A stretch of DNA of 64,000 nucleotides, from IMG/VR virus record IMGVR_UViG_3300032268_000986, positions 1 to 64,000 of that record; one strand, written 5' to 3'. The notes under the pieces are model-generated. The model worked only from the letters and a program-made list of their open reading frames with translations, made no database searches and had not been told where the DNA came from. Both the position numbers and the translations under genes were made by a program. Shown in pieces: positions 1 through 64,000 of the stretch. The number at the start of each line of letters is the position of its first letter. Positions within the stretch are counted from its first letter, which is position 1.

Positions 1-126
1 GGGTGCTGCTCCGCCACTGGGTGCTGCTCCGCCACTGGGTGCTGCTCCGCCACTGGGTGCTGCTCCGCCACTGGGTGCTGCTCCGCCACTGGGTGCTGCT
101 CCGCCACTGGGTGCTGCTCCGCCTCC
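1..126 (-). repeat. 18-nt tandem repeat (6 exact copies plus 1 variant, truncated by the window edge) encoding SGGAAP
   Basis: GGGTGCTGCTCCGCCACT units start at 1, 19, 37, 55, 73, 91 and 109; in frame with the minus-strand CDS. Confidence 0.95.
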
Positions 127-2493
127 AGCAGGTCTTGGTGCGGACGGAGCTGGTCTTGGCTGATTTTTTTCAATTCTTTCTTTAAGAACTTTGGCTTCTT
201 TTTCAAGTTCTTCGGTGCGTTTGGTTATTGTTTCGTTGACTCTCTTTAGAGACTCAATAGTGGCCTTGTCCCTAGTCTTGTCAAGTTTGGACAACTGATC
301 AGTGTTGGCTTTGAGATTTTCTCGCTGTCTGTTCAGCTGCTCATTTACTTTGTCTAATGCAGCCGTGTCTTTTTCTCGTTCTCGACGCTGATTATTTGCC
401 TCAAGGGCTGCTTGAGCGTTTGGACGTTCTCCGCCCATGCCTGCCCGAGACTGCGCTATCAAACTTTGTCTAGTTGCTTTGTCTTCGGCTGTTTTTGCTT
501 CGGCATCTTTTTTCTTAGCTTCTGCTGCCGCCGCTTCTCGTTGTGCCACAGCTACCTTGGCCGCTTCGGCTACCCGACCTTGTTCGGCCACAATGTCTTG
601 CAGACGACGTTGTTCTGCCATGGCCTCTGACAGTCTCAGGCGTGCTCTTTCGGCATCTTCCTGGGCTTTTTTACGTTCTTGTTCAGTGCCGGCTGAGTCA
701 ACCTTGGATGTGGCTGCACGTTCCTGTCTTTGCAGGCGTTGCACAGTTTGGTCAACACCAGCTGACCCGCCAACGCCTTGCAATTGATTCTTGGCTGCGT
801 CAGCTTTGCTTTGAGACTCTTTTAGTGCTTTGCGTTCGGCCTCCAGTGCTGCTTCAGCAGCTCTTTTAGCTTCTGCTGCGGCTGCACGTTCTGCGGCTGC
901 ACGTTCAGCTTCTTTCTTGGCTGCTGCTTCAGCGTCTGCTAGTTTTTGTTCTTGTTCAGTTTTCTCACGTGGTCCTATTCCCATGAATGACAACACTCGA
1001 CCCCAGAATCCCTTGGATTCATCTTTCACGCGGATCAATCCGTCGGCTGCTAAGTTGGCTTCCCTGGCCAACCTGGCCAACACGCCAGACGCTGCTTCGG
1101 ACGCTTGAGCTGCTGCCCTCATGCCTTTACGCAGTAATTCTTGCTCTTCCAGCATGGCATCTTGCTGGTTGACTATGGTCTGACTCTGTGCCCTAAGTGT
1201 TTCATCAGTTCCAAGCATTTGCTTGGCAGTTTCTTCACGAGCCTTGGCCATGCCAGCTGCAAATTTTCCATCCTTGAGCTCTTGTGCCTTGCGTTGTTCA
1301 GCATACGATCCAAATGTTTTGTCGTAGGCACCGGCTGCTGCCAAGGGCTGCATGTTCTTGTTGAAGGCAGCAACGTTGTTGTAAATGCTCTGTTGCGCAC
1401 GATCTATTTCCCCAGGAGCTTTTATTAACCCTTGCTTGACCATGTCAAACTGCTTGAGTGCATCACCTTGAGTTGCCAACAGCACTTGTCTTGCTTCTTC
1501 AGTGTTGGCAAAGCCTGACGCCAAATCAGTCATACCTTTCTGGAACTGCGGTCCCAGCTGGCCCGATGCTTGCACCATCACACGCAGATTTTCAGCTTCT
1601 TTAGTGCGTCCTTCGGCCACCAGCTGATCCAAGGTGGCAGCAAAACGCTGATTGCGCATGGCTTCTTCCATGGCTTTTTCTTGTTCTTTGCGCGAAATGC
1701 CAGTGACCTTGGTCAGTGCATCCTGCTCCATGATATACTTGCGGGCAGCTTCGGCTGTGGCTGCAAAGCCTTGTTCTTGCACACGAATAGCATTGCCCAA
1801 GCGAGTTTGCAACTTAATGTAACCCATGACAGCTTCGTTTTGCTGTTCGGCGTTGAGTCCCAGTCGCTCAAATTCAGCCCGCATGGGCTTCATGGTCTGA
1901 CGTAGATTTGCAAAGTCTGCTGACCCTTCAAACACTGTTCGGCCAAACAGGGCTAGATCTTGTGAACTTTCATTTACTAGACCTAGATACTTGTCCAGGT
2001 CTTGGAATCCAATGCCCAGCTTGTAGATGTCCTCGCCCAGTTGAGTGGTACCACCAGCTGCAACTGCACCAGATTTGGCTAGATCTTGAAAGCCTTTGTA
2101 CAGGGCATCGCCCTGTATGTTGACTTGTTTGAGTGCTTCGGCAGCAAATCCAATGGCCTTGCCTAGAGCCATGAGTGCTACTTTTACTGCAACACCACCG
2201 GGTATAATGGCCATGAGCATGGTGGTGGCCGACTGTGCAGCCCCGGCCATGCTGTCAATGCTGCTGTTGAACGCTGAGGCACCCTTTTGACCGTCGTACA
2301 TGGCCTTGGCCATTTTGCCAGCTGCATCCACCACTTGTGTGGGCGCCTTGCGCATGGCAGCCGAGAATCCTTCCACTCCCACAGTGGCATCTCGCAGGGC
2401 ATCGGCTGTGCTGCCGCTGAGACGCCCAAATCTTTCTAGTTCGTAGTTTACTTGTTCTGTTATCTCTGCCAGGCGGGGATTTTGATCTGCCAT
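1..2493 (-). CDS. Tape-measure-like tail protein (5' part; runs off the left edge of the window)
   Basis: ATG at 2493 begins MADQNPRLAEITEQVNYELERFGRLSGSTADALRDATVGVEGFSAAMRK...; the SGGAAP repeat at 1-126 lies in the same frame. Ala/Lys/Glu/Gln-rich helical composition, perfect TATAAATA upstream, adjacent to hub chaperone genes. Missing from the ORF track, presumably because no stop lies in the window; not every codon was checked. Confidence 0.75.
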   Translation of the reverse strand, partial: MADQNPRLAEITEQVNYELERFGRLSGSTADALRDATVGVEGFSAAMRKAPTQVVDAAGKMAKAMYDGQKGASAFNSSIDSMAGAAQSATTMLMAIIPGGVAVKVALMALGKAIGFAAEALKQVNIQGDALYKGFQDLAKSGAVAAGGTTQLGEDIYKLGIGFQDLDKYLGLVNESSQDLALFGRTVFEGSADFANLRQTMKPMRAEFERLGLNAEQQNEAVMGYIKLQTRLGNAIRVQEQGFAATAEAARKYIMEQDALTKVTGISRKEQEKAMEEAMRNQRFAATLDQLVAEGRTKEAENLRVMVQASGQLGPQFQKGMTDLASGFANTEEARQVLLATQGDALKQFDMVKQGLIKAPGEIDRAQQSIYNNVAAFNKNMQPLAAAGAYDKTFGSYAEQRKAQELKDGKFAAGMAKAREETAKQMLGTDETLRAQSQTIVNQQDAMLEEQELLRKGMRAAAQASEAASGVLARLAREANLAADGLIRVKDESKGFWGRVLSFMGIGPREKTEQEQKLADAEAAAKKEAERAAAERAAAAEAKRAAEAALEAERKALKESQSKADAAKNQLQGVGGSAGVDQTVQRLQRQERAATSKVDSAGTEQERKKAQEDAERARLRLSEAMAEQRRLQDIVAEQGRVAEAAKVAVAQREAAAAEAKKKDAEAKTAEDKATRQSLIAQSRAGMGGERPNAQAALEANNQRREREKDTAALDKVNEQLNRQRENLKANTDQLSKLDKTRDKATIESLKRVNETITKRTEELEKEAKVLKERIEKNQPRPAPSAPRPAGGGAAPSGGAAPSGGAAPSGGAAPSGGAAPSGGAAPSGGAAP

Positions 2494-2501
2494 GTTTTTG
2501 T

Positions 2502-2528
2502 ACCTATAAGTAGAGTATATTTATAGGT
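2502..2528. promoter_or_regulatory. Divergent pair of T4-type late promoters
   Basis: TATAAATA on the minus strand (2518-2525) and TATAAGTA on the plus strand (2505-2512), within an ACCTATAA/TTATAGGT inverted repeat between divergent structural genes. Confidence 0.7.
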
Positions 2529-2533
2529 GATCT

Positions 2534-3376
2534 ATGACCCCAAATGCTAACCCTTTGAACCAGTATTTTCGACAACCTGCAATTCACTTGCGTCTGCCAT
2601 CTGCTGGCAAATTCTGGCCTGATGAAGCTATTAGACGCACTGCCACCAATGAACTGCCCATTTACCCCATGACTGCCATAGACGAAATTACCTATCGCAC
2701 ACCGGATGCACTGTTCAATGGTCAGGCCGTGGTTTCAGTTATTCAAAGCTGTTGTCCAGCAATTCAGGATGCCTGGCAAACTCCGTCAGTGGACATCAAC
2801 TCACTGCTGGTGGCCATTCGCTTGGCCAGCTATGGCCATGACATGGAGATCAACACCACTTGCCCAGCCTGCTCCAACGAAGACGAGTACACCCTGGATC
2901 TGCGCACTGTGTTGGACCAACAGGTTTGTCCCGACTATGATCAGAACTTGCAAATGGGTGACTTGGAAATTGTGTTCAAGCCCATGACCTACCAAGAGCA
3001 GAACAAGACCAATGCCCTGCAATTTGAAGAACAGCGCATACTGAACATGTTGCCCAACTCAGATATTGATCCTGAAGTCAAGCTCAACAAACTCAACGAA
3101 GTGCTGCGCAAGATCACTGAAGTCACCGTGGATGCACTCACCTACAACATTCAAACTGTGCGCACACCCACTGCCATTGTGTCTGAGCCTGAACACATTC
3201 GAGAATTCTTGCTGAACTGTGATCGACGAATGTTCAATGCTGTGCGAGATCGTGTGATCGAACTGCGTGAATTCTCGGAACTCAAGCCTGTGGCAATAAA
3301 ATGCAACAACTGTGAAAACCAGTATCAACAACCACTTACCTTGGACATGGCAAGTTTTTTCGAGCACGCCTCCTGA
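2534..3376 (+). CDS. gp26: Baseplate hub assembly protein, T4 gp26-like
   Basis: N-terminal NPLxxYFRQP..LPSxG, PMTAIDE, AIRLASYG motif, two CxxC pairs (CPAC, CNNC), C-terminal SFF. Confidence 0.75.
   Translation: MTPNANPLNQYFRQPAIHLRLPSAGKFWPDEAIRRTATNELPIYPMTAIDEITYRTPDALFNGQAVVSVIQSCCPAIQDAWQTPSVDINSLLVAIRLASYGHDMEINTTCPACSNEDEYTLDLRTVLDQQVCPDYDQNLQMGDLEIVFKPMTYQEQNKTNALQFEEQRILNMLPNSDIDPEVKLNKLNEVLRKITEVTVDALTYNIQTVRTPTAIVSEPEHIREFLLNCDRRMFNAVRDRVIELREFSELKPVAIKCNNCENQYQQPLTLDMASFFEHAS
3355..3361 (+). other. Candidate -1 ribosomal frameshift heptamer T TTT TTC
   Basis: In-frame X XXY YYZ just before the stop of the gp26-like gene; the -1 frame is open into the next ORF. Confidence 0.6.
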
Positions 3377-3414
3377 TTCTAAAACCGGAGGACATTTCCA
3401 GCTGGATTGAAGGC

Positions 3415-3591
3415 ATGGAAAAAGAGGCCGATAGCATACGTCGGGAGGCGCTGAAACAATCATGGTACATGCGTGGTGGTCTCAGTTATGAACAAGCACT
3501 AAATCTCAGCTACAACGAACGCCTCATGATCAATGAACTCATCAAGGAAAACCTTGATACTACTAAAAAATCAGGCCTGCCTTTCTTCTAA
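3415..3591 (+). CDS. Small baseplate hub assembly chaperone, gp51-like (58 aa; possibly the C-terminal part of a frameshift fusion)
   Basis: MEKEADSIRREALKQSWYMRGGLSYEQALNLSYNERLMINELIKENLDTTKKSGLPFF; below the ORF-track cutoff; position matches gp26-gp51 synteny. Confidence 0.7.
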   Translation: MEKEADSIRREALKQSWYMRGGLSYEQALNLSYNERLMINELIKENLDTTKKSGLPFF

Positions 3592-4094
3592 TGGACCTAG
3601 CTCAAGTCACCGCAGATATTGAACAGTGGATCACAGGATTCCTGGAAGTACCGCATCCAGCCCTGGGCGGATTCTCTCCTTGTCCCTATGCACGGGCCGC
3701 AAGAATAAAACGCAGTTTTGAAATATATCTTGGCAGTGATCCCTATTTTGATCTCAAGAATCGAGCACGTTGGGGCATGGGCAATTTAGAAGTTATCATT
3801 TATGTGTATGATCCCCAGGAGTGGAGTCATGACCTGTTTAGTTCCAGCATTGAATCAGCCAACCGTGAACACCTGGTGCGCCGTGACATGCTGGCTCTGG
3901 AAGACCATCCCACAGATGTGGAAATGGTCAACGGGGTATGCATGAATCAAGGCACCTATGCGCTGGCCCTGGTGCAGAGTCTCAGTGACCTTGACACCAA
4001 GGCTCGACTCATGGCCAGCCGGGGATTCTATCATGACTGGCCGGAAGAATATCTAACTGGCCTGTTTCGGCACAGACAGGATCCCAGAACATGA
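3591..4094 (+). CDS. Hypothetical protein, DUF1415-like (CPYA motif, EDHP)
   Basis: W..FL....L..FSPCPYAR motif; start overlaps the upstream stop. Confidence 0.55.
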   Translation: MDLAQVTADIEQWITGFLEVPHPALGGFSPCPYARAARIKRSFEIYLGSDPYFDLKNRARWGMGNLEVIIYVYDPQEWSHDLFSSSIESANREHLVRRDMLALEDHPTDVEMVNGVCMNQGTYALALVQSLSDLDTKARLMASRGFYHDWPEEYLTGLFRHRQDPRT

Positions 4095-4525
4095 CATACC
4101 AGTTTGCCAGAATTGATCTTGCCAAGACCAATTACGAAATAAAAGTCAAGTGGGAATACTTACGTGACCCAGACATTCCTCAGTTGAACAGCATCTACCG
4201 AGACTACTGCAAGTACAAGCATTTTGCCAGTGTCATGCCCATGTTTGACAGTCGTTACACTGACCCCATGACCGATGTCATAGGATATTACGATGCAGAT
4301 CGTCTGGTGGCATTTTCACTGATTCGACGCTACGATGACAAGCATGCTCTGTGCGACCAGTTTGCATGGAACTACAACAATCCACGACTGCGTTTGGGGA
4401 TTGAAACAATGAAAGCCGAGTGTGCTATCTACAAGGCACGGGGATTTGAATATCTGTATCTTGAACAAGCACACTTATACAAAGCCAGCATGGATGGCTT
4501 TGAAATACTAGGACCACTGGAGTAA
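4091..4525 (+). CDS. GNAT-fold protein resembling the C-terminal domain of arginyl/leucyl-tRNA-protein transferases (ATE_C/Bpt)
   Basis: GYYDADRLVAFS and RLGIETMKAECAIYKARGFEYLYL resemble the ATE C-terminal LG..S.L.EI..A...G..Y.YLG pattern. Confidence 0.55.
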   Translation: MTYQFARIDLAKTNYEIKVKWEYLRDPDIPQLNSIYRDYCKYKHFASVMPMFDSRYTDPMTDVIGYYDADRLVAFSLIRRYDDKHALCDQFAWNYNNPRLRLGIETMKAECAIYKARGFEYLYLEQAHLYKASMDGFEILGPLE

Positions 4526-4527
4526 TC

Positions 4528-4860
4528 ATGGATTTATACACAATTTGGGCAGACAAAGAAGGTGACATCTCAGACCTTGACTGGGTAAACGGAATGAAGA
4601 GTTTTTTTGATCACTTGGTATCCGAAGACCGCATGGTATCATACCGAATCACACGCTGCAAGATGGGATTTCGTAGCATAGCAGACATGCCGGAATGGAT
4701 GATACTCATGGAGTTTCGTGACATGGGACAAATGGATTCAGCATTTCGACGAGTAGCACCACTGGAAGGTGAACTGGAAGACAAACACCGATCATTCAAT
4801 CAGTTTGTGTCAGGCACAATTCAACATGCCTTGTTTAGAGATTGGCCAGATCAATTCTAA
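4528..4860 (+). CDS. DUF6614-like small alpha/beta-barrel protein
   Basis: MDLYTIW...YRITRCKMGF...EWMILMEFRDMGQMDSAF...ALFRDWPD; RBS GGAG upstream. Confidence 0.55.
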   Translation: MDLYTIWADKEGDISDLDWVNGMKSFFDHLVSEDRMVSYRITRCKMGFRSIADMPEWMILMEFRDMGQMDSAFRRVAPLEGELEDKHRSFNQFVSGTIQHALFRDWPDQF

Positions 4861-4869
4861 CACACTATC

Positions 4870-4934
4870 TAGATCTACTTCGTAGATCTATTGACTTCGC
4901 TTTGCTCGTCAATTACTTCTTCGAAGCAAAGCGA
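4870..4934. terminator. Hairpin cluster between convergent transcription units
   Basis: TAGATCTAC-TTC-GTAGATCTA (9-bp stem, 4870-4890) and CGCTTTGCT...AGCAAAGCG inverted repeat (4898-4933). Confidence 0.5.
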
Positions 4935-5320
4935 GAACTCAGTTATCATCTAGATTAAGCGGTCACACTTTGCCCGCACAGGGCAAAGATTGGCATCATC
5001 TGAGTAGCACAGCCACATAGCGTTACAACATTACAGAGGCGGTTGTCCGGTACCTCGAGTTGCGTCTTTATCACAACGGCAATTTGCACAACATACGCTA
5101 ACACATCGTACAAACCTGCTGCCCCACGGCAGCGTCTTTTTAGCTTTTAAGATTCTGTTCAAACAATCAAATCGCAGCATTTAGATAGCGATCGTCGTCC
5201 TGTCAAGGATAGTGATTGAGTACTTTTTGCAGCAAAAGATTTACCATCCCTGAGATCCGAGATCCAGGTTTAGGGCACACGAAGTTGACCTGTGCCAGTC
5301 GTAACTGCTTGATTAACTGC
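4935..5320 (-). ncRNA. Putative large structured non-coding RNA of unknown family, directly downstream of the GIY-YIG gene
   Basis: No long ORF; at least eight stems; G-U pairs form only on the minus strand; a loop is complementary to a downstream segment (possible pseudoknot). Confidence 0.6.
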
Positions 5321-5749
5321 CTAAATTTTGTTGATTATGTGACTGCCGTGTACACGAACTTGAATATGTCCGTTGTACCAGTCTCGTGATTCTAGCACTC
5401 TGCGTGAAAATTGTTCTCTTGCTTCGATATAGCTGCATTCTGATTTGGACTTGCAGTAATAAAGTATTTCTCGTTTGAAGTTGTCTTTGCCTTGTAGTTC
5501 CACATCCCGGGAGAGTTCTGGTGAGCTACCGTAGTAGTCGCGCCAATCACTATCCACCTTGGATCGAATCTTTTTCTTCTTCTTGCTGCCGTTTTTGAGT
5601 TTGACTGTGCGTTGAGATGTTTTAGAGAATTTTGCTAGTTTTTTGCCAATGTACATGCGACCTGTGGTGATGTTTGTGATTAGATACACAAAACCCACGC
5701 AGTCTTCGGGTAAAATATCAATTGCTTGATTGTTGTATAACCATGTCAT
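5321..5749 (-). CDS. Small GIY-YIG endonuclease (Seg-like catalytic domain, ~142 aa)
   Basis: GFVYLITN...MYIGKK, YYGSS, FKREIL, E-Q and terminal YN motifs; probable start MTWLY at 5749. Confidence 0.85.
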   Translation of the reverse strand: MTWLYNNQAIDILPEDCVGFVYLITNITTGRMYIGKKLAKFSKTSQRTVKLKNGSKKKKKIRSKVDSDWRDYYGSSPELSRDVELQGKDNFKREILYYCKSKSECSYIEAREQFSRRVLESRDWYNGHIQVRVHGSHIINKI

Positions 5750-5769
5750 AGAACATGTAGTTATCACTG

Positions 5770-6783
5770 CTACCACGAAGTTGCGTAATTTCTATCCACT
5801 ACCGAGCTTTTGCATTTTGTCTGACATTCCTGCCATTTAAATGTTTGAAACTCATTGGTCCAGTACGGATCTGCCAGTGCGTCTGTTAATGTTCTTGTGT
5901 TTAAATCAAAATTGTTTGAGATTTGCTGCCAGTCTGAATTGTGATTGTATCTGTTGGCCACCCAACAGCAGGGAAATAACCTGCCGCGAGCATCAATGTA
6001 CAATCCTTTGTTGCCTATTTTGCATAACGGAGTTACTCCGTTATGACTTGAAGTTTGATTGAATAGTTGTATGTTTGTGTTGGAAACAGGTTCTTCTGCT
6101 CCGTGTGCAGTAAATGCAGTTGTTTCACGTTCAAAACGATGTGTACTGCTGATATATTTCATGCTGGGTTGCAATGGATCGTCTACACCGTAAGATGGAT
6201 ACACACTGCCAAACTTGGTACTCTTGGTCAACTGAAAGCGATCAACACCCATTGACTGTGCAAACTCTTTCATGTGATCCAAGTGTTCTTCGTTGAACTT
6301 GAAAGCTATGGCAGCCCATACAATTTTGCAACGGCTTGATGCTCGTAGAGATGTCATGCCATTCACAATGCTATCATAGTCGCTGTTGACACGATACATG
6401 TTGTTGCTGGTGTTGTCATGCCCGTCTACACTAAAATGCACACTGTCATTGGAATCTAACACTGTTCCCAGTTCCGTCCACCAAGCGGTTTTCTTATGTG
6501 ACCCGTTGGTGACAACAACAATCTCTACAGGTCGGATGCTTTTGATGTGTTGGATAACCGGAATCAAGTCATGTGCATAGATGGGATCGCCATCGTCACC
6601 ACAGAATGTAATTTTTTCTACGTTGTCTTGTACAAATTCTGATGTGAAATTACGTTTGAAGAATTCCAAGTTCAGTTCTGTGTTGACCAGACTGTGGGGT
6701 ACTTCTTGTCGAGAACATCGGGGGCACCGCAAGGTACACTTGCTGGAAATCTCAATGTGAAAATGCCAAGTCGCTAGGGTCAT
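5770..6783 (-). CDS. Radical SAM protein with C-terminal SPASM/twitch domain
   Basis: CTLRCPRC, CGDDGDP, TNGS, and C-terminal C..GRLFPCC..CQTKC. Confidence 0.85.
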   Translation of the reverse strand: MTLATWHFHIEISSKCTLRCPRCSRQEVPHSLVNTELNLEFFKRNFTSEFVQDNVEKITFCGDDGDPIYAHDLIPVIQHIKSIRPVEIVVVTNGSHKKTAWWTELGTVLDSNDSVHFSVDGHDNTSNNMYRVNSDYDSIVNGMTSLRASSRCKIVWAAIAFKFNEEHLDHMKEFAQSMGVDRFQLTKSTKFGSVYPSYGVDDPLQPSMKYISSTHRFERETTAFTAHGAEEPVSNTNIQLFNQTSSHNGVTPLCKIGNKGLYIDARGRLFPCCWVANRYNHNSDWQQISNNFDLNTRTLTDALADPYWTNEFQTFKWQECQTKCKSSVVDRNYATSW

Positions 6784-8855
6784 GCAATTTCTACATCTGT
6801 GTTGTAACTGGTAAAGCCGTTTTCTTTGATGACTTTGAGAATGTTTTCCACACGCCCAGCTAACTCATCTCTGTGGCTCACTAGCCAAATACTCTTGTGG
6901 CGTTCTCGAGTCATCTTCTTGAGCAAGCCCAGGGCATTTTCTACACCTTGTGTGTCTAGGCCGTTGTCTATGAGTTCGTCAATGAACAACAAGTTGATGG
7001 GTGAGTATAAACTTTCCCACACGTCACGGAATGCCCAGCTCATGCTTAGGATCAATCGATTGCGTTCACCACGGCTCAAATTGTCAAAATCCAGCTCACG
7101 ACCCAGTTCCTCAATGCTAACACTCAAATCGTTCTGAAATTTCACAGTGTGCGGCAGGCCAATACGATCCAAGTAGTGGGTAAGACGTGCGTTTAGATAA
7201 CTCAAGTTCTGATCAATAATTTTCTTGCGCACAAACGAATCCTTGGAGGTCAACAGTTTGAGCAAGAATTCTTGATGTTCTTGTATACGGGTAAGTTCGT
7301 TAATGGTATCATAGCTGACCACTTGCAGTGCTTGTCGTTGCATGTCTGCAATTTGTTCAGTGTATGGATCAGTCTCCAAGGCCTTGCGCTCAATTTGATC
7401 TACCAGGCTGGCAACTCTACTGCGATGTTCAATGGCTTCTCGTTCGGTATCATAGTGTGTGCGCGGCTGTGTCCCCAACACAACTTCTGTATGCTCAGTT
7501 AACTGCTCGGCAAAAGGATTGATTTCTGCTTGCTTGTCTTCCCATACTTTTTTCAAGTTAGCAACATCGCCGCTGTGTCGGATTGCCTCAGCTTCAGTTT
7601 TGTACAGCGGCTTGGGTTTTACCGCGGCAACAAAAATTTCAACTTGCCTGAGTTCATTCCACTGATTTGTCAATGCAGTTGCATGTGCTTGAGCATCTTC
7701 AAGCATTTTTTCTTTGTCGGTCAGCACTCGAATATGTTGATCATCATGAAACTCTTGACCACATGCATAACACTTGTGATCCAGCAAGGATTCAATTTCT
7801 GCTGAAAGTTTTTTAACAAGTTTGTCTTCCTTGTCAATTTCTTTGGTCAGGCGTGCAAGTTCACGATCTCGATCTTCAAGCTCCTTGGACTTTTGTAGGT
7901 ACTCATTGAGTTGCCGCCATGTATCAAGTTCAGTTTCAATGTCGTACTGATTTTTGTCTAAATAAGCACGTCCGGCAGCATCAACATCGGCATCATGCTT
8001 TTGTTGCCAGGCTGTACTGCGAGCAACCAATGCAGTGTGTGTGTCCTTTTGCTGCTTCAGTGTGTTCCAAATTACCAAATCTTTGTGTGCAGAAAGTTCA
8101 GCCTCAATGTCCAGCGCACTGAGGTCATTGTATTCAGTCATGACTCGTTCAAGATCTTCACTGTGTTTTTTCTGCCACAGGGTTTGTCTGCGACGAAGCC
8201 CATCTATTTGTTCTTCTATTCTGGTGTTGGCTTCTTGCACTGCTCGGATACGAAACTCTTCCTGAGTAACAGCATCCTTGGTCTGGCGGTTTAATTCTTT
8301 GACACGATCAGCTTTTTCACTGAGCATGGTAATGCCCAACAGTTGTTCAATGATGGTGCGCTGGTCAAGGGCCTTGAGACTCAAAAACGGTTCGGTATAA
8401 GTGTTCAAGGCCAGCACATGTTTGAACATGTCATGACTCATGTTCATGATGCGTTCAATGGCATCTTGGGTTTCTCGACTGTCGCCCTGGGCTTCGTCAG
8501 TGGCAGACTTTTCTTCATTGTTGACATAGAATTTCAGCACATTGGGTTTGCGTCCGCGCTCAATTCGGTATTCAACACTGTTTACAGAAAAATCAAGACT
8601 GACCAGCATGCCTTTACCATTGGTCTTGTTCACAAGATTGTCCTTGCGAATGTTGCTCAAGGCATTGCCGTACAATGCGTAACTCAGAGCATTGATGATT
8701 GTGGTCTTACCAGTACCATTGCGACTGCCATCGCCTCCTAGGTCTAAATTTTCACCCAGCACCAGTGTGAGATCTTTGCGATCAAAATTAATACCTTGTG
8801 TGGCATTACCCACACTCATGAAGTTTCGAACAGTGAGATTTTTAATTTGAATCAT
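6780..8855 (-). CDS. gp46: Recombination endonuclease ATPase subunit (gp46/SbcC/Rad50-like)
   Basis: Walker A RNGTGKTT, CYAC zinc hook, LSRGE signature, Walker B LLFIDE, VSH H-loop. Confidence 0.95.
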   Translation of the reverse strand: MIQIKNLTVRNFMSVGNATQGINFDRKDLTLVLGENLDLGGDGSRNGTGKTTIINALSYALYGNALSNIRKDNLVNKTNGKGMLVSLDFSVNSVEYRIERGRKPNVLKFYVNNEEKSATDEAQGDSRETQDAIERIMNMSHDMFKHVLALNTYTEPFLSLKALDQRTIIEQLLGITMLSEKADRVKELNRQTKDAVTQEEFRIRAVQEANTRIEEQIDGLRRRQTLWQKKHSEDLERVMTEYNDLSALDIEAELSAHKDLVIWNTLKQQKDTHTALVARSTAWQQKHDADVDAAGRAYLDKNQYDIETELDTWRQLNEYLQKSKELEDRDRELARLTKEIDKEDKLVKKLSAEIESLLDHKCYACGQEFHDDQHIRVLTDKEKMLEDAQAHATALTNQWNELRQVEIFVAAVKPKPLYKTEAEAIRHSGDVANLKKVWEDKQAEINPFAEQLTEHTEVVLGTQPRTHYDTEREAIEHRSRVASLVDQIERKALETDPYTEQIADMQRQALQVVSYDTINELTRIQEHQEFLLKLLTSKDSFVRKKIIDQNLSYLNARLTHYLDRIGLPHTVKFQNDLSVSIEELGRELDFDNLSRGERNRLILSMSWAFRDVWESLYSPINLLFIDELIDNGLDTQGVENALGLLKKMTRERHKSIWLVSHRDELAGRVENILKVIKENGFTSYNTDVEIA

Positions 8856-8890
8856 GCAATATTGTTATCAGAGTATGAATACATTGTAGA

Positions 8891-8914
8891 TGATTGTGTT
8901 ATACAACACAATCA
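8891..8914. terminator. 10-bp inverted repeat between the inserted genes and gp46
   Basis: TGATTGTGTT-ATAC-AACACAATCA. Confidence 0.45.
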
Positions 8915-8927
8915 ATTAGGCCTGATA

Positions 8928-10328
8928 CTATCTGAGTTTGAATTTGATTCGAAAATGATTTCTCACATGAAACTCATTGAGAGTCATGTCGCATGCTCTA
9001 AAGTCACTGAGATTCATCTGATCTACATAATTTATTTGTACCAGTGGTGATAATTTGCTGAGTTCAGCATTGATCATATTGACTATGTCATCGGGCTGCT
9101 CAACGGTTTTATCGATCAACAAATAAACTCGATTCATTGTGGGGTCAGCCAAGAGATACACAAGAGACGGATCAGTTGTTTGTTTGACAATGTTGTCTAG
9201 ATCAGTGACCGAAAGAATAACGTCATTTATACGTAGGTATGAATTACGATGTCTGAACTCATACCCAGTATCGGTCAACTCAAACTCGTCGGGAAAAATC
9301 ACTGTGCCTTGATATTTGTTGCTGACTTGTAGTTTGTTGCCATTGACAAGTTTGACTTGATAAAAATCATCAATAGGAAATCCAAAATCCATGCAGTTGT
9401 GAGTGTCTGGAGAGTCTTTGGCAATTGTGTTGATAAACACCGGTGATGACATCTCCATGCAACCAAACAACGATGTAACTGAGTTGATATTTTTCTCTCT
9501 CATTAAATCAAGCCAATTCAGTTGATTGCCTTGCAGTGATAGTATGTCCACAGCCTTGGTAAACTTTTTGGCGTTCTGAATAAATCTCTCAGTGGTGATA
9601 CTATTGGGCATGGACATCTTGTTGATTCTTTCGCGCTCAACAAAGTCGGCAATTTGTGCTAGTTTATCAAAATTTAAAATAGCGCCATAGTGATGTTCAC
9701 ACACGTTCAATGATGGTAACAGCATGTTATTCAATCCTCCGCCATGGTGCGATCCATGCAGATGTAACATACGATCGTTGGGGTTAAACTTGTGTATGCC
9801 CACACATCGGTCCGACAATTCCCGACTGAACGCATGAGAATATTCCACAGACTTTGGCACTAGATCCGCTGATGCTGTCACTGCCTTGATCATGGCCAGG
9901 CGATCCGAGAAACCATGTGGCATGTGATCCATTGTGTTGTGTTTGGCAACATAATGGTGCCAAACATCCAGCTGTATCACGCAGCCGGTATGAGGTTGTT
10001 CTTCGTTGGCTTTCTCCTGGGAGTCTACCACTGTGGCAGTAAACGGTGCATGAAAAAGGCTGAAACTTGGATTTTGTAGAACATACGAAGCACCCAATTC
10101 CCAAATAGCAAACATTAAAGAAATCCATCTCAGGTCTCGGTGACCAATATTCAATGCAACTGTGGATCCTGGACCCACATTTGCTTGTTCGACCAAGATG
10201 TTTTTCCAGTGGTCAATGCTGGCTGAAATTTCAGCATAGTCAGAAACATGGTCAACATTGAAGTTGGAATCAACTTGATACCATTTGATGTTTTTGTTGA
10301 TATAGGTTCTGTCAATTAGTTTATTCAT
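8928..10328 (-). CDS. Degenerate adenylate-forming (ANL superfamily) protein
   Basis: Paralogous to the neighbouring gene; remnants TASADLVPKSVEYSH, HHGGG and FGCMEM; probable start MNKLIDR at 10328. Confidence 0.6.
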   Translation of the reverse strand: MNKLIDRTYINKNIKWYQVDSNFNVDHVSDYAEISASIDHWKNILVEQANVGPGSTVALNIGHRDLRWISLMFAIWELGASYVLQNPSFSLFHAPFTATVVDSQEKANEEQPHTGCVIQLDVWHHYVAKHNTMDHMPHGFSDRLAMIKAVTASADLVPKSVEYSHAFSRELSDRCVGIHKFNPNDRMLHLHGSHHGGGLNNMLLPSLNVCEHHYGAILNFDKLAQIADFVERERINKMSMPNSITTERFIQNAKKFTKAVDILSLQGNQLNWLDLMREKNINSVTSLFGCMEMSSPVFINTIAKDSPDTHNCMDFGFPIDDFYQVKLVNGNKLQVSNKYQGTVIFPDEFELTDTGYEFRHRNSYLRINDVILSVTDLDNIVKQTTDPSLVYLLADPTMNRVYLLIDKTVEQPDDIVNMINAELSKLSPLVQINYVDQMNLSDFRACDMTLNEFHVRNHFRIKFKLR

Positions 10329-11724
10329 CTGATTCCTTGGCAAGGTTAAATTTGTCAATAAAATATCTCTTTACCTGAGATAAGTTAAATTTATGTGAGT
10401 TGATAAATGTAGTGATATCAACCAAGCTCACATGATCAAGGCACAACCCGTCAGCAATCTTGGCCAAGTCAGCATTGATCTTGCTTGCTAGTTGGTTGAC
10501 TTGATCTTGGGAATACCGTTGGTCAACCAACAAGCAAACTCTGTCAGAGACTGCAATTATACACATCAAACTGGGATTTCCATGCACAAACACACACTGT
10601 TCTATTGCGTTCCATGGAACATCCTGTCCCTGTAGTCGGATATTTTTATCTCGATTACCATACAGTAGATTACCTGCATGATCCTGTACAAAATAATCCT
10701 GGATCACGTGCGATTTAACTTCCAGCAAGGGGTGCGACACTCGAAGATTGTTTTGGTCAGTTAACTCGATTGTGTAAAAATTATCCAGTGGCTGTCCAAA
10801 GTTCATTGGAGAATAACTGTCATCAGTTTGTTGAGTAATTTCGTTGGCCAGTACCGGGGTGAACACTTCCATTGCACCATAACTGGTGCGTATTGACTGA
10901 ACATTTTTTTCTTGAATCAACTTGATCCAGTTGGATTGATTTGCCAGTAACTGAAATATTTTAACAGTGTGGTTGAATCGTGGAGCATGAGTCAAGAACA
11001 ATTCTATAGACAACGGATGCGGCAGCATGATCACATTGATTTTGTGATTACTGACATATTGAGCAAGTTCGGCCATGCGGTCAGCCACAAACGGTAGACT
11101 GTGGACATGCTCAAATTGCGCAAGAACTGGCAATAAATGAGCCAGTACCACGTTGTGTGCGCCGCCATGTACCAACAATGCGCTTTCCAGCCCAGGTTGG
11201 TCCAATCCCAGTGCTGAGATATTGCGCTGACCCAATGCATACATGAACTCATGTGAGTGATTGCCCTTGGTTGGGATTCCGGTAGAACCCGACGAATTGA
11301 ATCCCAATACAGAATCAGTGGGCTGACATATTGCCGCAGTGTCGGCCGCAACATGGCTGTCATGATCAAGTTTGCCAGACAGATAATGCAATGCATGCGG
11401 TTTTAGTGTCTCTGCAGAGGCAGAGTCTGACACTATCACATGCCATGGCGCCCATAGGTCTGGGTAGCTTGGATGGAACGCAGTTTGTTTCCCCCCAAGT
11501 TCCCAGTTGGCCACAGTAACGGCCAGCCAATTGATATCTCTAATTTCAAAGTTTAATAAAATCTGGCGGCCACGTCCGTGACCATGTTGATGTTCAAGCA
11601 CATGTTTCCACTGATTTATACAACGATCAATGTCGTCGCGAGTGTGTACTTGAACATCATCAAGAGTTCCAGAATGCCACGACAGTTCTGGATTTAAAAA
11701 CTTTCTGTCTAGCACAGTTTTCAT
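10321..11724 (-). CDS. AMP-binding / acyl-CoA-synthetase-like adenylate-forming enzyme
   Basis: P-loop NSSGSTGIPTKGNHSH, YGAME motif, QD..GNLLYGNR hinge. Confidence 0.75.
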   Translation of the reverse strand: MKTVLDRKFLNPELSWHSGTLDDVQVHTRDDIDRCINQWKHVLEHQHGHGRGRQILLNFEIRDINWLAVTVANWELGGKQTAFHPSYPDLWAPWHVIVSDSASAETLKPHALHYLSGKLDHDSHVAADTAAICQPTDSVLGFNSSGSTGIPTKGNHSHEFMYALGQRNISALGLDQPGLESALLVHGGAHNVVLAHLLPVLAQFEHVHSLPFVADRMAELAQYVSNHKINVIMLPHPLSIELFLTHAPRFNHTVKIFQLLANQSNWIKLIQEKNVQSIRTSYGAMEVFTPVLANEITQQTDDSYSPMNFGQPLDNFYTIELTDQNNLRVSHPLLEVKSHVIQDYFVQDHAGNLLYGNRDKNIRLQGQDVPWNAIEQCVFVHGNPSLMCIIAVSDRVCLLVDQRYSQDQVNQLASKINADLAKIADGLCLDHVSLVDITTFINSHKFNLSQVKRYFIDKFNLAKESDE

Positions 11725-11725
11725 G

Positions 11726-12688
11726 TCAATTGATTTTGATCTGATGTTTCTGTATGGCCTGATCGGATATTTTTTTAATGTCAGTTAGCATCTTGGAAAA
11801 TTCTTTTGAGTCCAAGGCTCTGGGATTTCCGTGGCCGGCTTCGATGGCCTGCCGTACCTTGACTGACTCAGATGCCGAAATCAAGTCGCGTTCAATCTTG
11901 CTTGCTATATTTTTGTCAAGGTTGTTGGACACAAAATATCCCAATAGACTTGGCACAAATTTAGAATCTCGGCCGGTTAGTTCACGAATCGTGGGCACCT
12001 GAGGCAACTTGGGGTTTCGTTTCTCGCTGGTGACAGCAACCACACGCAACTTGCCGCTGTCGATCATGCTGACTGCAGATCCGTAACTGCTGCACGACAA
12101 TGGAAAGGCCTGATTGTGTAGGTCTGTGTACCAGACACCGTACTCTTTGTATGGTACATGCTCGGGTGTGTTTTGACTGATGACAGATGCCAGTTCAAGG
12201 CCGCAAAAATGCCCCACTGAAGCCACTGACCAAGAACCAAACATGGGTCTTTTGCGAAATTCTCCTAGTACTTCTTCGGTGGTGCTGTATTTGCTTGAAG
12301 CAACCACTACCATTTCGCCCACATAAGACAGTGCAATCGGCACAAGAGATTTTGTTGAATCTTCTCGATTGGCCAGAACAGGTGCAGTAATAACAGCAGC
12401 CGAGTCCACGGCTAAAATCACATGATTGCTGCGAGCAGACTCTTGATTGAATTCATTCAGAGATACCAATCCACCACCACCTGGGCGATTTTCAATGACC
12501 ACTGATTGCTTCCATTTGGCCGACAACTCCTCGGCTGTGAGCCTGAATACCACGTCAGGTCTTGATCCAACTGGTAAATTGGTAATGATTTTTACCGTTT
12601 GCACAGGCCAGTCTGCTGCAACCGCAGACGTTGCCAACGCAGAAATTACTGCTAGCTGACTGACTTGTTTAAAAATCTTAGTGAACAT
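11726..12688 (-). CDS. Bug/TctC tripartite tricarboxylate transporter substrate-binding protein
   Basis: Signal peptide ending AVAA-DWP, ENRPGGGG, HVPYK, GKLRVVAVTSEKR, LPQVPTIRE; RBS AAAGGAG before the ATG at 12688. Confidence 0.9.
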   Translation of the reverse strand: MFTKIFKQVSQLAVISALATSAVAADWPVQTVKIITNLPVGSRPDVVFRLTAEELSAKWKQSVVIENRPGGGGLVSLNEFNQESARSNHVILAVDSAAVITAPVLANREDSTKSLVPIALSYVGEMVVVASSKYSTTEEVLGEFRKRPMFGSWSVASVGHFCGLELASVISQNTPEHVPYKEYGVWYTDLHNQAFPLSCSSYGSAVSMIDSGKLRVVAVTSEKRNPKLPQVPTIRELTGRDSKFVPSLLGYFVSNNLDKNIASKIERDLISASESVKVRQAIEAGHGNPRALDSKEFSKMLTDIKKISDQAIQKHQIKIN

Positions 12689-12708
12689 ATATTCTCCTTT
12701 AAAGTTGT

Positions 12709-13725
12709 TCATAGTGTTTGATATATCTGTAGTAGCAGTGCCGAATCATAAAAGTCTGATTCAATATTGGTGAGTTGATCTGTGACAATCTGATCCACTG
12801 ATTCAAATTTTACATCACCAGGAGCCAAGTCTGCGCCAACATCAGAATTTGAATTGAGAATCAAACTCATTTCGCGCAGTTGGTACTTGGTGATGAAAGT
12901 TTCTTTGATGAAGTTGGCTTCTTCGTAAGAGATATCAATATCAATATTTACTCGCACATGCATGCGAGGCCGCAAAAGTTTGTCGGCATTGTCAATGAGG
13001 TTGGCAAGACCATACACACGATACGTGGGCTGATCGGGCCAGGCATGGAACTCGGGCTCTTGACCCCACTCTAGAATCATCATGCCACGTTCATCGTCGC
13101 CAGCATCGGCATAGTTGTGCGGAAAGCAGTTGCCGATGTAGGTGATGTTTTGTTTGGTCTGTCGCTTGTGAAAGTGACCAGTGAACACATGTTCAAAATT
13201 GTTGAAGTCTTCTCTGCGAACTGATCCATGGTCCGGCATTTCCACCATGGCGTTCATGAGGTAGCCGGGCAGTTCAAAGTGCCCAAACATGTATTTGCCT
13301 TTTAGTTTGGGAATACGTTTGTGATCATCTCCACAGAGCCAAGGAGCAATAACCACATCACCACTAGAGAACCAATCGTTGCATATTTCCACACGGGGCA
13401 AGTGACGAGCCCATTCCACACTTTGAATGTCGCGTTTGTCGCGATAATAAAGATCGTGATTACCAGGAATAAAGTAAACATGTTCAAAATTATCATTCAT
13501 GTGCTCCAGTGCCCGTAGGCTGTAGTTCAAAGTAACAATGTTTAGGCTGGCTCGATTGTTGTGCCAGTCACCCAGAAACATGCAGGTCTCGCAGCCTGCT
13601 TTGCGAGCTTGAGCAGTGGCCCATTTTACAAATGTCAAACAGTCCTCGTTGTGCAAGGTACTGTTTGATTTGAGTCCAAAATGAATGTCTGTAAAGACCG
13701 CGGCTTTTTTAAATAGATTACTCAT
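12709..13725 (-). CDS. gp47: Recombination endonuclease nuclease subunit (gp47/SbcD/Mre11-like)
   Basis: Metallophosphoesterase motifs DIHFG, LGDW, GNHD, GHFE, GHFH. Confidence 0.95.
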   Translation of the reverse strand: MSNLFKKAAVFTDIHFGLKSNSTLHNEDCLTFVKWATAQARKAGCETCMFLGDWHNNRASLNIVTLNYSLRALEHMNDNFEHVYFIPGNHDLYYRDKRDIQSVEWARHLPRVEICNDWFSSGDVVIAPWLCGDDHKRIPKLKGKYMFGHFELPGYLMNAMVEMPDHGSVRREDFNNFEHVFTGHFHKRQTKQNITYIGNCFPHNYADAGDDERGMMILEWGQEPEFHAWPDQPTYRVYGLANLIDNADKLLRPRMHVRVNIDIDISYEEANFIKETFITKYQLREMSLILNSNSDVGADLAPGDVKFESVDQIVTDQLTNIESDFYDSALLLQIYQTL

Positions 13726-13731
13726 CTACCT

Positions 13732-13760
13732 AGTATACTACTGATCCAAGCTGGAAACAA
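13732..13760 (-). promoter_or_regulatory. Sigma70-like promoter for gp47, probably leaderless
   Basis: TTGTTT-N17-TATACT-N6-ATG. Confidence 0.5.
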
Positions 13761-14637
13761 CCGGTCCGGACAAAGCAGCCATGCTGGCCTTGCCAGAGTT
13801 TTGGCGTGTCCATGATGGATTGAGTCCGTTGATTTCCAAGATGTCATCACGTATGTTCTGCATTTTCTTTTCAATGTTCAGGATGCGAGTAAAGCTATTA
13901 GTGATAGCGGCAGTATAATACGCAAAAGGGTTCTGCGATTTTGACTCGTCAAATTGCAGGCCAATTTGGCTGAGTTGTAGCAGGGCTTGTCCCCGCATTT
14001 CTTCGTTGTAGGTGTATCCACGCCAGTTGCTCCTTGTTGCATATCTCTCACACAGTTTCATGAACATCATGGCCAATTTGCGAGTCATGTTGCCATGTTC
14101 ACGTGAAAATTCTCCAGTTTCAATGTCGCCGCGCCAGTGGCTGCGCCCCACTCGAAATGGCACCTTGTCCTGATCCAGTCGATAGTGCTCAAACGGTGGG
14201 AAGTTCAGTCTCACATAGTTCATGTCCAGAACCGGAGTTTCCAACAGCTCCTCCAGCCCGTCTTCAACCGGTGTGTCTTCCAGTTCCAGTAGCTCTTCGA
14301 CTTTGCGTTTCTTGGCCTCGGCCTTGCTGATCTTCTTGGGCGCCCGGGGTATGTGATCCCAGCAAGTGATGCGGAACACCAAGTCTGTATTGGGAATTTT
14401 CTTGGGATCAATCACTTCCCCGGTTTCGCGTTTGATACGGTCAGCACGATTGCGTCTGGCCTCGGCCACAGTGCGAATATTGATCCGGTCAAGACTGGGC
14501 AGGATAATATCAAATTGATGATCTAGCACACGATCTTGATACCAGCAGTAGGTGTTTTTGCTAAGGTGTATTTCCTTGAGTATGTCCCGGTTGTTTAAAT
14601 AATTTACCCGGGCAGGTGGTTTGGGCAGTAAAGTCAT
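13738..14637 (-). CDS. gp55: Late-transcription sigma factor, T4 gp55-like
   Basis: NYLNNRDIL, NWRGYTYNEEM, FDESKSQNPFAYYT..F.RILNIEKK; synteny with gp47/gp46. Confidence 0.85.
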   Translation of the reverse strand: MTLLPKPPARVNYLNNRDILKEIHLSKNTYCWYQDRVLDHQFDIILPSLDRINIRTVAEARRNRADRIKRETGEVIDPKKIPNTDLVFRITCWDHIPRAPKKISKAEAKKRKVEELLELEDTPVEDGLEELLETPVLDMNYVRLNFPPFEHYRLDQDKVPFRVGRSHWRGDIETGEFSREHGNMTRKLAMMFMKLCERYATRSNWRGYTYNEEMRGQALLQLSQIGLQFDESKSQNPFAYYTAAITNSFTRILNIEKKMQNIRDDILEINGLNPSWTRQNSGKASMAALSGPVVSSLDQ

Positions 14638-14665
14638 GTTTGACTGGGTCTCCTAATGTGTACTT

Positions 14666-14693
14666 ATTGTAGCACAAATACAACATTTGTCAA
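14666..14693 (-). promoter_or_regulatory. Sigma70-type promoter of the gp55-like gene
   Basis: TTGACA-N16-TACAAT with extended -10 TG; AGGAG RBS downstream. Confidence 0.7.
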
Positions 14694-14728
14694 TACCTGA
14701 TCATTAAGTTTGCCGTTTTTTTTCACGG

Positions 14729-14734
14729 TAAATA
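14729..14734 (+). promoter_or_regulatory. Late promoter core TAAATA heading the baseplate operon
   Basis: The same core recurs at 23518, 23935, 41793, 42555 and 49176, each upstream of a gene start. Confidence 0.6.
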
Positions 14735-14752
14735 AGCTACAGGATCTACAAA

Positions 14753-17002
14753 ATGTCTAACGAAAATATCAACGCCAGTAATAGAGAACAGTTGGCAGCG
14801 CAGGAAGCGGCAAAAAACACCAACGACATAAATGCCAAACAGGCTGGGTTGTTTGTTGCTGCAACAAAGGCGCTTGCAGACGGTGCCAGAGAATTTGCTA
14901 CTATTCCGCAGGGACTGGCTGATGCAATTGACAACGCCAGATCAGATCCAAACGTGTGGAATTCATTTACCACAGAAGAAAAGGCTCAGCTGCTAGTTGA
15001 CCGTGAAGATTACCTAAAACAAGCCGCTACTTTCAAAGAACAATCAGCTGAACTTGATAAACAACTTGCTCAATCCACAGCTGAATTAAGTCAAATGACT
15101 TTTAACGGCGAGAAACTTGACACCAATATTGCACTCACTGAACAGTCCCTGAGAGAAAATTTTGGACTGCCGGCGGATTTTACAATTGCAAAAGCCAGCA
15201 CAATTGATGATCCTGCTGGCGATGCAAACGACTTAATACCTCCGCCCCTGGGTCCGGTCAGTGTGCAAGACCCCTACGGGGTGTTGGCAGCCGAAGACGA
15301 AGCCTTACGTCAGGAAGAAATAGCTCAAAGTGATGCCGATGCCTTTGCCTCTGCTGCCACCGTGCGTGATCCTACTGGAGTACTGGCCGCAGAAGATGCT
15401 GCCTTGACCGAGCAAGCAGCAGCTCAGGGCGATGCCGATGCCTTTGCTGGCCTAGCCACTGTGCGTGACCCCGCTGGAGTACTGGCAGCTGAAGATGCTG
15501 CCTTGGCCGAACAAGCAGCAGCACAAGGAGATGCTGATGCATTTGCCTCTGCTGCCACTGTGCGTGACCTCACTGGAGTACTGGCCGCAGAAGACGCTGC
15601 CTTGGCCGAACAGGCAGCGGCACAAGGAGATGCTGATGCATTTGCTGGATTAGCAACGGTGCAAGATCCCAATGGGGTGTTGGCAGCAGAAGACGCTGCC
15701 ATAGCCGAACAACAAGCAGCACAAGGAGATGCTGATGCCTTTGCCTCTGCTGCCACCATACGTGACCCCGCTGGTGTGTTGGCCGCAGAAGATGCTGCCT
15801 TGGCCGAACAAGCAGCAGCACAAGGAGATGCTGATGCATTTGGTGCCCTGGCCACTGTGCGTGACCCCACTGGGGTGTTGGCAGCAGAAGACGCTGCCCT
15901 GGCCGAACAGGCAGCGGCTCAGGGTGATGCTGATGCATTTGGTGCCCTGGCCACTGTGCGTGACCCCACTGGGGTGTTGGCAGCAGAAGACGCTGCCCTG
16001 GCCGAACAGGCAGCGGCTCAGGGTGATGCTGATGCTTTTGCTGGCCTAGCCACTGTGCGTGACCCCACTGGGGTGTTGGCAGCAGAAGATGCTGCCTTGG
16101 CCGAACAGGCAGCGGCTCAAGGTGATGCCGATGCTTTTGCCACTTCGGCCTTGGCCAATAATGAAAAAAGTGCCACGCTGACCAAGGCTCAAGAACAACG
16201 CACACTGCAACAACGCTACAAACAACCGGGCAACCAGGACTGGCGTGTGCGCTTGGTGTTGGCCGAAGGTGCCAACTATCTCTACAAAGACACTGCCAAT
16301 CAGTTGTTAAAACCCTTGATGAATGCCAATGGAGTTATCTTTCCATACACACCCAGCATTGCAGTAAACTACACAGCCAACTATGACAACACTGATCTCA
16401 CACACAGCAACTATCGTGGTTACTTTTACAAAAGCAGTGTCGTGGGCGAGGTCACCATCACGGCCACATTCACAGCACAAGATACTGCGGAAGCACAGTA
16501 TCTGCTGGCAGTGATACACTTTTTTAAGTCAGTGACTAAAATGTTCTACGGACAAGATGCACAACGCGGTGCGCCACCGCCATTGTTGTATCTAGTGGGA
16601 CTAGGAGAATTTCAGTTCAACGGCCATCCCTGTGTGGTCAAAAATTTTCAATACACTCTGCCCACCGACGTGGACTACATTCGAGCCAGCAGCCCCAACA
16701 ACTATGGCATTAACCTGTTGAATCGACGCACGGCCACAACCACACCCAGCAATCCAATTTCTTCTGTGCTGAACCGTTTGCAAAATGCTGGTCTTTTTCC
16801 CGGTGCCAACCCCAAAACTACAACACCTAATCCAGGCCCCACCACAGGCACAGTGAACAACACACAGCGGCCAACCTATGTGCCCACCAAAATGGACATG
16901 ACCATTCAGTTGTTGCCGTTGCAGACTCGTTCACAGGTGAGCCAGCAGTTCAGCGTCAAAGAGTTTGCCAATGGTAATCTGCTCAAAGGAGGATTCTGGT
17001 AA
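14753..17002 (+). CDS. Baseplate/tail-tube initiator-like protein with long N-terminal repeat extension
   Basis: C-terminal domain (DWRVRL, GVIFPYTP, FTAQD, FFKSVTKMFYG, GAPPP, PCVVKNFQYTLP) of tail-tube/baseplate type; precedes the gp53-like gene. Confidence 0.65.
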   Translation: MSNENINASNREQLAAQEAAKNTNDINAKQAGLFVAATKALADGAREFATIPQGLADAIDNARSDPNVWNSFTTEEKAQLLVDREDYLKQAATFKEQSAELDKQLAQSTAELSQMTFNGEKLDTNIALTEQSLRENFGLPADFTIAKASTIDDPAGDANDLIPPPLGPVSVQDPYGVLAAEDEALRQEEIAQSDADAFASAATVRDPTGVLAAEDAALTEQAAAQGDADAFAGLATVRDPAGVLAAEDAALAEQAAAQGDADAFASAATVRDLTGVLAAEDAALAEQAAAQGDADAFAGLATVQDPNGVLAAEDAAIAEQQAAQGDADAFASAATIRDPAGVLAAEDAALAEQAAAQGDADAFGALATVRDPTGVLAAEDAALAEQAAAQGDADAFGALATVRDPTGVLAAEDAALAEQAAAQGDADAFAGLATVRDPTGVLAAEDAALAEQAAAQGDADAFATSALANNEKSATLTKAQEQRTLQQRYKQPGNQDWRVRLVLAEGANYLYKDTANQLLKPLMNANGVIFPYTPSIAVNYTANYDNTDLTHSNYRGYFYKSSVVGEVTITATFTAQDTAEAQYLLAVIHFFKSVTKMFYGQDAQRGAPPPLLYLVGLGEFQFNGHPCVVKNFQYTLPTDVDYIRASSPNNYGINLLNRRTATTTPSNPISSVLNRLQNAGLFPGANPKTTTPNPGPTTGTVNNTQRPTYVPTKMDMTIQLLPLQTRSQVSQQFSVKEFANGNLLKGGFW
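15263..16150 (+). repeat. Nine tandem 99-nt (33-aa) coding repeats VRDPTGVLAAEDAALAEQAAAQGDADAFAGLAT
   Basis: Units start every 99 nt from 15263 to 16055. Confidence 0.95.
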
Positions 17003-17301
17003 TGGCAACCTATGCAGCAACAAGTCCCTACTATATCACGCCGGTCACACAATTTTATCTTGACCCCATGGTCAATCGTGCCATACCCAAGGAAAGCGAC
17101 GACATTGTATTTGTGATCAACAACACCTATCAGTATCGTCCAGACCTGTTGTCATATGATCTGTACAACACCGGTGCGCTGTGGTGGGTGTTCTATCAAC
17201 GCAACCCCAACACACTGACAGCACCGCCCTTGGATTTCAAACTTGGCACAAGAATCTACGTTCCCAAATTGGAAACACTAAAAGCAGTGCTGGGATTCTA
17301 A
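17002..17301 (+). CDS. gp53: Baseplate wedge protein, gp53/LysM-like
   Basis: YQYRPDLLSYDLY...LWWVF..RN...G.RIYVP. Confidence 0.8.
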   Translation: MATYAATSPYYITPVTQFYLDPMVNRAIPKESDDIVFVINNTYQYRPDLLSYDLYNTGALWWVFYQRNPNTLTAPPLDFKLGTRIYVPKLETLKAVLGF

Positions 17302-17304
17302 CAC

Positions 17305-20300
17305 ATGGCTACATTTGCTGAGAGCGAAGTATATCGCATCAAACTTGACATTGAAGTTGTTAACGATGACATTCGTGCATTTCAAGAACGTCTGCAACAG
17401 CCAAATCTTACGCCATTGCAGCGAGGAACCGCTGAACGCAATCTAGCAAGGGCTCAAACCAGGTTGGCCGCGTTGCAAACTGAGTTAGTCACTGCCGAAA
17501 CAAAAGCAGCACGTCAACCAACCACAGAACCACCAGCCAGTGCTGCACAAACAGTGCAAGACGATGCTGCCAACGGTCCCACTGCCAACCCACAGCTACA
17601 AGCAGGTGCCAACGGCAGAGTGTCAACAGCACCAGCCACCACAACGCCCAGCAACGCAGTGGCTACTCCTACCTTGGCCTCTGGCGGCGGAGACAATGGT
17701 ACCAACGGCGAAACTGTGACCTTGCAACAGTCTCAGGCCACATCCAACAGTCAACAGAACACAGCCGCGGCAGCAGGTGTGCCCACAACCAGTGGTGCAA
17801 CACCGTCTCCGCCAACTGGCACTGGATTCGGCGACGATCAATCTGAGTACACTACTGACAGCTTGGGCAATACCTTTAAAACATTACCGGACGGTACATC
17901 ATCTTTGTATCGTGCTGCTGAAGTGGATGAATCGCCACCTGTGGCGCCAGGGTCTACACTGCCTCCAGGCACAGGATTTGGCGATGATGTGGGAGAATTC
18001 ACCACTGACAGCCTGGGCAATACCTACAAAAACGGCAGCCTGTATCGTGCAGCTGAAGTGGATGACTCTCTTGCAGGATCAATTGGCAGCTCGGCTACTA
18101 CTTCTGCGGCTCCTGTGGACACTGGTGCTAGAAATATTATTCCCCGACCCAATGAATTAGATGCCTATGCCAGCTATACCTGGAGTGCATCGGTTTACTT
18201 GTTGTCACCTACTCAGTACACAACACTGCTCAACAGTAGAGTCAAGAATCTAAATGGGTATCAGCTGTTGTTTCAATCTGCTGGGGCTCCCCAGGGTACT
18301 AGAAGTCCCAGCTTTCCCAATGATTTTTACCTGGACAACATAGTCATGGACAACAGCTTGCCGGGCAAAGTCACTGGTGCTGCACACATGGTCACAGATC
18401 TCAAATTCACAGTTTATGAACCCAATGGAATAACCCTATTGGATCGACTGTACGAAGCAGTGCAAAAGTTTCAAGTTGGCAACTACACCGCATGCCAGTA
18501 TCTCATGGTGATGCGTTTTTATGGGTATGATATCAACGGCAATTTAGTAGGTGGTTCTAGTGTATCTGGCAATCAGGGCATCAATGGAGCTCCGGTGATT
18601 GAAAAGTTTATACCTTTTATCATCAGTAACATCAAGTGGTCAGTACAGTCAAAAATAGTTCAATATGATTTTGAATGTGCTCCAGTTGGCCAAATAGTTG
18701 GCGGCACCACGGCCCGTGGCACTGTGCCGTATGACACACAGTTGGTCAGCAGCACCGTAGAGGGCATGCTCAGTGGCGACGTCACAGCAACTACCGAGCC
18801 CAGCAATGCTCCGGCAGGTGCTGTGGCCTCTACCCCAGCGCCAGACAAGGCCAACGCAGCCAGCGCCAAACGACAAGGTCTCATGGCAGCCATGAATGAA
18901 TTTCAAGAACAATTGGTCAAAGAAGGCATTTACAAATACCCTGATCGATATTCTATTGAATTTGCCAAGGGTGCTGAAGCAATCAAAGGTGCGCTGATTC
19001 AGTTGCCAGGCAAAAAACAAGACAAAGACGGCACCGACGGTGATCCGCCAGCCACAACAAACCCACAGGGTTTACTGCCAGAAAAACAACGAGTTGATTT
19101 GACATCTCGCAAATTCTCAATCACGGCTGGACAGCAGATCATACAAGCCATTGACTTGGTCATTCGTAACAGTCACTATATCCTTGATCAAGCCTTGACC
19201 ACAGTTGATGCAACCACTGGACTCGAGGAGCTTAATGCCGCAGCCAACACCAAAGAAGTCAGTTGGTTCCAGATCAGCATGGAAGCGCAACCCAGACAGT
19301 ATGATCCCAATCGCAATGACTTTGCCTATGACATCAAGTTTGTGATCAGCAAGTATCTACTGCAAGATCTTGTGAGTACATATTTTCCCCTGAACAATTT
19401 TAGAGGAGTACACAAAAGCTATGAATACTGGTTCACAGGTCGAAACACCGCAGTGATAGATTATTCGGCAAATTTTGATTCACTGTACAATATCACAGTG
19501 ACTGGCGACAATCCAAAAAACTCAGGCGCTGCCAAAATCAAAGAAGCATTTACATCCAGCATGCGAGACATTCCCAAATTTGTGTATGCGGCTAGAAGCA
19601 CTGAGAGTGTGGCCGGCGCACCATCTGCGCCTAGCGGCAGTGGACTTGAAGCCCCGGCTAATTTAGCAGAATATCTTTATGACCCAAGCAGCCTTGGTGA
19701 AACCAAGTTAAAGATCATTGGAGATCCAGCCTGGATACAACAGGGCAGCTTGTATCGTGGTGTCAATGCCAAGGAGTTTGACTACAGTGCATTCTTGCCT
19801 GATGGCACTATTAATTTTGACAGCCAGCAAGTGATGTTTGAAATTGCCTGGCAACGACCTGAAGACTATGATCCCAGCACAGGCCTAGCCGATCCCTATA
19901 GCAGAACTCAGAATTTTGAAGGCAGCCGTCAACCAGTACAAAGCTACGTGTACAAGGCCAATAGATGTGTGAGTGAATTCAAAGGCGGCAAATTTGAACA
20001 GACAATTGAAGGCAGCTTGTACATGTTGCCCAAGAGAAAGAAACCCACAAACGCAGCCCAGCCATCAGCTACAGGATTTGGTGACGATGATACTTCGGTA
20101 TTCCCAAGCTCTCAACCCAAACGTGCTGACGGTCAAGGCGCTTTGATCACGCCCACATCAGCAGTGGGATTTGGTGACGACCCCGGAGAACAATTCACCA
20201 CTGACAGTCTAGGCAATACCTACAAAGATGGCACGCTGTATCGTGCAGCCGAAGTGACAGAACCCGACAGTGATGGCATTGCTGTGGGATTTGGCAATGA

Positions 20301-20484
20301 TCCTGGAATAGAATTCACCACTGACAGTCTAGGCAATACATACAAAACATTGCCGGACGGAACTGCATCGTTGTATCGTGCTGCCGAAGTGGATGAAAAT
20401 GATCCGCCACCAGCTCCGCCCAAGATAGGTCAGACCACAGGTCCCAGTACTCAGGAACCTGAAATCATAGCCTACGATTTCTAA
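17305..20484 (+). CDS. Baseplate hub protein (gp27/gpD-like) with low-complexity, repeat-bearing termini
   Basis: Position between gp53 and gp5; VYEPNG, KIIGDPAWI and FKGGKFEQTI motifs. Confidence 0.65.
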   Translation: MATFAESEVYRIKLDIEVVNDDIRAFQERLQQPNLTPLQRGTAERNLARAQTRLAALQTELVTAETKAARQPTTEPPASAAQTVQDDAANGPTANPQLQAGANGRVSTAPATTTPSNAVATPTLASGGGDNGTNGETVTLQQSQATSNSQQNTAAAAGVPTTSGATPSPPTGTGFGDDQSEYTTDSLGNTFKTLPDGTSSLYRAAEVDESPPVAPGSTLPPGTGFGDDVGEFTTDSLGNTYKNGSLYRAAEVDDSLAGSIGSSATTSAAPVDTGARNIIPRPNELDAYASYTWSASVYLLSPTQYTTLLNSRVKNLNGYQLLFQSAGAPQGTRSPSFPNDFYLDNIVMDNSLPGKVTGAAHMVTDLKFTVYEPNGITLLDRLYEAVQKFQVGNYTACQYLMVMRFYGYDINGNLVGGSSVSGNQGINGAPVIEKFIPFIISNIKWSVQSKIVQYDFECAPVGQIVGGTTARGTVPYDTQLVSSTVEGMLSGDVTATTEPSNAPAGAVASTPAPDKANAASAKRQGLMAAMNEFQEQLVKEGIYKYPDRYSIEFAKGAEAIKGALIQLPGKKQDKDGTDGDPPATTNPQGLLPEKQRVDLTSRKFSITAGQQIIQAIDLVIRNSHYILDQALTTVDATTGLEELNAAANTKEVSWFQISMEAQPRQYDPNRNDFAYDIKFVISKYLLQDLVSTYFPLNNFRGVHKSYEYWFTGRNTAVIDYSANFDSLYNITVTGDNPKNSGAAKIKEAFTSSMRDIPKFVYAARSTESVAGAPSAPSGSGLEAPANLAEYLYDPSSLGETKLKIIGDPAWIQQGSLYRGVNAKEFDYSAFLPDGTINFDSQQVMFEIAWQRPEDYDPSTGLADPYSRTQNFEGSRQPVQSYVYKANRCVSEFKGGKFEQTIEGSLYMLPKRKKPTNAAQPSATGFGDDDTSVFPSSQPKRADGQGALITPTSAVGFGDDPGEQFTTDSLGNTYKDGTLYRAAEVTEPDSDGIAVGFGNDPGIEFTTDSLGNTYKTLPDGTASLYRAAEVDENDPPPAPPKIGQTTGPSTQEPEIIAYDF

Positions 20485-20493
20485 GGAATTTAA

Positions 20494-22008
20494 ATGCCAA
20501 TCAATCAGCAGAAAAGTCGCGGACGACCCAGTAACTACAAACAGGATCGCGGCGGCGTACCAGCAGAATACGGTCCGTTTATTGGTGTGATCATGAACAA
20601 CAATGATCCCACACGCCGTGGCCGGGTACAGGTGTATATTGAAACATTTGGTGCCGGCAGCATGACTGACGATTCCAAATGGATTTGGGTAAATTATGCA
20701 CCATCATTTTATGGTTCAACTCCCTTGACTGAGAGTCAAGGTGATGACCCCGCGGTGGGCAATTACCCAGGTAATCCCAACACATATGGCTCCTGGTTTT
20801 GTCCCCCGGATCTTGGGATCAAGGTGCTGTGCGTGTTTGCCAATGGCGACCGTAGTCTAGGATTCTACATTGGTGTGGTCCCTGAAGAAGGCTTAGGACA
20901 CATGGTACCTGCCATTGGCTCTGCTCCCGAGGGGCAATATCAGGTCGGCAATGCAAATCAAAAGGCCTACTTTACCGGCGCTGCACGACTGCCGGTGACT
21001 GAGATCAACCCCAATAATTTAAAGACATTCAACGATCCCAAGTTTTATGATAAAACCAAACCAGTGCAAAGTTTTGTAGCTGGCTCTATGTTTCAGCAAG
21101 GTGTAATCAAAGATGTTGAACGTGGTCCAATAACTTCTAGCAGTCAGCGCGAAGCCCCTAGTGCTGTGTTTGGTATTTCAACTCCGGGCACTGCAATCTA
21201 TCAAGGTGGCATGAGTCCCAGCGACATACGACAAAAAATCAACTCAGGAGCAATCAAACCCAACCAAGCTCGTGTGATTGGCAGAGTTGGAGGCCATAGC
21301 CTGGTCATGGATGACGGTAATCTTCAAGGTGAAAACAGCCTGTTACGACTGAGAACCAGTAAAGGTCACCAAATTACCATGAATGACAGCGGAAACTTTT
21401 TCTACATCATTCATGCCAATGGGCAAACCTGGATTGAACTGGGCAGTGAAGGCACTGTAGACATATTTTCCACTAACTCTATTAACTTGCGAACCCAGGG
21501 CGATCTTAACTTGCATGCTGATCAAGATGTCAACATATTTGCCGGACGAGATTTCAAAGTCAAGAGTGGTGCCAAGACACACATTGAAAGTGTGACCACA
21601 ACCACAATTTATTCACAAGGTGAGTTGACAGTGTACGGCAAGGCAGCTATTGGCGTGCTGGCCGACGGCACATTAACACTTAACAGCAGTGGTGGCTCAT
21701 GGGGTGGTGGTGGCTCGTTGGTGTTCAAAGCTGGCGGAATTGACTTGAACGGCCCAGCAGCTGACACTGTCAAGGCACCAAACCCTTTGACCAAGACCAC
21801 CATGGATGACACTAGTTTTACCAGCTCAACTGGCTGGAAGATGGATGCTGATGCACTTGAAAGCATTGTGACTCGAGCTCCTGCCCACGAACCTTGGCCT
21901 TATCACAACATGGGTGTCAATGCCAAGGTCACGGTGGAAGAAGGACAACCCACACCACCGCCGGCTGCTGATCCAGTTCCGGCCGGGGTAAGTATTTCCG
22001 CAGTTTAA
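20494..22008 (+). CDS. gp5: Baseplate central spike, gp5/VgrG-like
   Basis: OB-fold DPTRRGRVQV..PPDLGIKVLCVF; GHSLVMDDG, LRTSKGHQITMND, beta-helix repeats, C-terminal PAHEPWPYH. Confidence 0.85.
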   Translation: MPINQQKSRGRPSNYKQDRGGVPAEYGPFIGVIMNNNDPTRRGRVQVYIETFGAGSMTDDSKWIWVNYAPSFYGSTPLTESQGDDPAVGNYPGNPNTYGSWFCPPDLGIKVLCVFANGDRSLGFYIGVVPEEGLGHMVPAIGSAPEGQYQVGNANQKAYFTGAARLPVTEINPNNLKTFNDPKFYDKTKPVQSFVAGSMFQQGVIKDVERGPITSSSQREAPSAVFGISTPGTAIYQGGMSPSDIRQKINSGAIKPNQARVIGRVGGHSLVMDDGNLQGENSLLRLRTSKGHQITMNDSGNFFYIIHANGQTWIELGSEGTVDIFSTNSINLRTQGDLNLHADQDVNIFAGRDFKVKSGAKTHIESVTTTTIYSQGELTVYGKAAIGVLADGTLTLNSSGGSWGGGGSLVFKAGGIDLNGPAADTVKAPNPLTKTTMDDTSFTSSTGWKMDADALESIVTRAPAHEPWPYHNMGVNAKVTVEEGQPTPPPAADPVPAGVSISAV

Positions 22009-22020
22009 CAACAATATATC

Positions 22021-23517
22021 ATGTCAAATTCGTTTGAGTTCACTACAGCAGCTGGCAAGCTATTTAAATTATCTGGACCACCAGGGTTTTCTCTGAGTCA
22101 AGCTCAGGCCATTTTTGACCAACAAGAAAGTGCAGGTAGTCTAGTAGGAATCAAGCCTGGCCAAATATTAAGTGCCGCTACACAGGCCGCAGGCGGGTTG
22201 TCATCGGCTGCTGCCCAGCTAGGACAATCTCTAAGTGGAGTCACTGGCGCTCTAGGCGCTGGCATACCTGGCGCAGCTGGCTTGATTGGTGGTGCAATTC
22301 CAGGCGGGCTAACATCCGCAGCCGCGGCCGTGAATCAACTCACAGGATCAGCAGGTTCAATTGCTGCTTCTGCGGTGGGCACAATTAGCAAAGCCATGGG
22401 GTCATTGCCTGTTACTAACGGCATTGATGTTGCAAATTTTGCCAAGGCTGAAACTGCCCTGGGATCAATTGGCAGCATGACTACATCACAAGTGACTGGC
22501 GTGTTGGCCCAGGCCAAAAATCTAGTGGGGCAAGCCACAGATGTCATGACCAACTCCAAGGGCCTGGGATCGTTTGGGCTTGATGCCAAGCAACTGGAAA
22601 CTGCTGGCATTCTCAAACCTGGAGTCAGCAACTTGATTGAATCGGGCGCCAGCACTCTTACATCGGCATTAAAGAGCCCCTTGGCTTTTACAGGAAAAGA
22701 TGGAATCAGCAGCGTGGGGGATTTGCTGGGCAGTTCATCTGCGCAAAGCAAGATTCAACAAGACCTTATGAGTTCTGGGGTAGCAGCATTGGGCGCGGCA
22801 GGAATTCCTACTGATGCATTAAACGCCCAGGGACTAGCAGGCATGGCGCTAAACGCCGCAAAAAGCATTCCTGGTGCCGAAGCCCTGGCCAAAGGATTAT
22901 CACTTCCCGGTGACGCAACTGGCGCACTCAAAGCAGCCATGGAAACCAACATTCGAGATGGTGCATTTGCTGTGAATTTAGCAGACTCCTTGCCCGGCGC
23001 ATTTAAAGAAACCGTCAAGGCGTTGCCCAGTTTGGGTACGGTGGACCGAGCCACACTGAATGCAGCTACAGATCGAATCTTGGGCAGTGCAAAAATTCCC
23101 AAACCCAGTTTTGGACCACCTGAGTCAGTGGTCAATGCATTTGCTGCAATCAATCCAGCTGGTCTCAAAGATGCCGCCGGCAATTTACCAGCCGCTGGAG
23201 ATTTGTTAAAAAAGGTAACCGGTGCTGTTGGTGGATTAACTGGTGCATTGTCAGGCGCTGTTGGTGGATTAACTGGTGCATTGTCAGGTGCTGTTGGTGG
23301 ATTAACCGGTGCATTGTCGGGCGCGGTTGGTGGATTAACCGGTGCATTGTCGGGCGCGGTTGGTGCAGTGTCGGGTCTAGCAGGCAAAGCCGCTGGAGTA
23401 CTAGGTGGCGCCAATCCACTCAAAGCCCTAGATGGAGCATTGGCGTCTGCCGGGTCTGCAGCAACGGCTGCATCATCAGTGCTCAGCAAGCTCACAAGTT
23501 CACTGCCTAAAGTTTAA
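22021..23517 (+). CDS. Gly/Ala-rich virion protein downstream of the spike gene
   Basis: 498-aa ORF within the baseplate operon; GLGSFGLDAKQLETAGILKPG segment; 11-aa repeats. Confidence 0.6.
   Translation: MSNSFEFTTAAGKLFKLSGPPGFSLSQAQAIFDQQESAGSLVGIKPGQILSAATQAAGGLSSAAAQLGQSLSGVTGALGAGIPGAAGLIGGAIPGGLTSAAAAVNQLTGSAGSIAASAVGTISKAMGSLPVTNGIDVANFAKAETALGSIGSMTTSQVTGVLAQAKNLVGQATDVMTNSKGLGSFGLDAKQLETAGILKPGVSNLIESGASTLTSALKSPLAFTGKDGISSVGDLLGSSSAQSKIQQDLMSSGVAALGAAGIPTDALNAQGLAGMALNAAKSIPGAEALAKGLSLPGDATGALKAAMETNIRDGAFAVNLADSLPGAFKETVKALPSLGTVDRATLNAATDRILGSAKIPKPSFGPPESVVNAFAAINPAGLKDAAGNLPAAGDLLKKVTGAVGGLTGALSGAVGGLTGALSGAVGGLTGALSGAVGGLTGALSGAVGAVSGLAGKAAGVLGGANPLKALDGALASAGSAATAASSVLSKLTSSLPKV
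23221..23364 (+). repeat. 33-nt tandem repeat (4 copies plus a partial) encoding GAVGGLTGALS
   Basis: Units at 23221, 23254, 23287, 23320 and 23353. Confidence 0.9.
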
Positions 23518-23528
23518 TAAATATCAGC

Positions 23529-23912
23529 ATGGCACAGACACAGACTTTTATTGGGTTTAACACTCAACAGCAGTATAAAAAATTTACCTTGACTGGCTTT
23601 GAACTGATCAAGCGCGATCTCCTGAACGCATTCAACATTCGTCAAGGACAATTGCCAGGTCGACCTGGCTATGGCACTGTGTTGTGGGATTACTTGTTTG
23701 AGAATCAAGTTGAAGCACTACAGACCAGCATCACTCAAGAAGTACAGCGTGTGGCCGGTGGTGACCCCAGGATCTACATTGCAGACGTGCAAGTGTCGCC
23801 CGAGCTAAATGGATTCATGATTGAACTAGAACTACAAATTGTAGGGTCTACCACAGCTCAACGCCTGTCTATATTTTTTGACCTAGAACAACGCAACGCC
23901 ACTTACGTATAA
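23529..23912 (+). CDS. gp25: Baseplate wedge subunit gp25-like
   Basis: LIKRDLLNAFNIRQGQLPGRPGYGTVLWDYLFE...DPRI. Confidence 0.85.
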   Translation: MAQTQTFIGFNTQQQYKKFTLTGFELIKRDLLNAFNIRQGQLPGRPGYGTVLWDYLFENQVEALQTSITQEVQRVAGGDPRIYIADVQVSPELNGFMIELELQIVGSTTAQRLSIFFDLEQRNATYV

Positions 23913-23967
23913 CTACGCCGTTTTTGTGCAACCATAAATAAAGCACAAGGCTTAGAGAAATACAACC

Positions 23968-26900
23968 ATGGCAATTACCACTAGACAAACAGCTATTTTT
24001 GGAGTTGAAGACTGGAAACAGATCTATCAAACATATCGAGAAGCTGATTTTCAAAGTTACGATTTTGAAACTCTACGCAAGAGTTTTGTAGATTACTTGC
24101 GTCTGTACTATCCCGAGACCTTCAACGACTACATTGAGTCCAGTGAATTTATTGCTCTCTTGGATGTTATTGCATTCATGGGGCAAAGTCTTGCGTTCCG
24201 CACAGATCTAAACACTCGCGAAAATTACATGGACACCGCTGAACGTCGAGATTCAGTTGTGCGCCTGGCCAACTTGGTTAGCTATACTCCCAAAAGAAAT
24301 ACCGCTGCCCAGGGCATGCTCAAGGTTTTTTCAGTTAGCACAACTGAAAACGTGGTAGACTACAACGGTGTAAATCTCAGCAACGTCACAGTGGACTGGG
24401 CTGATCCTACAAATCCAGACTGGCAAGAGCAGTTTGCTGCCATCATCAATGCCAGCCTTGTAGATACTCAACGTGTGGGCCGTCCAGGGAACCGACAAAC
24501 CATTTTGGGTGTGCGCAGCGACGAATATTCTATCAATTTGGTTCCAGGATATCTACCAGTGATTCCCTACACTGCCACAGTAGACGGACTTAACATGCCG
24601 TTTGAAGCAGTCACTTGTACATCAGTTGGCGAAGATTATCTTTACGAGCCACCGCCACAGTCCAATGTGCCCTTTAACATGATATTTCGTAATGATCAAT
24701 TGGGTTTTCAAAGTGCCAACACTGGTTATTTTTTCATGTTCAAACAAGGCACCTTGATCAACCAAGACTTTAATCTCGCAGAACGTATTTCTAATCGCAC
24801 TGTCAACATCAACGTTGACGGTGTCAACAACGAAGACCGTTGGCTGTTTCAATTGGACACAGTGGGCACAGTCAGCCGAGAATGGGCCTATGTTGAAAAC
24901 ATCTACTCAGCTGCGGCCGAACAAGTCGCCACAAGTCTGCGCCCAATTTACACAGTGACCAGCCGGGCCAACGATCAAATCACACTGGTGTTTGGCGATG
25001 GTGTATTTTCAGAAATTCCTGTGGGCACATTCCGTGCCTATGTTCGTGCATCAAACGGGTTGCAATACATCATCAATCCTGAAGAGATGCAAAGTGTTAC
25101 ACTGCCAATCACCTATAGATCTCGTACTGGCAACACTGAAACCATCACATTCACCTGTGGCATCACTCAACCAGTGAGCAACAGCCAAGCACGTGAGCCC
25201 ATTGAAGAAATCAAACAACGTGCGCCAGCTCGTTACTATACTCAGAACCGCATGGTCAATGGTGAAGACTACAATCTGTTTCCTTACACACAATACAACA
25301 GCATTGTTAAGAGCAAGGCCTTGAATCGTGCCAGCATTGGTACCAGTCGTTATCTAGACCTTGTGGACAACACTGGCAAGTATTCAAGCACCAACAGTTT
25401 TGGCAGCGATGGTGCTATTTGGCAACAGTTGATCTTGCCCACAATATTGTTTTCTTGGATCAATCGCAATGACATTGCAGACGTAATTACCAACCAGTTA
25501 CAGCCAGCCATTCTTGGCCCAACCATGCTGCAATTCTACTATGATCAATTTCCACGACAAGATATCAACACCGGCAGCACACTGGGAACTACTTGGCAAC
25601 AAAGCACCACACTGGCCAATGAAACCACTGGCTATTTTAAAAACGCCAGTGGTACACCAATTCCAGTTGGATCTAGCCTGTTCCCCACTGACCCATTGTA
25701 TTTTGTCAACGTTGGAGCCTTGATCAAATTCACTGCCCCAACTGGATATTATTTTGACAGCAACAATCGATTGGTACAAGGCACACCCACACGAGCCGAC
25801 GAGCGCCTGGAGGTCTGGGCCAGTCCCATAAGCATCACTGGTGAGGGAGACAACGGCGGCGTTGGCAATCTTACCAATGGTTCTGGACCTGTGGCCTTGA
25901 ACAATTTTGTGCCCACTGGTGCTGTTGTAGACAGTATTATTCCATTGTTCATAACTGATCTTCCGCTGTCACTAGAACAGGCCATGACCGAACAAATTGT
26001 GTTGTATCGTAATTTTGGACTGGGCTATGACAACGATGGCACAATCACAGGCACACCTTATACCTGGTACTTGATTACCAGTACCAATCTTGATGCCGAC
26101 GCAGACTTCAGTCTTGACAACGCAGGCAGCACTGCTGGTACCAATCAAGATGCATCATGGTTGATTCAGTTTGTGGTGCAAAATCAAAACTACACCATCA
26201 CTTTTCGTGGCCTGGCCTATTACTTTGGTTCAGTACTACAGACGCGATTTTTCTACTACGACGGACAAAAAGTCTATGACAGCCGTACTGGCACCGTGAT
26301 CAAAGACTTTATCAACGTGTTGGCCGTGAACACCTTGCCCAACTCAACTGATCATTTGCCTGGTGATGTGTATGCCACCATTATTGGTCAACCAGTTGAA
26401 AGTGATGGCTACGTGGATGATTTCCAGGTCCTGGTCAGTTATCGGGACAGTGACGATGACGGAGTTCCTGACAACCCTGACTTTTTCAGTGAAATTGTGG
26501 GAGCCATACCTGAAACACCAACTGCAAGTTCGCCCTGGGTATTCTTGCAACAAACAGTGGACTTTGATAACCTACAACGTTATCTACTGGTTGAGCCAGG
26601 GCGAGTCAATGCTGACTACGCCACGTATGACGACATTGAATTGGTCAAGAACGAGTGGAGTCCAGGACAGATTTTTTATGCCTACAGTGCCGGCACATTC
26701 TGGTTGTTGAGTCTTAGCACCGCAGGCGTTCGCGATCTAGTTCAACAATCTGGATGGATTGCTAGAAATGGCCGTTCGGCCTTGTACTATCAATATCGAC
26801 ACAATGCACCCTTGGTAAATCGCATTGATCCAGGCACCACCAACATCATTGACCTTTATGTTGTGACATTGGCCTATTACACTGCATATCAAAACTGGAT

Positions 26901-27414
26901 CAAAGATACCACCGACACTGTTCCCGAACCATCGCAGCCCACAATTGATGAACTAAGCACAGCCTATCAAGGCCTGCAGGATTACAAAATGCTGAGTGAC
27001 AATATTGTGTTGAATTCTGTAACTTTCAAACCACTGTTTGGTGTCAAGGCAGCACCAGAACTTCGCGCTACTATAAAAGTCATACGTGCTCAAAACAGCA
27101 CAGCCAGCACCAGTGAGATCAAGAGCTCGGTTGTAGCGGCCATGAATGATTATTTTTCTATTGACAAATGGAATTTTGGAGACACATTCTATTTTTCAGA
27201 ACTAGCAGCATTCTTGCATAGAACACTGGGAACCATCATATCATCTGTGGTCTTGGTACCGTTAAATACACAAAAGAGTTTTGGTGATTTGTATGAAATA
27301 CGCAGCCAGCCCAATGAAATTTTTGCAAACGCTGCAACCATTGCCAACATTGACGTGATAGAAGCATTGACTAGTACCAACCTACGTACTGCCCCTGGTA
27401 GCGGAGTAATTTAA
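23968..27414 (+). CDS. gp6: Baseplate wedge subunit gp6-like
   Basis: DFETLRKS, FNDYIESSE, TAERRDSV..LA..VSY.PKR, LVFGDGVF, QNRMVNGEDY. Confidence 0.85.
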   Translation: MAITTRQTAIFGVEDWKQIYQTYREADFQSYDFETLRKSFVDYLRLYYPETFNDYIESSEFIALLDVIAFMGQSLAFRTDLNTRENYMDTAERRDSVVRLANLVSYTPKRNTAAQGMLKVFSVSTTENVVDYNGVNLSNVTVDWADPTNPDWQEQFAAIINASLVDTQRVGRPGNRQTILGVRSDEYSINLVPGYLPVIPYTATVDGLNMPFEAVTCTSVGEDYLYEPPPQSNVPFNMIFRNDQLGFQSANTGYFFMFKQGTLINQDFNLAERISNRTVNINVDGVNNEDRWLFQLDTVGTVSREWAYVENIYSAAAEQVATSLRPIYTVTSRANDQITLVFGDGVFSEIPVGTFRAYVRASNGLQYIINPEEMQSVTLPITYRSRTGNTETITFTCGITQPVSNSQAREPIEEIKQRAPARYYTQNRMVNGEDYNLFPYTQYNSIVKSKALNRASIGTSRYLDLVDNTGKYSSTNSFGSDGAIWQQLILPTILFSWINRNDIADVITNQLQPAILGPTMLQFYYDQFPRQDINTGSTLGTTWQQSTTLANETTGYFKNASGTPIPVGSSLFPTDPLYFVNVGALIKFTAPTGYYFDSNNRLVQGTPTRADERLEVWASPISITGEGDNGGVGNLTNGSGPVALNNFVPTGAVVDSIIPLFITDLPLSLEQAMTEQIVLYRNFGLGYDNDGTITGTPYTWYLITSTNLDADADFSLDNAGSTAGTNQDASWLIQFVVQNQNYTITFRGLAYYFGSVLQTRFFYYDGQKVYDSRTGTVIKDFINVLAVNTLPNSTDHLPGDVYATIIGQPVESDGYVDDFQVLVSYRDSDDDGVPDNPDFFSEIVGAIPETPTASSPWVFLQQTVDFDNLQRYLLVEPGRVNADYATYDDIELVKNEWSPGQIFYAYSAGTFWLLSLSTAGVRDLVQQSGWIARNGRSALYYQYRHNAPLVNRIDPGTTNIIDLYVVTLAYYTAYQNWIKDTTDTVPEPSQPTIDELSTAYQGLQDYKMLSDNIVLNSVTFKPLFGVKAAPELRATIKVIRAQNSTASTSEIKSSVVAAMNDYFSIDKWNFGDTFYFSELAAFLHRTLGTIISSVVLVPLNTQKSFGDLYEIRSQPNEIFANAATIANIDVIEALTSTNLRTAPGSGVI

Positions 27415-30400
27415 TGGCCAGCACTGTTCGTTCTGTAGATTTTCTACCAGAGATTTTTCAAACTGATGCCAACAAGCAATTCTTGGCAGCCACACTGGAT
27501 CAGTTGATTCAAGAGCCCAAGTTCAAAAAGACTCAGGGCTTCATTGGCCGCACCGTGGGCCCAGGTGTAAACCCCAATGACAAATATGTAGTTGAACTTG
27601 ACAAAACACGAGCTGACTACCAACTTGAAGTTGGTGTTGTGAGTCTCAAGCCTGACACCGACGATATTCAGACAGTGATCACGTATCCAGGCATCAATGA
27701 CGCTGTGGCACAGCAAGGTGGTATTACCACACGGCCAGATCGTTTGTATTCAAGTGAATTTTATTCTTGGGATCCGTTTGTTGACTTTGATACATTTATC
27801 AACTTTTCACAGTACTACTGGCTGCCCACTGGCCCTGACGCAGTAGATGTAGCTGCCACCGGTGTGCCAGCCAGTGATAATTTTGTTGTGACTCGTGAAA
27901 ACGGTGCGTACACATTTTCAGGCCTTGCCGGTGAGAACCCCACTATTGAATTGTTACGCAACGGCAATTACACATTTCAAGTTGCACAAAACAACAAAGA
28001 AACTGTCAACTATCGTGTACGAAATTCAGGCAACAGCAGCTATACCATTAATTATGAAGCCAATCCTGCACTGACCTTGGCTCGTGGTAACACCTATGTT
28101 TTCAATCTAAACCTTACTGGTGATTATCCCTTTTGGATCAAAACTGAACCATCAACCGGCCTGGGTGACATCTACAGCTCTGGAGTCAGTCGCAATGGCG
28201 CAGTAACAGGATTGATCACATTTGTGGTGCCACAGGATGCGCCAGATACCTTGTACTATTCGGCACAGACACAGAGCAACATGAATGGTGTACTCAACAT
28301 CGTTGATGGTGTGCCTGGCACAGGACCTGGTTTTTGGATTCAGTCAGCACCTGGTGTAAGCGGACAATTACCTGCTACTCCCAACATAAGCAGTCGTGAA
28401 GTTTTGGGAGTGATCAACAACGGTGAAGATCTTGGTACTGTGACATTCAATGTGCCTAGTAAAACTGCCCAGGAATTTTATTACAATCTGACCAACATTG
28501 GTGTGGTCAACCTGATCACTGATCTTCAATTTGATCAAATCAACAACCAGCCAATTGCATCGTTTATTGCTCAATACGGCGGCATTGACGGAGTAACCAA
28601 CCTCAATGGTCGTACTCTGATATTCGACAACTACAATCCAAACATCACTGATGCTGAAACCACTGGGTGGCAACGCACCACATTGTATGATCCCTTGATT
28701 GAATCATCGGCCAACAATGGGTTACCTGGCAGCTTTGACAGTATTCCTTATGATCAGGTGACAGATATCCCGCCAGAAGATCGTTATCAAATCTGGCAAA
28801 TTACCTACAGCAACATTGGTGGCGAGCTATACCTTGAACTCAATAAGATTACTGACATTGCGCCCTTGGAAAAGTTTAACATCAACTATGGTAATGTCTA
28901 CAGCAGTACTCAGTGGTACAAGGACAATGACGGACTGATCAAACAGATTCCTGCATTGACTGCCATTCAAGATACAGTGTATTATCAAGACGGCACAGAC
29001 CCGTCTATTTTTGGTCGCATCAAACTGCTGGATCAAACACAGCAGTCCACCTTGTTTGTTGACGAAATCATTGGCAAGAAAAATTACACCGCAGCCAATG
29101 GTGTGGTGTTTACCAACGGTCTTAAAATTATATTTCGTGGTGATGTGGAACCAGCCACGTATCTCAATACTGAATACTATGTGTCTGGAGTTGGCACAGC
29201 AATTGAATTATTGCCAGTTTCTAATTTTATCACTCCTGAAACCTATGTGCCTGAAACCAACGACTCAGGCCTGCCCATTCCCGAAGATCTAGATTACTTG
29301 ACCATTGATCGAAGTGCGCAGAATCTCAATGCCTGGAGCCGCAGCAATCGTTGGTTCCACGTTGATGTGATCAGCGCCACCTCTAGATACAATAACACCA
29401 CAACAGTGCTGGACAACAACTATCGTGCCAAGCGCCCAATTATTCAGTTCCGTCCAGACATTCGTTTGTGGAACATGGGCACACAGGGCAAGCAACCAAT
29501 TGATGCAATTGACTTTGAAGAAACTGATGCACTGTCAAATGTAAACGGACAACCCAGTTACACAGTCAACGGATATAGTTTGGTTCAGGGTTCTCGAGTG
29601 ATTTTTGCAGCTGACGAAGACGCTGATGTCCGTAACAAAATCTATGTGGTGAATTTTATTTCGCCAGATTCAGCGTTGCCGCTGCCCGCTCCACTGACCG
29701 CACAACCCTACATCAATTTGGTACCAGCCAGTGACGGCGAAGTCTTGCTTGATCAATCAGTGGTGTGTTTGTACGGTACAAACACCACTGGAATAACCTT
29801 TTGGTTTGACGGTACTGAATGGACTCAAGCACAACAAAAAACTGGAGTACAACAAGCACCATTGTTTGATGTGTACGATCCTGATGGCATCAGTTTTGGT
29901 AACACTACCAAATATCAATCCACTACCTTTGCCGGCAGCAAGTTGTTCAGTTACGCTGTGGGAGATACCAATATACTGGACCCAGTGCTGCAATTCCCAT
30001 TGCAGTACCTCAACATCAACAACGTTGGTGACATTGTATTCCAAAACAATTTATACAAAGACACATTCTTGTATGTGCAAGACAATGTCAGCGTTACATC
30101 AGACATCAGCTCAGGATCAGTTCGTGAATATATTGATAGATTGACATATCAGTTGTTGATTGGCTGGCAAACTGCGGTATCACCTACCACAATGCGTCAG
30201 CAGTTTAAATTCACCTATACCACTGCAACTCTCAAGCTAGATGTCAAAGTAGTAGATGACAACACAGTGCCGCCAATACAGCTTTATGTTGGCAGCAAAT
30301 TTCAAGAGCCCAGTGTCTATACCTACACCACCACGGACAACAGCACCACAATTACTCTGTTGAATACCTATGTGATTGGTGATGTGATTGAAGTTGCGGT

Positions 30401-33400
30401 GCTTAGTGATCAAGTCAGTCAAGTGGCATTTTATCAACCGCCATTTAACCTGGAAAAAAATCCACTCAATGGCAACAGCGATGCCTTCACACTGGGCACA
30501 ATTCGAACTCATTATGAAAGTATTTGTGAAAACTTGCTGACCTTGAATGGTGCAATCAATGGTCCAAACAATTCGCGAGATCTAGGCAACTTGGTGCCAT
30601 ATGGACAGATTATTCTGCAACAGAGTGCGCCGGTTACCATGGCTGGATACTTTCTGAGATCAGACAAGTACAATATATTTGGCGCCTTGCAATACAACAG
30701 CCGTGAGTACACCAAATTCAAAGCCTTGATGCTGGATGCAGTGACTCGTCAGACCATTAATTTCCAAACACCCAGTGAGATTCTCAACACAGCAATACAA
30801 GACATCACTGTTGGACGAGTTGAAACACAACCATTTTACTGGAGCGACATGCTGCCCCAGGGTGCTGTGTACACCAGCACCACATACACTGTGACCGTGA
30901 TCAGCACCAGCACATTTGACACTGTGCAAGTGTATGACTACACTTCAGCCAATTATCTTGGATTGTTGGTTTACTTGAATAATCGATTGCTGGTGCGTGG
31001 GGTAGACTATGTGGTAGCAACTGATGGCCCACGGTTTACAATTCTAGTACCCTTGGCCGTGGGCGACGTGGTGTTGGTTGATGAGTACGCATCCACAGCC
31101 GGCAACTTTGTTCCCAATACTCCCACTAAACTGGGATTGTACCCTGCCTGGCAACCAGCCGTGATTCAGCAACGTTCAAGCAAAGGATACATCACAGGTA
31201 TTCTAGGCCACGACGGCAGCTTTACACCGGCGTTTGAAGACATTCGTGATCAAGTGTTGCTGGAGTTTGAAACCCGTATCTATAACAATTTAAAGCTGGA
31301 TGGTAATCCAGTTCCAATGACAATTTACGATGTGTTGCCTGGACAGTTTCGCGACACCGGATATACCTATGCTGAAATAAACAATATTTTTGCCGGCGAT
31401 TTCATGAGCTATGTGGCCTGGAACAAACTGGATTACAAAACGCAAGCATATAATTCCACCAATTCGTTTACCTACAACTACAGTGGCAGTCAAAACAAAC
31501 TTGACAACGAAAATTTGCTGGGCGCCTGGCGCGGCATCTATCGTTATTTCTATGATACTGAACAACCTCAGCTAACTCCCTGGGAAATGTTGGGCTTATC
31601 TATCAAGCCCACCTGGTGGGAGTCCACATATGGTGCGGCACCGTACACTCAAGACAACTTGGTGTTATGGGATGACCTAGAAGCCGGCTATGTTCGAGAT
31701 CCAATAACTCCTTACTACAAACCAGAATTTGCTAGACCAGGATTGACCAGAGTCATTCCCACTGGCACTGAAGGTGACTTGTTGAGTCCGTTTGAGTCTG
31801 TGGTTGGCAATTACAATGCCATCACATTCCAAAAATCCTGGGCCCTAGGCGATGGTTCTCCTGTGGAAGCTTCATGGTGGAACAGTTCCAGCTATCCATT
31901 CTCGGTCATGCATGTGCTGGCAGTCACACGCCCAGCCAAGTTCTTCTCACTGTTTGCTGATCGAGATCTGTACCGTTACAACACTGACTATCAGCAATAT
32001 CTTTACAACAATCGATATCGCTTGGATGCCAATGGCATTGAGGTATATGGCAACGGCGTCAGCAAGGCCAGTTTCGTTGACTGGATTGTGGATTACAATC
32101 GTCAAACTGGAGTGGATTCCACAGATGATCTCACTGCGGATCTCAAATTTTTGGATGTGAGATTGTGCTATCGCATGGCCAGTTTTTCAGACAAACAGTA
32201 CATCAAACTGTACACAGAAAAGTCCAGCCCCAACAGCACCAACACTGCATTGCAAATACCCGATGAAAGTTATGATCTGTTGTTGTACAAAAATCAACCA
32301 TTTGATCGAATCAATTACAGCGCAGTTGTGGTACAACAAACACCTGGTGGTTATGCAGTGTTTGGTTACAGTACTGTTAGCCCGTACTTTGAAATTGTGC
32401 AGAGCAAGGCCACTGGCCAGTTGCAGACCATCTCAGCTGGCGGAGTCAGCGTTCAAGTTCCAACTCTTTACACCGACACCGTGGTGCAAGTGCCGTATGG
32501 ATTTGTATTCCCCAATCAGTCCGGTGTAGTTGATTTCTTGTTGTGCTATGGTCGATTGATGCAAAGTCAGGGCCTGACATTTACTAACTATGCCAATGGA
32601 TATCTCTTGGACTGGCAACAAATGTCTCGTGAATTCCTGTACTGGAGCACACAAGGCTGGGAAGACAATGCCTTGATCAATCTCAACCCCTTGGCCAACA
32701 AATTGTCAGTCACTAGCCCAGGCTTAATTGTGGACAGCATACGAGTTCAAACCACTGATGATATTTTACTGGATCAGAATCGTCGTCAACTGGACACACG
32801 CAGTCTAAACATTGTTCGACTGGATAACACATTCACTGCCGAACCACTGACTGGGCAAACTCTCAGTTATATTGACCTGAGTTTTACCACTTACGAGCAC
32901 ATGATTGTGCTTAGAAATCAAAGTGTTTTTGGCGACTTGATGTATGACCCAGTGACCGGGGCTAGACAGAATCGTCTCAACCTTGTGGCAGTTACCACCA
33001 CGGATTGGAACGGAACTGTCAACGCTCAAGGCTTTATTCTCAACCAAGACAACGTAGAAGAGTGGACTGGCCTGCGCACCTACAGCAAAGGTGAAATTGT
33101 CAAGTACAAGAATGTGTACTGGTCAGCCTTGACCATTGTTCAGCCCAGTACTGCATTTGACTTCAACGACTGGGTGCAAAGTGATTACACTCAAATTGAA
33201 CTGGGATTGTTGCCCAACTTGAGTAACAAAGCCAATCAATTGGCCAACAGTTACAACACCAATGCGGCCAACATTGAGTCTGACAATGATTTGCTGAGCT
33301 ACGGTCTAATTGGATTCCGACCACGTCAGTACATGGCAGCACTCAATCTTGATGATGTGAGTCAAATCAATATCTATCAACAGTTCCTGGGCAGCAAAGG

Positions 33401-36400
33401 AACTCAGCTCAGTGCTGAGTTGTTTGCTCGAGCCAACCTGGGCAAAGAAACTGGTGATTATGACATTTATGAAAACTGGGCAGTGCAACGTGCAGTGTAC
33501 GGCGCCAACGCCAACCGCAGCTTTTTTGAATTGCGATTGAATCGAGCCTTGTTGGATTCAAACCCAAGCCTGGTTCAAGTCACATACCCACAAGAACCCA
33601 GTCAAGCTGATCAACAGATATTCTTAAATGATGTTTGGCGTCAGAGTTATCGCTTGACATCGCCTGATATCTTGCCAACTACAACAGTTTTGCCAACTGA
33701 CATTGGGCTTCCCACTGCTGGATATGTCAATATTGATGATGCAGACATCACAGTGTTTAGCATCAACGATCCAGCCGATCTCAGTGCCAACCTTGACAGT
33801 ATACAAGTGGGCACCAGTATTTGGGTAGCCAAGATCAACGAATACGACTGGAATATCTATCGTGCTGACAATGTGCCCGGGCAAATTCAGCATGTTTGCG
33901 ATAATTTAAACGGCACAAGCCGAGTGATATTTTCCACAGCACATGGTTTAGTTGACGGCGACTATTTGATCATCAAGTATTTTGACACCGAAGTTGACGG
34001 CGTGTATCGAGTGCTTGGTGTGCCCAACATCAACACTGTGAACATTGCGTTTACTTTTACTGCTCCACGAGTGCAAGCAGATGCAATTGGTATTGGATAT
34101 ACCCTGCAGACCATGCGAGTAAGCCAGGCCAGCGATGTTGATAATTTGCCTTATGCTTTGAGAATCTTGCCTGGGGCAAGAGTCTGGGTGGACAATGATG
34201 GTGCTGGCCGTTGGGAAGTCTTAGAAAAACAAGATGTATTTTCAACTGTGGTAGGCCTCAGCCCAGTGCTGTTTGATGCCACGGAAAGATATGGTTACAG
34301 TGTAACACAAGCAGTGAATCGATTGGCTGCCCTGGTGGGTAGTCCACGATATGGATTCAACTTGTCTGCCAATCCCAAAGGTGGCGTGTACGTTTATGTC
34401 AAGAACTACAGTGATCAGTACACACCAGTAAGTCCCTTGGTTGCCGGCGACGCAATTCTTACTCTAGGCGCCACTGGTGTGCGTGGCTACGGCAATGCTG
34501 TGGACTTTGGCAATCAGACCTGGGCCGTGGCCGGAGCCAGCGCCAGTCTTGGCCCCAGTAGTCAAACCAACAACGGATATGCCTGTGTGATTTATCGCAA
34601 TCCTGTGTTGGGTCAGCCAGGAGTTATTCCTTATGCACAATGGCAATTGCTGACTCAGCCAGGTACTACCACAAGCACCACTCCGGGTGCTGGCGAGTTT
34701 GGTTACAGTGTGACCATGAGTCTTGATGAACGCTGGATGTACATTGGCGCACCAGGTCTAAATCTAGTGCATGCCTATGGTCGTGTGGATTGGCAAAACC
34801 AGGTTTTGCAATCAATCAGTGACGGCAGCACTGTCAGTTATGATATTTCTGATGTGATACAAATTGATCAAGCCACACAGCTACGTGTGTTGGTTGATGG
34901 TCGAGTGTTGACTCTGGGAGTTGACTACACAGTGAGTGGTGATTTTTCCACAGTGTTGCTGACCACATCGGCAGACCCTGCCGATGTAGTTGAAATACAA
35001 AGAAATTATATAGCAGTACTGCCAACCAATGGATCAACAGTGACATTTGATCTTGGCGACTATTTCTTTACGGCCAATAACATTTATTCATTCAGCGTCA
35101 CAGTCAATGATGCACTGTTGCGCCCCAATATTGACTATACTTTTAACATAGCCACACAAGTAGTGACTTTTCAAGCCACGTATCTGTCAACTGACATTGT
35201 GATTGTTACAGCAGAAAGCTATTTCAATTACGTCAACAGTGTGACAGTGGCTGGGCTTGCAGCTGATGCAAGATTTGGTCACAGCGTGTCTACCAGCACC
35301 GACGGCCGACAAGTCATAGTTGGTACTCCGTATGTCACTGTTGATGGCGAAACTCAAGCCGGCGCAGTGTATGTGTTTGATCGCAACGTCCAACGTTTCA
35401 CTGTGACCAATGCCAACGACAACACCTACACAGTGCTGGGTGCAACTACTCAGCCAGTGGCAGTGATACTCAATAATCAATTTTTGCTGAATGAGGATGA
35501 TGCAATTGCAGGCGCAGATGGCACATTTGCCATTGCAGGCTCCACAGTGACCATTAACGCAACGCTGTCAGTTGGCGATATCATTGAAATTGAAACCAAT
35601 CAATTTGTGCGGCAACAGAGCATTGTGCAAAATACTGTGGCTGATTTTTCCAACTATGGCACATCAGTTGACCTTTGCTTGTTCAATTGCAGCTTGTACA
35701 GCGGTGCACCACAGAGCAGTGCGCAAATTTTCAAAGGTGGCATTGTTGAACGCAATGTAAATCAAGCCCGTGTGTACGGCACCATCACGGCCACAGTGGC
35801 CAATCCTGTGCTCACAGTGGGCAACACCTTGCGAATCAACAATCAAGATGTGCTGATTCCAGCTGCATCAGGATCCACGACCAGTCTACAAGGTCTAGCC
35901 AACAACATCAACAGCCAGGTAATCAATGTCACAGCCGCTGTGAGTTCAACCGGTTTCTTGACCATAAGTGTCAAAAACAGCGGTGCCGCTGCACCTGGAA
36001 ATCGTTTGCAAGTTGCTCCAGGATCTGTGGGCACTGCCTACAGTGACCTTGGGTTTGAATGCTTTGTGTGGACACAAAATATACAAAGTCCCTACCCAAC
36101 TGAAATGGCACAGTTTGGACAGAGCATTAGTATCAATGACACTGCGGACGCCCTGGTAGTTGGAGCTCCAGCGGCATCCTTGTACCTTGAAATGTTGTTT
36201 GACGATGGCACCACAATATTTGATGGTAATTCCACTATATTCTTTACCTTGATTGCTCAGTGTGGTGCGGTGTACACATACGATTATCTGCCCAGCAGCA
36301 CAGATTCTGTGGCCAATCCTGGCATGTTTGTGTTTGGATCTCAAATTGGCAACAGCGATTTAACATCTCTTGCACAATACGGCTTTGCAGTCAACTACAC

Positions 36401-39400
36401 TTCGGGTGTATTGATGACTGGTGCCCCTGGGTGGGATGCCGAAGACAGCAGTGACTCTGATTACGGCTCAGTGTGGGTGTATGAAAACCCAGACCGTAGT
36501 CCAGCCTGGGTGCCAATCCATGTTCAACAACCAGTGGTTGATATCCGTTTGCTCAACTCGGTGTTCTTGTATGACCGTGTCACATCGTCTACAACCGAAT
36601 TCTTGGATTTCTTTGATCCCATACAAGGCAAGATTCTTGGCGCCGCCCAACAAAACATTGATTATACCGGCGCAGTTGACCCAGCCAGTTACAACATTGG
36701 ACCTGTGAATGTTCGAGGCACAACTTGGGGTATTGAACACGTCAATGACATTTGGTGGGATATTGGTCAATGTCGGTTTATTGATCCCAACCAGGATAAC
36801 ATTGTGTATGCGAGTCGGCGGTGGGGGCAGTTGTTCCCTGACAGTTCAGTTGACATCTATCAATGGATCAAGAGCGAAGTTTCGCCTGCTGACTATGCTG
36901 GTCCAGGAACTCCGCGAGACATTGACAGCTACAGTATCAATACTCGATTAAATCGTGATGGAGTATTCAAAACTGAATATTACTTCTGGGTCAAGGGAAT
37001 TACCACAGTGGCCAACTTGAGCAACAAAACGCTCAGTGTTTCCACTATTGCTCAGTACATTGAGAATCCCAGAGCCAGTGGTATTGCCTACATGGCTCCA
37101 ATCAATGCCAGCACCATTGCACTGTACAACTGTGGTGATTTGATTGCAGCCGAAGACACTGTGATTCATGTTGAGTTTGATCGAGAACTCAACAATGACA
37201 ATGTTCACGTTGAGTACGAATTGATTGCTCAGGATCGTGCTGATGCATTCCTCAGCACCAGCTTGTATCGAAAACTGCAAGACAGTTTTTGTGGTGTTGA
37301 CACGTTTGGTAATCTAGTACCAGATCCAAATCTAAGCATTGCTGAACGGTACGGAGTTCAATTCCGTCCGCGCCAGAGCATGTTTGTGGATCGTTTTGAG
37401 GCACTAAAAAACTATCTTACCAGAGCCAATTCAGTCATGGTTCGATACCCCCTCAGCGAAAATGCCACATTCAATCTACTAAACAGCAGTGAGCCAATTC
37501 CACCATCAATTGAAGTGATCAATGGGGTCACAATTACCAATTGGAATGCGCAGGTACCAAATCTTGAAGTGCTGGGGTTCCAAAATATCTACACGGTTGC
37601 TCTAGGTTACAAGTATCTGGTGATCAGTGATAGCGATAATCGTGGATTGTGGACCATTTACACTGTGCAAAACAGCCAAACAGAGGCTGGGGTACGGGTG
37701 CTAACACTCACACGAGTACAAGGATACAATACCCCAGACTACTGGTCCTACGTCAACTGGTATTTGCCAGGCTACAATCCCAGTACCAAGGCCGTGGCCG
37801 AGGTAGCCACTTACTCTGCTTTGTTCACCATCAGTGTGTCAGTTGGCAGCAGTGTTAGAGTCACTGCCAACGCACAAGGCAAGTGGGAAATTTATATCAA
37901 AACAGTGACTGGCTGGGATCGCGTGGGTCTACAAGACGGCACCATTGAGTTTTCGGCTGAATTGTACGACTATGCCCTGGGACGATTTGGATTCGACGTT
38001 GAAGTATTTGATGCACAGTATTTTGATCAGGAACCTGTAGTTGAAACTCGCAAGATTATTCAAGCCATCAATGAAGAGTTATTTGTTGGCGATTTAGCAA
38101 TTGAACGAAACCGTGCGCTGATACTGATGTTCAACTTTGTGTTGAGCGAATTCTCTGCACCAGAATGGCTGGTCAAAACTTCATTGATCGATGTTGACCA
38201 TAGAATCCGTGCCTTGATTCCATATCAAAACTATGTTCGAGACAACCAAGAATTTGTGCTTGACTACATTCAAGAAGTCAAACCATACCATGTGCAGATA
38301 CGAGAATTCAACTTGAACTACAATGGCCAAGATGTGTTTGGTGGCGATTTAACTGACTTTGATGTACCAGCATACTACAACACTGATTTAACTGTGCCGC
38401 AATTTACCAGCCCAGTGCTGTTGCCATATAATCACGGCACAGCCCAGGTCAGCAACTATCTCAGTGATGTTCCTGCTTCCAGCACTGTGTGGACCAACTG
38501 GCCCTGGAGTCAATGGTACAACAATTATCTGTTGTCTCTAGAAGGCATAACCGTGGTCGAGGCCGGCACCGGCTATTTTGAATTGCCACAGATCATCATT
38601 CAAGGCGATGCCATTGAGCAGGCCGAAGCAGTTGCAGTAACTGACAGTCTGGGTCGCATTGTTGCTATCAATGTCATAAATCCTGGATCAGGTTATCAAG
38701 AAACCCCCACAGTTGTGTTTGATGGTGGCAACGGGACTGGAGCCCGTGCCTATGCTGTGATGAGCAATGACATGGTGCGCAGTTTCCGCACAGTGATCAG
38801 GTATGACCGTTATCAATATGTTCCCACAGTGACTCTTTGGAGCACCGATGGCACATATGAAAATGGTATGTTGGTCCGATATGACAATCGTGTGTGGCGA
38901 GCAGAAAACGCCGACGGCAGCAGTGCAGTGGTTGGGCCCACGTTTGATCTTGAAAACTGGCAACTGGTTCCGGCCAGTGAGTTGTCTGGTGTTGACCGTA
39001 CCATGGGCTTTTACGTGCCAGGCATCAATGAGCCAGGCCTAGACTTGCCACTGTTGATTGATGGAATTAACTATCCTGGAGTACAAGTCTGGGGCGATTA
39101 TTTCCTAGGAACAACCACAGTTGATGCCACATATGAGAGCGAATTTACCAACACACTGCTTGGCGATCGCTTTAGTGACATCAATGTTGTTGGCGGCCAA
39201 TTCGTTGGTGTCTATGAAGGACATGCCCCTGAAGAGTTAGTCAACGGTGCTGAATTTGACACCTTGGATATTCGGGTGTTTACTCGTCCAGGGTCAGATT
39301 GGTCGTTGCTTGACAGTGTAGTTGGCGCTGACGGCCATGGATTCCAAGTTGGAACACGTCGATATGTGTATGATCTTGCCATTACTGACACCTATAGCTG

Positions 39401-41786
39401 GGCTGGAATTGTAGAACATCCGATTGAGGTTCTTGTGGCAAATCAGACCACTGGACAAGATCTAAACAAAACAATTAACTACGTTGTGGATTGGGTTGCC
39501 CAAACCATAACAATTGTAAGTGGAGTCAGCAACGGGCAAACCATCAACATCACAGTGTATGAACTTGGTGGCGGCAGCCAATTATACCGTGCCAATTATA
39601 CCGGTGCAGACATTGGTAGAACATTGATTGTTCCAGTGGACACTGCACAAATTGCAGAAATTGCACTGTTTGTAGATGGTGTACCAGTGACTGACAACGT
39701 CTCATGGCTTCCTTGGATTGAATCAGTGACCTGGAACGACTTGACGGATTATGCCAAACAGACCATTGTAAAATCCAACAGTGTTTATTATCGTGCATTG
39801 CAATATGTGCCAGTTGGTGTGACTATTAGCAATACGGCCTATTGGTTGTCATTTGTGCCTACCCTGGCAAGCATTGTTGATCTTGGGTTTACACCAGTTG
39901 CCACTCAAGGCATTGCCTTGGTAGTCATGGGTGGCACCCTAGTTGATCCTGATCCCAATGCCACTGAGCCATATGATTCAACTAACTTTTCAAACGGCAT
40001 TGTAAACTTTGCCCCTGGCAGTTTTGATTACAGTGAATCAGAGTTTGTGTACTATAGTTGGAGTACACCACTCACACAGGTTGCAGTGGCGGATGCCACA
40101 ATTGTTGCCAATCGTATCATTACCTTGACAAATAGTCTGCAAGGGACCAATCCAGCCAACTTGATAGTAACTCGCAATGGAACAAGACTACGCCCGGCCG
40201 AGGGTATTGAGTGGATTGGGGACGACACTTCGGTCAGTTTTGGACTGCCCCAACGTGGAGCCTATAGCCAAAGCCTTATCAATGCGCCAACTGATATCCA
40301 AGTCTGGCTTGACAACATACTACAGGTTCAAAGTGTGGGCTCAGTCACTGGTGATTACAGTGTAACACCATGGACTGGCAGCAATACTCCAGGCCGCCAA
40401 GTGGTGTTTGTTCAACCACCACCATCAGGTTCACGCATTTTGATATCAGTCAACACCTTGGCAGATTACGACCTGGCTGGCAATCTCTTAGAGATTATTC
40501 CGCAGCCAAATCTAGGCGATGTGTACGCAATCACCACCTGGAACGACACTGCACAACAAAATATTTTGACCTTGGTGTTCCAAGGGCCAATAACCACTGG
40601 TGGTATACTTGACGAACCCTTTGATTCAACCCCGTATGACCTGGCAGATGCAGATCTTTCATCGCTTGATTTACCTGGTTCGTATGATTACTCAATTGGT
40701 ACAGTGATTCCCAGCAATGATTTTTGGTTGCAACGTGCTGACGTCACAGCCAGTCGCTTGTGGGTAACACTTGACGGTGTGCGCTTGTTTGAAGGTGAGG
40801 ATTTCACAGTTGATGGTGAATATCTAATACTTGCATCCGGACCCATTGGTTCTGCACAGGTGCTTGCTGTAACTGAGTTTACCAACAGTGTGGTTCCTGA
40901 TGCCATTGGATTCCGTGTGTTCCAAGACATGCGTGGAGTACAAGCAGTATTTAGAATTACCAACGCTACTACAACTGTGTTGACTCAGAATCTTGCAGCC
41001 AATGCAGATGTTATCTATGTGGACAATGCCGCAGCCTTGGGTGAGCCTAATTTGCCCAATGGGGTGTTTGGGGTGATTACCATTGATGGCGAGCGTATCA
41101 TGTATCGACATCGAGAGCTTGATAACAATACTCTGAGTGGGCTGTTGCGCGGCACAGCTGGCACAGCCGCAGCAGATCACATGTCTGGTACATCAGTATA
41201 TGATATGAGTCGTAGTAATTTGTTGTCTGAACAGTACCAGGATTATGTCGTGAGCAACAGTGCCAATGACCTTGGTACCGAGGCCCCTGGCATCGTCGAA
41301 GGTTACACCTACACCATTACCACTCTGGGCACTACTGATTTTACCACTATTGGAGCACTGGTCAACACTGTGGGCACAACATTTGTGGCCACCAGTGCAG
41401 GGTCTGGCACAGGGCGAGCAATCATTGCCGGACAAACTGCTACCAAATTCATTGCTCCAAGTATAAATCCTGCATCGTTCAACGACAGTGCAATTGAAAC
41501 CAACAGTATTGAAGTATATGTTGGCGGAGTAAGACAGTACGCTGTTGGCAACACAGCAGCAAAATCTCAATATCGATATTTTGTCACTGATTGGGATCCA
41601 GCTGCAATTGAATTTGTAGTAGATGATTCAGTTTATCCACCACTGGTTGCGCCAGCCGACGGCAGCGAAGTGTTGATTTTGGTGCGCCAGGGATCTTGGT
41701 GGTACAACGTTGCAACCGAAGCTGAACGCAACCAAGCTCTGCAAGAATCACAGTCTCCGCAGGCAAGGTTTTTTAGAGGTCAATAA
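27414..41786 (+). CDS. Giant (4790 aa) baseplate wedge/fibre structural protein
   Basis: Follows gp6; starts FLPEIFQT; contains VKPYHV wedge-type motif, FG-GAP-like repeats, W..YxxGxxVxY modules and Ig-like DYT repeats. Confidence 0.75.
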   Translation: MASTVRSVDFLPEIFQTDANKQFLAATLDQLIQEPKFKKTQGFIGRTVGPGVNPNDKYVVELDKTRADYQLEVGVVSLKPDTDDIQTVITYPGINDAVAQQGGITTRPDRLYSSEFYSWDPFVDFDTFINFSQYYWLPTGPDAVDVAATGVPASDNFVVTRENGAYTFSGLAGENPTIELLRNGNYTFQVAQNNKETVNYRVRNSGNSSYTINYEANPALTLARGNTYVFNLNLTGDYPFWIKTEPSTGLGDIYSSGVSRNGAVTGLITFVVPQDAPDTLYYSAQTQSNMNGVLNIVDGVPGTGPGFWIQSAPGVSGQLPATPNISSREVLGVINNGEDLGTVTFNVPSKTAQEFYYNLTNIGVVNLITDLQFDQINNQPIASFIAQYGGIDGVTNLNGRTLIFDNYNPNITDAETTGWQRTTLYDPLIESSANNGLPGSFDSIPYDQVTDIPPEDRYQIWQITYSNIGGELYLELNKITDIAPLEKFNINYGNVYSSTQWYKDNDGLIKQIPALTAIQDTVYYQDGTDPSIFGRIKLLDQTQQSTLFVDEIIGKKNYTAANGVVFTNGLKIIFRGDVEPATYLNTEYYVSGVGTAIELLPVSNFITPETYVPETNDSGLPIPEDLDYLTIDRSAQNLNAWSRSNRWFHVDVISATSRYNNTTTVLDNNYRAKRPIIQFRPDIRLWNMGTQGKQPIDAIDFEETDALSNVNGQPSYTVNGYSLVQGSRVIFAADEDADVRNKIYVVNFISPDSALPLPAPLTAQPYINLVPASDGEVLLDQSVVCLYGTNTTGITFWFDGTEWTQAQQKTGVQQAPLFDVYDPDGISFGNTTKYQSTTFAGSKLFSYAVGDTNILDPVLQFPLQYLNINNVGDIVFQNNLYKDTFLYVQDNVSVTSDISSGSVREYIDRLTYQLLIGWQTAVSPTTMRQQFKFTYTTATLKLDVKVVDDNTVPPIQLYVGSKFQEPSVYTYTTTDNSTTITLLNTYVIGDVIEVAVLSDQVSQVAFYQPPFNLEKNPLNGNSDAFTLGTIRTHYESICENLLTLNGAINGPNNSRDLGNLVPYGQIILQQSAPVTMAGYFLRSDKYNIFGALQYNSREYTKFKALMLDAVTRQTINFQTPSEILNTAIQDITVGRVETQPFYWSDMLPQGAVYTSTTYTVTVISTSTFDTVQVYDYTSANYLGLLVYLNNRLLVRGVDYVVATDGPRFTILVPLAVGDVVLVDEYASTAGNFVPNTPTKLGLYPAWQPAVIQQRSSKGYITGILGHDGSFTPAFEDIRDQVLLEFETRIYNNLKLDGNPVPMTIYDVLPGQFRDTGYTYAEINNIFAGDFMSYVAWNKLDYKTQAYNSTNSFTYNYSGSQNKLDNENLLGAWRGIYRYFYDTEQPQLTPWEMLGLSIKPTWWESTYGAAPYTQDNLVLWDDLEAGYVRDPITPYYKPEFARPGLTRVIPTGTEGDLLSPFESVVGNYNAITFQKSWALGDGSPVEASWWNSSSYPFSVMHVLAVTRPAKFFSLFADRDLYRYNTDYQQYLYNNRYRLDANGIEVYGNGVSKASFVDWIVDYNRQTGVDSTDDLTADLKFLDVRLCYRMASFSDKQYIKLYTEKSSPNSTNTALQIPDESYDLLLYKNQPFDRINYSAVVVQQTPGGYAVFGYSTVSPYFEIVQSKATGQLQTISAGGVSVQVPTLYTDTVVQVPYGFVFPNQSGVVDFLLCYGRLMQSQGLTFTNYANGYLLDWQQMSREFLYWSTQGWEDNALINLNPLANKLSVTSPGLIVDSIRVQTTDDILLDQNRRQLDTRSLNIVRLDNTFTAEPLTGQTLSYIDLSFTTYEHMIVLRNQSVFGDLMYDPVTGARQNRLNLVAVTTTDWNGTVNAQGFILNQDNVEEWTGLRTYSKGEIVKYKNVYWSALTIVQPSTAFDFNDWVQSDYTQIELGLLPNLSNKANQLANSYNTNAANIESDNDLLSYGLIGFRPRQYMAALNLDDVSQINIYQQFLGSKGTQLSAELFARANLGKETGDYDIYENWAVQRAVYGANANRSFFELRLNRALLDSNPSLVQVTYPQEPSQADQQIFLNDVWRQSYRLTSPDILPTTTVLPTDIGLPTAGYVNIDDADITVFSINDPADLSANLDSIQVGTSIWVAKINEYDWNIYRADNVPGQIQHVCDNLNGTSRVIFSTAHGLVDGDYLIIKYFDTEVDGVYRVLGVPNINTVNIAFTFTAPRVQADAIGIGYTLQTMRVSQASDVDNLPYALRILPGARVWVDNDGAGRWEVLEKQDVFSTVVGLSPVLFDATERYGYSVTQAVNRLAALVGSPRYGFNLSANPKGGVYVYVKNYSDQYTPVSPLVAGDAILTLGATGVRGYGNAVDFGNQTWAVAGASASLGPSSQTNNGYACVIYRNPVLGQPGVIPYAQWQLLTQPGTTTSTTPGAGEFGYSVTMSLDERWMYIGAPGLNLVHAYGRVDWQNQVLQSISDGSTVSYDISDVIQIDQATQLRVLVDGRVLTLGVDYTVSGDFSTVLLTTSADPADVVEIQRNYIAVLPTNGSTVTFDLGDYFFTANNIYSFSVTVNDALLRPNIDYTFNIATQVVTFQATYLSTDIVIVTAESYFNYVNSVTVAGLAADARFGHSVSTSTDGRQVIVGTPYVTVDGETQAGAVYVFDRNVQRFTVTNANDNTYTVLGATTQPVAVILNNQFLLNEDDAIAGADGTFAIAGSTVTINATLSVGDIIEIETNQFVRQQSIVQNTVADFSNYGTSVDLCLFNCSLYSGAPQSSAQIFKGGIVERNVNQARVYGTITATVANPVLTVGNTLRINNQDVLIPAASGSTTSLQGLANNINSQVINVTAAVSSTGFLTISVKNSGAAAPGNRLQVAPGSVGTAYSDLGFECFVWTQNIQSPYPTEMAQFGQSISINDTADALVVGAPAASLYLEMLFDDGTTIFDGNSTIFFTLIAQCGAVYTYDYLPSSTDSVANPGMFVFGSQIGNSDLTSLAQYGFAVNYTSGVLMTGAPGWDAEDSSDSDYGSVWVYENPDRSPAWVPIHVQQPVVDIRLLNSVFLYDRVTSSTTEFLDFFDPIQGKILGAAQQNIDYTGAVDPASYNIGPVNVRGTTWGIEHVNDIWWDIGQCRFIDPNQDNIVYASRRWGQLFPDSSVDIYQWIKSEVSPADYAGPGTPRDIDSYSINTRLNRDGVFKTEYYFWVKGITTVANLSNKTLSVSTIAQYIENPRASGIAYMAPINASTIALYNCGDLIAAEDTVIHVEFDRELNNDNVHVEYELIAQDRADAFLSTSLYRKLQDSFCGVDTFGNLVPDPNLSIAERYGVQFRPRQSMFVDRFEALKNYLTRANSVMVRYPLSENATFNLLNSSEPIPPSIEVINGVTITNWNAQVPNLEVLGFQNIYTVALGYKYLVISDSDNRGLWTIYTVQNSQTEAGVRVLTLTRVQGYNTPDYWSYVNWYLPGYNPSTKAVAEVATYSALFTISVSVGSSVRVTANAQGKWEIYIKTVTGWDRVGLQDGTIEFSAELYDYALGRFGFDVEVFDAQYFDQEPVVETRKIIQAINEELFVGDLAIERNRALILMFNFVLSEFSAPEWLVKTSLIDVDHRIRALIPYQNYVRDNQEFVLDYIQEVKPYHVQIREFNLNYNGQDVFGGDLTDFDVPAYYNTDLTVPQFTSPVLLPYNHGTAQVSNYLSDVPASSTVWTNWPWSQWYNNYLLSLEGITVVEAGTGYFELPQIIIQGDAIEQAEAVAVTDSLGRIVAINVINPGSGYQETPTVVFDGGNGTGARAYAVMSNDMVRSFRTVIRYDRYQYVPTVTLWSTDGTYENGMLVRYDNRVWRAENADGSSAVVGPTFDLENWQLVPASELSGVDRTMGFYVPGINEPGLDLPLLIDGINYPGVQVWGDYFLGTTTVDATYESEFTNTLLGDRFSDINVVGGQFVGVYEGHAPEELVNGAEFDTLDIRVFTRPGSDWSLLDSVVGADGHGFQVGTRRYVYDLAITDTYSWAGIVEHPIEVLVANQTTGQDLNKTINYVVDWVAQTITIVSGVSNGQTINITVYELGGGSQLYRANYTGADIGRTLIVPVDTAQIAEIALFVDGVPVTDNVSWLPWIESVTWNDLTDYAKQTIVKSNSVYYRALQYVPVGVTISNTAYWLSFVPTLASIVDLGFTPVATQGIALVVMGGTLVDPDPNATEPYDSTNFSNGIVNFAPGSFDYSESEFVYYSWSTPLTQVAVADATIVANRIITLTNSLQGTNPANLIVTRNGTRLRPAEGIEWIGDDTSVSFGLPQRGAYSQSLINAPTDIQVWLDNILQVQSVGSVTGDYSVTPWTGSNTPGRQVVFVQPPPSGSRILISVNTLADYDLAGNLLEIIPQPNLGDVYAITTWNDTAQQNILTLVFQGPITTGGILDEPFDSTPYDLADADLSSLDLPGSYDYSIGTVIPSNDFWLQRADVTASRLWVTLDGVRLFEGEDFTVDGEYLILASGPIGSAQVLAVTEFTNSVVPDAIGFRVFQDMRGVQAVFRITNATTTVLTQNLAANADVIYVDNAAALGEPNLPNGVFGVITIDGERIMYRHRELDNNTLSGLLRGTAGTAAADHMSGTSVYDMSRSNLLSEQYQDYVVSNSANDLGTEAPGIVEGYTYTITTLGTTDFTTIGALVNTVGTTFVATSAGSGTGRAIIAGQTATKFIAPSINPASFNDSAIETNSIEVYVGGVRQYAVGNTAAKSQYRYFVTDWDPAAIEFVVDDSVYPPLVAPADGSEVLILVRQGSWWYNVATEAERNQALQESQSPQARFFRGQ

Positions 41787-41805
41787 ACAAGGTAAATAAA
41801 GCACC

Positions 41806-41955
41806 ATGTCAAACAGCAATTCTAAAACTCAACCACCTGCACAGCCAACCCAGCAGCCACGCAAGCCCAATGAAACCGGCACAATTTCGGTGCAGGCGCA
41901 CATGCGCATTTATGATCCAAAAACACAGAAAACATTTGTGGAGGGACGAGCATGA
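41806..41955 (+). CDS. Small 49-aa protein (not in ORF track)
   Basis: MSNSNSKTQPPAQPTQQPRKPNETGTISVQAHMRIYDPKTQKTFVEGRA; TAAATA 7 nt upstream; ATGA overlap with the next gene. Confidence 0.7.
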   Translation: MSNSNSKTQPPAQPTQQPRKPNETGTISVQAHMRIYDPKTQKTFVEGRA

Positions 41956-42557
41956 TTACTCCAGGACTGTGTAAAATTCAAGGATTTGTCAAGATTCACG
42001 ACCCCGTGAGCGGTGACATCTTCTATGATGATCACAATGCTATTCACTACGAAAACATTTCAATTGCCATGGCGCAGACCTTGAGTAACCGGGACTTGGG
42101 ATACATATATCAAATGGCATTTGGCAACGGTGGAAGTTCAGTGGACCCCACTGGAGTAATCACTTATTTGCCCCCTAATACCACAGGGCAAAATGCTGAT
42201 TTATACAATCAAACCTATGCCAAGGTTGTTGATGACAATTCAGCAGCTGACACTGATCCAATCAACAACAAAATGACTGTGCTGCACACCGCAGGCAACT
42301 TTTATACAGATATTCTTGTTACTTGTTTGTTGGATTATGGCGAACCTCCGGAACAACAGGCGTTTGACAATTCAACCCAGTACAATGGTGAATATGTGTT
42401 TGATGAACTGGGCCTCAAGGTCTGGAACGGCGCAGCCGACAATTTGAGACTGATCACTCATGTGATTTTTCACCCTGTGCAAAAGAGCTTGAATCGACAG
42501 ATTCAAATTGATTACACACTACGTATACAAACGTTGAGCAATATCAACGCTGTATAA
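41952..42557 (+). CDS. Virion structural protein (baseplate/tail-fibre adaptor-like)
   Basis: NAIHYEN, MAFGNGG, FDELGL, THVIFHPVQKSLNR.IQIDYT; structural operon context. Confidence 0.65.
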   Translation: MITPGLCKIQGFVKIHDPVSGDIFYDDHNAIHYENISIAMAQTLSNRDLGYIYQMAFGNGGSSVDPTGVITYLPPNTTGQNADLYNQTYAKVVDDNSAADTDPINNKMTVLHTAGNFYTDILVTCLLDYGEPPEQQAFDNSTQYNGEYVFDELGLKVWNGAADNLRLITHVIFHPVQKSLNRQIQIDYTLRIQTLSNINAV

Positions 42558-42560
42558 ATA
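42553..42560 (+). promoter_or_regulatory. T4-type late promoter TATAAATA
   Basis: Exact match upstream of the tail fibre gene. Confidence 0.7.
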
Positions 42561-42587
42561 CGAGTTATATAGGAATAGGCAACTAAC

Positions 42588-44375
42588 ATGGCATATACAA
42601 TTAACCTTACTGACGGTACCATTTTTGCTACCGTTGCTGACGGTACCGTTAATACATCAAGCAGCATGACGCTGGTGGGCAAAAACTACGCTGGCTACGG
42701 TGAATTTTTAGACGAAAACTTTATTCACTTGCTGGAGAACGGGTCAAACACCACAGCACCTCCCAGTCCACTGACTGGACAGTTGTGGTGGGACAAAACC
42801 AACACCTTGCTCAAGGTCTACAATGGTACCACATTTAAAACCATCAGTGCTGCCACTGCCAGTGCTACACAGCCGGCATCAAATGTAACCGGTGACTTGT
42901 GGTACGACACTGTGAATCAACAGGTCAAGGTCTACACCGGTACTGGATTTATTGTAGTTGGTCCTGCATTCAGCAGCTCACAAGGAACATCTGGCGCTAT
43001 TCCTGAAACCATCAATGATTCAGGTGCTACACCACACTTTGTGACCACACTGTATGTCAACAACAGTCGAGTGGCCATTGTCAGCAAGGATGCTAACTTT
43101 ACTCCAGCAGCGCCAATAAACACCACATTCCCCACAATTTACAATGGTATCACATTGTGGAATTCAGGATCGCCTGTGTTTGGCGGCGATGCCACCAACG
43201 CACAAACTTTAGGCGGTTTGGCCAGCAGTGATTTCATGAGAGCCACTGCCAATACATCTACAACTGGCACAGTCAGAGTGCTCAACAACACCGGATTGTT
43301 TGTGGGTGCATCCAATGTGTTCAACGTCAACACCACCTCAACAGATGCCAACATCAAGAGTGATATTTTAAATGGCAACTTAAACATTCAAGCCAATGTT
43401 GGCGGCACAACTTTCTTGGTTGCGCAAGCCTTGGGCAGCAATGGTACCTTTTCCATTGCCAACAGCGCCACCGTTGGCAACTTATTGACAGTTACCAGCA
43501 CAATTTCTGGTGGTAACCTCAACACTGGCGGCGCTGTCAGCGCCACAGGCAACGTCACTGGTGGCAACATCAAGACCGCCAATGTGTTGGTTGGTGCAAG
43601 CACTGTCAGCGCCGTTGGTAACATCACTGGTGGCAACGTGCTCACCGGTGGCATTGTCAGCGCAACTGGCAACATTTCCAGTGCTGCCAACGTTTCGGGC
43701 ACCTATTTTATTGGCAATGGTAGTCAGCTCAGTGGACTCAGTGCAGCAGTTAGCGTGACCAAGATTGTCAACGGTACCAGCGAAGCCAACATTGGTGCTT
43801 CGGGTGGTAACTTGAGTATCACAATTGGCGCAACTGCCAACGTGGTTGTGGTTGATACCACCACAGTATACGCCAACGTGGTCAGTGTTAGAAGCATTGC
43901 CAAGACCGGTACCAACGCAGTGGGCAACATTGGTAGTTCAAGCAACTACTTTGAACGTGTGTTTGCCACAGCCACCACAGCCTTGTACGCTGACGTTGCA
44001 GAACGTTTTGCAGCAGACGAAGTCATGGAGCCAGGCACAGTGGTTGAACTGGGCGGCACAGCCGAAATTACTCGCTCACAGCGTGACCTAAGTGACACAG
44101 TGTTTGGTGTTATTTCTACCAAGCCTGCGTTTACCATGAACGGTGGCGCTGGCGAAGACGATACTCACCCAGCAGTGGCCATGACTGGACGTGTGCCAGT
44201 CAAAGTTATTGGCACTGTGCGCAAGGGTGATCGCTTGGTCAGTGCTGGTAACGGTATTGCTCGAGCCGCCAACCCCGGCGAAATCACAGCATTCAACGTG
44301 ATTGGTCGAAGCTTGGTTGACAAAACCACTGCCGAAGAAGGTGCAATTGAAGCAATTGTAACAATCAAGAACTAA
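42588..44375 (+). CDS. Tail fibre protein with C-terminal intramolecular chaperone-like domain
   Basis: N-terminal LVGKNYAGYGE..ENF, GQLWWD, GNITGGN repeats, YADVAERF...GRVPVKV..GDRLV. Confidence 0.85.
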   Translation: MAYTINLTDGTIFATVADGTVNTSSSMTLVGKNYAGYGEFLDENFIHLLENGSNTTAPPSPLTGQLWWDKTNTLLKVYNGTTFKTISAATASATQPASNVTGDLWYDTVNQQVKVYTGTGFIVVGPAFSSSQGTSGAIPETINDSGATPHFVTTLYVNNSRVAIVSKDANFTPAAPINTTFPTIYNGITLWNSGSPVFGGDATNAQTLGGLASSDFMRATANTSTTGTVRVLNNTGLFVGASNVFNVNTTSTDANIKSDILNGNLNIQANVGGTTFLVAQALGSNGTFSIANSATVGNLLTVTSTISGGNLNTGGAVSATGNVTGGNIKTANVLVGASTVSAVGNITGGNVLTGGIVSATGNISSAANVSGTYFIGNGSQLSGLSAAVSVTKIVNGTSEANIGASGGNLSITIGATANVVVVDTTTVYANVVSVRSIAKTGTNAVGNIGSSSNYFERVFATATTALYADVAERFAADEVMEPGTVVELGGTAEITRSQRDLSDTVFGVISTKPAFTMNGGAGEDDTHPAVAMTGRVPVKVIGTVRKGDRLVSAGNGIARAANPGEITAFNVIGRSLVDKTTAEEGAIEAIVTIKN

Positions 44376-44388
44376 TAGGAACTAGGCA

Positions 44389-45354
44389 ATGACTTACTCA
44401 AGCGGTGGATTAATCCAGGCCACAGACTACAACGGTTTTGTTAGTACAACCGCCAACGCCAACGTCAATGATGTTTGGAGCACAGGATCTAGTGACAAAG
44501 GTTGGGGACAAACAGCATTAAGCACAGTGTCAGCGGCAGGCACAGTAACAGCAACACAGTGGGCCAGCTTGGTCAACACCTTGGCCAGCATGGGCGCACA
44601 AACCAACACCACACTTACTGCTCGAACTGCTCCTACTGCCGGTACTACCATTAGCATTTTGGCTGCACTCAATACAGACCTAACCAACGTTACTACCAAT
44701 AGAAACAATGCTGTGGCTCAAGGCAGCCAATTCACTGGCTGGTCAGGTACTAACAGCAAAACTGCGGCTACCTCAGGTAGCCCTTGGACCATTACTTTTA
44801 CCAACACCGTGACCTTTGCATCAGCGGCCGCGGCTAGATATTTTTTCAATGCAGGTGGCTCGATCAAGTTGGACGTGGCCAAATCAGCCACAGGCAACGT
44901 AGGTGACCCTGAATGGAACGACTTGGCCACTACCTTGTGCGGCGACATCTATTTTACCACAGGCACCAGCACACAAGTCATTGCTGGCACCAGCTACACA
45001 GGTACAACCAAGATTGGTGGTACTGGTACCCCGACAATTCTGACAACCACAACTGGATTCTATGACTTAACTGCCGGTGCAGCAGCTACTATCATTTACA
45101 AACAATTTGCTGACACTGCACCTTATACATCAAACTTTATTCAGCACAGTGTGGCGTTGAACGCAGCATCAACGGTATTGACATTTACCACTTTATGGTC
45201 AGCGGTAGACGGCGACACAATTTCAGGTGGTACTGCAAGTTCAGGTGCTACCCCAGGCACAGCACCCACAACCATTTGCACATACTATCCGCCCAGCACC
45301 ACGTATCTCTCCAATTCGTGGGGCACACCCACTGTGGCAGCTACTACAACTTAA
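44389..45354 (+). CDS. Thr/Ser-rich virion fibre/collar protein
   Basis: I.ATDYN, GWGQ, VTATQW, ARYFFNAGG.I motifs; very high Thr content. Confidence 0.7.
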   Translation: MTYSSGGLIQATDYNGFVSTTANANVNDVWSTGSSDKGWGQTALSTVSAAGTVTATQWASLVNTLASMGAQTNTTLTARTAPTAGTTISILAALNTDLTNVTTNRNNAVAQGSQFTGWSGTNSKTAATSGSPWTITFTNTVTFASAAAARYFFNAGGSIKLDVAKSATGNVGDPEWNDLATTLCGDIYFTTGTSTQVIAGTSYTGTTKIGGTGTPTILTTTTGFYDLTAGAAATIIYKQFADTAPYTSNFIQHSVALNAASTVLTFTTLWSAVDGDTISGGTASSGATPGTAPTTICTYYPPSTTYLSNSWGTPTVAATTT

Positions 45355-45357
45355 CCA

Positions 45358-45383
45358 AAAGGGGCTGCTGCCCCTTTACTTTT
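45358..45383 (+). terminator. Intrinsic terminator closing the structural operon
   Basis: AAAGGGGC-TGCT-GCCCCTTT followed by ACTTTT. Confidence 0.75.
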
Positions 45384-45403
45384 CCCCGCAAACTCTGTAT
45401 AAT
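45375..45403 (+). promoter_or_regulatory. Sigma70-like promoter opening the enzyme cluster, probably leaderless
   Basis: TTTACT-N17-TATAAT-N6-ATG(45410). Confidence 0.6.
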
Positions 45404-45409
45404 AAATGC

Positions 45410-45715
45410 ATGGATACTGAAGCCTTGATTGCTCATTCACGAGCACGGTTTGATCACGCTACCGCTAAACGTGTGATGCGAGAAAAATATCAAGCCCGAA
45501 TGATATTTGCCCACAACGGCGGCATGTTTTGTGCAGGTCCTGCACTACAAGCCATGTTGTTGACCTGCCCCGATGCCACAGCCGTGATTGAAGACCTGTA
45601 TCAAAATCCTGTGCAAGTTGACACCAAGCAGTTGTTTGCACTGAGTCAACAACGATGGCAAGAACAAATGACTGCCTGGTTGGTAGAATACGAACAGGCT
45701 CAAAGCAAACGATGA
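45410..45715 (+). CDS. Conserved-looking phage hypothetical protein (101 aa)
   Basis: Probable start MDTEALI after the terminator and promoter; HNGGMF, IEDLYQNPV. Confidence 0.7.
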   Translation: MDTEALIAHSRARFDHATAKRVMREKYQARMIFAHNGGMFCAGPALQAMLLTCPDATAVIEDLYQNPVQVDTKQLFALSQQRWQEQMTAWLVEYEQAQSKR

Positions 45716-46518
45716 CCACTGGCGCACTGATATTTGCATTTGACAATGAACAAACTGATTATGTCTCCATGGCCGCCTGGTGCGCTGACAATGTGCATCG
45801 TCATCTTGGCATACCAGTTGCTGTGGTCACAGACTGTGATCCTGCCGATGTTCGACTCAAAAGTGTTGACAAAGTCATAACGGCTGCACCGGGTTCTGGG
45901 GGAACACGATACTTCGAAGACTATGACAAAACAGTCACATGGAACAACGCAGGTAGAGTTGATGCATACCGGTTGACGCCCTGGACTCGTACCTTGGTGC
46001 TGGATGCTGACTATGTGGTAGCAAGCTCAGAGCTTGGCCAGATCTTGGAATACAACACTGATTTTATGTGTCATAAAACTGCAATGAATATGAGTACCGG
46101 ATATCCGCTCAAGGGACTCAATGTGTTTGGTCGCTACGACATGCCCATGTGGTGGGCCACTGTGATGGTGTTTGGACAAAACAACACAGCACAATACATA
46201 TTTGATTGCATGCAAATGATCCGTGCCAACTGGGAACACTATCGAGCACTGTACGGCATTGACAAAAGCACCTATCGCAATGACTTTGCCCTGAGCATTG
46301 CAATAGGTATAGTGAGTGGACATGTTGGCAAAGTGGATGAAATACCTTGGCCTTTGATGAGTGTCATGCCTGATGCAACTCTGAGCAAAATTGACACAGA
46401 TGCCTACTGTATTACCTATCAAGATCTAGATACCAAACTAAAGCAAGTGACCTGGCACGGTACAGATTTTCATGCCATGGGCAAACGACATCTGGAGATG
46501 ATAATTGCGTCCCGTTGA
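45712..46518 (+). CDS. Glycosyltransferase-like protein (GT-A fold)
   Basis: GALIFAF, TPWTRTLVLDADY (DxD motif), RNDFALSIA; probable start MTTGA at 45712. Confidence 0.65.
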   Translation: MTTGALIFAFDNEQTDYVSMAAWCADNVHRHLGIPVAVVTDCDPADVRLKSVDKVITAAPGSGGTRYFEDYDKTVTWNNAGRVDAYRLTPWTRTLVLDADYVVASSELGQILEYNTDFMCHKTAMNMSTGYPLKGLNVFGRYDMPMWWATVMVFGQNNTAQYIFDCMQMIRANWEHYRALYGIDKSTYRNDFALSIAIGIVSGHVGKVDEIPWPLMSVMPDATLSKIDTDAYCITYQDLDTKLKQVTWHGTDFHAMGKRHLEMIIASR

Positions 46519-47284
46519 AGAACAAGGTTACGTCATACCAGCATTCAACACAGGCACTGTGGACTATGTGGATTGTGCTAGAACCTTGGCCAAAACACTG
46601 TTGTTGCACAATCCCAGTGCTAGAATCTGTTTGCTCACAAACGAACCCTATGCCGCAGACACACATCTGTTTGCCTATACTCACACCGTGGCAATCACCA
46701 CTGACAACATGTTTGCCAACGACTCATTGGTGTTTCACAACACACCATTCCGTGAAACAATCAAGCTAGAAGCAGACATGCTGATTGCTACACCCATTGA
46801 TCACTGGTGGACCATGTTTAGACATCAAGATGTTGTGATCAGCACAGGTTGCAGAAACTGGCACGGAGACATCTCCACAGCACGACACTACCGATCAGTG
46901 TTTGACCACAATCATTTACCAGATGTGTACAACGCCATAACATACTGGCGCCGGAGTACAACAGCCAAAGAGTTCTTTGATCTTGTGCGTGACATATTTG
47001 CCAACTGGGATCAATTCAAAACACTGTTGAAATATGCTCCAGACGTTCCCGACACAGACCTGGTGTATGCCATGGCAGCACAGATCATGGGCCCAGAACG
47101 TGTGACTCAGCCCTGGGCCGAGTACCCACAAATTGTGCATATGAAACGGCATCATGCAGGAACTCAAACTCAAGACTGGACACAGGAGCTGGTGTGGGAA
47201 ATGTATCCGTTACGAGTGCAAACTCAGGCACAGTGGGGTGCGTTTCACTACCATGTAAAAAGGTGGACCAATGAACTGGAATGA
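46505..47284 (+). CDS. Glycosyltransferase-like protein, paralog of the upstream gene
   Basis: DYVDCA, TPFRETIKLEADM, DTDLVYAMA, IVHMK, FHYHVK. Confidence 0.6.
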   Translation: MRPVEEQGYVIPAFNTGTVDYVDCARTLAKTLLLHNPSARICLLTNEPYAADTHLFAYTHTVAITTDNMFANDSLVFHNTPFRETIKLEADMLIATPIDHWWTMFRHQDVVISTGCRNWHGDISTARHYRSVFDHNHLPDVYNAITYWRRSTTAKEFFDLVRDIFANWDQFKTLLKYAPDVPDTDLVYAMAAQIMGPERVTQPWAEYPQIVHMKRHHAGTQTQDWTQELVWEMYPLRVQTQAQWGAFHYHVKRWTNELE

Positions 47285-47603
47285 TCTAATAGACATACAT
47301 GCAGCCATGCCAGGGCCTCAACCGGTATTTTATCGATTGTACTACGATGATCAAGGACACCCGCTATTCTACAGCATGGAGCATCGGCCTGGTAACTACA
47401 TTGAAATCACACAGGAACAGTATGCCAAAAACGCCAGCAACGTGCGTGTGCGTGATGGCAAACTGGTGCCAGTGACCTGGACCACTTCAGAAAAGATTGT
47501 ACCTGGAGACTCCGGAGTTGCCTGTGATCCACGGGATGTGGCTGTGGTAGTTGCACAGGAACCTTCAACCAAATGGAGCAAACGAACTTATGAAACAAAT
47601 TGA
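47271..47603 (+). CDS. Hypothetical protein
   Basis: 110-aa ORF overlapping both neighbours; FYRLYYD, YIEIT, VRVRDGKL. Confidence 0.65.
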   Translation: MNWNDLIDIHAAMPGPQPVFYRLYYDDQGHPLFYSMEHRPGNYIEITQEQYAKNASNVRVRDGKLVPVTWTTSEKIVPGDSGVACDPRDVAVVVAQEPSTKWSKRTYETN

Positions 47604-48513
47604 CGTTGCAGATCTAGACTGCATTTATCTCAGCTATGATGAACCCCAAAAAGAAGAATTCTGGGTCAAGATCAAAAACACAGTGCCCTGGGCCCGCAGA
47701 GTAGATGGCATCAAGGGATCAGACGCAGCACACAAGGCCGCGGCCGCTGCCAGTGAAACTGAACGATTCATTCTCATTGACGGCGACAACTTGCCAGACC
47801 CGGCATTTTTCAATCAGACACTGACATTTCCCACAGTGGACTATGAACAAGCTGTGTTTAGATGGCGTGCTCGCAACACCATCAATGGCCTGATGTACGG
47901 CAATGGTGGGCTCAGCTCATGGACACGGGAGTTTGTGATGAACATGAAAACACATGAAAACACCGACGGTCGCACAGAAACTGAAGTGGAGTTTTGTTTT
48001 GATCCCTTGTACTGGGCCATGCATGACTGCTATTCAAACACCTATCCCAATGGTTCAGCATTTCAGGCCTGGCGTGCTGGATTCCGTGAAGGTGTCAAGA
48101 TGTGTTTGCAACGAGGCCGCAAGCCCACTGTGGAAGAATTTAAAAATCAAGTGCTACGCAATCTTGATAACCTTACCATCTGGCACAACGTGGGCACAGA
48201 TGCGGAATACGGTGAGTGGGCCATTGCAGGCAGTCGCCAAGGCACATACATGACCATGCTCACAAGCTGGGACCATACTCAAGTGCAAGACTTTGACGCT
48301 TTGGCTGAATTGTGGTCAACTGTTGAAAATTCACAGCCCAGGATACTCAGCAATCAACTGGGCCCTGAATTGGGCGCACAACTGGACTTGCCCATGGCCA
48401 TTCTAGAAGCTGAACAGAGTGCATTTTTCAAGCATCACTATCGTGGCAACTGGCAGAATCGTGGCGTCATGACACGAGAAATTGATGTGATTAGACAGCA
48501 AGAAGGCTGGTAA
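47590..48513 (+). CDS. Glycosyltransferase family 2-like protein
   Basis: YLSYDEP, AHKAAA, FILIDGDN (DxD motif), AWRAGFREGVKM; probable start MKQID at 47590. Confidence 0.7.
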   Translation: MKQIDVADLDCIYLSYDEPQKEEFWVKIKNTVPWARRVDGIKGSDAAHKAAAAASETERFILIDGDNLPDPAFFNQTLTFPTVDYEQAVFRWRARNTINGLMYGNGGLSSWTREFVMNMKTHENTDGRTETEVEFCFDPLYWAMHDCYSNTYPNGSAFQAWRAGFREGVKMCLQRGRKPTVEEFKNQVLRNLDNLTIWHNVGTDAEYGEWAIAGSRQGTYMTMLTSWDHTQVQDFDALAELWSTVENSQPRILSNQLGPELGAQLDLPMAILEAEQSAFFKHHYRGNWQNRGVMTREIDVIRQQEGW

Positions 48514-49165
48514 ACTGTTGTGCTAGATACTGATGGGTTTTAATACCATAATGAAATCCATCACGTGCCCGATCCTGGATTGTGCAAGGTAACAGTAGAT
48601 TCTGCATAACTGGATATTCAACCTTACCTGGGTGCCAGTTGGGTATAAAGCTGTGTACTATTTTGCACGACTGTTTAGAGATTGATTCAAAATTCTGCTG
48701 CCAACTGGCATAGTTTTCTTGATCACTGTGTGTGGCTTCGCATAGTGTGCGTTCGTCATCGTGCCATGATGTATCTGCATGTTCTCGACGATGACTAAAC
48801 GTATAATGTATTACTATAGCCCATGGGGTAACCAGTTCAAGCACATCTGCTACTCGTCTGGCAATCCAATTGTTACTAGCACCGTTTAGACTGATGTTAA
48901 ATACCTTGCGGTTTAACTGTTGTTGCATTATATCACTAAACCGTTCTGACGCATTTACTCCCAGGCCTAGAGTAAAACTATCTCCAAATACAACAACAGA
49001 CTCTGAATCCAGTTCTCCTAACTCGTGTGTTCTAAATCCCAATGAGTTAAACTTATACTGAACCGTGCCGTATTGATCAAATCGTTTGCCAGCATACCGG
49101 GCACTGTCGAGTCCCAGTTCAGAGCACACTAGATTTGAATACCGAGGAATTATAATATTGTGCAT
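48491..49165 (-). CDS. SGNH/GDSL-fold protein (esterase or O-acyltransferase-like)
   Basis: NSLGFR, FGDSFTLG, NISLNGASN, RDGFHYG; probable start MHNII at 49165. Confidence 0.75.
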   Translation of the reverse strand: MHNIIIPRYSNLVCSELGLDSARYAGKRFDQYGTVQYKFNSLGFRTHELGELDSESVVVFGDSFTLGLGVNASERFSDIMQQQLNRKVFNISLNGASNNWIARRVADVLELVTPWAIVIHYTFSHRREHADTSWHDDERTLCEATHSDQENYASWQQNFESISKQSCKIVHSFIPNWHPGKVEYPVMQNLLLPCTIQDRARDGFHYGIKTHQYLAQQFTSLLAV

Positions 49166-49188
49166 AGAGTATCTATAAATATTTGCCA

Positions 49189-50274
49189 ATGAACGTCCTT
49201 ATACTTACTCCTGACCGTGTGGGTAGTACATTATTGCAGCGACTCATCACTGTATACGCTAATATAAACGAAAACCAAAGTCCTTTAACGGTTAACCTAC
49301 ACGAACTAACCAACGGGTTAGTAGAGTACCCCAACAAATGCTACAACCAGACCATGCTGGGCAAAAAGCCTGATGCCTGGGGATATCATCAAAGTTTAAG
49401 TACAGTTACGCAGATGTTGTCATCTGCCAAGCACGATGTAGTAAGCAGACTTGCACACTATCACATAAAGAATAGAAAAGATAGTTTAAGTGATCAGTTG
49501 AGCTTTTATCAGTGGCTCAACGAAAACTTTTATATCATTGCTGCTCGTCGAGAAAACTTGTTTGAACATGCCATGAGTTGGTGTATAGCAGCAGAAAGCA
49601 AAAAGCTCAATGTATACAGCTTTGAAGAAAAGTATAGCACCTTTGCAGAATTACAACAACACGGTCTTGACATACAACCTGATGTAATACACAAGTATCT
49701 CAATACCTATCAAGATTACATAACATGGGTAGAGTCGCATTTTACTGTAAATGCTTATTTTGAATACGAAAGAGACTTGCCCAATATTGAAAACTTTATC
49801 ACAGGACTCAGTTGCTTTAAAAAGTTCAAGAACCCACTCAAGTGGCAGGATCGTTTTGATATCAGCTGGACAGATTGGAACCGCATGCACTACCTGTTGA
49901 GTCTTGTGAGCTTCGACTACCAGTTCAGTGCCGAGGAAGACCAGTTCATGACAACCAACATTGATTTATACAGTGCTGCTAGAATACACATACAGGATCT
50001 CCAGGATCAGGGCATATTGGTTTCAGGTATCCCTATCAAATTGCACACACTCAAAGAAAAGGCCAGCCTAATTCACAACATTGATCAGTGTTTGTTGCAT
50101 TACAACAAATGGGTGAATACTATTCAACCACATTGTGGCTTGACGTATACTCCGCAACACCTGGAGCAAGTTGCATTATTAGAACACCATGCCTGGCGTG
50201 GTAATTCTGAAACTTTGCTCACATCAACTATTCCCGAAACTAAATTACTATCTTCAGACTTGAAGTTTTGTTAA
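49189..50274 (+). CDS. Sulfotransferase-like P-loop protein
   Basis: ILTPDRVGSTLL (5'-PSB-like), LHEL, RRENLFEHAMSW (3'-PB-like), FEYE; TATAAATA 7 nt before the ATG at 49189. Confidence 0.65.
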   Translation: MNVLILTPDRVGSTLLQRLITVYANINENQSPLTVNLHELTNGLVEYPNKCYNQTMLGKKPDAWGYHQSLSTVTQMLSSAKHDVVSRLAHYHIKNRKDSLSDQLSFYQWLNENFYIIAARRENLFEHAMSWCIAAESKKLNVYSFEEKYSTFAELQQHGLDIQPDVIHKYLNTYQDYITWVESHFTVNAYFEYERDLPNIENFITGLSCFKKFKNPLKWQDRFDISWTDWNRMHYLLSLVSFDYQFSAEEDQFMTTNIDLYSAARIHIQDLQDQGILVSGIPIKLHTLKEKASLIHNIDQCLLHYNKWVNTIQPHCGLTYTPQHLEQVALLEHHAWRGNSETLLTSTIPETKLLSSDLKFC

Positions 50275-50288
50275 TTCTATGTTATAAT
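50260..50288 (+). promoter_or_regulatory. Sigma70-like promoter, probably leaderless
   Basis: TTGAAG-N17-TATAAT with extended TG, 5 nt before ATG(50294). Confidence 0.6.
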
Positions 50289-50293
50289 ACTAT

Positions 50294-52222
50294 ATGATTA
50301 TTGCCTTTTATCCGGGCAGCGGCGGTAACCGCTACTACCAAATGCTCACAGGTACAACTGAATTTGATTCCGGTGTTACCTATGACCATTTATTAAAAAC
50401 ATCACAGCGTTTTCCTTATCGTTATCCCGACAAGAACAGTGTTCTGCCTGATCAACAGTTGATACTAACACACTGCATGAATGTACCGCTGCTCAAGCAG
50501 TTATGGCCAGGTCACGAAGTTCATGTTATTCTAGCAAACCGCACAGCAAGTATACGCAGAGAATGGGTGTTAGAAGGAAAACACAGAGAACACAACATGC
50601 CCGACCTTTTGGAAAACGCACTGGCTACCATAGGGCATCACGACAGATACTACCAAGAATACCCTGTAGATACCAACGGTGCAGACATTGTCGTGGATAT
50701 AGACACAGATCCCGGGACATTTGCCACAATGATGCAGGCTGAACTTGCCGCTTGCACAAGTGAAATATTTGATCAAGCAGCAGGTGAATACCGCCCCGGG
50801 GACCTACGCGATATACCTGGCGATCAAATGGTAGAAGGATTCAAAAGTAAGTTTTTAGACGACGCTGAAAAGATGCGTATGCGTTTGGATCAAGTTAGTC
50901 CCAGCATGTGTTTGGCCAAATGGAAACAAGTTAGCTTACACTTGCAAACAGGCATGAATAATAGCTGCTATCATCCTCCCTTACATGCAATTCCTATAGA
51001 TGCTATACAACGCAACCCTGGGTCACTGCATAACACACCCTACAAAAAAGAACAGCGCAAGATGATGCTCAACGGCGAAAAGCCCGCAGAATGCTCTTAC
51101 TGCTGGAACATGGAAGCTGAAGGCAAACTCAGTGATCGCCACTATAGATCAGCAGAGTCCTGGGCAGCACAAGATTTTGGTAAAATTATTAGTTCAGAGT
51201 ACTCTAATGACATTATTCCATCCTATGTAGAAGTTAACTTTAACAATGCTTGCAACCTCAAGTGCAGTTATTGCAGTCCTCAGTTCTCCAGCAGCTGGGC
51301 TGATGAAATCAGCCGCCATGGTGGGTATCCTACTTCAACTGTTCATAATTCCCCTGAGCATTTTTCCGGATCACGAAGGGTCATACCTGCCCGTGAACAC
51401 AATCCCTATGTTGAAGCGTTTTGGTCTTGGTGGCCAACACTATACCCCGAGCTCAAGCACTTTAGAATGACAGGTGGTGAGCCTTTGCTGGACAAAAACA
51501 CATACCGAGTTTTTGATTACGTACTAGAGCATCCCAAGCCAGACTTGCACTTGAATGTCACATCAAACTTTTCAGTAGACGAAAAGTCATGGCAGAAATA
51601 TCTAGGCTATGTGAAACGACTGTGTCAAGAAGGCAACCTAGAACACTTCATGCAGTATGTGAGCCTAGACGGCTGGGGCACTCAAGCAGAATACATGCGT
51701 CATGGCATGGACTTTGATCTAGTATGGGACAGAGTAAATCAATTTCTCACTGAAGTTCCCAGCTACAACAGCTTGACATTCATTGTCACAATGAACAACC
51801 TCAGTGTAACGTCACTGGAAAACTTATTTGCAGGCATCCTAGGACTTCGAAAAATACACAGTACCACATACCAACGTGTATGGTTTGATACTCCTGTGCT
51901 GCGTGAACCTGCTTGGCAAAGTCTGCAAATCTTGCCTGAACCCTATGCTGACCGCCTGGAACACTTGTGGGCCTGGATGATACGCCAGATAGAAACTCCT
52001 GAAGATCCATTTCATGGCTTCAAGGACTATGAACTGGCACGATTAGATCGTGACATTGCTTGGATGCGAGCTGGACAAAAACAAGACCATGCACAGGCCC
52101 GAGCCGACTTCTATCGTTTCTTCAGCGAACATGATCGTCGCCGCGGTACAGATTTTTTAAAAACATTTCCCGAAATGAGTGCTTGGTGGAACGAGTGTGC
52201 GTATCATGCTAGGAACACATAA
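50294..52222 (+). CDS. Radical SAM protein (N-terminal twitch-like domain) fused to a P-loop/sulfotransferase-like domain
   Basis: FYPGSGGN at the N-terminus; CLAKW..SCYHP..CSYCW; CNLKCSYC; TGGEP. Confidence 0.85.
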   Translation: MIIAFYPGSGGNRYYQMLTGTTEFDSGVTYDHLLKTSQRFPYRYPDKNSVLPDQQLILTHCMNVPLLKQLWPGHEVHVILANRTASIRREWVLEGKHREHNMPDLLENALATIGHHDRYYQEYPVDTNGADIVVDIDTDPGTFATMMQAELAACTSEIFDQAAGEYRPGDLRDIPGDQMVEGFKSKFLDDAEKMRMRLDQVSPSMCLAKWKQVSLHLQTGMNNSCYHPPLHAIPIDAIQRNPGSLHNTPYKKEQRKMMLNGEKPAECSYCWNMEAEGKLSDRHYRSAESWAAQDFGKIISSEYSNDIIPSYVEVNFNNACNLKCSYCSPQFSSSWADEISRHGGYPTSTVHNSPEHFSGSRRVIPAREHNPYVEAFWSWWPTLYPELKHFRMTGGEPLLDKNTYRVFDYVLEHPKPDLHLNVTSNFSVDEKSWQKYLGYVKRLCQEGNLEHFMQYVSLDGWGTQAEYMRHGMDFDLVWDRVNQFLTEVPSYNSLTFIVTMNNLSVTSLENLFAGILGLRKIHSTTYQRVWFDTPVLREPAWQSLQILPEPYADRLEHLWAWMIRQIETPEDPFHGFKDYELARLDRDIAWMRAGQKQDHAQARADFYRFFSEHDRRRGTDFLKTFPEMSAWWNECAYHARNT

Positions 52223-53312
52223 GCTCATAGTTGATGAATGGGCCGAAGTCTGGGACCTGCTGAAATCCTATGCCGATGATTCATTTTGGCAGTGGCCTGA
52301 CACATTTGATCCTGACGCCACGTACATTGTGGGTCGTGTGGTGCTGAAAGAAAACTGGCAGAAGATCACAGACCTGGCCACTCGGTATCCAGGAAGAATA
52401 ATCTTTAGTAATCCTGCCGAGGGGTCTGAAACTGTGCTACTACAGTTGAAAAGACTGCGCATTGCTGATCATGTGCAGGACCGGCGTATGGGCCTGTTGA
52501 CTTCTGGTGATCTAGAGCCTGGAATTGACTACTGCCGAACAGACTGTTACTTCTCTAACATAGTGGAATACACAGAAAACAAACAGGCACAGTTACAAGC
52601 CGCCCTGGATCACAAACAACACCGTCCTTATGAATTTTTGTTCTTGAATGGCCGACTGCGCCCGCATCGCAAATATCTAATAGATCGATTGCGTGAAACC
52701 GGCATGTTGGACTGCGCACTGTGGACCAACTTGGGCGCACATGTTGAACTGGGTTTTACCAGCTGTCTTGACGTGGCACAAACTGAATACATACGCTTGT
52801 TGCCCCCGGAATACGAAATAGATCGTGCTGTGCCCAACATGGCTTCGGCTGCCGAACATGCATTTTGCAAGCATCATTTGTTTGGCAACACCTGGGGCGA
52901 TGCCATTGTGAATCCGCGGTGTTATACTGACTCTTGGTACAGTTTGGTAACAGAAACCATTTTTGATTATGCTCACACCTTTCGCACAGAAAAGATCTGG
53001 AAACCCATATTAATGGCACACCCATTTGTTGTGGCTGCCAATTCTGGCTACTTGCGAGATTTAAGGGCTGCAGGATTTCGCACGTTTGGTCATTTAATAG
53101 ATGAAGGTTACGACAAAATTGACAATCCGCACTACAGAATTGAACGTGTAATAGACACCGTGCGCGACATTGGTCAGCAGGGTGCTGCTGAATTCTGGCA
53201 GGCCAGCCGCGATGTCTGTAAATACAATCAGCAACATCTTGTGGAGTACAACCGTGAACAACGGTCTCAACTTCCTATTGACCTAGAAAAATATCTAAAT
53301 GAACGATCTTGA
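52206..53312 (+). CDS. Glycosyltransferase-like protein (GT-B-type C-terminus)
   Basis: FLFLNGRLRPHR, SLVTET, TEKIWKPI..HPF, GFRTF..IDEGYD; probable start at 52206. Confidence 0.55.
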   Translation: MLGTHKLIVDEWAEVWDLLKSYADDSFWQWPDTFDPDATYIVGRVVLKENWQKITDLATRYPGRIIFSNPAEGSETVLLQLKRLRIADHVQDRRMGLLTSGDLEPGIDYCRTDCYFSNIVEYTENKQAQLQAALDHKQHRPYEFLFLNGRLRPHRKYLIDRLRETGMLDCALWTNLGAHVELGFTSCLDVAQTEYIRLLPPEYEIDRAVPNMASAAEHAFCKHHLFGNTWGDAIVNPRCYTDSWYSLVTETIFDYAHTFRTEKIWKPILMAHPFVVAANSGYLRDLRAAGFRTFGHLIDEGYDKIDNPHYRIERVIDTVRDIGQQGAAEFWQASRDVCKYNQQHLVEYNREQRSQLPIDLEKYLNERS

Positions 53313-54624
53313 ATTTCGACGAGAAGTATTAGACAATATATCCGACAGTTTTTGTGCAGCCAAGTGGTACAACGCCACCATTTGGCTGGGTTCCGGCATG
53401 ACCACATCATGTCATCACCCACCGGCCCATTTGGTGGACAAAGATAAAGTCCAGGCCAACCCTAGGCTGTTGCACAATACTGATCAGAAAAAAGCAGATC
53501 GTGCCCTGATGTTAAAGGGCGAACGTCCCAGTGGTTGTGAATACTGCTGGAAAATTGAAGACATTGGTCGCGACAACATTTCGGACCGTGTGTACAAATC
53601 ACGAATTTATCCCATAAAGGCCCTACATGAAGCAGCAAACACTCCCACAGATCAAGACGTCAATCTTCGCACACTTGAAATTGCATTCGACCGCACTTGC
53701 CAATTTGCTTGTAGCTATTGTAACCCTGCTTTTTCTAGCACATGGGTTAACGACATCAAGCGCAACGGGCCTTACCAGTCCCTGGTGTCTGATGGGCGCA
53801 ACCACTTTACTCATGCTCACGACAGTGCTCAACTATACCGGTTTGGCGAAACTAATCCGTATGTTGAAGCCTTCTTTGAGTGGTGGGAGACAGACCTCTA
53901 CCAAACCCTGCAAGAACTGAGAATCACCGGAGGTGAGCCCCTGATGTCAGCGCACACCTGGCGACTGATTGACTGGTTCCGTGACAATCAAGGCCGCAGT
54001 GCAACACGCCTGGCCATTAACTCAAATCTGGGTGCGGATGTGGATGTTGATCGACTGTTGAACAGCACTCAAGGCCTGCCAGTGGAGATCTACACCAGCA
54101 TGGAAGCCACGGGTGTAGCAGCCGAATACATTCGTGATGGCCTGGACTATGCAGCCTGGATCGCCAATGTTGAAAAGCTCTTGGCCGCAGGCGTCACAGT
54201 ACATTGCATGTGTACCATTAATGCCCTGTGCTTGACCACACTGCCTGCACACCTGGATCAACTGGTCACATGGAAAAAACAACACGGACATGATCGTGTG
54301 AACTTTACACTAAACATCCTGCGCTTCCCCAGCTTTCAATCACCCCTGGTGTTGCCCAACACACTGCGCCAGCAGTTCCAGCAGGCGTTGACTCAGTGGC
54401 TAGAGGATCATCAAGGTCACAGCCATTTGCAAGAGCACGAAATCAATCACACACAGCGTCTAATAGACTATCTTGATGTAGTAAAGACTCCGCACAGTGA
54501 TGCGTTTGACCTGCCCCGATTGCTGAATGATTTCCAGAAATTTCATGCACAATATGACCAGCGCAGAAATAAAGATTTTGGAACAGCATTTCCCATGTTA
54601 AAGGAATGGTATGACAGCTTATAA
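53299..54624 (+). CDS. Radical SAM protein with N-terminal twitch-like domain
   Basis: CAAKW..SCHHP..CEYCW; CQFACSYC; TGGEP. Confidence 0.9.
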   Translation: MNDLEFRREVLDNISDSFCAAKWYNATIWLGSGMTTSCHHPPAHLVDKDKVQANPRLLHNTDQKKADRALMLKGERPSGCEYCWKIEDIGRDNISDRVYKSRIYPIKALHEAANTPTDQDVNLRTLEIAFDRTCQFACSYCNPAFSSTWVNDIKRNGPYQSLVSDGRNHFTHAHDSAQLYRFGETNPYVEAFFEWWETDLYQTLQELRITGGEPLMSAHTWRLIDWFRDNQGRSATRLAINSNLGADVDVDRLLNSTQGLPVEIYTSMEATGVAAEYIRDGLDYAAWIANVEKLLAAGVTVHCMCTINALCLTTLPAHLDQLVTWKKQHGHDRVNFTLNILRFPSFQSPLVLPNTLRQQFQQALTQWLEDHQGHSHLQEHEINHTQRLIDYLDVVKTPHSDAFDLPRLLNDFQKFHAQYDQRRNKDFGTAFPMLKEWYDSL

Positions 54625-55873
54625 TTACAACTCCGCAGACCTAGTACGACCTGTGGATCTCACTGCTCGTGAGGAATTCTTGTTGAAAGATTCTAAAACC
54701 TTTTGCATCTATCCTTGGATTCATTTACATGCTTACCCCACTGGCGAAGCATACCCCTGTTGTCATGCCGAAATGAAACCGGGTGTAGTGGGCAACTGTC
54801 GTGAGAATACTCTGGCGGAAATATGGCGTGGTGAGCCCATGCAGAAACTGCGCAATGACATGTTGACTGAAACTCCGCATGCTGCCTGCACACGTTGTTA
54901 TGAACAAGAAGAGTCAGGTTTCTTTTCGGGCCGCCGTAGTGCCAACAAGCATCATGGACACCACATAAAGAAGCTGGAAGAAAACCCATTTGAAATGACA
55001 TACTGGGACATTCGTTTCTCAAACCTTTGCAACTTAAAATGTCGCAGTTGCGGACATATCTTTAGCTCACAGTGGTATCAAGATCAAGCCAAGCTGGCTG
55101 GTGGAGACTGGAAAGAGCGCAACACAGTTCTTAACTATGCCGGCCGCACCGAAACTGACATGTGGTCGCAGTTGGAACCGCACCTGGACTATGTGGAGCA
55201 AATCTATTTTGCCGGTGGCGAACCCCTGCTCATGGAAGAACACTATCGCATCCTGGACGAGCTGGTGAAAAGAAAACGTTTTGATGTTAGATTGATCTAC
55301 AACACCAACTTCACACACACTGATCTCAAGGGCCGTTCAGTGTTTGAATACTGGCGACAATTCAACAGTGTGGCCGTGGGGGCAAGTCTGGACGCCTCGG
55401 GTGCCCGGGGTGAGTACATTCGCAAAGGCACTGACTGGGCTGTGGTAGAGAAAAATCGTCAAGACATGATCAATATCTGCCCTCAAGTGGACTTTTACAT
55501 CTCACCTACTCTGAGCATCATGAATGCACATCACCTGCCTGAGTTCCATCGTGACTGGGTGGAAAAAGGACTGATTCGAGCACAAGATCTAAACGTAAAC
55601 ATCTTGCAAGATCCCCCACACTACCGCATAGACATAGCCCCGGCTGAATACAAATCAGAACTCACCGAGCTGTATCAAGAGCATATCAAGTGGCTGACAG
55701 CACAAGATCCCCTGGGCCGTGCCACACAGGGATTTGAGTCAGCTGTGACCTACATGAATGCCACAGACAACACACATCTAATAGACACATTCTGGCGCAA
55801 GACCCATGAACTAGACAGTATCAGAAATGAAAATTGTCTCACAGTTATTCCTGAATTAAAGGCATTGCTATGA
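54611..55873 (+). CDS. Radical SAM protein with N-terminal twitch-like domain
   Basis: CIYPW..PCC..CTRC; CNLKCRSC; AGGEP; YNTN. Confidence 0.9.
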   Translation: MTAYNYNSADLVRPVDLTAREEFLLKDSKTFCIYPWIHLHAYPTGEAYPCCHAEMKPGVVGNCRENTLAEIWRGEPMQKLRNDMLTETPHAACTRCYEQEESGFFSGRRSANKHHGHHIKKLEENPFEMTYWDIRFSNLCNLKCRSCGHIFSSQWYQDQAKLAGGDWKERNTVLNYAGRTETDMWSQLEPHLDYVEQIYFAGGEPLLMEEHYRILDELVKRKRFDVRLIYNTNFTHTDLKGRSVFEYWRQFNSVAVGASLDASGARGEYIRKGTDWAVVEKNRQDMINICPQVDFYISPTLSIMNAHHLPEFHRDWVEKGLIRAQDLNVNILQDPPHYRIDIAPAEYKSELTELYQEHIKWLTAQDPLGRATQGFESAVTYMNATDNTHLIDTFWRKTHELDSIRNENCLTVIPELKALL

Positions 55874-56454
55874 CAGCCGTTGCGCTAGGATGCAGTCACA
55901 CTGCCGGAGTTGGTGTTGACTCACAGCACTGCTATGTATCAGTGCTGGGCCAGCTGCTGAATACACATATTAAAAATCTAGGAGTACCTGGCGGAAATTG
56001 TTCACATGTACAACATACCCTGGTCGCTGAATTAAAATTATCTCAGCGGCCAGACTTTGTGATTGCACAATGGCCCAATCCTGTTAGACTCACTGTATGG
56101 CATGGCGACCAGGCCAGAAATGAAAATTTAAACCATGCCAGCCCGGCCTTTAAACAACTACTGCGCACCGGCGAACAAAATTTTTATCAACCCTGGATTG
56201 CAGCCATTGTTGTGTGTAATTTGCTGTGCCAACAGGCAGGAGTACCAATAATAAACATCATGATTGAAGATGTTGACTCTCAATATTACACTGTGCTAGC
56301 CCGTGAAAACATTGTGCTGCATGTGGACCGCAAACTGCCTGATCAAACTTGGTTAATGGACTCAGCAGCCAGTGACAATTTGCATCATTCAGCCCGTTGT
56401 CACCAACAATGGGCCAATCGATTACATGGATTATTAAATGAATATACCACATAA
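55870..56454 (+). CDS. SGNH-fold protein
   Basis: GCSHTAG, NLGVPGG, SDNLHH. Confidence 0.7.
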   Translation: MTAVALGCSHTAGVGVDSQHCYVSVLGQLLNTHIKNLGVPGGNCSHVQHTLVAELKLSQRPDFVIAQWPNPVRLTVWHGDQARNENLNHASPAFKQLLRTGEQNFYQPWIAAIVVCNLLCQQAGVPIINIMIEDVDSQYYTVLARENIVLHVDRKLPDQTWLMDSAASDNLHHSARCHQQWANRLHGLLNEYTT

Positions 56455-57655
56455 TAAATTCTGCGTGTTGCCCTGGGTAAGCCTGGAAGCGTCACCCATT
56501 GGCACAGTACGTCCGTGCTGCCTGGCCGATGATGAGCTGGTGGACAACAGCGGCACCAAGTTCTCGTTGTTGACTGCGGATTTTGCGGACATACAAAACA
56601 GTGATTCCATGCGCAGTCTGCGTGAGCAGTTCCTGGCAGGTGAACAACCTCAAACCTGTCGCAAGTGCTGGAACGAAGAACGTGCCGGCCGCACATCAAA
56701 ACGCATGCACACCCTAAATCGTCTCAAGCATGTGATTGGTGATGATCCCTGGACTGCAGATGCCCGACCCCTGATGTTCCTGGATCTCAAACTGGGCAAC
56801 ATCTGCAACTTGAAATGTCGTATCTGCGGCTCATGGTCATCAAGCCAATTTGCCACAGAAGAACTCAATGACATGCATCCCGATGATGACAAGAAAAAAA
56901 CATATCCATATCAGATGCTGCGAGCCGGTGCATGGCCCCGAGAGAATCAGCAGTTTTGGCAACAGATTGATTCAGTACTGAATGACATTCGATATATTGA
57001 ATTCACTGGCGGTGAGCCATTCATGATTCGCGAACACTTTGCCATGCTGCAAGGCATTGTGGACCGTGGCATTGCTCATCAAGTCGAAATTCATTACAAC
57101 ACCAATGGCACTCAGTATCCTGCAGAAGCCATTGAAATCTGGCGCCATTTTAAAACAGTGGAAATTGCATTCAGCATTGATGACCTGGGTGCCAGATTTG
57201 AATACCAACGCACCAATGCTGTGTGGTCAGAAGTGGAACAAAATATTCAACGTTTTCGACTGTTGCGTCGACAGTTGCCCATGATTCAACTACAGTGTTG
57301 CAGCACAGTGAACATTTTCAACATACACTACATAGATCAACTGGCCGCCTGGATTGTGCGCCAAGAATTTGATTTTGTGTACTGGAACATCATGCACGAC
57401 GCCTGGTATTTTTCCATTGGCTGTTTGCCAGCCCCGGCCAAACAAGCCCTGGAGCATCATTTGCGCACAGCCGCTGTGCCTGCGGTGTACCGCGAAGAAT
57501 TTGATCGCATAATTGATTTCATGCAACGTGGAGCCACAACCGATGGATTCATGACTCGAATGAAAATACGTGATCTAGACCGCAAGCGCAATCAAAACAT
57601 GCTGGACACGCAGCCAGAAATGGCAGCACTGCTGGGCTACAACTTCAACCAATGA
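56438..57655 (+). CDS. Radical SAM protein with N-terminal twitch-like domain
   Basis: CVLPW..PCC..CRKCW; CNLKCRIC; TGGEP; YNTNG. Confidence 0.9.
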   Translation: MNIPHNKFCVLPWVSLEASPIGTVRPCCLADDELVDNSGTKFSLLTADFADIQNSDSMRSLREQFLAGEQPQTCRKCWNEERAGRTSKRMHTLNRLKHVIGDDPWTADARPLMFLDLKLGNICNLKCRICGSWSSSQFATEELNDMHPDDDKKKTYPYQMLRAGAWPRENQQFWQQIDSVLNDIRYIEFTGGEPFMIREHFAMLQGIVDRGIAHQVEIHYNTNGTQYPAEAIEIWRHFKTVEIAFSIDDLGARFEYQRTNAVWSEVEQNIQRFRLLRRQLPMIQLQCCSTVNIFNIHYIDQLAAWIVRQEFDFVYWNIMHDAWYFSIGCLPAPAKQALEHHLRTAAVPAVYREEFDRIIDFMQRGATTDGFMTRMKIRDLDRKRNQNMLDTQPEMAALLGYNFNQ

Positions 57656-58641
57656 AAACACTGTTGTACGATAATCATACCAGTTTAGCATTGGACTGCT
57701 GTGCAGACCTGACTCAGCAGTATTTCAAAGTAGAACAGTATGATGCTGGCCGTGTGTATGATCCTGCTGATACCTTGGTAGTGATACCATTCTTTGGCGC
57801 AGGTGACTGGGCGTTTGACCTGCATGCTCAGGGATTTCGTGTGGCAGTAGATAATCTATGGGAACCCACCAGTCGCTATCTTGCCAGTCCAGGGTATGGC
57901 AAACTGGATCCTGATCGCACATTTGAAATTCACAGCGACTTGTGGTTTTGGTATTATGAATCCTGGAGCCTTTCTTATGCTCGAGCTCGCAATCAACATC
58001 TAGAGTACACACCACGCCGAACCTATAAAAAACTGGCGCTCATGCCCATGCGTCTTGAAAGAATGCATCGTGACTGGCTGTTTGACGCCATGACACCCTG
58101 GCTTGATGACTTCTACTACAGCTACCAAGCCAGGGGTATCAGTCTGCCCTGGGACCTGCCCTACGAAGATCCCACTGCACAACGCTACTATGATCCGCGT
58201 TGGTATGACGACACTTGGTTCAGCATAGTGGCCGAAAGCTATGTGGATGAAATGAATATCACAACATGGGGAACCAACCGCACGCCTTATCTAGGACCTT
58301 GGCCATTTATCACAGAAAAAACCTTTAAACCCATTGCGTTTCAACATCCATTTCAGGTTCTGGGTCATTCAGGCACCTTGGCTCGACTGCGTGAACTGGG
58401 GTTTGAAACATTTCCAGAAATGTTTGATGAATCATATGACCAGGCACCTACCGAACAAAAGAAATTGTCTATTTTGAAAAATAATGTCGCCAATTTTGAT
58501 CGCGGTGCCGGTGGTTACAGTCAACTAACACTGGATAAATTAACACACAACCACCAATTGTTTTTTGACTCTAAGAGAGTTGAGCAGGGTTTTTATCAAG
58601 ACATTATTGAACCACTATTGGCCTATGCAGAATCGACCTGA
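57652..58641 (+). CDS. Glycosyltransferase-like protein, paralog of 52206..53312
   Basis: SIVAES, ITEKTFKPI..HPF, GFETF..FDESYD. Confidence 0.55.
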   Translation: MKTLLYDNHTSLALDCCADLTQQYFKVEQYDAGRVYDPADTLVVIPFFGAGDWAFDLHAQGFRVAVDNLWEPTSRYLASPGYGKLDPDRTFEIHSDLWFWYYESWSLSYARARNQHLEYTPRRTYKKLALMPMRLERMHRDWLFDAMTPWLDDFYYSYQARGISLPWDLPYEDPTAQRYYDPRWYDDTWFSIVAESYVDEMNITTWGTNRTPYLGPWPFITEKTFKPIAFQHPFQVLGHSGTLARLRELGFETFPEMFDESYDQAPTEQKKLSILKNNVANFDRGAGGYSQLTLDKLTHNHQLFFDSKRVEQGFYQDIIEPLLAYAEST

Positions 58642-59920
58642 CACCATGTGCATGGCACCCTGGGTGCATACCTATCTTTCACCACAGACCGAACGGCGTT
58701 TGTGTTGTGCCAGCCGTGAGCCTGCACAGAATTTTCGTCAGTACATAGACACTGCTGCTGGCACCGGCCGGTATATTCCCATTACCTTGGATCAACACTG
58801 GAATTCCGACCACATGCAGAGTGTGCGTCGACGCATGATGGCCGGAGAAACTCTGCCTGAATGCGATGTATGCAACAGCAAATTGCTGAATACTTCAGTG
58901 TATCGAGACTATTTTTGGCATCTGTTCCAGCACAAATTACCCGAAGTGTATGACAGCACTGATGCCCAGGGCCGTACCACCATGCAACCAGTGTCATGGG
59001 ATTATCGCTTTAGTAATCTCTGCAATTTCAAATGTAGGACCTGTGGTGACATGCTAAGTAGTTCATGGGAAAGCGAGCAAAAGATCAACAACATGGTCAA
59101 TTGGAGCGACCCAAAAAACAACTGGATGCTGCCCCAGGTTCGACAACAAATCTCACAGTTCCAAGACAGTCAAATTGAACAAGAATTCAGTGACGCAGTG
59201 GAACAACACCGAGTGGAAGAGATTTACTGGGTAGGCGGTGAACCACTCATGTACGAACAGCACTGGCGGTACATGAAAAGAATCATTGAACTAGGAGACG
59301 GAAAAAATGTTTACGCTAGATATAACACAAACCTCAGTCGTGTTCATTATCGCAACACTGATCTTTATAGGGATCTGTTGGTTAACCTACGTGACTGGCA
59401 AATCTGCGCCAGCCTCGACGGAACAGGAGAAATCGGAGAATACATCCGCACAGGTCTGGAATATTCCACCTTTTTAAACAACTTTGAACAGGGTTTGACT
59501 ATACAAACAAATCCGCGTCAGATGCGCCTGGACTTTACACTCACATTGCCGGGCATGTTTGAAGTTGACCGCATGCAACAGCTGGCTCAGCAGTATGGGG
59601 TGGAACTCTTGGCCAAGGTGATATTCTCGTTTACCCCGGACATTGTGATGAGTCCCTTGGCCCTGCCACGTGAATTACTGGATGCCTGGGTAGACGAGCT
59701 GGTGCCCAACTGCACCAGCAATGCCATGCGTGATGTGCTGACACAGTTGAAAACCCGTCCCACGTTTGAACAACAGTGGCCAGACACGTATCGTGTGGCT
59801 CTTGCTCGTGGCCGCGATCGTGTGTTAAAATTAGAATCTATTCGTCCCGGCACTACAACCATGGAATCCATACTTGATGCCAGGCCAGAAATACGGAAAT
59901 GGTGGAATGAAATTGCTTGA
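58625..59920 (+). CDS. Radical SAM protein with N-terminal twitch-like domain
   Basis: CMAPW..LCC..CDVC; CNFKCRTC; VGGEP; probable start MQNRP at 58625. Confidence 0.9.
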   Translation: MQNRPDTMCMAPWVHTYLSPQTERRLCCASREPAQNFRQYIDTAAGTGRYIPITLDQHWNSDHMQSVRRRMMAGETLPECDVCNSKLLNTSVYRDYFWHLFQHKLPEVYDSTDAQGRTTMQPVSWDYRFSNLCNFKCRTCGDMLSSSWESEQKINNMVNWSDPKNNWMLPQVRQQISQFQDSQIEQEFSDAVEQHRVEEIYWVGGEPLMYEQHWRYMKRIIELGDGKNVYARYNTNLSRVHYRNTDLYRDLLVNLRDWQICASLDGTGEIGEYIRTGLEYSTFLNNFEQGLTIQTNPRQMRLDFTLTLPGMFEVDRMQQLAQQYGVELLAKVIFSFTPDIVMSPLALPRELLDAWVDELVPNCTSNAMRDVLTQLKTRPTFEQQWPDTYRVALARGRDRVLKLESIRPGTTTMESILDARPEIRKWWNEIA

Positions 59921-60956
59921 TGAATTCACAATTGAACTACGCAGTCGGCAAGACAACAGTCAGTTAACCCTCTATGTCAATGTAGATGACAACAGCTTGA
60001 GCCGTAAATGGCTCACGGCCTTGAATCACCTGGTGAGCAACAACTACCATTTGGAAAAGAACTATTGTTTTTTTGGATTCCCCGACAGTGATCGCAACAA
60101 AGAATACCTGTGTGAACAGATCAATGCATCAATTGCAGCCATCAATGCCTCGGCACTCACATACAAAATAAATGATCATTTCACTGTGGACAACACAGTG
60201 CAGCCGGACACAGGCAAATTGATTCATGACCGATTGAATCAATTGCACTGTTATTTTGAAGATCTGCAGGGAGTGTCGGGCCGCATGAGTCCCCACTATC
60301 AGTCAGCTGATGATGTCACACGCTGGCACATTCGACAATTAAATTTGCTGTGTCACGAATATGAAAGTCTGATCTTGAGCCAACGCAAGAGTTGGCAAGC
60401 GCCAGAATGGATCAGACCCAGCCAGCTGATGTGCTGGCTCAATGCGCCGAGATTTGAACTGGACTCTGCAGACTACGAACTGTTTGGAGTGGACACCATA
60501 TCTCGGGGCACTGGACAGGTGTTTGTGGGTGTGAACAAAGCAGTGGGCAAGCATCACTGGGAAGTGTTCAATGATGAAGGCAGAGACAGCCGCATAGATG
60601 AACTCACCACGTCCACACTGAAAACTCAAACCGAAGCCGCTGGCGATTTTGACATTGAGTGGGGTCAAGACCCTGCTCCCTATGAATTTCAGCAGACAAA
60701 ACTGGCAGACTTTAGAACATGGCTGCGAGCCAATGGATTTGACCCTGAGGATCCCACACTCACAATTGGCCATCCCAGAGTGGCACAAGTGGATCTCCAG
60801 CGCAGTTTTGGTACCTTGGAATATCGCAAGATCTGGGATCAGTTGGAGCATCACATGGATGTGTATAAAATACGTACCAGTGACGCTCGAGCTACATATG
60901 AGTATCGCTGGAGCGATGCTGATTATGCTGCAAGGCAAATAAAGGAATTGAAATGA
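59907..60956 (+). CDS. Hypothetical protein (His/Glu motifs LNQLHCYFE and LNLLCHEYE; possibly metal-binding)
   Basis: Long ORF overlapping both neighbours; probable start MKLLD at 59907. Confidence 0.65.
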   Translation: MKLLDEFTIELRSRQDNSQLTLYVNVDDNSLSRKWLTALNHLVSNNYHLEKNYCFFGFPDSDRNKEYLCEQINASIAAINASALTYKINDHFTVDNTVQPDTGKLIHDRLNQLHCYFEDLQGVSGRMSPHYQSADDVTRWHIRQLNLLCHEYESLILSQRKSWQAPEWIRPSQLMCWLNAPRFELDSADYELFGVDTISRGTGQVFVGVNKAVGKHHWEVFNDEGRDSRIDELTTSTLKTQTEAAGDFDIEWGQDPAPYEFQQTKLADFRTWLRANGFDPEDPTLTIGHPRVAQVDLQRSFGTLEYRKIWDQLEHHMDVYKIRTSDARATYEYRWSDADYAARQIKELK

Positions 60957-61054
60957 ATTGGATCAAACGAATCTACAACAGAATTGTCATGGAAATACGC
61001 TATCGTAAAAAGCTAAAAGAGCTGCGCAAACGAGATCCCTTTATCTACAAATGA
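60953..61054 (+). CDS. 33-aa basic peptide ending RDPFIYK (not in ORF track)
   Basis: MNWIKRIYNRIVMEIRYRKKLKELRKRDPFIYK; AAGGA RBS; ATGA overlaps at both ends. Confidence 0.75.
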   Translation: MNWIKRIYNRIVMEIRYRKKLKELRKRDPFIYK

Positions 61055-62526
61055 ATATACTGGGAATTAGTGCAGGCTTTCATGATGCAGCCGCTACTGT
61101 GATTTCACCCGACGGTGAGATTTTGTTTGCCGGCCATTCAGAGCGTTACAGCAAAAAGAAAAACGACTCAGATATTTCCGTGGCGTTGCTGAACGAAATA
61201 GACATGAGTCAAATTGACACCATTGCATACTATGAACGTCCCTGGGTCAAACAACTGCGTCAATTGTACGCAGGTCAGGGCATTGAGTGGCACAAACTCA
61301 CCACACGGCAAATACTACAAGCACAGCTGGGCCGCCGCAGAGTTTCTGGACGCACATTAAAGAACTACAATCACCATCAGTGTCATGCTGCTGCGGGATT
61401 TCAGACCAGCCCCCATCAACGGGCCACAGTGGTGGTGATTGATGCCATTGGCGAATTAGATACCATAAGCATCTGGGGCGCACAATATGTCAACGGCCGT
61501 GCTGTGTATAAACAACTGTGGCGACAGCGATATCCACACTCAATTGGCTTGTTTTATTCGGCAGCCACGGCCAGTGTTGGCCTGCGACCCTTGGACGAAG
61601 AATACATCTTGATGGGCATGGCCGCATACGGTGACGCCGCACAAGCCATCGGCATGCATGCTCTGGTAAAAGACACTGACAAAATTGAATTTAGTGAAAA
61701 CCTACATGCTGGAATAGACCCCAAGTACCTGCAGGATCTAGAGGAATTTGACATTGCTGCCGGAGCACAGTCCATGGCAGAGTGTCTGATCTATTCAGTT
61801 GTGCGCAGAGCAAAGGACTTTGGTTGGAGCGACAACTTGGTGTACATGGGCGGTGTTGCTCTCAACTGCTCGGCCAATCGCAATTTGGGGAAATACTTTG
61901 ATAACATTTGGATTATGCCTTGTCCCGGCGATGCTGGTAGTAGCCTGGGTGCGGCAGCACTTGCACATGGCCAACAGATACATTGGACCAATGCCTATCT
62001 GGGCACAGATATCCCTGGTGCTTATCCTGTCAACGACATTGTGGACGGTCTGCTACATGATCAAATTGTGGGTGTGGCCTCGGGTCGTGCCGAGTTTGGA
62101 CCCAGGGCTCTGGGCAACAGAAGTTTGCTCGCAGACCCCAGAGGCAGCGAGATCAAGGGGAAAGTAAATGCAATCAAACGCAGACAACAATTTAGACCAT
62201 TTGCGCCGGTTATTCTGGAAGAGCTGGCTGATCAGTACTTTGATATGCCTAGGGGTTTCGGTCACAGTAGGTATATGCAGTCAGTCGCTCGTTGCCGGCA
62301 TCCTGACCTATTTCCTGCTGTCATTCATCATGACGGTACTAGTCGTGTACAAACTGTACCCCAGGATGGATCGGGAATTAGACAACTTTTGGAAAAGTGG
62401 TATGCCTTGACCGGTTGTCCCATGTTGCTCAACACCAGTTTGAACATACGTGGCGAGCCCATGGTCAATGACCGATCAGACGCTGACAGATTTGAAATGC
62501 TGTACGGTGTGCGAGTTTGCAGTTGA
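61051..62526 (+). CDS. Carbamoyltransferase (NodU/CmcH/TobZ family)
   Basis: ILGISAGFHDAAA, HHQCHAA, IDAIGE, GGVALNC, EFGPRALGNRS, FRPFAP, LLNTSLN. Confidence 0.95.
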   Translation: MNILGISAGFHDAAATVISPDGEILFAGHSERYSKKKNDSDISVALLNEIDMSQIDTIAYYERPWVKQLRQLYAGQGIEWHKLTTRQILQAQLGRRRVSGRTLKNYNHHQCHAAAGFQTSPHQRATVVVIDAIGELDTISIWGAQYVNGRAVYKQLWRQRYPHSIGLFYSAATASVGLRPLDEEYILMGMAAYGDAAQAIGMHALVKDTDKIEFSENLHAGIDPKYLQDLEEFDIAAGAQSMAECLIYSVVRRAKDFGWSDNLVYMGGVALNCSANRNLGKYFDNIWIMPCPGDAGSSLGAAALAHGQQIHWTNAYLGTDIPGAYPVNDIVDGLLHDQIVGVASGRAEFGPRALGNRSLLADPRGSEIKGKVNAIKRRQQFRPFAPVILEELADQYFDMPRGFGHSRYMQSVARCRHPDLFPAVIHHDGTSRVQTVPQDGSGIRQLLEKWYALTGCPMLLNTSLNIRGEPMVNDRSDADRFEMLYGVRVCS

Positions 62527-62527
62527 A

Positions 62528-63142
62528 ATGTCAAGAATATACATCACTGGCGACAGTTTTTGTGCCTATCGTACAGATCCAGATCAACATTGGCCGGCTA
62601 GACTAGCAAAAAATCTTGGACTAACATTAGAGGGTCGCGGCTATCCTGGTCAAGGTTGGTGGCCTTCCTGTCAGGATTTCAATTGGTACATAGGGTCAAG
62701 GAAATTTTCAGAAACATCAGTGTTTGTATTTTGCCATACAGACTTAAATCGCCCAATAACCAATAATGAGTATTGCAAATTGGGTCTGACAAAAGAACAG
62801 CAAGAGTTTTATTTTAGATATCTCCATGACCCTGCTGTTAACCAATGGTCCGCTAACAAATGGTATCGAGAGATTGCTACATCATTGATCAACAAAACTG
62901 TGTTGCATTTGCATTTTGGTAGCAGTAATCAGAGATTGAGATCTCAACTGCCTGGCAAGCATCTAACACCAGAACTTGTGACCATGACATCATGGTTCAG
63001 CAACGGCAACACAGGACTGTTGCAGATGCATGAAGGGTACCCAAACCATTTTACTCCCAAAGTCAATGCCAAATTGGCTGACCTTATAGCTGCCAAATGG
63101 CAGCACAATGTCATTGACATTGCCAAGAGTGAGTTAGAATAA
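62528..63142 (+). CDS. SGNH-fold protein
   Basis: ITGDSFC, W...LA..LG, PNHFT; probable start MSRIY at 62528. Confidence 0.65.
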   Translation: MSRIYITGDSFCAYRTDPDQHWPARLAKNLGLTLEGRGYPGQGWWPSCQDFNWYIGSRKFSETSVFVFCHTDLNRPITNNEYCKLGLTKEQQEFYFRYLHDPAVNQWSANKWYREIATSLINKTVLHLHFGSSNQRLRSQLPGKHLTPELVTMTSWFSNGNTGLLQMHEGYPNHFTPKVNAKLADLIAAKWQHNVIDIAKSELE

Positions 63143-63175
63143 TAAATATCTTTATTGCAAGGAATAAAGGTATGT

Positions 63176-64000
63176 TCAGAGGTAACTTTCTAGCCCACCG
63201 CGTCGACGAATGTCTTGTGTGCAGCATGAGATGCCACCGTCCCAGAAATAGCTGTGACGCAGTTCTGAGATGATGGGTTCAATGCCGTGTCTGCGACAGT
63301 AGTCAAACACCTGTTTGTTGTAGGCTGAGAAAATCACATGTGATTCGTCCAGCACAAGACAATTGACATCAAACACAGTTTCAGCCACAAAGCCAGTCCA
63401 GTTCTTGAGATAGGTGTTCACAAAGTCAGTGAACTCAGGTGTGGGTGTTTGTCCTTGCACGTACCATGCCCCAGGATTGTTTTCATACTTGAACTTGCCC
63501 ACTTCCATAGCAGCCCAGATTGAACTGTCCCATACCTTGCACACATCCCAGCCCGGGAAGTCGGCAGCAAGGTCCAGATTTACATCATGCTTGCTGCTCA
63601 ACAACACACCGGGTTTTAGGATAGCAAACACAGCATCGCCGTGTCCGTCTGTGATGGCTTCGTGTATGCGATATTCAGCACCCAGCACATTGTCCACGAT
63701 CCAACGTGTTTGATCCGGGCGCAAAAAATCTGAGTTGTCAAAGAACACATCACGACCCACTCGCACAATGCATGATGCCGACGCACCATTTAGGATGCAG
63801 TTCTCATCCCAGCCTGTGGCACCGTGTGGATTGATCACACTGCCCGGCTGTGCTGCTGCATACTCGGCACAGAGTGAATCAAGTTCCTGCATGGGCAACA
63901 CACGCAACAATTTATCGCCCAGTGTGATCTGCCAGTCTCTTGGTGTGAGTGGCGGCAGTGGAGCACCACTGCCGTTTATTTGTCCTTGAATGAATTGATC
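63176..64000 (-). CDS. Amidinotransferase (glycine/inosamine-phosphate amidinotransferase family), 5'-truncated by the window edge
   Basis: PRD, GHGDAVF, FDVNCL, WDGGISCCTQDIRR; the frame stays open from 63910 to the window end. Confidence 0.85.
   Translation of the reverse strand, partial: DQFIQGQINGSGAPLPPLTPRDWQITLGDKLLRVLPMQELDSLCAEYAAAQPGSVINPHGATGWDENCILNGASASCIVRVGRDVFFDNSDFLRPDQTRWIVDNVLGAEYRIHEAITDGHGDAVFAILKPGVLLSSKHDVNLDLAADFPGWDVCKVWDSSIWAAMEVGKFKYENNPGAWYVQGQTPTPEFTDFVNTYLKNWTGFVAETVFDVNCLVLDESHVIFSAYNKQVFDYCRRHGIEPIISELRHSYFWDGGISCCTQDIRRRGGLESYL

What the first reader, a model, noticed from the sequence alone, without database searches (positions are those of the whole stretch)
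3340..3591. Programmed -1 frameshift predicted to fuse gp26-like and gp51-like hub chaperones
Seen: the gp26-like gene ends GCA AGT TTT TTC GAG CAC GCC TCC TGA, containing an in-frame slippery heptamer T TTT TTC (3355-3361). The -1 frame reads FRARLLILKPEDISSWIEGMEKEADS... with no stop and joins the 58-aa ORF, whose ATG lacks a strong RBS. Established: lambda G/GT-type tail chaperones next to tape-measure genes are made as a short form plus a -1 frameshift fusion. Here the pair sits head-to-head with the tape-measure-like gene. Inference: this T4-like gp26/gp51 pair works as a G/GT equivalent.
Basis: partly seen in the sequence, partly recalled or inferred. Interest (0 to 1): 0.7.

Follow-up and report, generated by a model that had tools for sequence, protein, structure and literature searches.

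The report
Frameshift makes gp26 and gp51 forms
One tail-baseplate assembly gene of this freshwater jumbo phage very probably makes a short and a longer protein by a programmed -1 ribosomal slip; phage T4 encodes the same pair as two separate genes (26 and 51), and the slip site is conserved in over a hundred related phage sequences where the pair is annotated as two genes.

Summary
The PF12322 (T4 gp26/gp51 family) gene at 2534-3376 carries T_TTT_TTC at 3355-3361 in X_XXY_YYZ register, 12 nt before its TGA. The -1 frame is open for 78 codons to TAA 3589-3591.

This is not chance. The same heptamer, register and open -1 frame occur in 118 homologous loci I examined (jumbo phages such as RaK2, PBECO4, PA5oct and Atu_ph07; T4-like cyanophages; KVP40-like Vibrio phages). 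The -1 peptide is conserved from its first residue, and no start codon is conserved.

T4 gp51 is itself a PF12322 domain with a C-terminal tail that aligns to this -1 extension. T4 gp26 stops right after the invariant FF. T4 has two PF12322 genes; the window's genome and four relatives tested have one. So the short form corresponds to gp26 and the frameshift fusion (352 aa) to gp51.

The "G/GT equivalent" reading holds for expression logic and for gene order in relatives. It does not hold for family membership: the fold has no solved relative and matches no tail-chaperone (TAC) family. The stimulatory RNA element and binding to the tape-measure-like neighbour remain unresolved. Nine literature searches found no description of this frameshift.

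The parts
2534..3376 (+). 0-frame ORF encoding the short form (280 aa), a gp26/gp51-family baseplate hub assembly protein. It has a 4-Cys zinc ribbon (C110, C113, C257, C260) and an invariant C-terminal FF (F275, F276).
   Evidence: Pfam PF12322 at 1.7e-14 (54.5 bits against a cut-off of 24.5) and phrog_150 at 1.4e-15. Conserved columns in alignments A1 and A4. AlphaFold2 model with pLDDT 95.2 and pTM 0.90. It is the only PF12322 copy in the 342,865-bp genome.
3355..3361 (+). Slippery heptamer T_TTT_TTC in X_XXY_YYZ register. It spans the last base of the Ser codon AGT and the two invariant Phe codons.
   Evidence: An identical heptamer and register occur in 116 homologous loci and T_TTT_TTT in two more. 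The codon before it always ends in T, although its amino acid varies (S, H, N, R, Y, D, A, V).
3374..3376 (+). 0-frame stop codon TGA, 12 nt after the heptamer. It ends the short form (...SFFEHAS).
   Evidence: In homologs the stop lies 3-33 nt after the heptamer.
3355..3591 (+). -1 frame extension of 78 codons (FFRARLL...SWYMRGG...NER...LPFF) plus stop TAA at 3589-3591. With residues 1-274 of the 0-frame ORF it gives a 352-aa long form (...LTLDMAS-FFRARLL...), the equivalent of T4 gp51.
   Evidence: tblastn of this peptide matches jumbo phages from residue 1 across the gene overlap. It aligns to the C-terminus of T4 gp51. hhalign against the cyanophage extension gives E 1.2e-3 and against gp51 tails 3.8e-3. 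The AlphaFold2 model is all-helical with pLDDT 87.
3415..3591 (+). It is the distal part of the -1 extension and not an independent gene.
   Evidence: The 20 codons upstream of its ATG are conserved at protein level back to the heptamer. Homologs have no ATG at this position: in L020 the first Met lies inside WYMRGG, and in RaK2 it is residue 33.
3367..3450 (+). Candidate frameshift-stimulating RNA structure. An 11-bp stem pairs CGCCUCCUGAU (3367-3377) with GUCGGGAGGCG (3440-3450) and encloses a smaller hairpin. It starts 5 nt after the heptamer. Unproven.
   Evidence: strand folding gives -32.2 kcal/mol with z = -3.15. Many homologs have a predicted stem starting 6-8 nt after the heptamer, but with non-homologous 3' partners. 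The consensus fold of the window's clade is weak, 6 bp at -1.3 kcal/mol.
1..2493 (-). Divergently transcribed neighbour: a large tape-measure-like protein (831+ aa) with a hydrophobic Gly/Ala segment and a Lys/Glu/Ala-rich coiled region. It is cut at the contig start inside a GGAAPS tandem repeat.
   Evidence: Homologs are 837-955+ aa and sit in the same divergent position. The RaK2 homolog is annotated as similar to a tape measure protein. The CBB homolog is a virion protein with 29 peptides (PMC5259590). There is no Pfam or PHROG label and no BLAST similarity to T4 gp29.

Best explanation
A single gene of the T4 gp26/gp51 family (PF12322) is decoded in two ways. Most ribosomes read the 0 frame to TGA 3374-3376 and make a 280-aa short form ending ...SFFEHAS, the counterpart of T4 gp26. 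A fraction of ribosomes pause with tRNA-Phe on UUU (P site) and UUC (A site) of U_UUU_UUC (3355-3361). They slip back one base, re-pair on UUU UUU and continue in the -1 frame for 76 more codons. This gives a 352-aa long form (...SFF-RARLL...LPFF), the counterpart of T4 gp51. Both forms keep the zinc-ribbon domain and the invariant FF; only the long form carries a about 75-residue helical tail. By analogy with T4, where gp26 and gp51 are both needed for baseplate hub assembly and gp51 is absent from the virion, I infer that the two forms act together as assembly chaperones for the hub and tape-measure core of the tail. That is the same logic as lambda G/GT. T4 and its close relatives replaced the frameshift with two diverged paralogous genes, 26 and 51. 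Shown: the signal, its conservation, the homology to gp26 and gp51, and the copy numbers. Inferred: that slippage is ribosomal, its efficiency, the RNA stimulator, the chaperone role and the partners.
For: 1) Heptamer, register, stop and open -1 frame are as described.
2) Conservation. 20 of 20 loci in the window's clade and first jumbo relatives have the heptamer. So do 12 of 14 further jumbo phages, two of them as T_TTT_TTT. So do S-WAM1, OLIVR5 and LPCS28, 80 of 80 evaluable IMG/VR loci, S-PM2 and a KVP40-like Vibrio phage, and the second paralog of L131. The -1 ORF is always 59-84 codons.
3) The -1 peptide is conserved from residue 1 (FFR..LL..PEEI...SWYMRGG...ER) with no conserved start codon. 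GenBank starts for the small ORF are inconsistent and fall inside the conserved region.
4) T4 gp51 hits PF12322 at 3.9e-52, phrog_150 at 2.6e-84 and phrog_634 over residues 147-246. The cyanophage -1 extension hits phrog_634 at 2.9e-31.
5) hhalign of the cyanophage extension against gp51 tails gives P 95%, E 2e-8. The jumbo extension against the cyanophage extension gives E 1.2e-3. The jumbo fusion profile against the gp51 family aligns 16-342 to 4-249 with E 5e-4.
6) T4 gp26 ends at FFELL, without a slippery site and with gene 25 directly after it.
7) PF12322 copies per genome: T4 has 2; S-WAM1, OLIVR5, LPCS28, RaK2 and the window's genome have 1.
8) Among the 150 best of 1215 representative clusters, 128 end within 12 residues after FF and none carries the extension in frame, so both forms are kept.
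9) A stem is predicted to start 5 nt after the heptamer, z = -3.15.
10) Independent DNA contigs and a metatranscriptome contig keep T6 with no indel.
11) T4 gp26 and gp51 are listed as hub assembly chaperones, with gp51 absent from the particle (PMC3004832). The gp26-like protein and the small ORF are absent from the CBB virion mass-spectrometry table, while the tape-measure-like neighbour has 29 peptides (PMC5259590).
Against: There is no direct evidence of the fusion protein: no proteomics, reporter assay or ribosome profiling. FF is invariant for protein reasons even in T4 gp26, so part of the TTT TTC conservation is not independent evidence. The independent parts are the preceding T, the codon choice and the -1 ORF. 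No stimulatory RNA structure is conserved across clades. The window's extension has no direct HMM hit to phrog_634, and its link to gp51 tails rests on E about 1e-3 profile comparisons plus position. Some lineages may express the tail as a separate peptide: Cygsa01 has no heptamer and an ATG overlapping the stop, and Atu_ph07, Phosso and PBECO4 also have an ATG overlapping the stop. The chaperone and tape-measure role is extrapolated from T4 genetics. The fold has no solved relative. The neighbour is called a tape measure only by size, position and a relative's annotation.
Confidence: 0.8

Rival explanations
1. Transcriptional slippage rather than ribosomal slippage. RNA polymerase adds one extra U in the U6 run in a fraction of transcripts. 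This puts the downstream sequence in frame and yields the identical long protein (...SFFRARLL...).
For: One inserted U gives exactly the same product as a -1 ribosomal shift (read). The preceding conserved T lengthens the homopolymer as well as completing X_XXY_YYZ. RsoM2USA and CM1 have longer T runs, T8 and T7.
Against: The run is only six T in 116 of 118 loci. Its last position is held at C rather than T, which limits run length but fits tRNA-Phe re-pairing. Known programmed transcriptional slippage generally uses runs of about 9 or more (my own knowledge, not tested here). The one metatranscriptome contig across the site shows no insertion, but contigs hide minority variants.
Confidence: 0.07
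2. There are two separate proteins and no fusion. The downstream ORF is translated on its own by internal initiation or by termination-reinitiation after the gp26-like stop, and the heptamer reflects only the conserved FF codons.
For: GenBank records annotate two genes, gp26 and gp51 'baseplate hub assembly catalyst', in hundreds of phages. In Atu_ph07, Phosso and PBECO4 an ATG overlaps the stop codon, and in Cygsa01 there is no heptamer and an ATG overlaps the stop. FF is invariant even in T4 gp26, which lacks the shift.
Against: No start codon is conserved. The first Met of the -1 ORF ranges from residue 4 to about 40, and conserved residues (FFR..LL..PEEI) lie upstream of it. The window has no ATG, GTG or TTG near its stop, and its ATG at 3415 lacks a usable Shine-Dalgarno site. 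The third base of the codon before FF is T in all loci although the amino acid varies. T4 gp51 shows that the tail functions covalently attached to a PF12322 domain.
Confidence: 0.08
3. It is an artefact: a sequencing or assembly error in a homopolymer has split one ordinary ORF, or the juxtaposition arose by chance.
For: Homopolymer runs are error-prone, and the window comes from a metagenome assembly.
Against: The same T6 and two-frame layout occur in finished genomes of cultured phages and in over 100 independent assemblies. Independent contigs from other samples show no indel. None of the 150 best representative proteins has the extension in frame.
Confidence: 0.01

Closest known systems
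Bacteriophage T4 gp26 and gp51 (baseplate hub assembly proteins, Pfam PF12322 T4_baseplate)
   Same: The window's ORF is a PF12322 member with the same zinc ribbon and C-terminal FF. The short form ends where gp26 ends. The long form aligns end to end with gp51, including its tail (F-K/R-x-LL-x-x-P-E/D-E-I ... P/S-x-ER). The gene lies next to, and divergent from, the hub and tape-measure side of the tail module, as gene 26 does in T4.
   Different: T4 and core Straboviridae encode the two forms as two diverged paralogous genes with no slippery site. Here one gene makes both forms by recoding. The window's protein is about 70 residues longer at the N-terminus and shares only about 20% identity with the T4 proteins. 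Its tail has a about 14-residue insertion relative to gp51.
Lambda gpG/gpGT-type tail assembly chaperones (the conserved -1 frameshift of Xu, Hendrix and Duda 2004, cited from my own knowledge and from reference lists seen)
   Same: A short form plus a C-terminally extended form are made by -1 slippage at an X_XXY_YYZ heptamer near the 3' end of the first ORF, and this is conserved across very divergent phages. It is an assembly factor of the tail core. In cyanophage, KVP40-like, LPCS28 and OLIVR5 relatives the order is tube (or tube initiator), gp26, extension, then a large 600-1170-aa protein, resembling V-G-T-H.
   Different: There is no sequence or fold similarity to any known TAC family, and no solved relative at all. 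The protein is 200-300 aa with a zinc ribbon, larger than the roughly 100-140 aa I recall for TACs. The extension is short (59-84 aa). In the window and other jumbo phages the gene is divergent from the tape-measure-like gene. Binding to the tape measure or tube is untested.
Cyanophage 'gp51 baseplate hub assembly catalyst' small ORFs (phrog_634)
   Same: They occupy the same position, directly after the FF of the gp26-like gene in the -1 frame and behind the same heptamer. They share the motif around Y-x-x-x-L-x-M-x-P/S-x-ER.
   Different: The window's extension does not reach phrog_634 by HMM and is 10-15 residues longer. In databases these ORFs are treated as independent genes, which my analysis contradicts.

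Membership tests
Pfam PF12322 T4_baseplate (T4 gp26/gp51 hub assembly family) | Match to the family HMM above the curated cut-off | tested here: met
   54.5 bits against a cut-off of 24.5, E 1.7e-14. phrog_150 at 1.4e-15. Six-frame genome search gives 2.3e-15.
Pfam PF12322 T4_baseplate (T4 gp26/gp51 hub assembly family) | Four-cysteine zinc ribbon and invariant C-terminal Phe-Phe shared with T4 gp26 | tested here: met
   C110, C113, C257, C260, F275 and F276 are invariant or nearly invariant in an 18-sequence alignment that includes T4 gp26. FF is invariant in 91 sequences.
Pfam PF12322 T4_baseplate (T4 gp26/gp51 hub assembly family) | Required for baseplate hub assembly | not testable with these tools
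   Known for T4 only (PMC3004832).
T4 gp51-type long form (PF12322 domain plus C-terminal tail, phrog_634) | C-terminal tail homologous to that of gp51 | tested here: inconclusive
   No direct HMM or BLAST hit for the window's tail. hhalign gives E 1.2e-3 against cyanophage tails and 3.8e-3 against gp51 tails. The fusion profile aligns through the tail of gp51 with E 5e-4. The cyanophage tail against the gp51 tail is solid (E 2e-8).
T4 gp51-type long form (PF12322 domain plus C-terminal tail, phrog_634) | Tail attached directly after the FF of the PF12322 domain | tested here: met
   The -1 extension starts at the FF codons. T4 gp51 has ...DVF-KLLVNPDEI... at the aligned position.
Programmed -1 ribosomal frameshift site | X_XXY_YYZ heptamer in the 0-frame register with an open -1 frame beyond the 0-frame stop | tested here: met
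   T_TTT_TTC at 3355-3361, with the -1 ORF running 71 codons past the stop. It is unique among 54 in-frame heptamers in the window.
Programmed -1 ribosomal frameshift site | Phylogenetic conservation of the heptamer and of the -1 ORF | tested here: met
   118 loci.
Programmed -1 ribosomal frameshift site | Stimulatory RNA structure 5-9 nt downstream, or an upstream Shine-Dalgarno-like element | tested here: inconclusive
   The window has a stem from +5 with z = -3.15. Lineage-specific stems at +6 to +8 are seen in many homologs. There is no conserved consensus structure. No obvious upstream Shine-Dalgarno element is seen.
Programmed -1 ribosomal frameshift site | Detection of the trans-frame protein | not testable with these tools
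   Needs proteomics or a reporter assay.
Lambda G/GT-type tail assembly chaperone | Sequence or fold membership in a known TAC family | tested here: not met
   The only Pfam hit is PF12322. Foldseek against PDB gives a best E of 0.28. VIA-align gives only generic helical hairpins with Z up to 8.1.
Lambda G/GT-type tail assembly chaperone | Located between the tail tube gene and the tape measure gene, on the same strand | tested here: inconclusive
   Not so in the window, where the gene is divergent from the tape-measure-like gene. Relatives have the order tube, gp26, extension, large protein. The large proteins carry no tape-measure label and have no BLAST similarity to T4 gp29.
Lambda G/GT-type tail assembly chaperone | Short and long forms from a -1 frameshift near the end of the first ORF | tested here: met
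   (sequence level only).
Lambda G/GT-type tail assembly chaperone | Binds the tape measure protein (and tube protein through the extension) and is absent from virions | not testable with these tools
   Literature only. T4 gp51 is absent from particles. CBB_250 and CBB_249 are not in the CBB virion mass-spectrometry table.

The most novel reading that the evidence does not exclude
The long-missing T4-type counterpart of the universal G/GT tail-chaperone frameshift is the gp26/gp51 pair. The ancestral state, still the majority state in T4-like cyanophages, KVP40-like phages, RaK2-, PA5oct- and Atu_ph07-type jumbo phages and others, is one gene decoded by -1 ribosomal frameshifting into gp26-like and gp51-like forms. 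T4 itself is the derived exception, having fixed the two forms as duplicated genes. Hundreds of 'gp51 baseplate hub assembly catalyst' ORFs in databases would then be mis-annotated fragments of a trans-frame protein. The 'catalytic' gp51 of T4 would be understood as the GT-like long chaperone of the hub and tape-measure complex, built on a fold unrelated to known TACs.
Probability: 0.5. Interest if true: 0.85.

Novelty: new member of a known kind. Interest (0 to 1): 0.72.

Why it matters
The -1 frameshift in tail assembly chaperone genes is one of the most conserved recoding events in tailed phages. As far as I know, and as far as nine literature searches show, it has not been identified in T4-like phages.

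This analysis ties the frameshift to a family with 50 years of genetics behind it (T4 genes 26 and 51). It explains why T4 has two paralogous hub assembly proteins, one with a C-terminal tail. It also predicts the fixed-ratio logic behind gp51's 'catalytic' behaviour.

On the practical side, it corrects the annotation of a core gene pair in at least 582 GenBank phage records and in many metagenomic phages (cyanophages, jumbo phages, Vibrio and Aeromonas phages). It provides a natural example of a frameshift replaced by gene duplication. It also makes the role of gp26 and gp51 directly testable in T4, where the two forms can be manipulated separately.

Tried and rejected
- **DNA search:** blastn of the locus against the phage collection found no match.
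- **Direct comparison with T4:** BLAST of the -1 product against T4 gp51, and of the window's ORF against gp51, gave nothing. The link needed profiles and alignment.
- **Family searches on the extension:** Pfam and PHROG searches of the window's extension returned only noise.
- **Fold search of the extension:** the model (pLDDT 87) has no PDB match with E below 3.
- **Fold search of the gp26-like model:** Foldseek against PDB and VIA-align against 48,161 chains gave no meaningful match. BFVD returned only homologous phage 'baseplate hub assembly' proteins.
- **Complex prediction:** tape-measure-like residues 1-700 with the gp26-like protein gave 'no answer' (score 0.00, controls not run). This is not evidence either way.
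- **Consensus RNA structure:** it was weak for the window's clade and absent for 38 cyanophage sequences. I therefore do not claim a conserved stimulator.
- **Other end of the contig:** I looked there for the rest of the tape-measure-like gene and found none.
- **Tape-measure identity of the neighbours:** PHROG and BLAST against T4 gp29 gave no label for the window's neighbour or for the large downstream proteins of relatives.
- **RNA runs:** these are held only as contigs, so minority U7 transcripts cannot be assessed.
- **Literature:** nine full-text searches found no description of this frameshift. The library lacks most subscription journals, so prior description cannot be excluded.
Full report
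**Observation.** The window's ORF 2534-3376 (+) ends GCA AGT TTT TTC GAG CAC GCC TCC TGA. The heptamer T_TTT_TTC occupies 3355-3361 in X_XXY_YYZ register, and the TGA stop is at 3374-3376. The -1 frame read from 3355 gives FFRARLLILKPEDISSWIEGMEKEADS... and stays open for 78 codons. It passes through the ATG (3415) of the 58-aa ORF to TAA 3589-3591. Among the 54 in-frame XXXYYYZ heptamers in long ORFs of the window, this is the only one whose -1 frame continues past the 0-frame stop.

**What the gene is.** The 280-aa product matches Pfam PF12322 (T4_baseplate) at 1.7e-14 and phrog_150 'baseplate hub' at 1.4e-15. The window belongs to a 342,865-bp, 99%-complete IMG/VR virus record, that is, a jumbo phage, found in freshwater and lake metagenomes. 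The gene is the only PF12322 copy in that genome. It sits head to head with a gene for a protein of more than 831 aa on the minus strand (1-2493) that is cut at the contig start inside a GGAAPS repeat.

Homologs of that neighbour are 837-955+ aa and always occupy the same divergent position in related jumbo phages. The RaK2 homolog is annotated as tape-measure-like. The CBB homolog is an abundant virion protein (PMC5259590). It has no family label and no detectable similarity to T4 gp29. 'Tape measure' therefore remains an inference.

**Conservation of the signal.** tblastn with the -1 peptide hit jumbo phages (Atu_ph07, Phosso and Asteriusvirus-like Salmonella phages). The match started at residue 1, which means it crossed the overlap with the end of the upstream gene. 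I then read the junctions.

- The window, 16 IMG/VR relatives (35-90% identity) and Atu_ph07, Phosso and Munch all have T_TTT_TTC in the same register, 3-33 nt before the stop, and a 72-79-codon -1 ORF.
- PA5oct, PBECO4, RaK2, GAP32, CBB, a Vibrio jumbo phage, fHe-Yen9-04, SCTP-2, XaC1 and Serratia BF show the same. RsoM2USA and CM1 have T_TTT_TTT.
- The exceptions were an unverified, truncated assembly (CMSTMSU) and one uncultured phage (LR756508).
- The signal is not confined to jumbo phages. The cyanophage S-WAM1, Agrobacterium phage OLIVR5 and the straboviral Cronobacter phage LPCS28 have it. So do 80 of 80 evaluable IMG/VR loci recovered with the S-WAM1 and RaK2 proteins, and S-PM2 and a KVP40-like Vibrio phage.
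- The codon before the Phe codons always ends in T although it encodes S, H, N, R, Y, D, A or V.
- With the window's codon usage, NNT TTT TTC would be expected in roughly 6% of FF dipeptides.
- The -1 peptide is conserved from its first residues (FFR-x-x-LL-x-x-PEEI ... SWYMRGG ... ER ...). There is no conserved start codon: the first Met lies anywhere from residue 4 to about 40. Database annotations start the small ORF at arbitrary internal Met codons.
- Independent DNA contigs and one metatranscriptome contig covering 3296-3607 keep the T6 run without indels.

Sequencing error and chance are excluded.

**The link to T4.** T4 gp26 (208 aa) ends ...EFFELL with non-slippery codons (TTC TTT) and is followed directly by gene 25. 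The FF is invariant across the family, T4 included.

The unexpected result was that T4 gp51 (249 aa) is itself a PF12322 protein. It hits PF12322 at 3.9e-52 over residues 1-201 and phrog_150 at 2.6e-84. Its C-terminal region falls in phrog_634 'baseplate hub assembly catalyst'. The cyanophage -1 extension hits phrog_634 at 2.9e-31.

I reconstructed the trans-frame proteins and aligned them with T4 gp51 and gp26. gp51 runs through the junction (...DVF-KLLVNPDEIF...MIPAERGFVLKLIEK against ...SFF-RARLLILKPEDI...LSYNERLMINELIKEN), while gp26 stops at the FF.

Profile comparisons support this at three levels:

- The cyanophage extension against gp51 tails gives P 95%, E 2e-8.
- The jumbo extension gives E 1.2e-3 against the cyanophage extension and 3.8e-3 against gp51 tails, over the same motif.
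- The jumbo fusion profile against the gp51 family aligns 16-342 to 4-249 with E 5e-4.

T4 carries two PF12322 genes (26 and 51). S-WAM1, OLIVR5, LPCS28, RaK2 and the window's genome carry one. Core Straboviridae (Aeromonas, Acinetobacter and Pseudomonas representatives) share the T4 layout gp27<-gp51<- | ->gp26->gp25, without a heptamer.

In a search of 1.8 billion representatives, 1215 clusters matched. Of the best 150, 128 end within 12 residues after FF, and none has the extension fused in frame. Selection therefore keeps both a short and a long product.

**Mechanism.** The best explanation is programmed -1 ribosomal frameshifting on U_UUU_UUC. It produces a 280-aa gp26-equivalent and a 352-aa gp51-equivalent. 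The window has a predicted stem starting 5 nt after the heptamer (3367-3377 paired with 3440-3450; -32.2 kcal/mol, z = -3.15). Many homologs have some stem starting 6-8 nt downstream. The partners are not homologous, however, and no consensus structure emerges. In cyanophages the only invariant feature is a TAG stop 3 nt after the heptamer. The stimulator is unresolved.

Transcriptional slippage would give the same protein and cannot be excluded from sequence alone. The run is only six T, though, and its last position is held at C. Independent translation of the small ORF is contradicted by the missing start codons and by conservation upstream of them. It may apply in a few lineages, such as Cygsa01, which lacks the heptamer and has an ATG overlapping the stop.

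**Function.** T4 reviews list gp26 and gp51 as hub assembly chaperones and state that gp51 is required but absent from the particle (PMC3004832). In CBB the gp26-like protein and the small ORF are missing from the virion mass-spectrometry table, while the neighbouring large protein has 29 peptides.

In S-WAM1, S-PM2, LPCS28, OLIVR5 and a KVP40-like phage the order is tube (or tube initiator), gp26, extension, then a 600-1170-aa protein.

Membership in a TAC family fails. The AlphaFold2 model (pLDDT 95.2, pTM 0.90) has no solved relative. It matches only phage 'baseplate hub assembly' proteins in BFVD. The helical extension (pLDDT 87) matches nothing.

**Novelty.** Nine full-text searches found no paper describing this frameshift. 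GenBank annotates the pair as two genes in the 582 records hit by the cyanophage extension, and none is joined. The library is incomplete, so prior description cannot be ruled out.

I classify it as a new member of a known kind: the conserved -1 frameshift of tail assembly genes, here in an unrelated protein family. In T4, gene duplication has replaced the frameshift.

**Verdict.** The 'gp51-like' label is right once gp51 is understood as the fusion equivalent. The G/GT equivalence is plausible as an analogy but untested.

Noticed in passing
window 1-250: The contig starts inside an 18-nt tandem repeat that encodes GGAAPS about 7 times at the C-terminal end of the tape-measure-like protein (minus strand). 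The repeat probably broke the assembly. The other end of the 342,865-bp record does not continue the gene.
   Followed up: partly
L131:1801-3699 (Logan contig, freshwater-type relative): Two PF12322 genes lie in tandem. The first (276 aa) ends SNFVKK* with no FF, no heptamer and no open -1 frame. The second (274 aa) ends SDFFV* with T_TTT_TTC and a 78-codon extension. This is a duplication that coexists with the frameshift, intermediate between the window's state and T4's.
   Followed up: partly
L043:1372-2282 (Pseudomonas phage Cygsa01, phiW-14-like): The gp26-like gene ends SLNSIFT* (AGC ATT TTC ACC TAA TG) without a canonical heptamer. The small 'gp51' ORF starts at an ATG that overlaps the stop. 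This may be a third way of expressing the tail, as a separate coupled peptide.
   Followed up: no
L044-L123 (T4-like cyanophage loci), for example L044:1776-1790: In all 38 distinct cyanophage junction sequences the heptamer is followed by GNN TAG, so an invariant TAG stop lies 3 nt after the slip site. No RNA structure is conserved. An adjacent stop codon might itself be the stimulator.
   Followed up: partly
L034:2768 and L035:2771 (Ralstonia RsoM2USA, Stenotrophomonas CM1); L130:1520-1540: Variant slip sites. T_TTT_TTT occurs with 82-84-codon extensions in two jumbo phages. A possible T_TTT_TTA (AAT TTT TTA GAC TAA, protein ending ANFLD*) occurs in a short metagenomic contig that ends before the extension could be read.
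   Followed up: no
window 22021-23517 (+), heptamer at about 23208; window 23529-23912: A 498-aa Gly/Ala-rich protein with GGLTGALSGAV repeats contains an in-frame A_AAA_AAG. Its 100-codon open -1 frame ends 3 codons before the 0-frame stop. This is probably a compositional effect of the repeat. The next gene has the size expected of a gp25-type baseplate wedge protein; I ran no family search on it.
   Followed up: no
window 3296-3607; runs X1-X3 and X19: A lake metatranscriptome contig (12 substitutions, no gaps) spans the heptamer, the stop and the whole extension as one piece. In DNA runs of the same study several short contigs of more distant relatives align only to about 3326-3380. The slip-site region is thus an island of nucleotide conservation.
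   Followed up: partly
L001:3115-3237 (Atu_ph07), L135:1003-1095 (Vibrio phage D479), L134:916-1089 (S-PM2): Database annotations of the small ORF begin at different internal Met codons (40, 30 and 57 aa products), inside the conserved region. RaK2 and PA5oct do not annotate it at all.
   Followed up: yes
PMC5259590, section on cell wall degrading enzymes: The CBB paper's text mentions 'CBB_250' as an 894-aa gp5-like protein. This fits CBB_240, not the 285-aa gp26-like CBB_250, so it is probably a typo. The GenBank record labels CBB_250 'structural protein' although it is not in the paper's mass-spectrometry table.
   Followed up: partly
window 3591-4860: Directly downstream, with ATG 3591 overlapping the extension's TAA, lie three small genes. 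They encode 167 aa (weak DUF6875 and phrog_28122 hits), 144 aa (no hit) and 110 aa (DUF6614, 1.2e-20). Their function is unknown, and they are not conserved next to the gp26-like gene in other jumbo phages.
   Followed up: no

What the first reader, a model, noticed from the sequence alone, without database searches (positions are those of the whole stretch)
3591..4860. Three-gene module with a stand-alone aminoacyl-tRNA-protein-transferase-like domain
A DUF1415-like CPYA protein, a 144-aa ATE/Bpt-like GNAT half-enzyme and a DUF6614-like barrel protein are tightly coupled behind the late hub genes. Established: ATE1 and Bpt transfer amino acids from charged tRNA to protein N-termini (N-degron pathway) and are larger than this ORF. 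Inference: a split or minimal tRNA-dependent transferase that tags host or phage proteins or modifies a small molecule, with the flanking proteins as partners.
Basis: partly seen in the sequence, partly recalled or inferred. Interest (0 to 1): 0.6.

Follow-up and report, generated by a model that had tools for sequence, protein, structure and literature searches.

The report
Phage minimal tRNA-transferase and heme-enzyme cassette
A giant freshwater phage carries a tightly conserved gene cassette pairing a stripped-down relative of the enzymes that move amino acids from charged tRNA onto other molecules with a small heme-oxygenase-like protein and a protein of unknown function. Its residues and frequent gene neighbours suggest arginine chemistry that nobody has characterised.

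Summary
The three ORFs are real and lie exactly where stated (3591-4094, 4091-4525, 4528-4860, + strand). They are translationally coupled and under stronger purifying selection than the neighbouring baseplate gene.

- **ORF2 (144 aa)** is a true but minimal ATE/Bpt relative. It is a single GNAT lobe matching the C-terminal lobe of two-lobed aminoacyl-tRNA transferases. It keeps the equivalents of Ate1 Trp260, Glu277 (the Arg-binding residue) and Tyr303-Lys304. It lacks the whole ATE_N acceptor and zinc domain, and it lacks the acetyl-CoA loop.
- **ORF1 (167 aa)** has the thiolate-heme "sandwich" fold of AglA/YqcI, DUF1415 and cytochrome P422, with an invariant Cys-Pro.
- **ORF3** is DUF6614; its fold was not determined.

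ORF1 and ORF2 stay together across distant uncultured phages, in permuted, convergent and long-form arrangements. They are often joined by an L-arginine amidinotransferase homologue, of which this genome has four copies elsewhere.

The best reading is an arginine- or guanidino-centred modification pathway that works like argolaphos AglC plus AglA. The acceptor is unknown. An N-degron role remains possible, because the phage also encodes ClpS and a tmRNA. No activity or binding has been shown. I rate it a new variant of a known kind, moderately to highly interesting.

The parts
3591..4094 (+). ORF1, 167 aa. A DUF1415/DUF6875(P422)/YqcI-like 'sandwich' fold protein with an invariant Cys31-Pro32, taken as a candidate thiolate-heme oxygenase.
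4091..4525 (+). ORF2, 144 aa. A minimal ATE/Bpt-like single GNAT lobe, taken as a candidate aminoacyl-tRNA-dependent transferase that lacks ATE_N.
4528..4860 (+). ORF3, 110 aa, DUF6614. It is the most conserved of the three and has many invariant Arg, Lys and His residues. Its role is unknown.
   Evidence: Pfam PF20319 E 1.2e-20. Alignment A4 shows invariant R40, T42, R43, K45, H87, H100, R104 and D105. pN/pS 0.15. No PDB relative by sequence profile.
3415..3591 (+). 58-aa ORF coupled to ORF1 (TAATG). It travels with the hub gene, not with the cassette.
   Evidence: It is present only in loci that also carry the hub gene and is absent from the distant cassettes.
2534..3376 (+). T4-type baseplate hub gene. 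This is context and probably the first gene of the same + strand transcription unit.
   Evidence: PF12322 E 1.7e-14 and phrog_150 'baseplate hub'. Promoter-like TATAAGTA at 2505-2512; the promoter reading is inference.
4870..4934 (+). Two strong stem-loops directly after the ORF3 stop, possibly the end or a processing site of the transcript.
   Evidence: RNA fold of 4858-5150: z-score -3.87, with 0 of 200 shuffles folding as well. A terminator-like hairpin plus T-run lies further on at 5117-5134.
63176..64000 (-). One of four genomic paralogues of an L-arginine amidinotransferase (AGAT/StrB1/SxtG/HsvA-like) family. It runs off the window end to 64219. In many other phages this family sits inside or beside the cassette, so it is a candidate partner acting in trans.
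   Evidence: Own-genome hits. Profile A5 against the PDB finds AGAT at E 1.7e-23, with the catalytic His-x-Asp and His-Cys invariant. Adjacency to the cassette.

Best explanation
The three genes form a self-contained enzymatic cassette that phages carry as a unit.

ORF2 is a pared-down ATE/Bpt-type transferase. It retains the half of the enzyme that holds the 3' end of an aminoacyl-tRNA and the donor amino acid. The donor is predicted to be arginine, or possibly lysine, because Glu110 is the counterpart of Ate1 Glu277. ORF2 has lost the ATE_N half, which in Ate1 and Bpt selects acidic protein N-termini. It would move the aminoacyl group onto an amine of an acceptor that is not yet known.

ORF1 is a small thiolate-heme oxygenase of the AglA/YqcI, DUF1415 and P422 kind. 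It would hydroxylate or otherwise oxidise the amino-acid (guanidino) moiety before or after transfer. This is how argolaphos biosynthesis works: the Arg-tRNA-dependent GNAT ligase AglC is followed by the heme N-hydroxylase AglA.

DUF6614 would be an accessory subunit, for substrate presentation or redox. An AGAT-like L-arginine amidinotransferase, adjacent in many phages and encoded elsewhere in this genome, would supply or remodel a guanidino group.

Shown: the homology, the folds, the conserved residues and the gene linkage. Inferred: every catalytic step, the arginine specificity, heme binding, and the order of the reactions.
For: ORF2 homology and residues.
- Relatives at 48% identity exceed the ATE_C gathering score, at 33.5 and 28.8 bits.
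- The family profile finds only ATE1 chains as its best PDB hits, E 0.0056.
- Through that alignment, W93 corresponds to Trp260, T106 to Ser273, E110 to Glu277, and Y130-K131 to Tyr303-Lys304 of klAte1. The roles of those residues were shown by mutagenesis (PMC9351520).
- These residues are conserved in 96-100% of the 181-185 aligned family members, out of 190 distinct sequences.
- The Q/R-x-x-G-x-G/A CoA loop is absent.

ORF1 fold.
- Atlas TM is 0.83 to a DUF1415/DUF6875 cluster.
- Cys-Pro is invariant after helix 1, in the same place as the axial Cys of AglA (Cys44) and of P422 (RxGxVCP).

Linkage.
- The trio is present in all 80 close loci, wherever the contig reaches far enough.
- It is also found, without the hub gene, next to ribonucleotide reductase and glutaredoxin genes; in the order ORF2-ORF3-ORF1; as ORF1-ORF2 only; and as a long-form ORF2 convergent with ORF1.
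- The AGAT-like gene lies within 1.5 kb in at least five different arrangements.

Precedent. AMPn-Arg is made with ArgRS, tRNA and AglC, and is then hydroxylated by AglA. The argolaphos gene cluster pairs a PF13480 GNAT with a YqcI protein.

The phage also carries four tRNA-Arg genes.
Against: - No biochemical data exist for any member, and no cultured phage carries the cassette.
- The window protein itself is below the ATE_C cut-off.
- Structure alone does not separate aminoacyl-tRNA users from acyl-CoA users. VipF and N-myristoyltransferase score within about 1 Z unit of MprF.
- ORF1 is below every Pfam cut-off. It is much smaller than AglA (167 against 243 aa), and heme binding is untested.
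- No redox partner was looked for.
- In this phage's own lineage the AGAT-like gene is usually not nearby: 120 of 136 loci have none.
- DUF6614 also occurs alone in bacterial chromosomes, in unrelated contexts.
- The arginine call rests on one residue equivalence from a marginal profile alignment.
Confidence: 0.45

Rival explanations
1. N-degron tagging. ORF2 adds an amino acid (Arg or Leu) from charged tRNA to protein N-termini, so that host or phage proteins are handed to ClpS and ClpAP. ORF1 would first oxidise an N-terminal residue to create the acceptor, as thiol dioxygenases do upstream of eukaryotic ATE1. That last comparison is my own knowledge, not tested here.
For: ORF2's only sequence-level relatives are N-degron transferases. 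The same phage genome encodes a bona fide ClpS (PF02617, 84.9 bits) and a tmRNA. ClpS is also found in two of five other cassette-bearing phage records searched. It lies 3.5 kb from a long-form ATE_C gene in L174.
Against: The ATE_N domain is absent from ORF2. In Ate1 and Bpt that domain carries the acceptor pocket for acidic N-termini and the Cys4 site. It is not recognisable in the long forms either. ClpS lies 240 kb from the cassette and is missing from a 98%-complete cassette-bearing record. No Aat homologue is present. The recurrent amidinotransferase and heme-oxygenase partners are typical of small-molecule pathways.
Confidence: 0.2
2. ORF2 is an ordinary acyl-CoA-dependent GNAT acyltransferase, and its resemblance to ATE is only shared ancestry of the fold.
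Against: ORF2 has no Q/R-x-x-G-x-G/A loop: position 6 of the motif is variable and never Gly or Ala as a rule. No acetyltransferase Pfam family is hit. The only family ever hit is ATE_C, with PF13480 (a FemAB-like family) hit in a single relative. The ATE-specific Trp, Glu and Tyr-Lys are conserved.
Confidence: 0.1
3. The acceptor is a nucleotide or the phage DNA, making this a hypermodification pathway that escapes host restriction. The cassette would build an aminoacyl or guanidino adduct on a base.
For: In the distant phages the cassette sits among nucleotide-metabolism genes: ribonucleotide reductase subunits, MazG and glutaredoxin. In the window a radical SAM/SPASM gene and recombination genes follow it. 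The very high conservation would fit an invariant substrate.
Against: This is purely contextual. The neighbours differ between lineages, and no DNA-binding or nucleotide-binding feature was found. I did not search the genome for base-hydroxymethylase or kinase genes.
Confidence: 0.1
4. The proteins are non-enzymatic baseplate or virion accessory proteins co-expressed with the hub genes.
For: The cassette lies in the same orientation directly behind a hub gene with late-promoter-like boxes. In another lineage a PAAR gene is nearby.
Against: Both ORF1 and ORF2 have enzyme folds with conserved catalytic-type residues. The cassette moves between unrelated neighbourhoods. It is more conserved than the structural genes beside it.
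Confidence: 0.05

Closest known systems
Eukaryotic Ate1 arginyltransferase and bacterial Bpt leucyltransferase (Pfam ATE_N + ATE_C)
   Same: These are ORF2's only sequence-level relatives. They share the GNAT core, the SLG-type loop, the tRNA-contacting Trp, the donor-pocket Glu (Glu in Ate1, Gln in Bpt) and the Tyr-Lys catalytic pair.
   Different: ORF2 is 144 aa, against about 240 aa for Bpt and about 500 aa for Ate1. It lacks ATE_N with its Cys4 metal site and its acidic-N-terminus pocket. It scores below the Pfam cut-off itself. It always travels with a heme-oxygenase-like gene.
AglC and AglA of argolaphos biosynthesis (an Arg-tRNA-dependent GNAT ligase followed by a YqcI/YcgG thiolate-heme N-hydroxylase)
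   Same: It has the same two enzyme types side by side: a GNAT-fold tRNA-dependent transferase and a 'sandwich' thiolate-heme protein, with arginine as the moiety handled.
   Different: AglC (AlpF, 342 aa, PF13480) is two-lobed and AglA is 243-274 aa. The phage proteins are about half those sizes and are not detectably similar in sequence. There are no phosphonate genes. The setting is a phage, not a Streptomyces gene cluster.
Two-lobed aminoacyl-tRNA transferases: the MprF synthase domain, FemX, and Sbb17/Sba18
   Different: ORF2 corresponds only to their C-terminal lobe. The N-terminal lobe that completes the active-site cleft is missing.
Cytochrome P422 (DUF6875), DUF1415 and the YqcI/YcgG family
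   Same: ORF1 shares the fold, the helix-loop-Cys-Pro position and the size class of DUF1415, which is about 170-190 aa.
   Different: ORF1 is below every Pfam cut-off. The P422 motif RxGxVCP is replaced by (L)NGxxPCP(Y/F)A. Heme binding is untested.
L-arginine:glycine amidinotransferase, StrB1, SxtG and HsvA
   Same: The recurrent fourth gene aligns over its full length and keeps the His-x-Asp and His-Cys catalytic motifs.
   Different: It gets no Pfam hit. It has several paralogues per phage genome. Its acceptor is unknown.

Membership tests
ATE/Bpt aminoacyl-tRNA-protein transferases | ATE_C domain recognised above Pfam's gathering score | tested here: inconclusive
   The window protein scores 15.2 bits against a cut-off of 25. 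Family members at 46-48% identity score 33.5 and 28.8 bits. The family profile hits ATE1 chains only, at E 0.0056.
ATE/Bpt aminoacyl-tRNA-protein transferases | ATE_N domain with the Cys-rich metal site and the acceptor pocket (klAte1 Cys23/26/95/96, Arg80, Tyr25, Tyr87) | tested here: not met
   ORF2 is one GNAT lobe of 144 aa. The 55-100 aa N-terminal extensions of the long-form relatives give no ATE_N match, best E 0.38. Residue roles come from PMC9351520.
ATE/Bpt aminoacyl-tRNA-protein transferases | Donor-side and catalytic residues (Trp260, Ser273, Glu277, Tyr303-Lys304 of klAte1) | tested here: met
   Equivalents are W93, T/S106, E110 and Y130-K131, by the profile alignment. They are conserved in 182/185, 164/184, 177/184, 178/181 and 179/181 sequences respectively. 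The Tyr-Lys equivalence lies just outside the HMM alignment, so it is an inference from the motif.
ATE/Bpt aminoacyl-tRNA-protein transferases | Transfer of an amino acid from aminoacyl-tRNA to a protein N-terminus | not testable with these tools
   This needs an in vitro assay.
Acetyl/acyl-CoA GNAT N-acyltransferases | GNAT fold | tested here: met
Acetyl/acyl-CoA GNAT N-acyltransferases | Pyrophosphate-binding loop Q/R-x-x-G-x-G/A after strand 4 | tested here: not met
   With G103 as the conserved Gly, position 1 is Leu and position 6 is variable (E, H, K, N, R and others).
Thiolate-heme 'sandwich' enzymes (YqcI/YcgG, DUF1415, DUF6875/P422) | Pfam match above the cut-off | tested here: not met
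   DUF6875 scores 17.8 bits against 24.5. DUF1415 scores 17 bits against 26 for the L104 homologue. The Pfam DUF1415 model finds nothing in the genome.
Thiolate-heme 'sandwich' enzymes (YqcI/YcgG, DUF1415, DUF6875/P422) | Four-stranded sheet between a three-helix face and a two-helix face | tested here: met
Thiolate-heme 'sandwich' enzymes (YqcI/YcgG, DUF1415, DUF6875/P422) | Conserved axial Cys after the first helix | tested here: inconclusive
   Cys31-Pro32 is invariant and lies inside the stretch aligned to the DUF6875 N-terminus. Residue-level equivalence to AglA Cys44 or P422 Cys58 could not be read from the tools.
Thiolate-heme 'sandwich' enzymes (YqcI/YcgG, DUF1415, DUF6875/P422) | Binds b-type heme | not testable with these tools
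   This needs spectroscopy.
DUF6614 (PF20319) | Pfam match above the cut-off | tested here: met
   74.1 bits against 25, full length.
Amidinotransferases (AGAT/StrB1 type), for the recurrent fourth gene | Full-length homology with the catalytic His and Cys | tested here: met
   The profile finds AGAT at E 1.7e-23, and also HsvA, SxtG and StrB1. H232, D234, H368 and C369 are invariant. The Asp254 equivalent is not evident.
Bacterial Leu/N-degron pathway set | ClpS adaptor and an L/F-transferase in the same genome | tested here: inconclusive
   ClpS is present at 84.9 bits. Aat is absent. ClpS is found in 2 of 5 other cassette-bearing records.

The most novel reading that the evidence does not exclude
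Large aquatic phages carry a portable pathway of three to four enzymes: an Arg-tRNA-dependent minimal transferase, a miniature thiolate-heme guanidine oxygenase, DUF6614 and an arginine amidinotransferase. During infection this pathway would build an N-oxygenated arginyl or guanidino adduct on a host or phage molecule. The adduct could be an antimetabolite, a DNA or nucleotide modification, or a new kind of protein tag. If so, it would be the first tRNA-dependent, non-ribosomal aminoacyl transfer system known from a phage, and the smallest working member of the ATE family.
Probability: 0.2. Interest if true: 0.85.

Novelty: new variant of a known kind. Interest (0 to 1): 0.62.

Why it matters
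Non-ribosomal use of charged tRNA is known from cell-wall, lipid, N-degron and antibiotic pathways. As far as the searches here reach, it is not known from phages.

This cassette is abundant. ORF2 has about 2,900 clusters at 90% identity and 135 at 50%, all uncultured. It is extremely conserved and it is portable between phage lineages, so it probably does something important during infection of freshwater and marine bacteria.

It offers three things. First, a natural minimal ATE-type enzyme with which to ask what the acceptor-binding half contributes. Second, a 167-residue version of the newly recognised thiolate-heme sandwich enzymes. Third, a first functional handle on DUF6614 and DUF1415.

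The predictions are directly testable with ordinary expression and assays. They are an Arg-type donor specified by Glu110, catalysis by Lys131, heme bound through Cys31, and a partnership with an amidinotransferase.

Tried and rejected
- **Complex prediction, ORF1 + ORF2** (alignments A3 and A1). Score 0.00 against a mark of 0.32, so 'no answer'. This is not evidence either way. ORF3 was not tried.
- **GenBank phage collection.** No DNA or protein match for the region or for three divergent ORF2 proteins.
- **Single-sequence searches of ORF2.** Searches against PDB and NCBIfam found nothing.
- **Profiles of ORF1 and ORF3 against PDB sequences.** Nothing significant. Foldseek of ORF1 against the PDB gave nothing (TM at most 0.32). 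Only the exhaustive aligner found AglA.
- **DUF6614 as an anti-Druantia factor.** The paper's Druad1 is a 44-aa protein with a soft prediction and no homologues. I rejected it as irrelevant.
- **The recurrent ~385-aa neighbour as a mobile gene.** I first took it for a homing-endonuclease-like gene, because it is sporadic, sits at two insertion points and has several copies. I rejected that once its profile matched amidinotransferases over the full length.
- **Bacterial DUF6614 neighbourhoods.** These hold Ppx/GppA, a fatty-acid hydroxylase, ALAD, ADH, CMD and a PLP enzyme. There is no common theme and no ORF1 or ORF2.
- **The 181-aa gene convergent with the most distant long-form ATE_C (L174).** It is not significantly ORF1-like (hhalign probability 3.9%).
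- **N-terminal extensions of the long forms.** They are not recognisably ATE_N.
- **Scans that could not run.** 'Relatives' cannot be drawn for a virus record.
- **The primary argolaphos paper** (PMC9284158) is not held. AglC's family was therefore taken from PMC8976061 (AlpF, PF13480). The identity AlpF = AglC is my inference.
Full report
**What is there.** The window is the first 64 kb of a 342,865-bp phage record judged 99% complete. On the + strand, a T4-type baseplate hub gene (2534-3376; PF12322 E 1.7e-14, phrog_150) is followed by a 58-aa ORF (3415-3591). Then come the three ORFs of the finding: ORF1 at 3591-4094 (167 aa), ORF2 at 4091-4525 (144 aa) and ORF3 at 4528-4860 (110 aa). The junctions are TAATG, ATGA and a 2-nt gap. 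Two strong hairpins follow the ORF3 stop. Upstream of the hub gene lie TATAAATA on the minus strand and TATAAGTA on the + strand. Late expression is therefore plausible but only inferred.

The genes are real. Against 97-105 distinct relatives, synonymous differences are near saturation (pS 0.65-0.74). Non-synonymous differences are low: pN/pS is 0.31, 0.23 and 0.15 for ORF1, ORF2 and ORF3, against 0.43 for the hub gene. A lake metatranscriptome library holds a 248-nt contig identical to 4399-4646, which spans the ORF2/ORF3 junction. This is suggestive only, since DNA in the library is not excluded.

**ORF2.** Pfam gives only a sub-threshold ATE_C hit (15.2 bits), and single-sequence searches of PDB and NCBIfam find nothing. 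The family is large, though. The word-indexed search found about 2,900 clusters at 90% identity. The exhaustive search found 135 clusters at 50% identity. I ran the exhaustive search because the family scans left the protein open. Members at 46-48% identity pass the ATE_C cut-off (33.5 and 28.8 bits). Longer relatives of 225-268 aa carry ATE_C in their C-terminal half. A profile of 24 members finds only Ate1 chains at the top of the PDB list (E 0.0056).

I read that alignment against the mutagenesis in PMC9351520. It gives these equivalences with klAte1:
- W93 corresponds to Trp260, which contacts the tRNA.
- T106 corresponds to Ser273.
- E110 corresponds to Glu277, the only charged residue of the pocket for the Arg of Arg-tRNA. 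Bpt, which transfers Leu, has Gln there.
- The nearby Y130-K131 fits Tyr303-Lys304.

Over 190 distinct family sequences these positions are 96-100% conserved. The acetyl-CoA pyrophosphate loop is absent.

AglA is the prototype YqcI/YcgG enzyme. It has a four-stranded sheet between three and two helices, with heme ligated by Cys44, and it hydroxylates the guanidine of AMPn-Arg (PMC12866846). DUF6875 has been renamed cytochrome P422. It is a Cys-ligated heme family with an RxGxVCP motif that acts on tryptophan (bioRxiv 10.64898/2025.12.11.692455). ORF1 has the same order of secondary-structure elements and an invariant Cys31-Pro32 right after helix 1. It also has an invariant Asp-His-Pro and invariant Glu and Asn residues. 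Heme binding is inferred.

**ORF3.** This is a clear DUF6614. It is the most conserved of the three and has a dense set of invariant Arg, Lys and His residues. No PDB relative appears by profile. Bacterial DUF6614 genes stand alone in unrelated contexts. The only literature mention, Druad1, concerns a 44-aa protein and is not relevant.

**Linkage.** All 80 closest IMG/VR loci keep hub, 58-aa ORF, ORF1, ORF2 and ORF3 wherever the contig reaches far enough. ORF2 and ORF3 are 82-99% identical there, while the hub gene is 51-62% identical. A second scan seeded with divergent members, plus contig look-ups, shows the cassette outside that lineage:
- Between ribonucleotide reductase genes and glutaredoxin/PAAR genes (L086-L090, L188).
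- As ORF1-ORF2 only (L082, L104).
- As ORF2-ORF3-ORF1 (L134, L149).
- As ORF2-ORF3 only (L131, L157).
- As a long-form ORF2 convergent with ORF1 (L171-L173, L177).

Retention of the set through rearrangement argues for a functional unit, with ORF1-ORF2 as the core.

A fourth gene of about 340-410 aa recurs next to the cassette. It lies after ORF3, between ORF2 and ORF3, between ORF1 and ORF2, or divergent or convergent on the other strand. Its profile matches L-arginine:glycine amidinotransferase (E 1.7e-23), HsvA, SxtG and StrB1 over the full length, with the catalytic His and Cys invariant. The window's genome has four paralogues, none adjacent to the cassette; one lies at 63176-64219. In the window's own lineage 120 of 136 loci have none nearby.

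**How it most likely works.** Three independent leads point to arginine or guanidino chemistry. These are the Glu110 to Glu277 equivalence in ORF2, the AglA-type fold of ORF1, and the arginine-dependent amidinotransferase neighbour. A characterised precedent pairs exactly these enzyme types. In argolaphos biosynthesis AMPn-Arg is made from Arg, ATP, tRNA, ArgRS and AglC, and is then N-hydroxylated by AglA. That gene cluster holds a PF13480 GNAT, proposed to act as a peptide aminoacyl-tRNA ligase, beside the YqcI protein (PMC8976061).

I therefore favour a pathway in which ORF2 transfers an Arg-type residue from charged tRNA to an amine acceptor and ORF1 oxygenates the amino-acid moiety. DUF6614 and the amidinotransferase would be accessory. 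The acceptor is unknown. I give this a confidence of 0.45.

**Rivals.**
- *N-degron reading, 0.2.* The phage does encode ClpS and a tmRNA. However, the acceptor-selecting domain is absent, ClpS is far away and not universal among carriers, and Aat is absent.
- *Ordinary acyl-CoA GNAT, 0.1.*
- *Nucleotide or DNA modification, 0.1.*
- *Structural accessory proteins, 0.05.*

The single complex prediction (ORF1 + ORF2) gave no verdict, and I do not use it.

**Novelty.** No record in the GenBank phage collection holds a homologue. BFVD holds one uncharacterised member. The paper searches found nothing on phage ATE-like enzymes or on DUF1415 function. The parts belong to known superfamilies. Their minimal forms and their fixed association in phages are new, so I class this as a new variant of a known kind, with interest 0.62.

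Noticed in passing
window 5161-5300, minus strand: A full-length Polynucleobacter-1 RNA (Rfam RF01718) scores 113.9 bits against a gathering score of 37, E 5.5e-26. It lies just downstream of the segE-like GIY-YIG gene, in the 460-nt non-coding gap after the cassette. A lake metatranscriptome contig (263 nt, 1 mismatch) covers 5049-5300. This suggests the orphan RNA motif is carried by phages, or it hints at the host.
   Followed up: partly
own genome G000:C1:91040-109238 (outside the window): There is a cluster of 33 tRNA genes, including four tRNA-Arg (anticodons cct, tcg, acg, tct). A phage-encoded tmRNA with tag peptide ANDSQFALAA lies at 105048-105526.
   Followed up: no
own genome G000:C1:243858-244094, minus strand: There is a ClpS homologue (PF02617, 84.9 bits). 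ClpS is the adaptor of the bacterial N-degron pathway. It is also present in 2 of 5 other cassette-bearing phage records, and it lies 3.5 kb from a long-form ATE_C gene in L174.
   Followed up: partly
window 63176-64000 (runs to 64219), minus strand; also G000 130669-131685, 233692-234852, 236358-237278: One phage genome holds four paralogues of an AGAT/StrB1/SxtG-like L-arginine amidinotransferase family. Pfam does not recognise it, and it belongs to phrog_25854, 'unknown function'.
   Followed up: partly
window 5321-5776 and 5770-6783, minus strand: A SegE-type GIY-YIG homing endonuclease (PF19835, E 2.9e-33) overlaps the end of a radical SAM/SPASM protein, which is followed by a gp46-like recombination ATPase at 6780-8855. 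The radical SAM gene is replaced by very different versions (23-42% identity) in sister phages.
   Followed up: no
window 1-250: The 3' part of the tape-measure/gp29-like ORF (minus strand, runs off the window start) encodes a perfect tandem repeat of a 7-residue Gly/Ala/Pro/Ser unit, visible in several frames.
   Followed up: no
L179 and L180 (contigs of a MAG labelled Haliscomenobacter), L188 (Legionellales MAG), L181, L183: Phage contigs carrying the cassette have been binned into bacterial MAGs of different phyla. The labels may be binning artefacts or host hints. Two different cassette-bearing phage contigs (148 kb and 183 kb) sit in one Haliscomenobacter bin.
   Followed up: no
L089:2107-2793, L090:6410-7093, L188:5321-6004: A 227-aa protein (phrog_3577, unknown function) is inserted between ORF2 and ORF3 in one lineage. 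It may be a further optional component.
   Followed up: no

What the first reader, a model, noticed from the sequence alone, without database searches (positions are those of the whole stretch)
4935..5749. Minimal GIY-YIG nuclease followed immediately by a ~400-nt ornate RNA: candidate nuclease-RNA system
Seen in sequence: genes here normally abut or overlap, yet 460 nt after the GIY-YIG stop are non-coding and almost continuously paired on the minus strand. Stems are GGCACA/UGUGCC (5274-5296), CCUGGAUC/GAUCUCAGG (5249-5268), CAAUCA/UGAUUG enclosing AUCGC/GCGAU, GCUGCC-GUGG-GGCAGC (5118-5133), a 15-bp G-U-rich stem (5081-5116), GUUGUG/CGCAAC (5059-5077), GAGGU/GCCUC (5036-5056), CUUUGCCC/GGGCAAAG (4968-4988) and CUCAG/CUGAG. 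The G-U pairs become A-C mismatches on the plus strand, so the structure is on the same strand as the nuclease gene. The protein is only a catalytic domain plus a very basic insert (KLKNGSKKKKKIRSK) and has no separate DNA-binding domain. Established: GIY-YIG homing enzymes such as I-TevI use C-terminal DNA-binding domains, and compact nucleases such as IscB and TnpB take specificity from an adjacent structured RNA. Inference: the protein and RNA form a ribonucleoprotein (RNA-guided or RNA-scaffolded nuclease), or the RNA is a new ribozyme or large ncRNA class.
Basis: partly seen in the sequence, partly recalled or inferred. Interest (0 to 1): 0.85.

Follow-up and report, generated by a model that had tools for sequence, protein, structure and literature searches.

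The report
Known phage RNA, larger than catalogued
The 460 non-coding bases after the small nuclease gene encode a real, heavily folded RNA of about 450 bases whose first third is already catalogued (Rfam Polynucleobacter-1, function unknown), and it looks like a gene in its own right, not a guide for the nuclease.

Summary
A 142-aa Seg-type GIY-YIG protein (5321-5749, minus strand) is followed by about 450 nt of non-coding, strongly covarying RNA structure on the same strand.

The RNA is not new. Bases 5161-5300 match Rfam RF01718 (Polynucleobacter-1) at 113.9 bits. Weinberg et al. 2010 already placed this motif downstream of PSSM2_218-like genes, the same protein family (40% identical here).

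New here:
- The RNA is three times longer than the Rfam model.
- It lies in freshwater T4-like phages, at the end of the Rad50 (gp46) operon.
- Its 3' domain is the universal core, and the 5' domain comes in at least three forms.
- It has at least two pseudoknots.
- Two 7-nt boxes flanking an invariant hairpin are identical to each other in 126 of 128 RNAs, across nine variants.

The nuclease-RNA pairing is near-constant inside this one syntenic phage clade, but it breaks outside it:
- Six Polynucleobacter-type bacterial loci carry the RNA with no nuclease nearby.
- Four cultured T4-like phages with the nuclease lack the RNA.
- Other genes can sit between the two.
- A PD-(D/E)XK nuclease sometimes replaces the GIY-YIG.
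- No guide-like segment exists.

An RNA-guided nuclease is therefore not supported. The RNA's function remains unknown.

The parts
5321..5749 (-). 142-aa Seg-type GIY-YIG protein made of the catalytic domain only, with a basic beta-hairpin arm. It belongs to phrog_447 and is a homologue of PSSM2_218.
   Evidence: PF19835 E 2.9e-33. phrog_447 E 1e-37. 40% identical to P-SSM2 PSSM2_218. AlphaFold model pLDDT 87. BFVD matches to SegE-like GIY-YIG proteins, best TM 0.82.
4869..5312 (-). Full-length structured RNA of about 445 nt, in three domains: D1, D2 and D3.
   Evidence: blastn and nhmmer find conservation over the whole stretch in more than 150 viral loci. Covariation is shown.
5161..5300 (-). 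Domain 1, a match to Rfam RF01718 Polynucleobacter-1 RNA over model positions 1-141.
   Evidence: 113.9 bits against a gathering score of 37, E 6e-24.
5018..5144 (-). Domain 2: hairpin 5118-5133, long G-U-rich hairpin 5082-5115, helix 5063-5059/5029-5025 and the nearly invariant hairpin GAGGUACCGGACAACCGCCUC.
   Evidence: nhmmer D2. Helices with compensatory changes.
5095..5099 (-). Pseudoknot PK1, 5' strand. This hairpin loop pairs with 5019-5023.
   Evidence: All five pairs covary, for example 5096-5022 is G-C in 92 and A-U in 34 sequences.
5019..5023 (-). Pseudoknot PK1, 3' strand.
5073..5077 (-). Pseudoknot PK2. GUUGU pairs with the loop ACAAC at 5042-5046.
   Evidence: Five Watson-Crick pairs, three of which vary in step.
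4869..5017 (-). Domain 3, the universal 3' core. It is present in all three 5'-domain types and, in diverged form, in the bacterial versions.
   Evidence: nhmmer D3 hits where D1 and D2 are absent. Alignments.
4993..5006 (-). Box R1 (UACUCAGAUGAUGC).
   Evidence: The 7-mer core 5001-4995 is identical to the R2 core in 126 of 128 RNAs, across 9 variants.
4943..4956 (-). Box R2 (AAUCUAGAUGAUAA), 50 nt downstream of R1.
4968..4988 (-). Nearly invariant hairpin CUUUGCCC-N5-GGGCAAAG between the two boxes, followed by UGUGAC.
   Evidence: Compensatory changes between the 5'-domain types.
4890..4913 (-). Hairpin UUGAC...GUCAA with the loop GAGCnAnAGCGAA. The loop may pair with 4924-4934 to form a pseudoknot.
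   Evidence: Covariation at 4909-4894 and 4908-4895. The loop pairing is only an inference from the sequence.
4871..4889 (-). Terminal hairpin of 8 bp. No U-run follows it.
   Evidence: All 8 pairs show compensatory changes. No terminator is called on the minus strand.
5117..5144 (+). Terminator-like hairpin plus T-run on the opposite strand, inside the RNA gene.
5770..6783 (-). Radical SAM/SPASM gene upstream in the same operon. It is optional among relatives.
6780..8855 (-). Rad50-like (gp46-type) gene, the conserved anchor of the operon that ends with the RNA.
4528..4860 (+). Convergent DUF6614 gene. It bounds the RNA on its 3' side.

Best explanation
Shown: window 4869-5312 (minus strand) encodes a full-length member, about 445 nt, of the Polynucleobacter-1 RNA family (RF01718). 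Rfam models only the first 141 nt of it. The RNA is a compact fold with several helices and at least two pseudoknots. Its 3' domain is the conserved core, and its 5' domain is exchangeable (three forms seen).

Shown: the RNA is carried by one clade of freshwater T4-like phages. There it is always the last element of the Rad50 (gp46) transcription unit, just before the convergent baseplate module. It is also carried by Polynucleobacter-type Burkholderiales, as a stand-alone gene in an intergenic region, in three of six loci close to a tyrosine recombinase gene.

Inferred: the RNA is an autonomous, trans-acting RNA gene. In the phage it is probably co-transcribed with whichever ORF precedes it, because no shared promoter lies upstream of it in the different contexts. 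Its adjacency to the GIY-YIG gene is shared synteny within one clade, not an obligate partnership. The GIY-YIG protein is this clade's copy of a small Seg-type nuclease that is conserved across T4-like phages and works without this RNA elsewhere.

Mechanism (inferred, low confidence): the 3' core presents two identical single-stranded boxes on either side of an invariant hairpin. The two boxes change together in evolution. This fits an RNA that binds two copies, or a dimer, of one sequence-specific partner encoded elsewhere, acting as a scaffold or decoy. It also fits an RNA that is cut at both boxes by one enzyme.
For: - Rfam match of 113.9 bits.
- Conservation of the whole 450 nt in more than 150 loci, and covariation above every shuffle.
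- Pseudoknots with covarying pairs.
- D3 is present where D1 and D2 are replaced.
- Fixed synteny Rad50 -> [radical SAM] -> GIY-YIG -> [0-2 ORFs] -> RNA, then the convergent genes.
- The RNA starts within about 20 nt of the stop codon of whichever gene precedes it, and no common upstream motif is seen.
- Six bacterial loci hold RF01718 at 70-104 bits with no GIY-YIG or PD-(D/E)XK hit better than E 0.8. The RNA there is flanked by genes on the other strand, follows AT-rich sequence in which I read possible -35/-10 elements by eye (not scanned), and has the same overall architecture.
- GIY-YIG homologues occur in 508 cultured phage records. Four records that were scanned carry no RNA, and the 1.6-kb query spanning the RNA found nothing in 50,697 phage records.
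- The twin boxes are identical in 126 of 128 RNAs.
Against: Inside the phage clade the pairing is nearly perfect: 77 of 77 protein-seeded loci and 105 of 106 RNA-seeded loci. The one recurrent replacement of the GIY-YIG is another nuclease, PF24608. Pure synteny does not predict that.

No transcript data are available. The partner for the twin boxes is unknown. No complementary or repeated copy of the box was found within about 8 kb.

All phage loci come from one clade, so the counts are not independent. Autonomy rests on bacterial loci of only about 8 kb.
Confidence: 0.55

Rival explanations
1. Freestanding homing-type nucleases parked beside a conserved RNA gene. The RNA gene is the constant feature. 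Seg-type GIY-YIG genes, and occasionally PD-(D/E)XK genes, sit next to it because the highly conserved RNA gene, or its twin boxes, holds their DNA target. T4 SegB in the tRNA cluster is the model for this arrangement (established knowledge).
For: - Two unrelated nuclease folds occupy the same slot directly upstream of the RNA.
- The protein's closest structural relatives are Seg-like homing endonucleases.
- In cyanophages and Melnitz the homologue follows nrdB. nrdB is a classic homing-endonuclease hot spot in T4 (own knowledge).
- The RNA exists without the nuclease in bacteria.
Against: - The protein lacks the C-terminal DNA-binding domain of Seg and I-TevI enzymes.
- It is present and intact in 77 of 77 and 105 of 106 loci instead of being sporadic.
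- Identities of 52-94% track the divergence of the phages.
- It is close to universal in cyanomyovirus records.
- No locus was found with Rad50 -> RNA and no nuclease.
Confidence: 0.15
2. The GIY-YIG protein (or its PD-(D/E)XK substitute) and the RNA form a ribonucleoprotein in which the RNA scaffolds, targets or restrains the nuclease. Restraint would resemble a type III toxin-antitoxin pair.
For: - Near-perfect adjacency on the same strand in the phage clade.
- The protein has only a catalytic domain plus a basic beta-hairpin arm.
- When the GIY-YIG is missing, another nuclease takes its place.
- The twin boxes could be two binding or cleavage sites.
Against: - The RNA occurs without a nuclease in bacteria.
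- The protein family occurs without the RNA in the cultured T4-like phages that were scanned.
- Genes are inserted between the two in about 15 of 77 loci.
- No guide-like hypervariable segment is present; the variable parts are A-rich linkers and loop insertions.
- The longer basic insert is not linked to the RNA.
- There is no Rfam match to HEARO or other nuclease-associated RNAs.
Confidence: 0.12
3. A cis-acting 3'-UTR element. The structure protects or terminates the Rad50-operon transcript at the convergent junction and has no function in trans.
For: - The RNA is always the last element of the operon, whatever gene precedes it.
- It sits at a convergent junction.
- A terminator-like hairpin for the opposite strand lies inside it.
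Against: - About 450 nt, with pseudoknots and invariant single-stranded stretches, is far more than a stabiliser needs.
- No U-run follows the last hairpin.
- The bacterial version is a stand-alone gene antisense to both of its neighbours.
Confidence: 0.1
4. A ribozyme or processing substrate. The RNA is cut, by itself or by one enzyme, at both identical boxes. This releases or splices out the 50-nt hairpin unit.
For: - Two boxes are kept identical around an invariant hairpin.
- Conserved unpaired nucleotides and pseudoknots are typical of catalytic RNAs.
Against: - No match to any ribozyme family in Rfam at E up to 10.
- Nothing in the sequence shows cleavage.
- Identity at non-essential positions of the boxes is not needed for cleavage by a fixed active site.
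Confidence: 0.05

Closest known systems
Polynucleobacter-1 RNA motif (Rfam RF01718; Weinberg et al. 2010, PMC2864571)
   Same: Window 5161-5300 matches the whole model at 113.9 bits. The paper's supplement already says that most examples lie downstream of GOS11034 genes with possible homology to PSSM2_218, and that protein is 40% identical to the one here. The raw alignment in the supplement also carries part of the 3' extension.
   Different: - Rfam models 141 nt, whereas the conserved RNA is about 445 nt.
- The paper found no example in a purified phage. Here the RNA is in T4-like viral contigs.
- The upstream gene was not named as a GIY-YIG nuclease.
- The universal 3' core, the alternative 5' domains, the pseudoknots and the twin boxes are not described there.
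HEARO / IscB omega-RNA and TnpB omega-RNA (OMEGA RNA-guided nucleases)
   Same: A compact nuclease gene lies next to a large structured RNA on the same strand.
   Different: - There is no guide segment.
- The RNA and the nuclease occur apart from each other.
- The nuclease fold is different (GIY-YIG, not RuvC/HNH).
- No transposon ends are present.
- There is no Rfam match.
T4 Seg homing endonucleases (SegA-G), in particular SegB in the tRNA gene cluster
   Same: The catalytic domain is Seg-type GIY-YIG. The gene is freestanding in a T4-like phage and lies next to a gene for a structured RNA.
   Different: There is no DNA-binding domain, the gene is fixed instead of sporadic, and cleavage was not tested.
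GOLLD and ROOL large ornate RNAs
   Same: These are also large, intricately folded RNAs of unknown function that are often carried by phages or prophages (own knowledge; bioRxiv 10.1101/2024.12.08.627333 appeared in a search, and only its abstract was seen).
   Different: There is no sequence or structure match. This RNA is smaller, and nothing is known about whether it forms oligomers.
Type III toxin-antitoxin systems (ToxIN)
   Same: A nuclease gene lies beside a structured RNA. Phages are known to carry look-alikes of host antitoxin RNAs (own knowledge), and here both phages and a likely host lineage carry the RNA.
   Different: The RNA is not a tandem repeat array, it lies downstream of the nuclease and not upstream, and the bacterial copies have no adjacent nuclease.

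Membership tests
Rfam RF01718 Polynucleobacter-1 RNA | Score at or above the family's gathering threshold over the full covariance model | tested here: met
   113.9 bits against 37, model positions 1-141 of 141, E 5.8e-24.
Rfam RF01718 Polynucleobacter-1 RNA | Consensus helices kept through compensatory changes in relatives | tested here: met
   D1 helices 5295-5291/5279-5275, 5218-5213/5169-5164 and 5193-5188/5175-5170 each have 4-5 pairs with double changes.
Rfam RF01718 Polynucleobacter-1 RNA | Gene context reported by its authors: downstream of GOS11034 / PSSM2_218-like genes | tested here: met
   The upstream protein is 40% identical to PSSM2_218, E 1e-20.
GIY-YIG nucleases, Seg type (PF19835) | Profile match above the curated cut-off | tested here: met
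   PF19835 scores 115 bits against a cut-off of 25. The general PF01541 model scores only 17.3 bits, below its cut-off.
GIY-YIG nucleases, Seg type (PF19835) | GIY and YIG motifs plus conserved Arg, Glu and Asn | tested here: inconclusive
   GFVY (19-22), YIG (33-35), R93, E109 and N126 are invariant, and E94 is nearly invariant, in 26 relatives. They were not assigned to catalytic roles by superposition on a solved structure.
GIY-YIG nucleases, Seg type (PF19835) | Fold match to GIY-YIG structures | tested here: inconclusive
   No PDB match with E below 0.2. Among predicted viral structures (BFVD), 77 hits have E of 1e-3 or less, mostly SegE-like or Seg homing endonucleases among the top 50 listed, best TM 0.82.
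Homing endonucleases of the Seg / I-TevI kind | Separate C-terminal DNA-binding domain | tested here: not met
   The 142-aa protein is covered end to end by the catalytic-domain profile. Relatives are 131-143 aa.
Homing endonucleases of the Seg / I-TevI kind | Sporadic presence among close relatives, with frequent decay | tested here: not met
   The gene is present and full length in 77 of 77 and 105 of 106 informative loci, in a fixed position.
RNA-guided nucleases (IscB/TnpB with omega-RNA) | Nuclease and RNA always occur together | tested here: not met
   The RNA occurs without a nuclease in six bacterial loci. The nuclease occurs without the RNA in the cultured phages that were scanned.
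RNA-guided nucleases (IscB/TnpB with omega-RNA) | Hypervariable guide segment at one end of a conserved scaffold | tested here: not met
   Both ends are conserved helices. The variable parts are loop insertions and A-rich linkers.
RNA-guided nucleases (IscB/TnpB with omega-RNA) | Physical ribonucleoprotein with RNA-dependent targeting | not testable with these tools
   This needs biochemistry.
Type III toxin-antitoxin | RNA antitoxin built of tandem direct repeats upstream of the toxin gene | tested here: not met
   There are only two 14-nt boxes, 50 nt apart, and the RNA lies downstream of the nuclease.
Known ribozymes and large RNAs in Rfam (group I/II introns, HEARO, GOLLD, ROOL, self-cleavers) | Covariance-model match | tested here: not met
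   In 4700-5500, at E up to 10, only RF01718 scores above chance.

The most novel reading that the evidence does not exclude
The Polynucleobacter-1 RNA is in fact a large, ornate class of RNAs of about 450 nt, with a modular 5' domain and a pseudo-symmetric 3' core. Its two co-evolving boxes would be the recognition or cleavage sites of a small domain-only nuclease (GIY-YIG or PD-(D/E)XK in phages, an unlinked enzyme in bacteria). That would make it a nuclease-RNA system of a kind not yet described.
Probability: 0.1. Interest if true: 0.8.

Novelty: new member of a known kind. Interest (0 to 1): 0.4.

Why it matters
This result removes a tempting but unsupported claim of an RNA-guided GIY-YIG nuclease.

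It also upgrades a neglected Rfam entry. A 141-nt motif of unknown function turns out to be the 5' third of an RNA of about 450 nt with multiple pseudoknots. The RNA is near-constant in the sampled loci of a clade of uncultured freshwater T4-like phages, and it is shared with Polynucleobacter-type bacteria.

Few large structured RNAs remain without a function. This one comes with a concrete handle for experiments: two boxes that are kept identical through nine sequence variants.

The work also shows that the product name 'NAD synthetase', given to homologues of this protein in many of the cyanophage and other phage records listed, is a misannotation of a Seg-type GIY-YIG domain protein.

Tried and rejected
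- tRNA/tmRNA scan of the window: none found.
- blastn of 4400-6000 against 50,697 cultured phage records: no match.
- phmmer of the protein against PDB sequences: only chance hits, and no T4 EndoII or I-TevI. Foldseek against the PDB: nothing.
- A partner for the twin boxes was looked for and not found:
  - No consistent complementary 8-mer within the loci.
  - A weak, all-wobble match to the invariant UGUUUGAA at about 5160 does not explain the identity at the other box positions.
  - No enrichment of a phage's own box variant in its flanking DNA.
  - Antiparallel pairing of the two boxes, in either register, does not predict same-index identity. It is broken in L117 and in the type C RNAs.
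- A rolling-template or endless-ORF reading of the 50-nt unit was rejected, because stop codons occur on both strands and the unit length varies (reasoning from the sequence).
- A shared protein partner in phage and bacterial contexts was looked for. The phage loci have no DUF6641 or integrase homologue.
- Literature searches for RF01718 or Polynucleobacter-1 returned only the 2010 paper. Two recent large-scale ncRNA papers hold nothing relevant.
- I did not use the count of structure pairs, because it needs a typed structure string of more than 500 characters. The same test was scripted instead.
Full report
WHAT IS THERE

The window is part of a T4-like phage contig, IMGVR_UViG_3300032268_000986, 342,865 bp. 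Around the finding, the minus strand carries a Rad50-like gene (6780-8855), a radical SAM/SPASM gene (5770-6783) and a 142-aa ORF (5321-5749). The plus strand carries a T4 baseplate-family gene, two small ORFs and a DUF6614 gene that ends at 4860. The 460 nt in question therefore lie at a convergent junction.

The 142-aa protein matches PF19835 (SegE_GIY-YIG) over the whole profile and has nothing else (E 2.9e-33). It also matches phrog_447. An AlphaFold model (pLDDT 87) finds SegE-like and Seg homing endonucleases among predicted viral structures, with a best TM of 0.82 and 77 hits at E of 1e-3 or less. It finds no solved structure.

THE RNA IS REAL AND PARTLY KNOWN

A covariance-model scan puts window 5161-5300 (minus strand) in Rfam RF01718, Polynucleobacter-1 RNA. 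The score is 113.9 bits against a threshold of 37, over the full model. Nothing else in 4700-5500 scores above chance.

The supplement of the founding paper (Weinberg et al. 2010, PMC2864571) makes three relevant statements:
- Most examples lie downstream of GOS11034 genes with possible homology to PSSM2_218 of cyanophage P-SSM2.
- None was found in a purified phage.
- The 3' half is not always detected.

PSSM2_218 is 40% identical to the protein here (E 1e-20).

EXTENT AND STRUCTURE

Relatives of the protein in IMG/VR number at least 548, of which 80 were fetched. They are followed by sequence 67-97% identical to the whole 460-nt stretch. The RNA is thus about 445 nt, three times the length of the Rfam model.

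In 22 full-length copies, RNAalifold predicts 101 pairs, 36 of them with compensatory double changes. In 117 non-redundant copies out of 128 unique ones, 109 pairs are 93.4% canonical, against 80.8% (maximum 81.4%) in 200 shuffles. Of these, 63 pairs carry double changes, against 42 (maximum 47) in the shuffles. G-U pairs (7.6%) far exceed A-C pairs (1.5%), which fixes the strand as the minus strand.

Mutual-information analysis adds three long-range features:
- a helix 5063-5059/5029-5025;
- a pseudoknot between the loop 5099-5095 and 5023-5019, in which all five pairs covary;
- a second pseudoknot, 5077-5073/5046-5042.

The stem CUCAG/CUGAG is peculiar to this window and its closest relative. 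The other seven stems stand.

MODULAR BUILD

Profile searches with three sub-alignments (D1 is the Rfam part, D2 the middle, D3 the 3' part) show that D3 is found nearly everywhere, including where D1 and D2 are not. Alignments reveal at least three forms of the 5' region:
- Type A is the Rfam form.
- Type B is seen in, for example, L036, L046, L080, L209 and L212.
- Type C is seen in L020, L028, L053 and L068.

All three are non-coding, and all are joined to the same 3' core, with compensatory changes in its hairpins. The bacterial versions have the same overall plan over about 460 nt.

THE TWIN BOXES (UNEXPLAINED)

In D3, two boxes lie 50 nt apart: R1 at 5006-4993 and R2 at 4956-4943. They flank the nearly invariant hairpin CUUUGCCC-N5-GGGCAAAG followed by UGUGAC.

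The 7-mer cores of the two boxes are identical to each other in 126 of 128 unique RNAs, although nine variants occur (GGAUGAA, GGAUGAU, AGAUAAU, GGAUAAU and others). The rule also holds in type B and in type C (both boxes read CACAUGAA), and in bacteria (both read AGCGAAAG).

Phages whose GIY-YIG proteins are 93-97% identical already differ in box variant in 12 of 46 pairs, and always in both boxes. Covariation of this same-position kind is not base pairing between the boxes. No complementary element and no genome-wide use of the motif was found. It points to one sequence-specific partner that reads both boxes, or to some process that copies one box from the other.

IS THE NUCLEASE TIED TO THE RNA?

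Inside the phage clade, almost always:
- All 77 protein-seeded loci with enough flank have the RNA downstream.
- Of 106 informative loci found with an RNA-only pattern, 105 have the GIY-YIG gene upstream on the same strand, at 52-94% identity.

These loci all share one gene order: Rad50, sometimes radical SAM, GIY-YIG, RNA, then the convergent genes and the baseplate gene. The counts are therefore not independent.

The link fails in several ways:
- In about 15 of 77 loci, one or two other ORFs lie between the GIY-YIG gene and the RNA. The RNA still begins within about 20 nt of the last stop codon, with no shared upstream motif.
- In L114 and L212-216 the GIY-YIG gene is absent and a PF24608 PD-(D/E)XK nuclease stands in its place. 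In L114 this nuclease ends 20 nt before the RNA.
- Homologues of the protein occur in 508 cultured phage records, mostly cyanomyoviruses. In Melnitz, one cyanophage and P-SSM2 the gene lies downstream of nrdB. Many listed records name the product 'NAD synthetase'. The four records that were scanned have no RF01718 match. The 1.6-kb query spanning the RNA finds nothing in the cultured-phage collection.
- Six loci from Polynucleobacter and related Burkholderiales carry RF01718 at 70-104 bits, with no GIY-YIG or PD-(D/E)XK gene in about 8 kb. The RNA there is antisense to both neighbours and is transcribed divergently from a DUF6641 gene. In three of the six loci it is close to a 188-aa tyrosine recombinase gene.
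- The phage loci have no DUF6641 or recombinase homologue, so no adjacent protein is common to the two settings.
- The longer basic insert is not linked to the RNA, because the short form is equally RNA-associated.
- No guide-like segment exists.

VERDICT

The RNA is a member of a known but uncharacterised family, and the RNA-guided-nuclease reading is not supported.

The most likely account is an autonomous large structured RNA. In this phage clade it rides at the tail of the Rad50 operon, next to a conserved Seg-type nuclease that works without it elsewhere.

Two facts keep a functional link alive at low probability: the near-perfect adjacency within the clade, and the replacement of one nuclease by another. 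A homing-type nuclease that targets the conserved RNA gene is the main rival.

What the RNA does is unknown. The twin boxes are the best lead.

Noticed in passing
window 4943-4956 and 4993-5006 (minus strand); also L001-L221: Two boxes 50 nt apart keep identical 7-mer cores in 126 of 128 RNAs across nine variants. The same holds in the type B and type C RNAs and in the bacterial RNAs. This is same-position identity covariation, not pairing.
   Followed up: partly
window 5117-5144 (+ strand): A terminator-like hairpin plus T-run lies on the strand opposite the RNA, inside the RNA gene. It could end the convergent baseplate-side transcripts about 260 nt past the DUF6614 stop.
   Followed up: no
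L114 8819-9385; L212 11725-12240 (minus strand): A PF24608 'phage putative PDDEXK endonuclease' occupies the slot of the GIY-YIG gene upstream of the RNA. No GIY-YIG gene is present in these loci.
   Followed up: partly
L036, L046, L080, L209, L212 (type B); L020, L028, L053, L068 (type C): Alternative non-coding 5' domains, unrelated to the Rfam model, are joined to the same 3' core. Rfam RF01718 did not hit any of the type B and type C loci scanned with it.
   Followed up: partly
L223, L224, L225, L227, L231, L234 (Polynucleobacter and relatives): The bacterial copies of the RNA are always transcribed divergently from a 145-aa DUF6641 gene. In three loci they lie about 0.4-1 kb from a 188-aa tyrosine recombinase gene, which suggests a mobile island.
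   Followed up: partly
NC_006883 PSSM2_218; NC_041997, NC_028945, MT408532 and many other phage records: Homologues of this Seg-type GIY-YIG domain protein (phrog_447) are annotated 'NAD synthetase' in many cultured phage genomes. Nothing in the sequence supports that name.
   Followed up: partly
L029 3429-4226; L056 3426-4451; L077 3439-5576: The slot between the GIY-YIG gene and the RNA accepts cargo: a 265-aa ORF, a 341-aa ORF with no Pfam match, or two ORFs of 365 and 347 aa whose sequences look like radical SAM proteins (not scanned against Pfam). Paralogue-like weak matches to the first two occur at window 48.8-63.6 kb.
   Followed up: no
window 5770-11724 (minus strand): Beside the Rad50-like gene lie a radical SAM/SPASM gene and two ORFs with AMP-binding-domain hits, the second only weak. 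That is an unusual metabolic cluster for a replication-recombination module. There is no tRNA gene in the whole 64-kb window.
   Followed up: no
protein residues 49-54 of window 5321-5749: A 6-aa indel (VKLKNG) lies in the basic beta-hairpin arm and splits the phage proteins into long and short forms. Both forms are followed by the RNA.
   Followed up: yes
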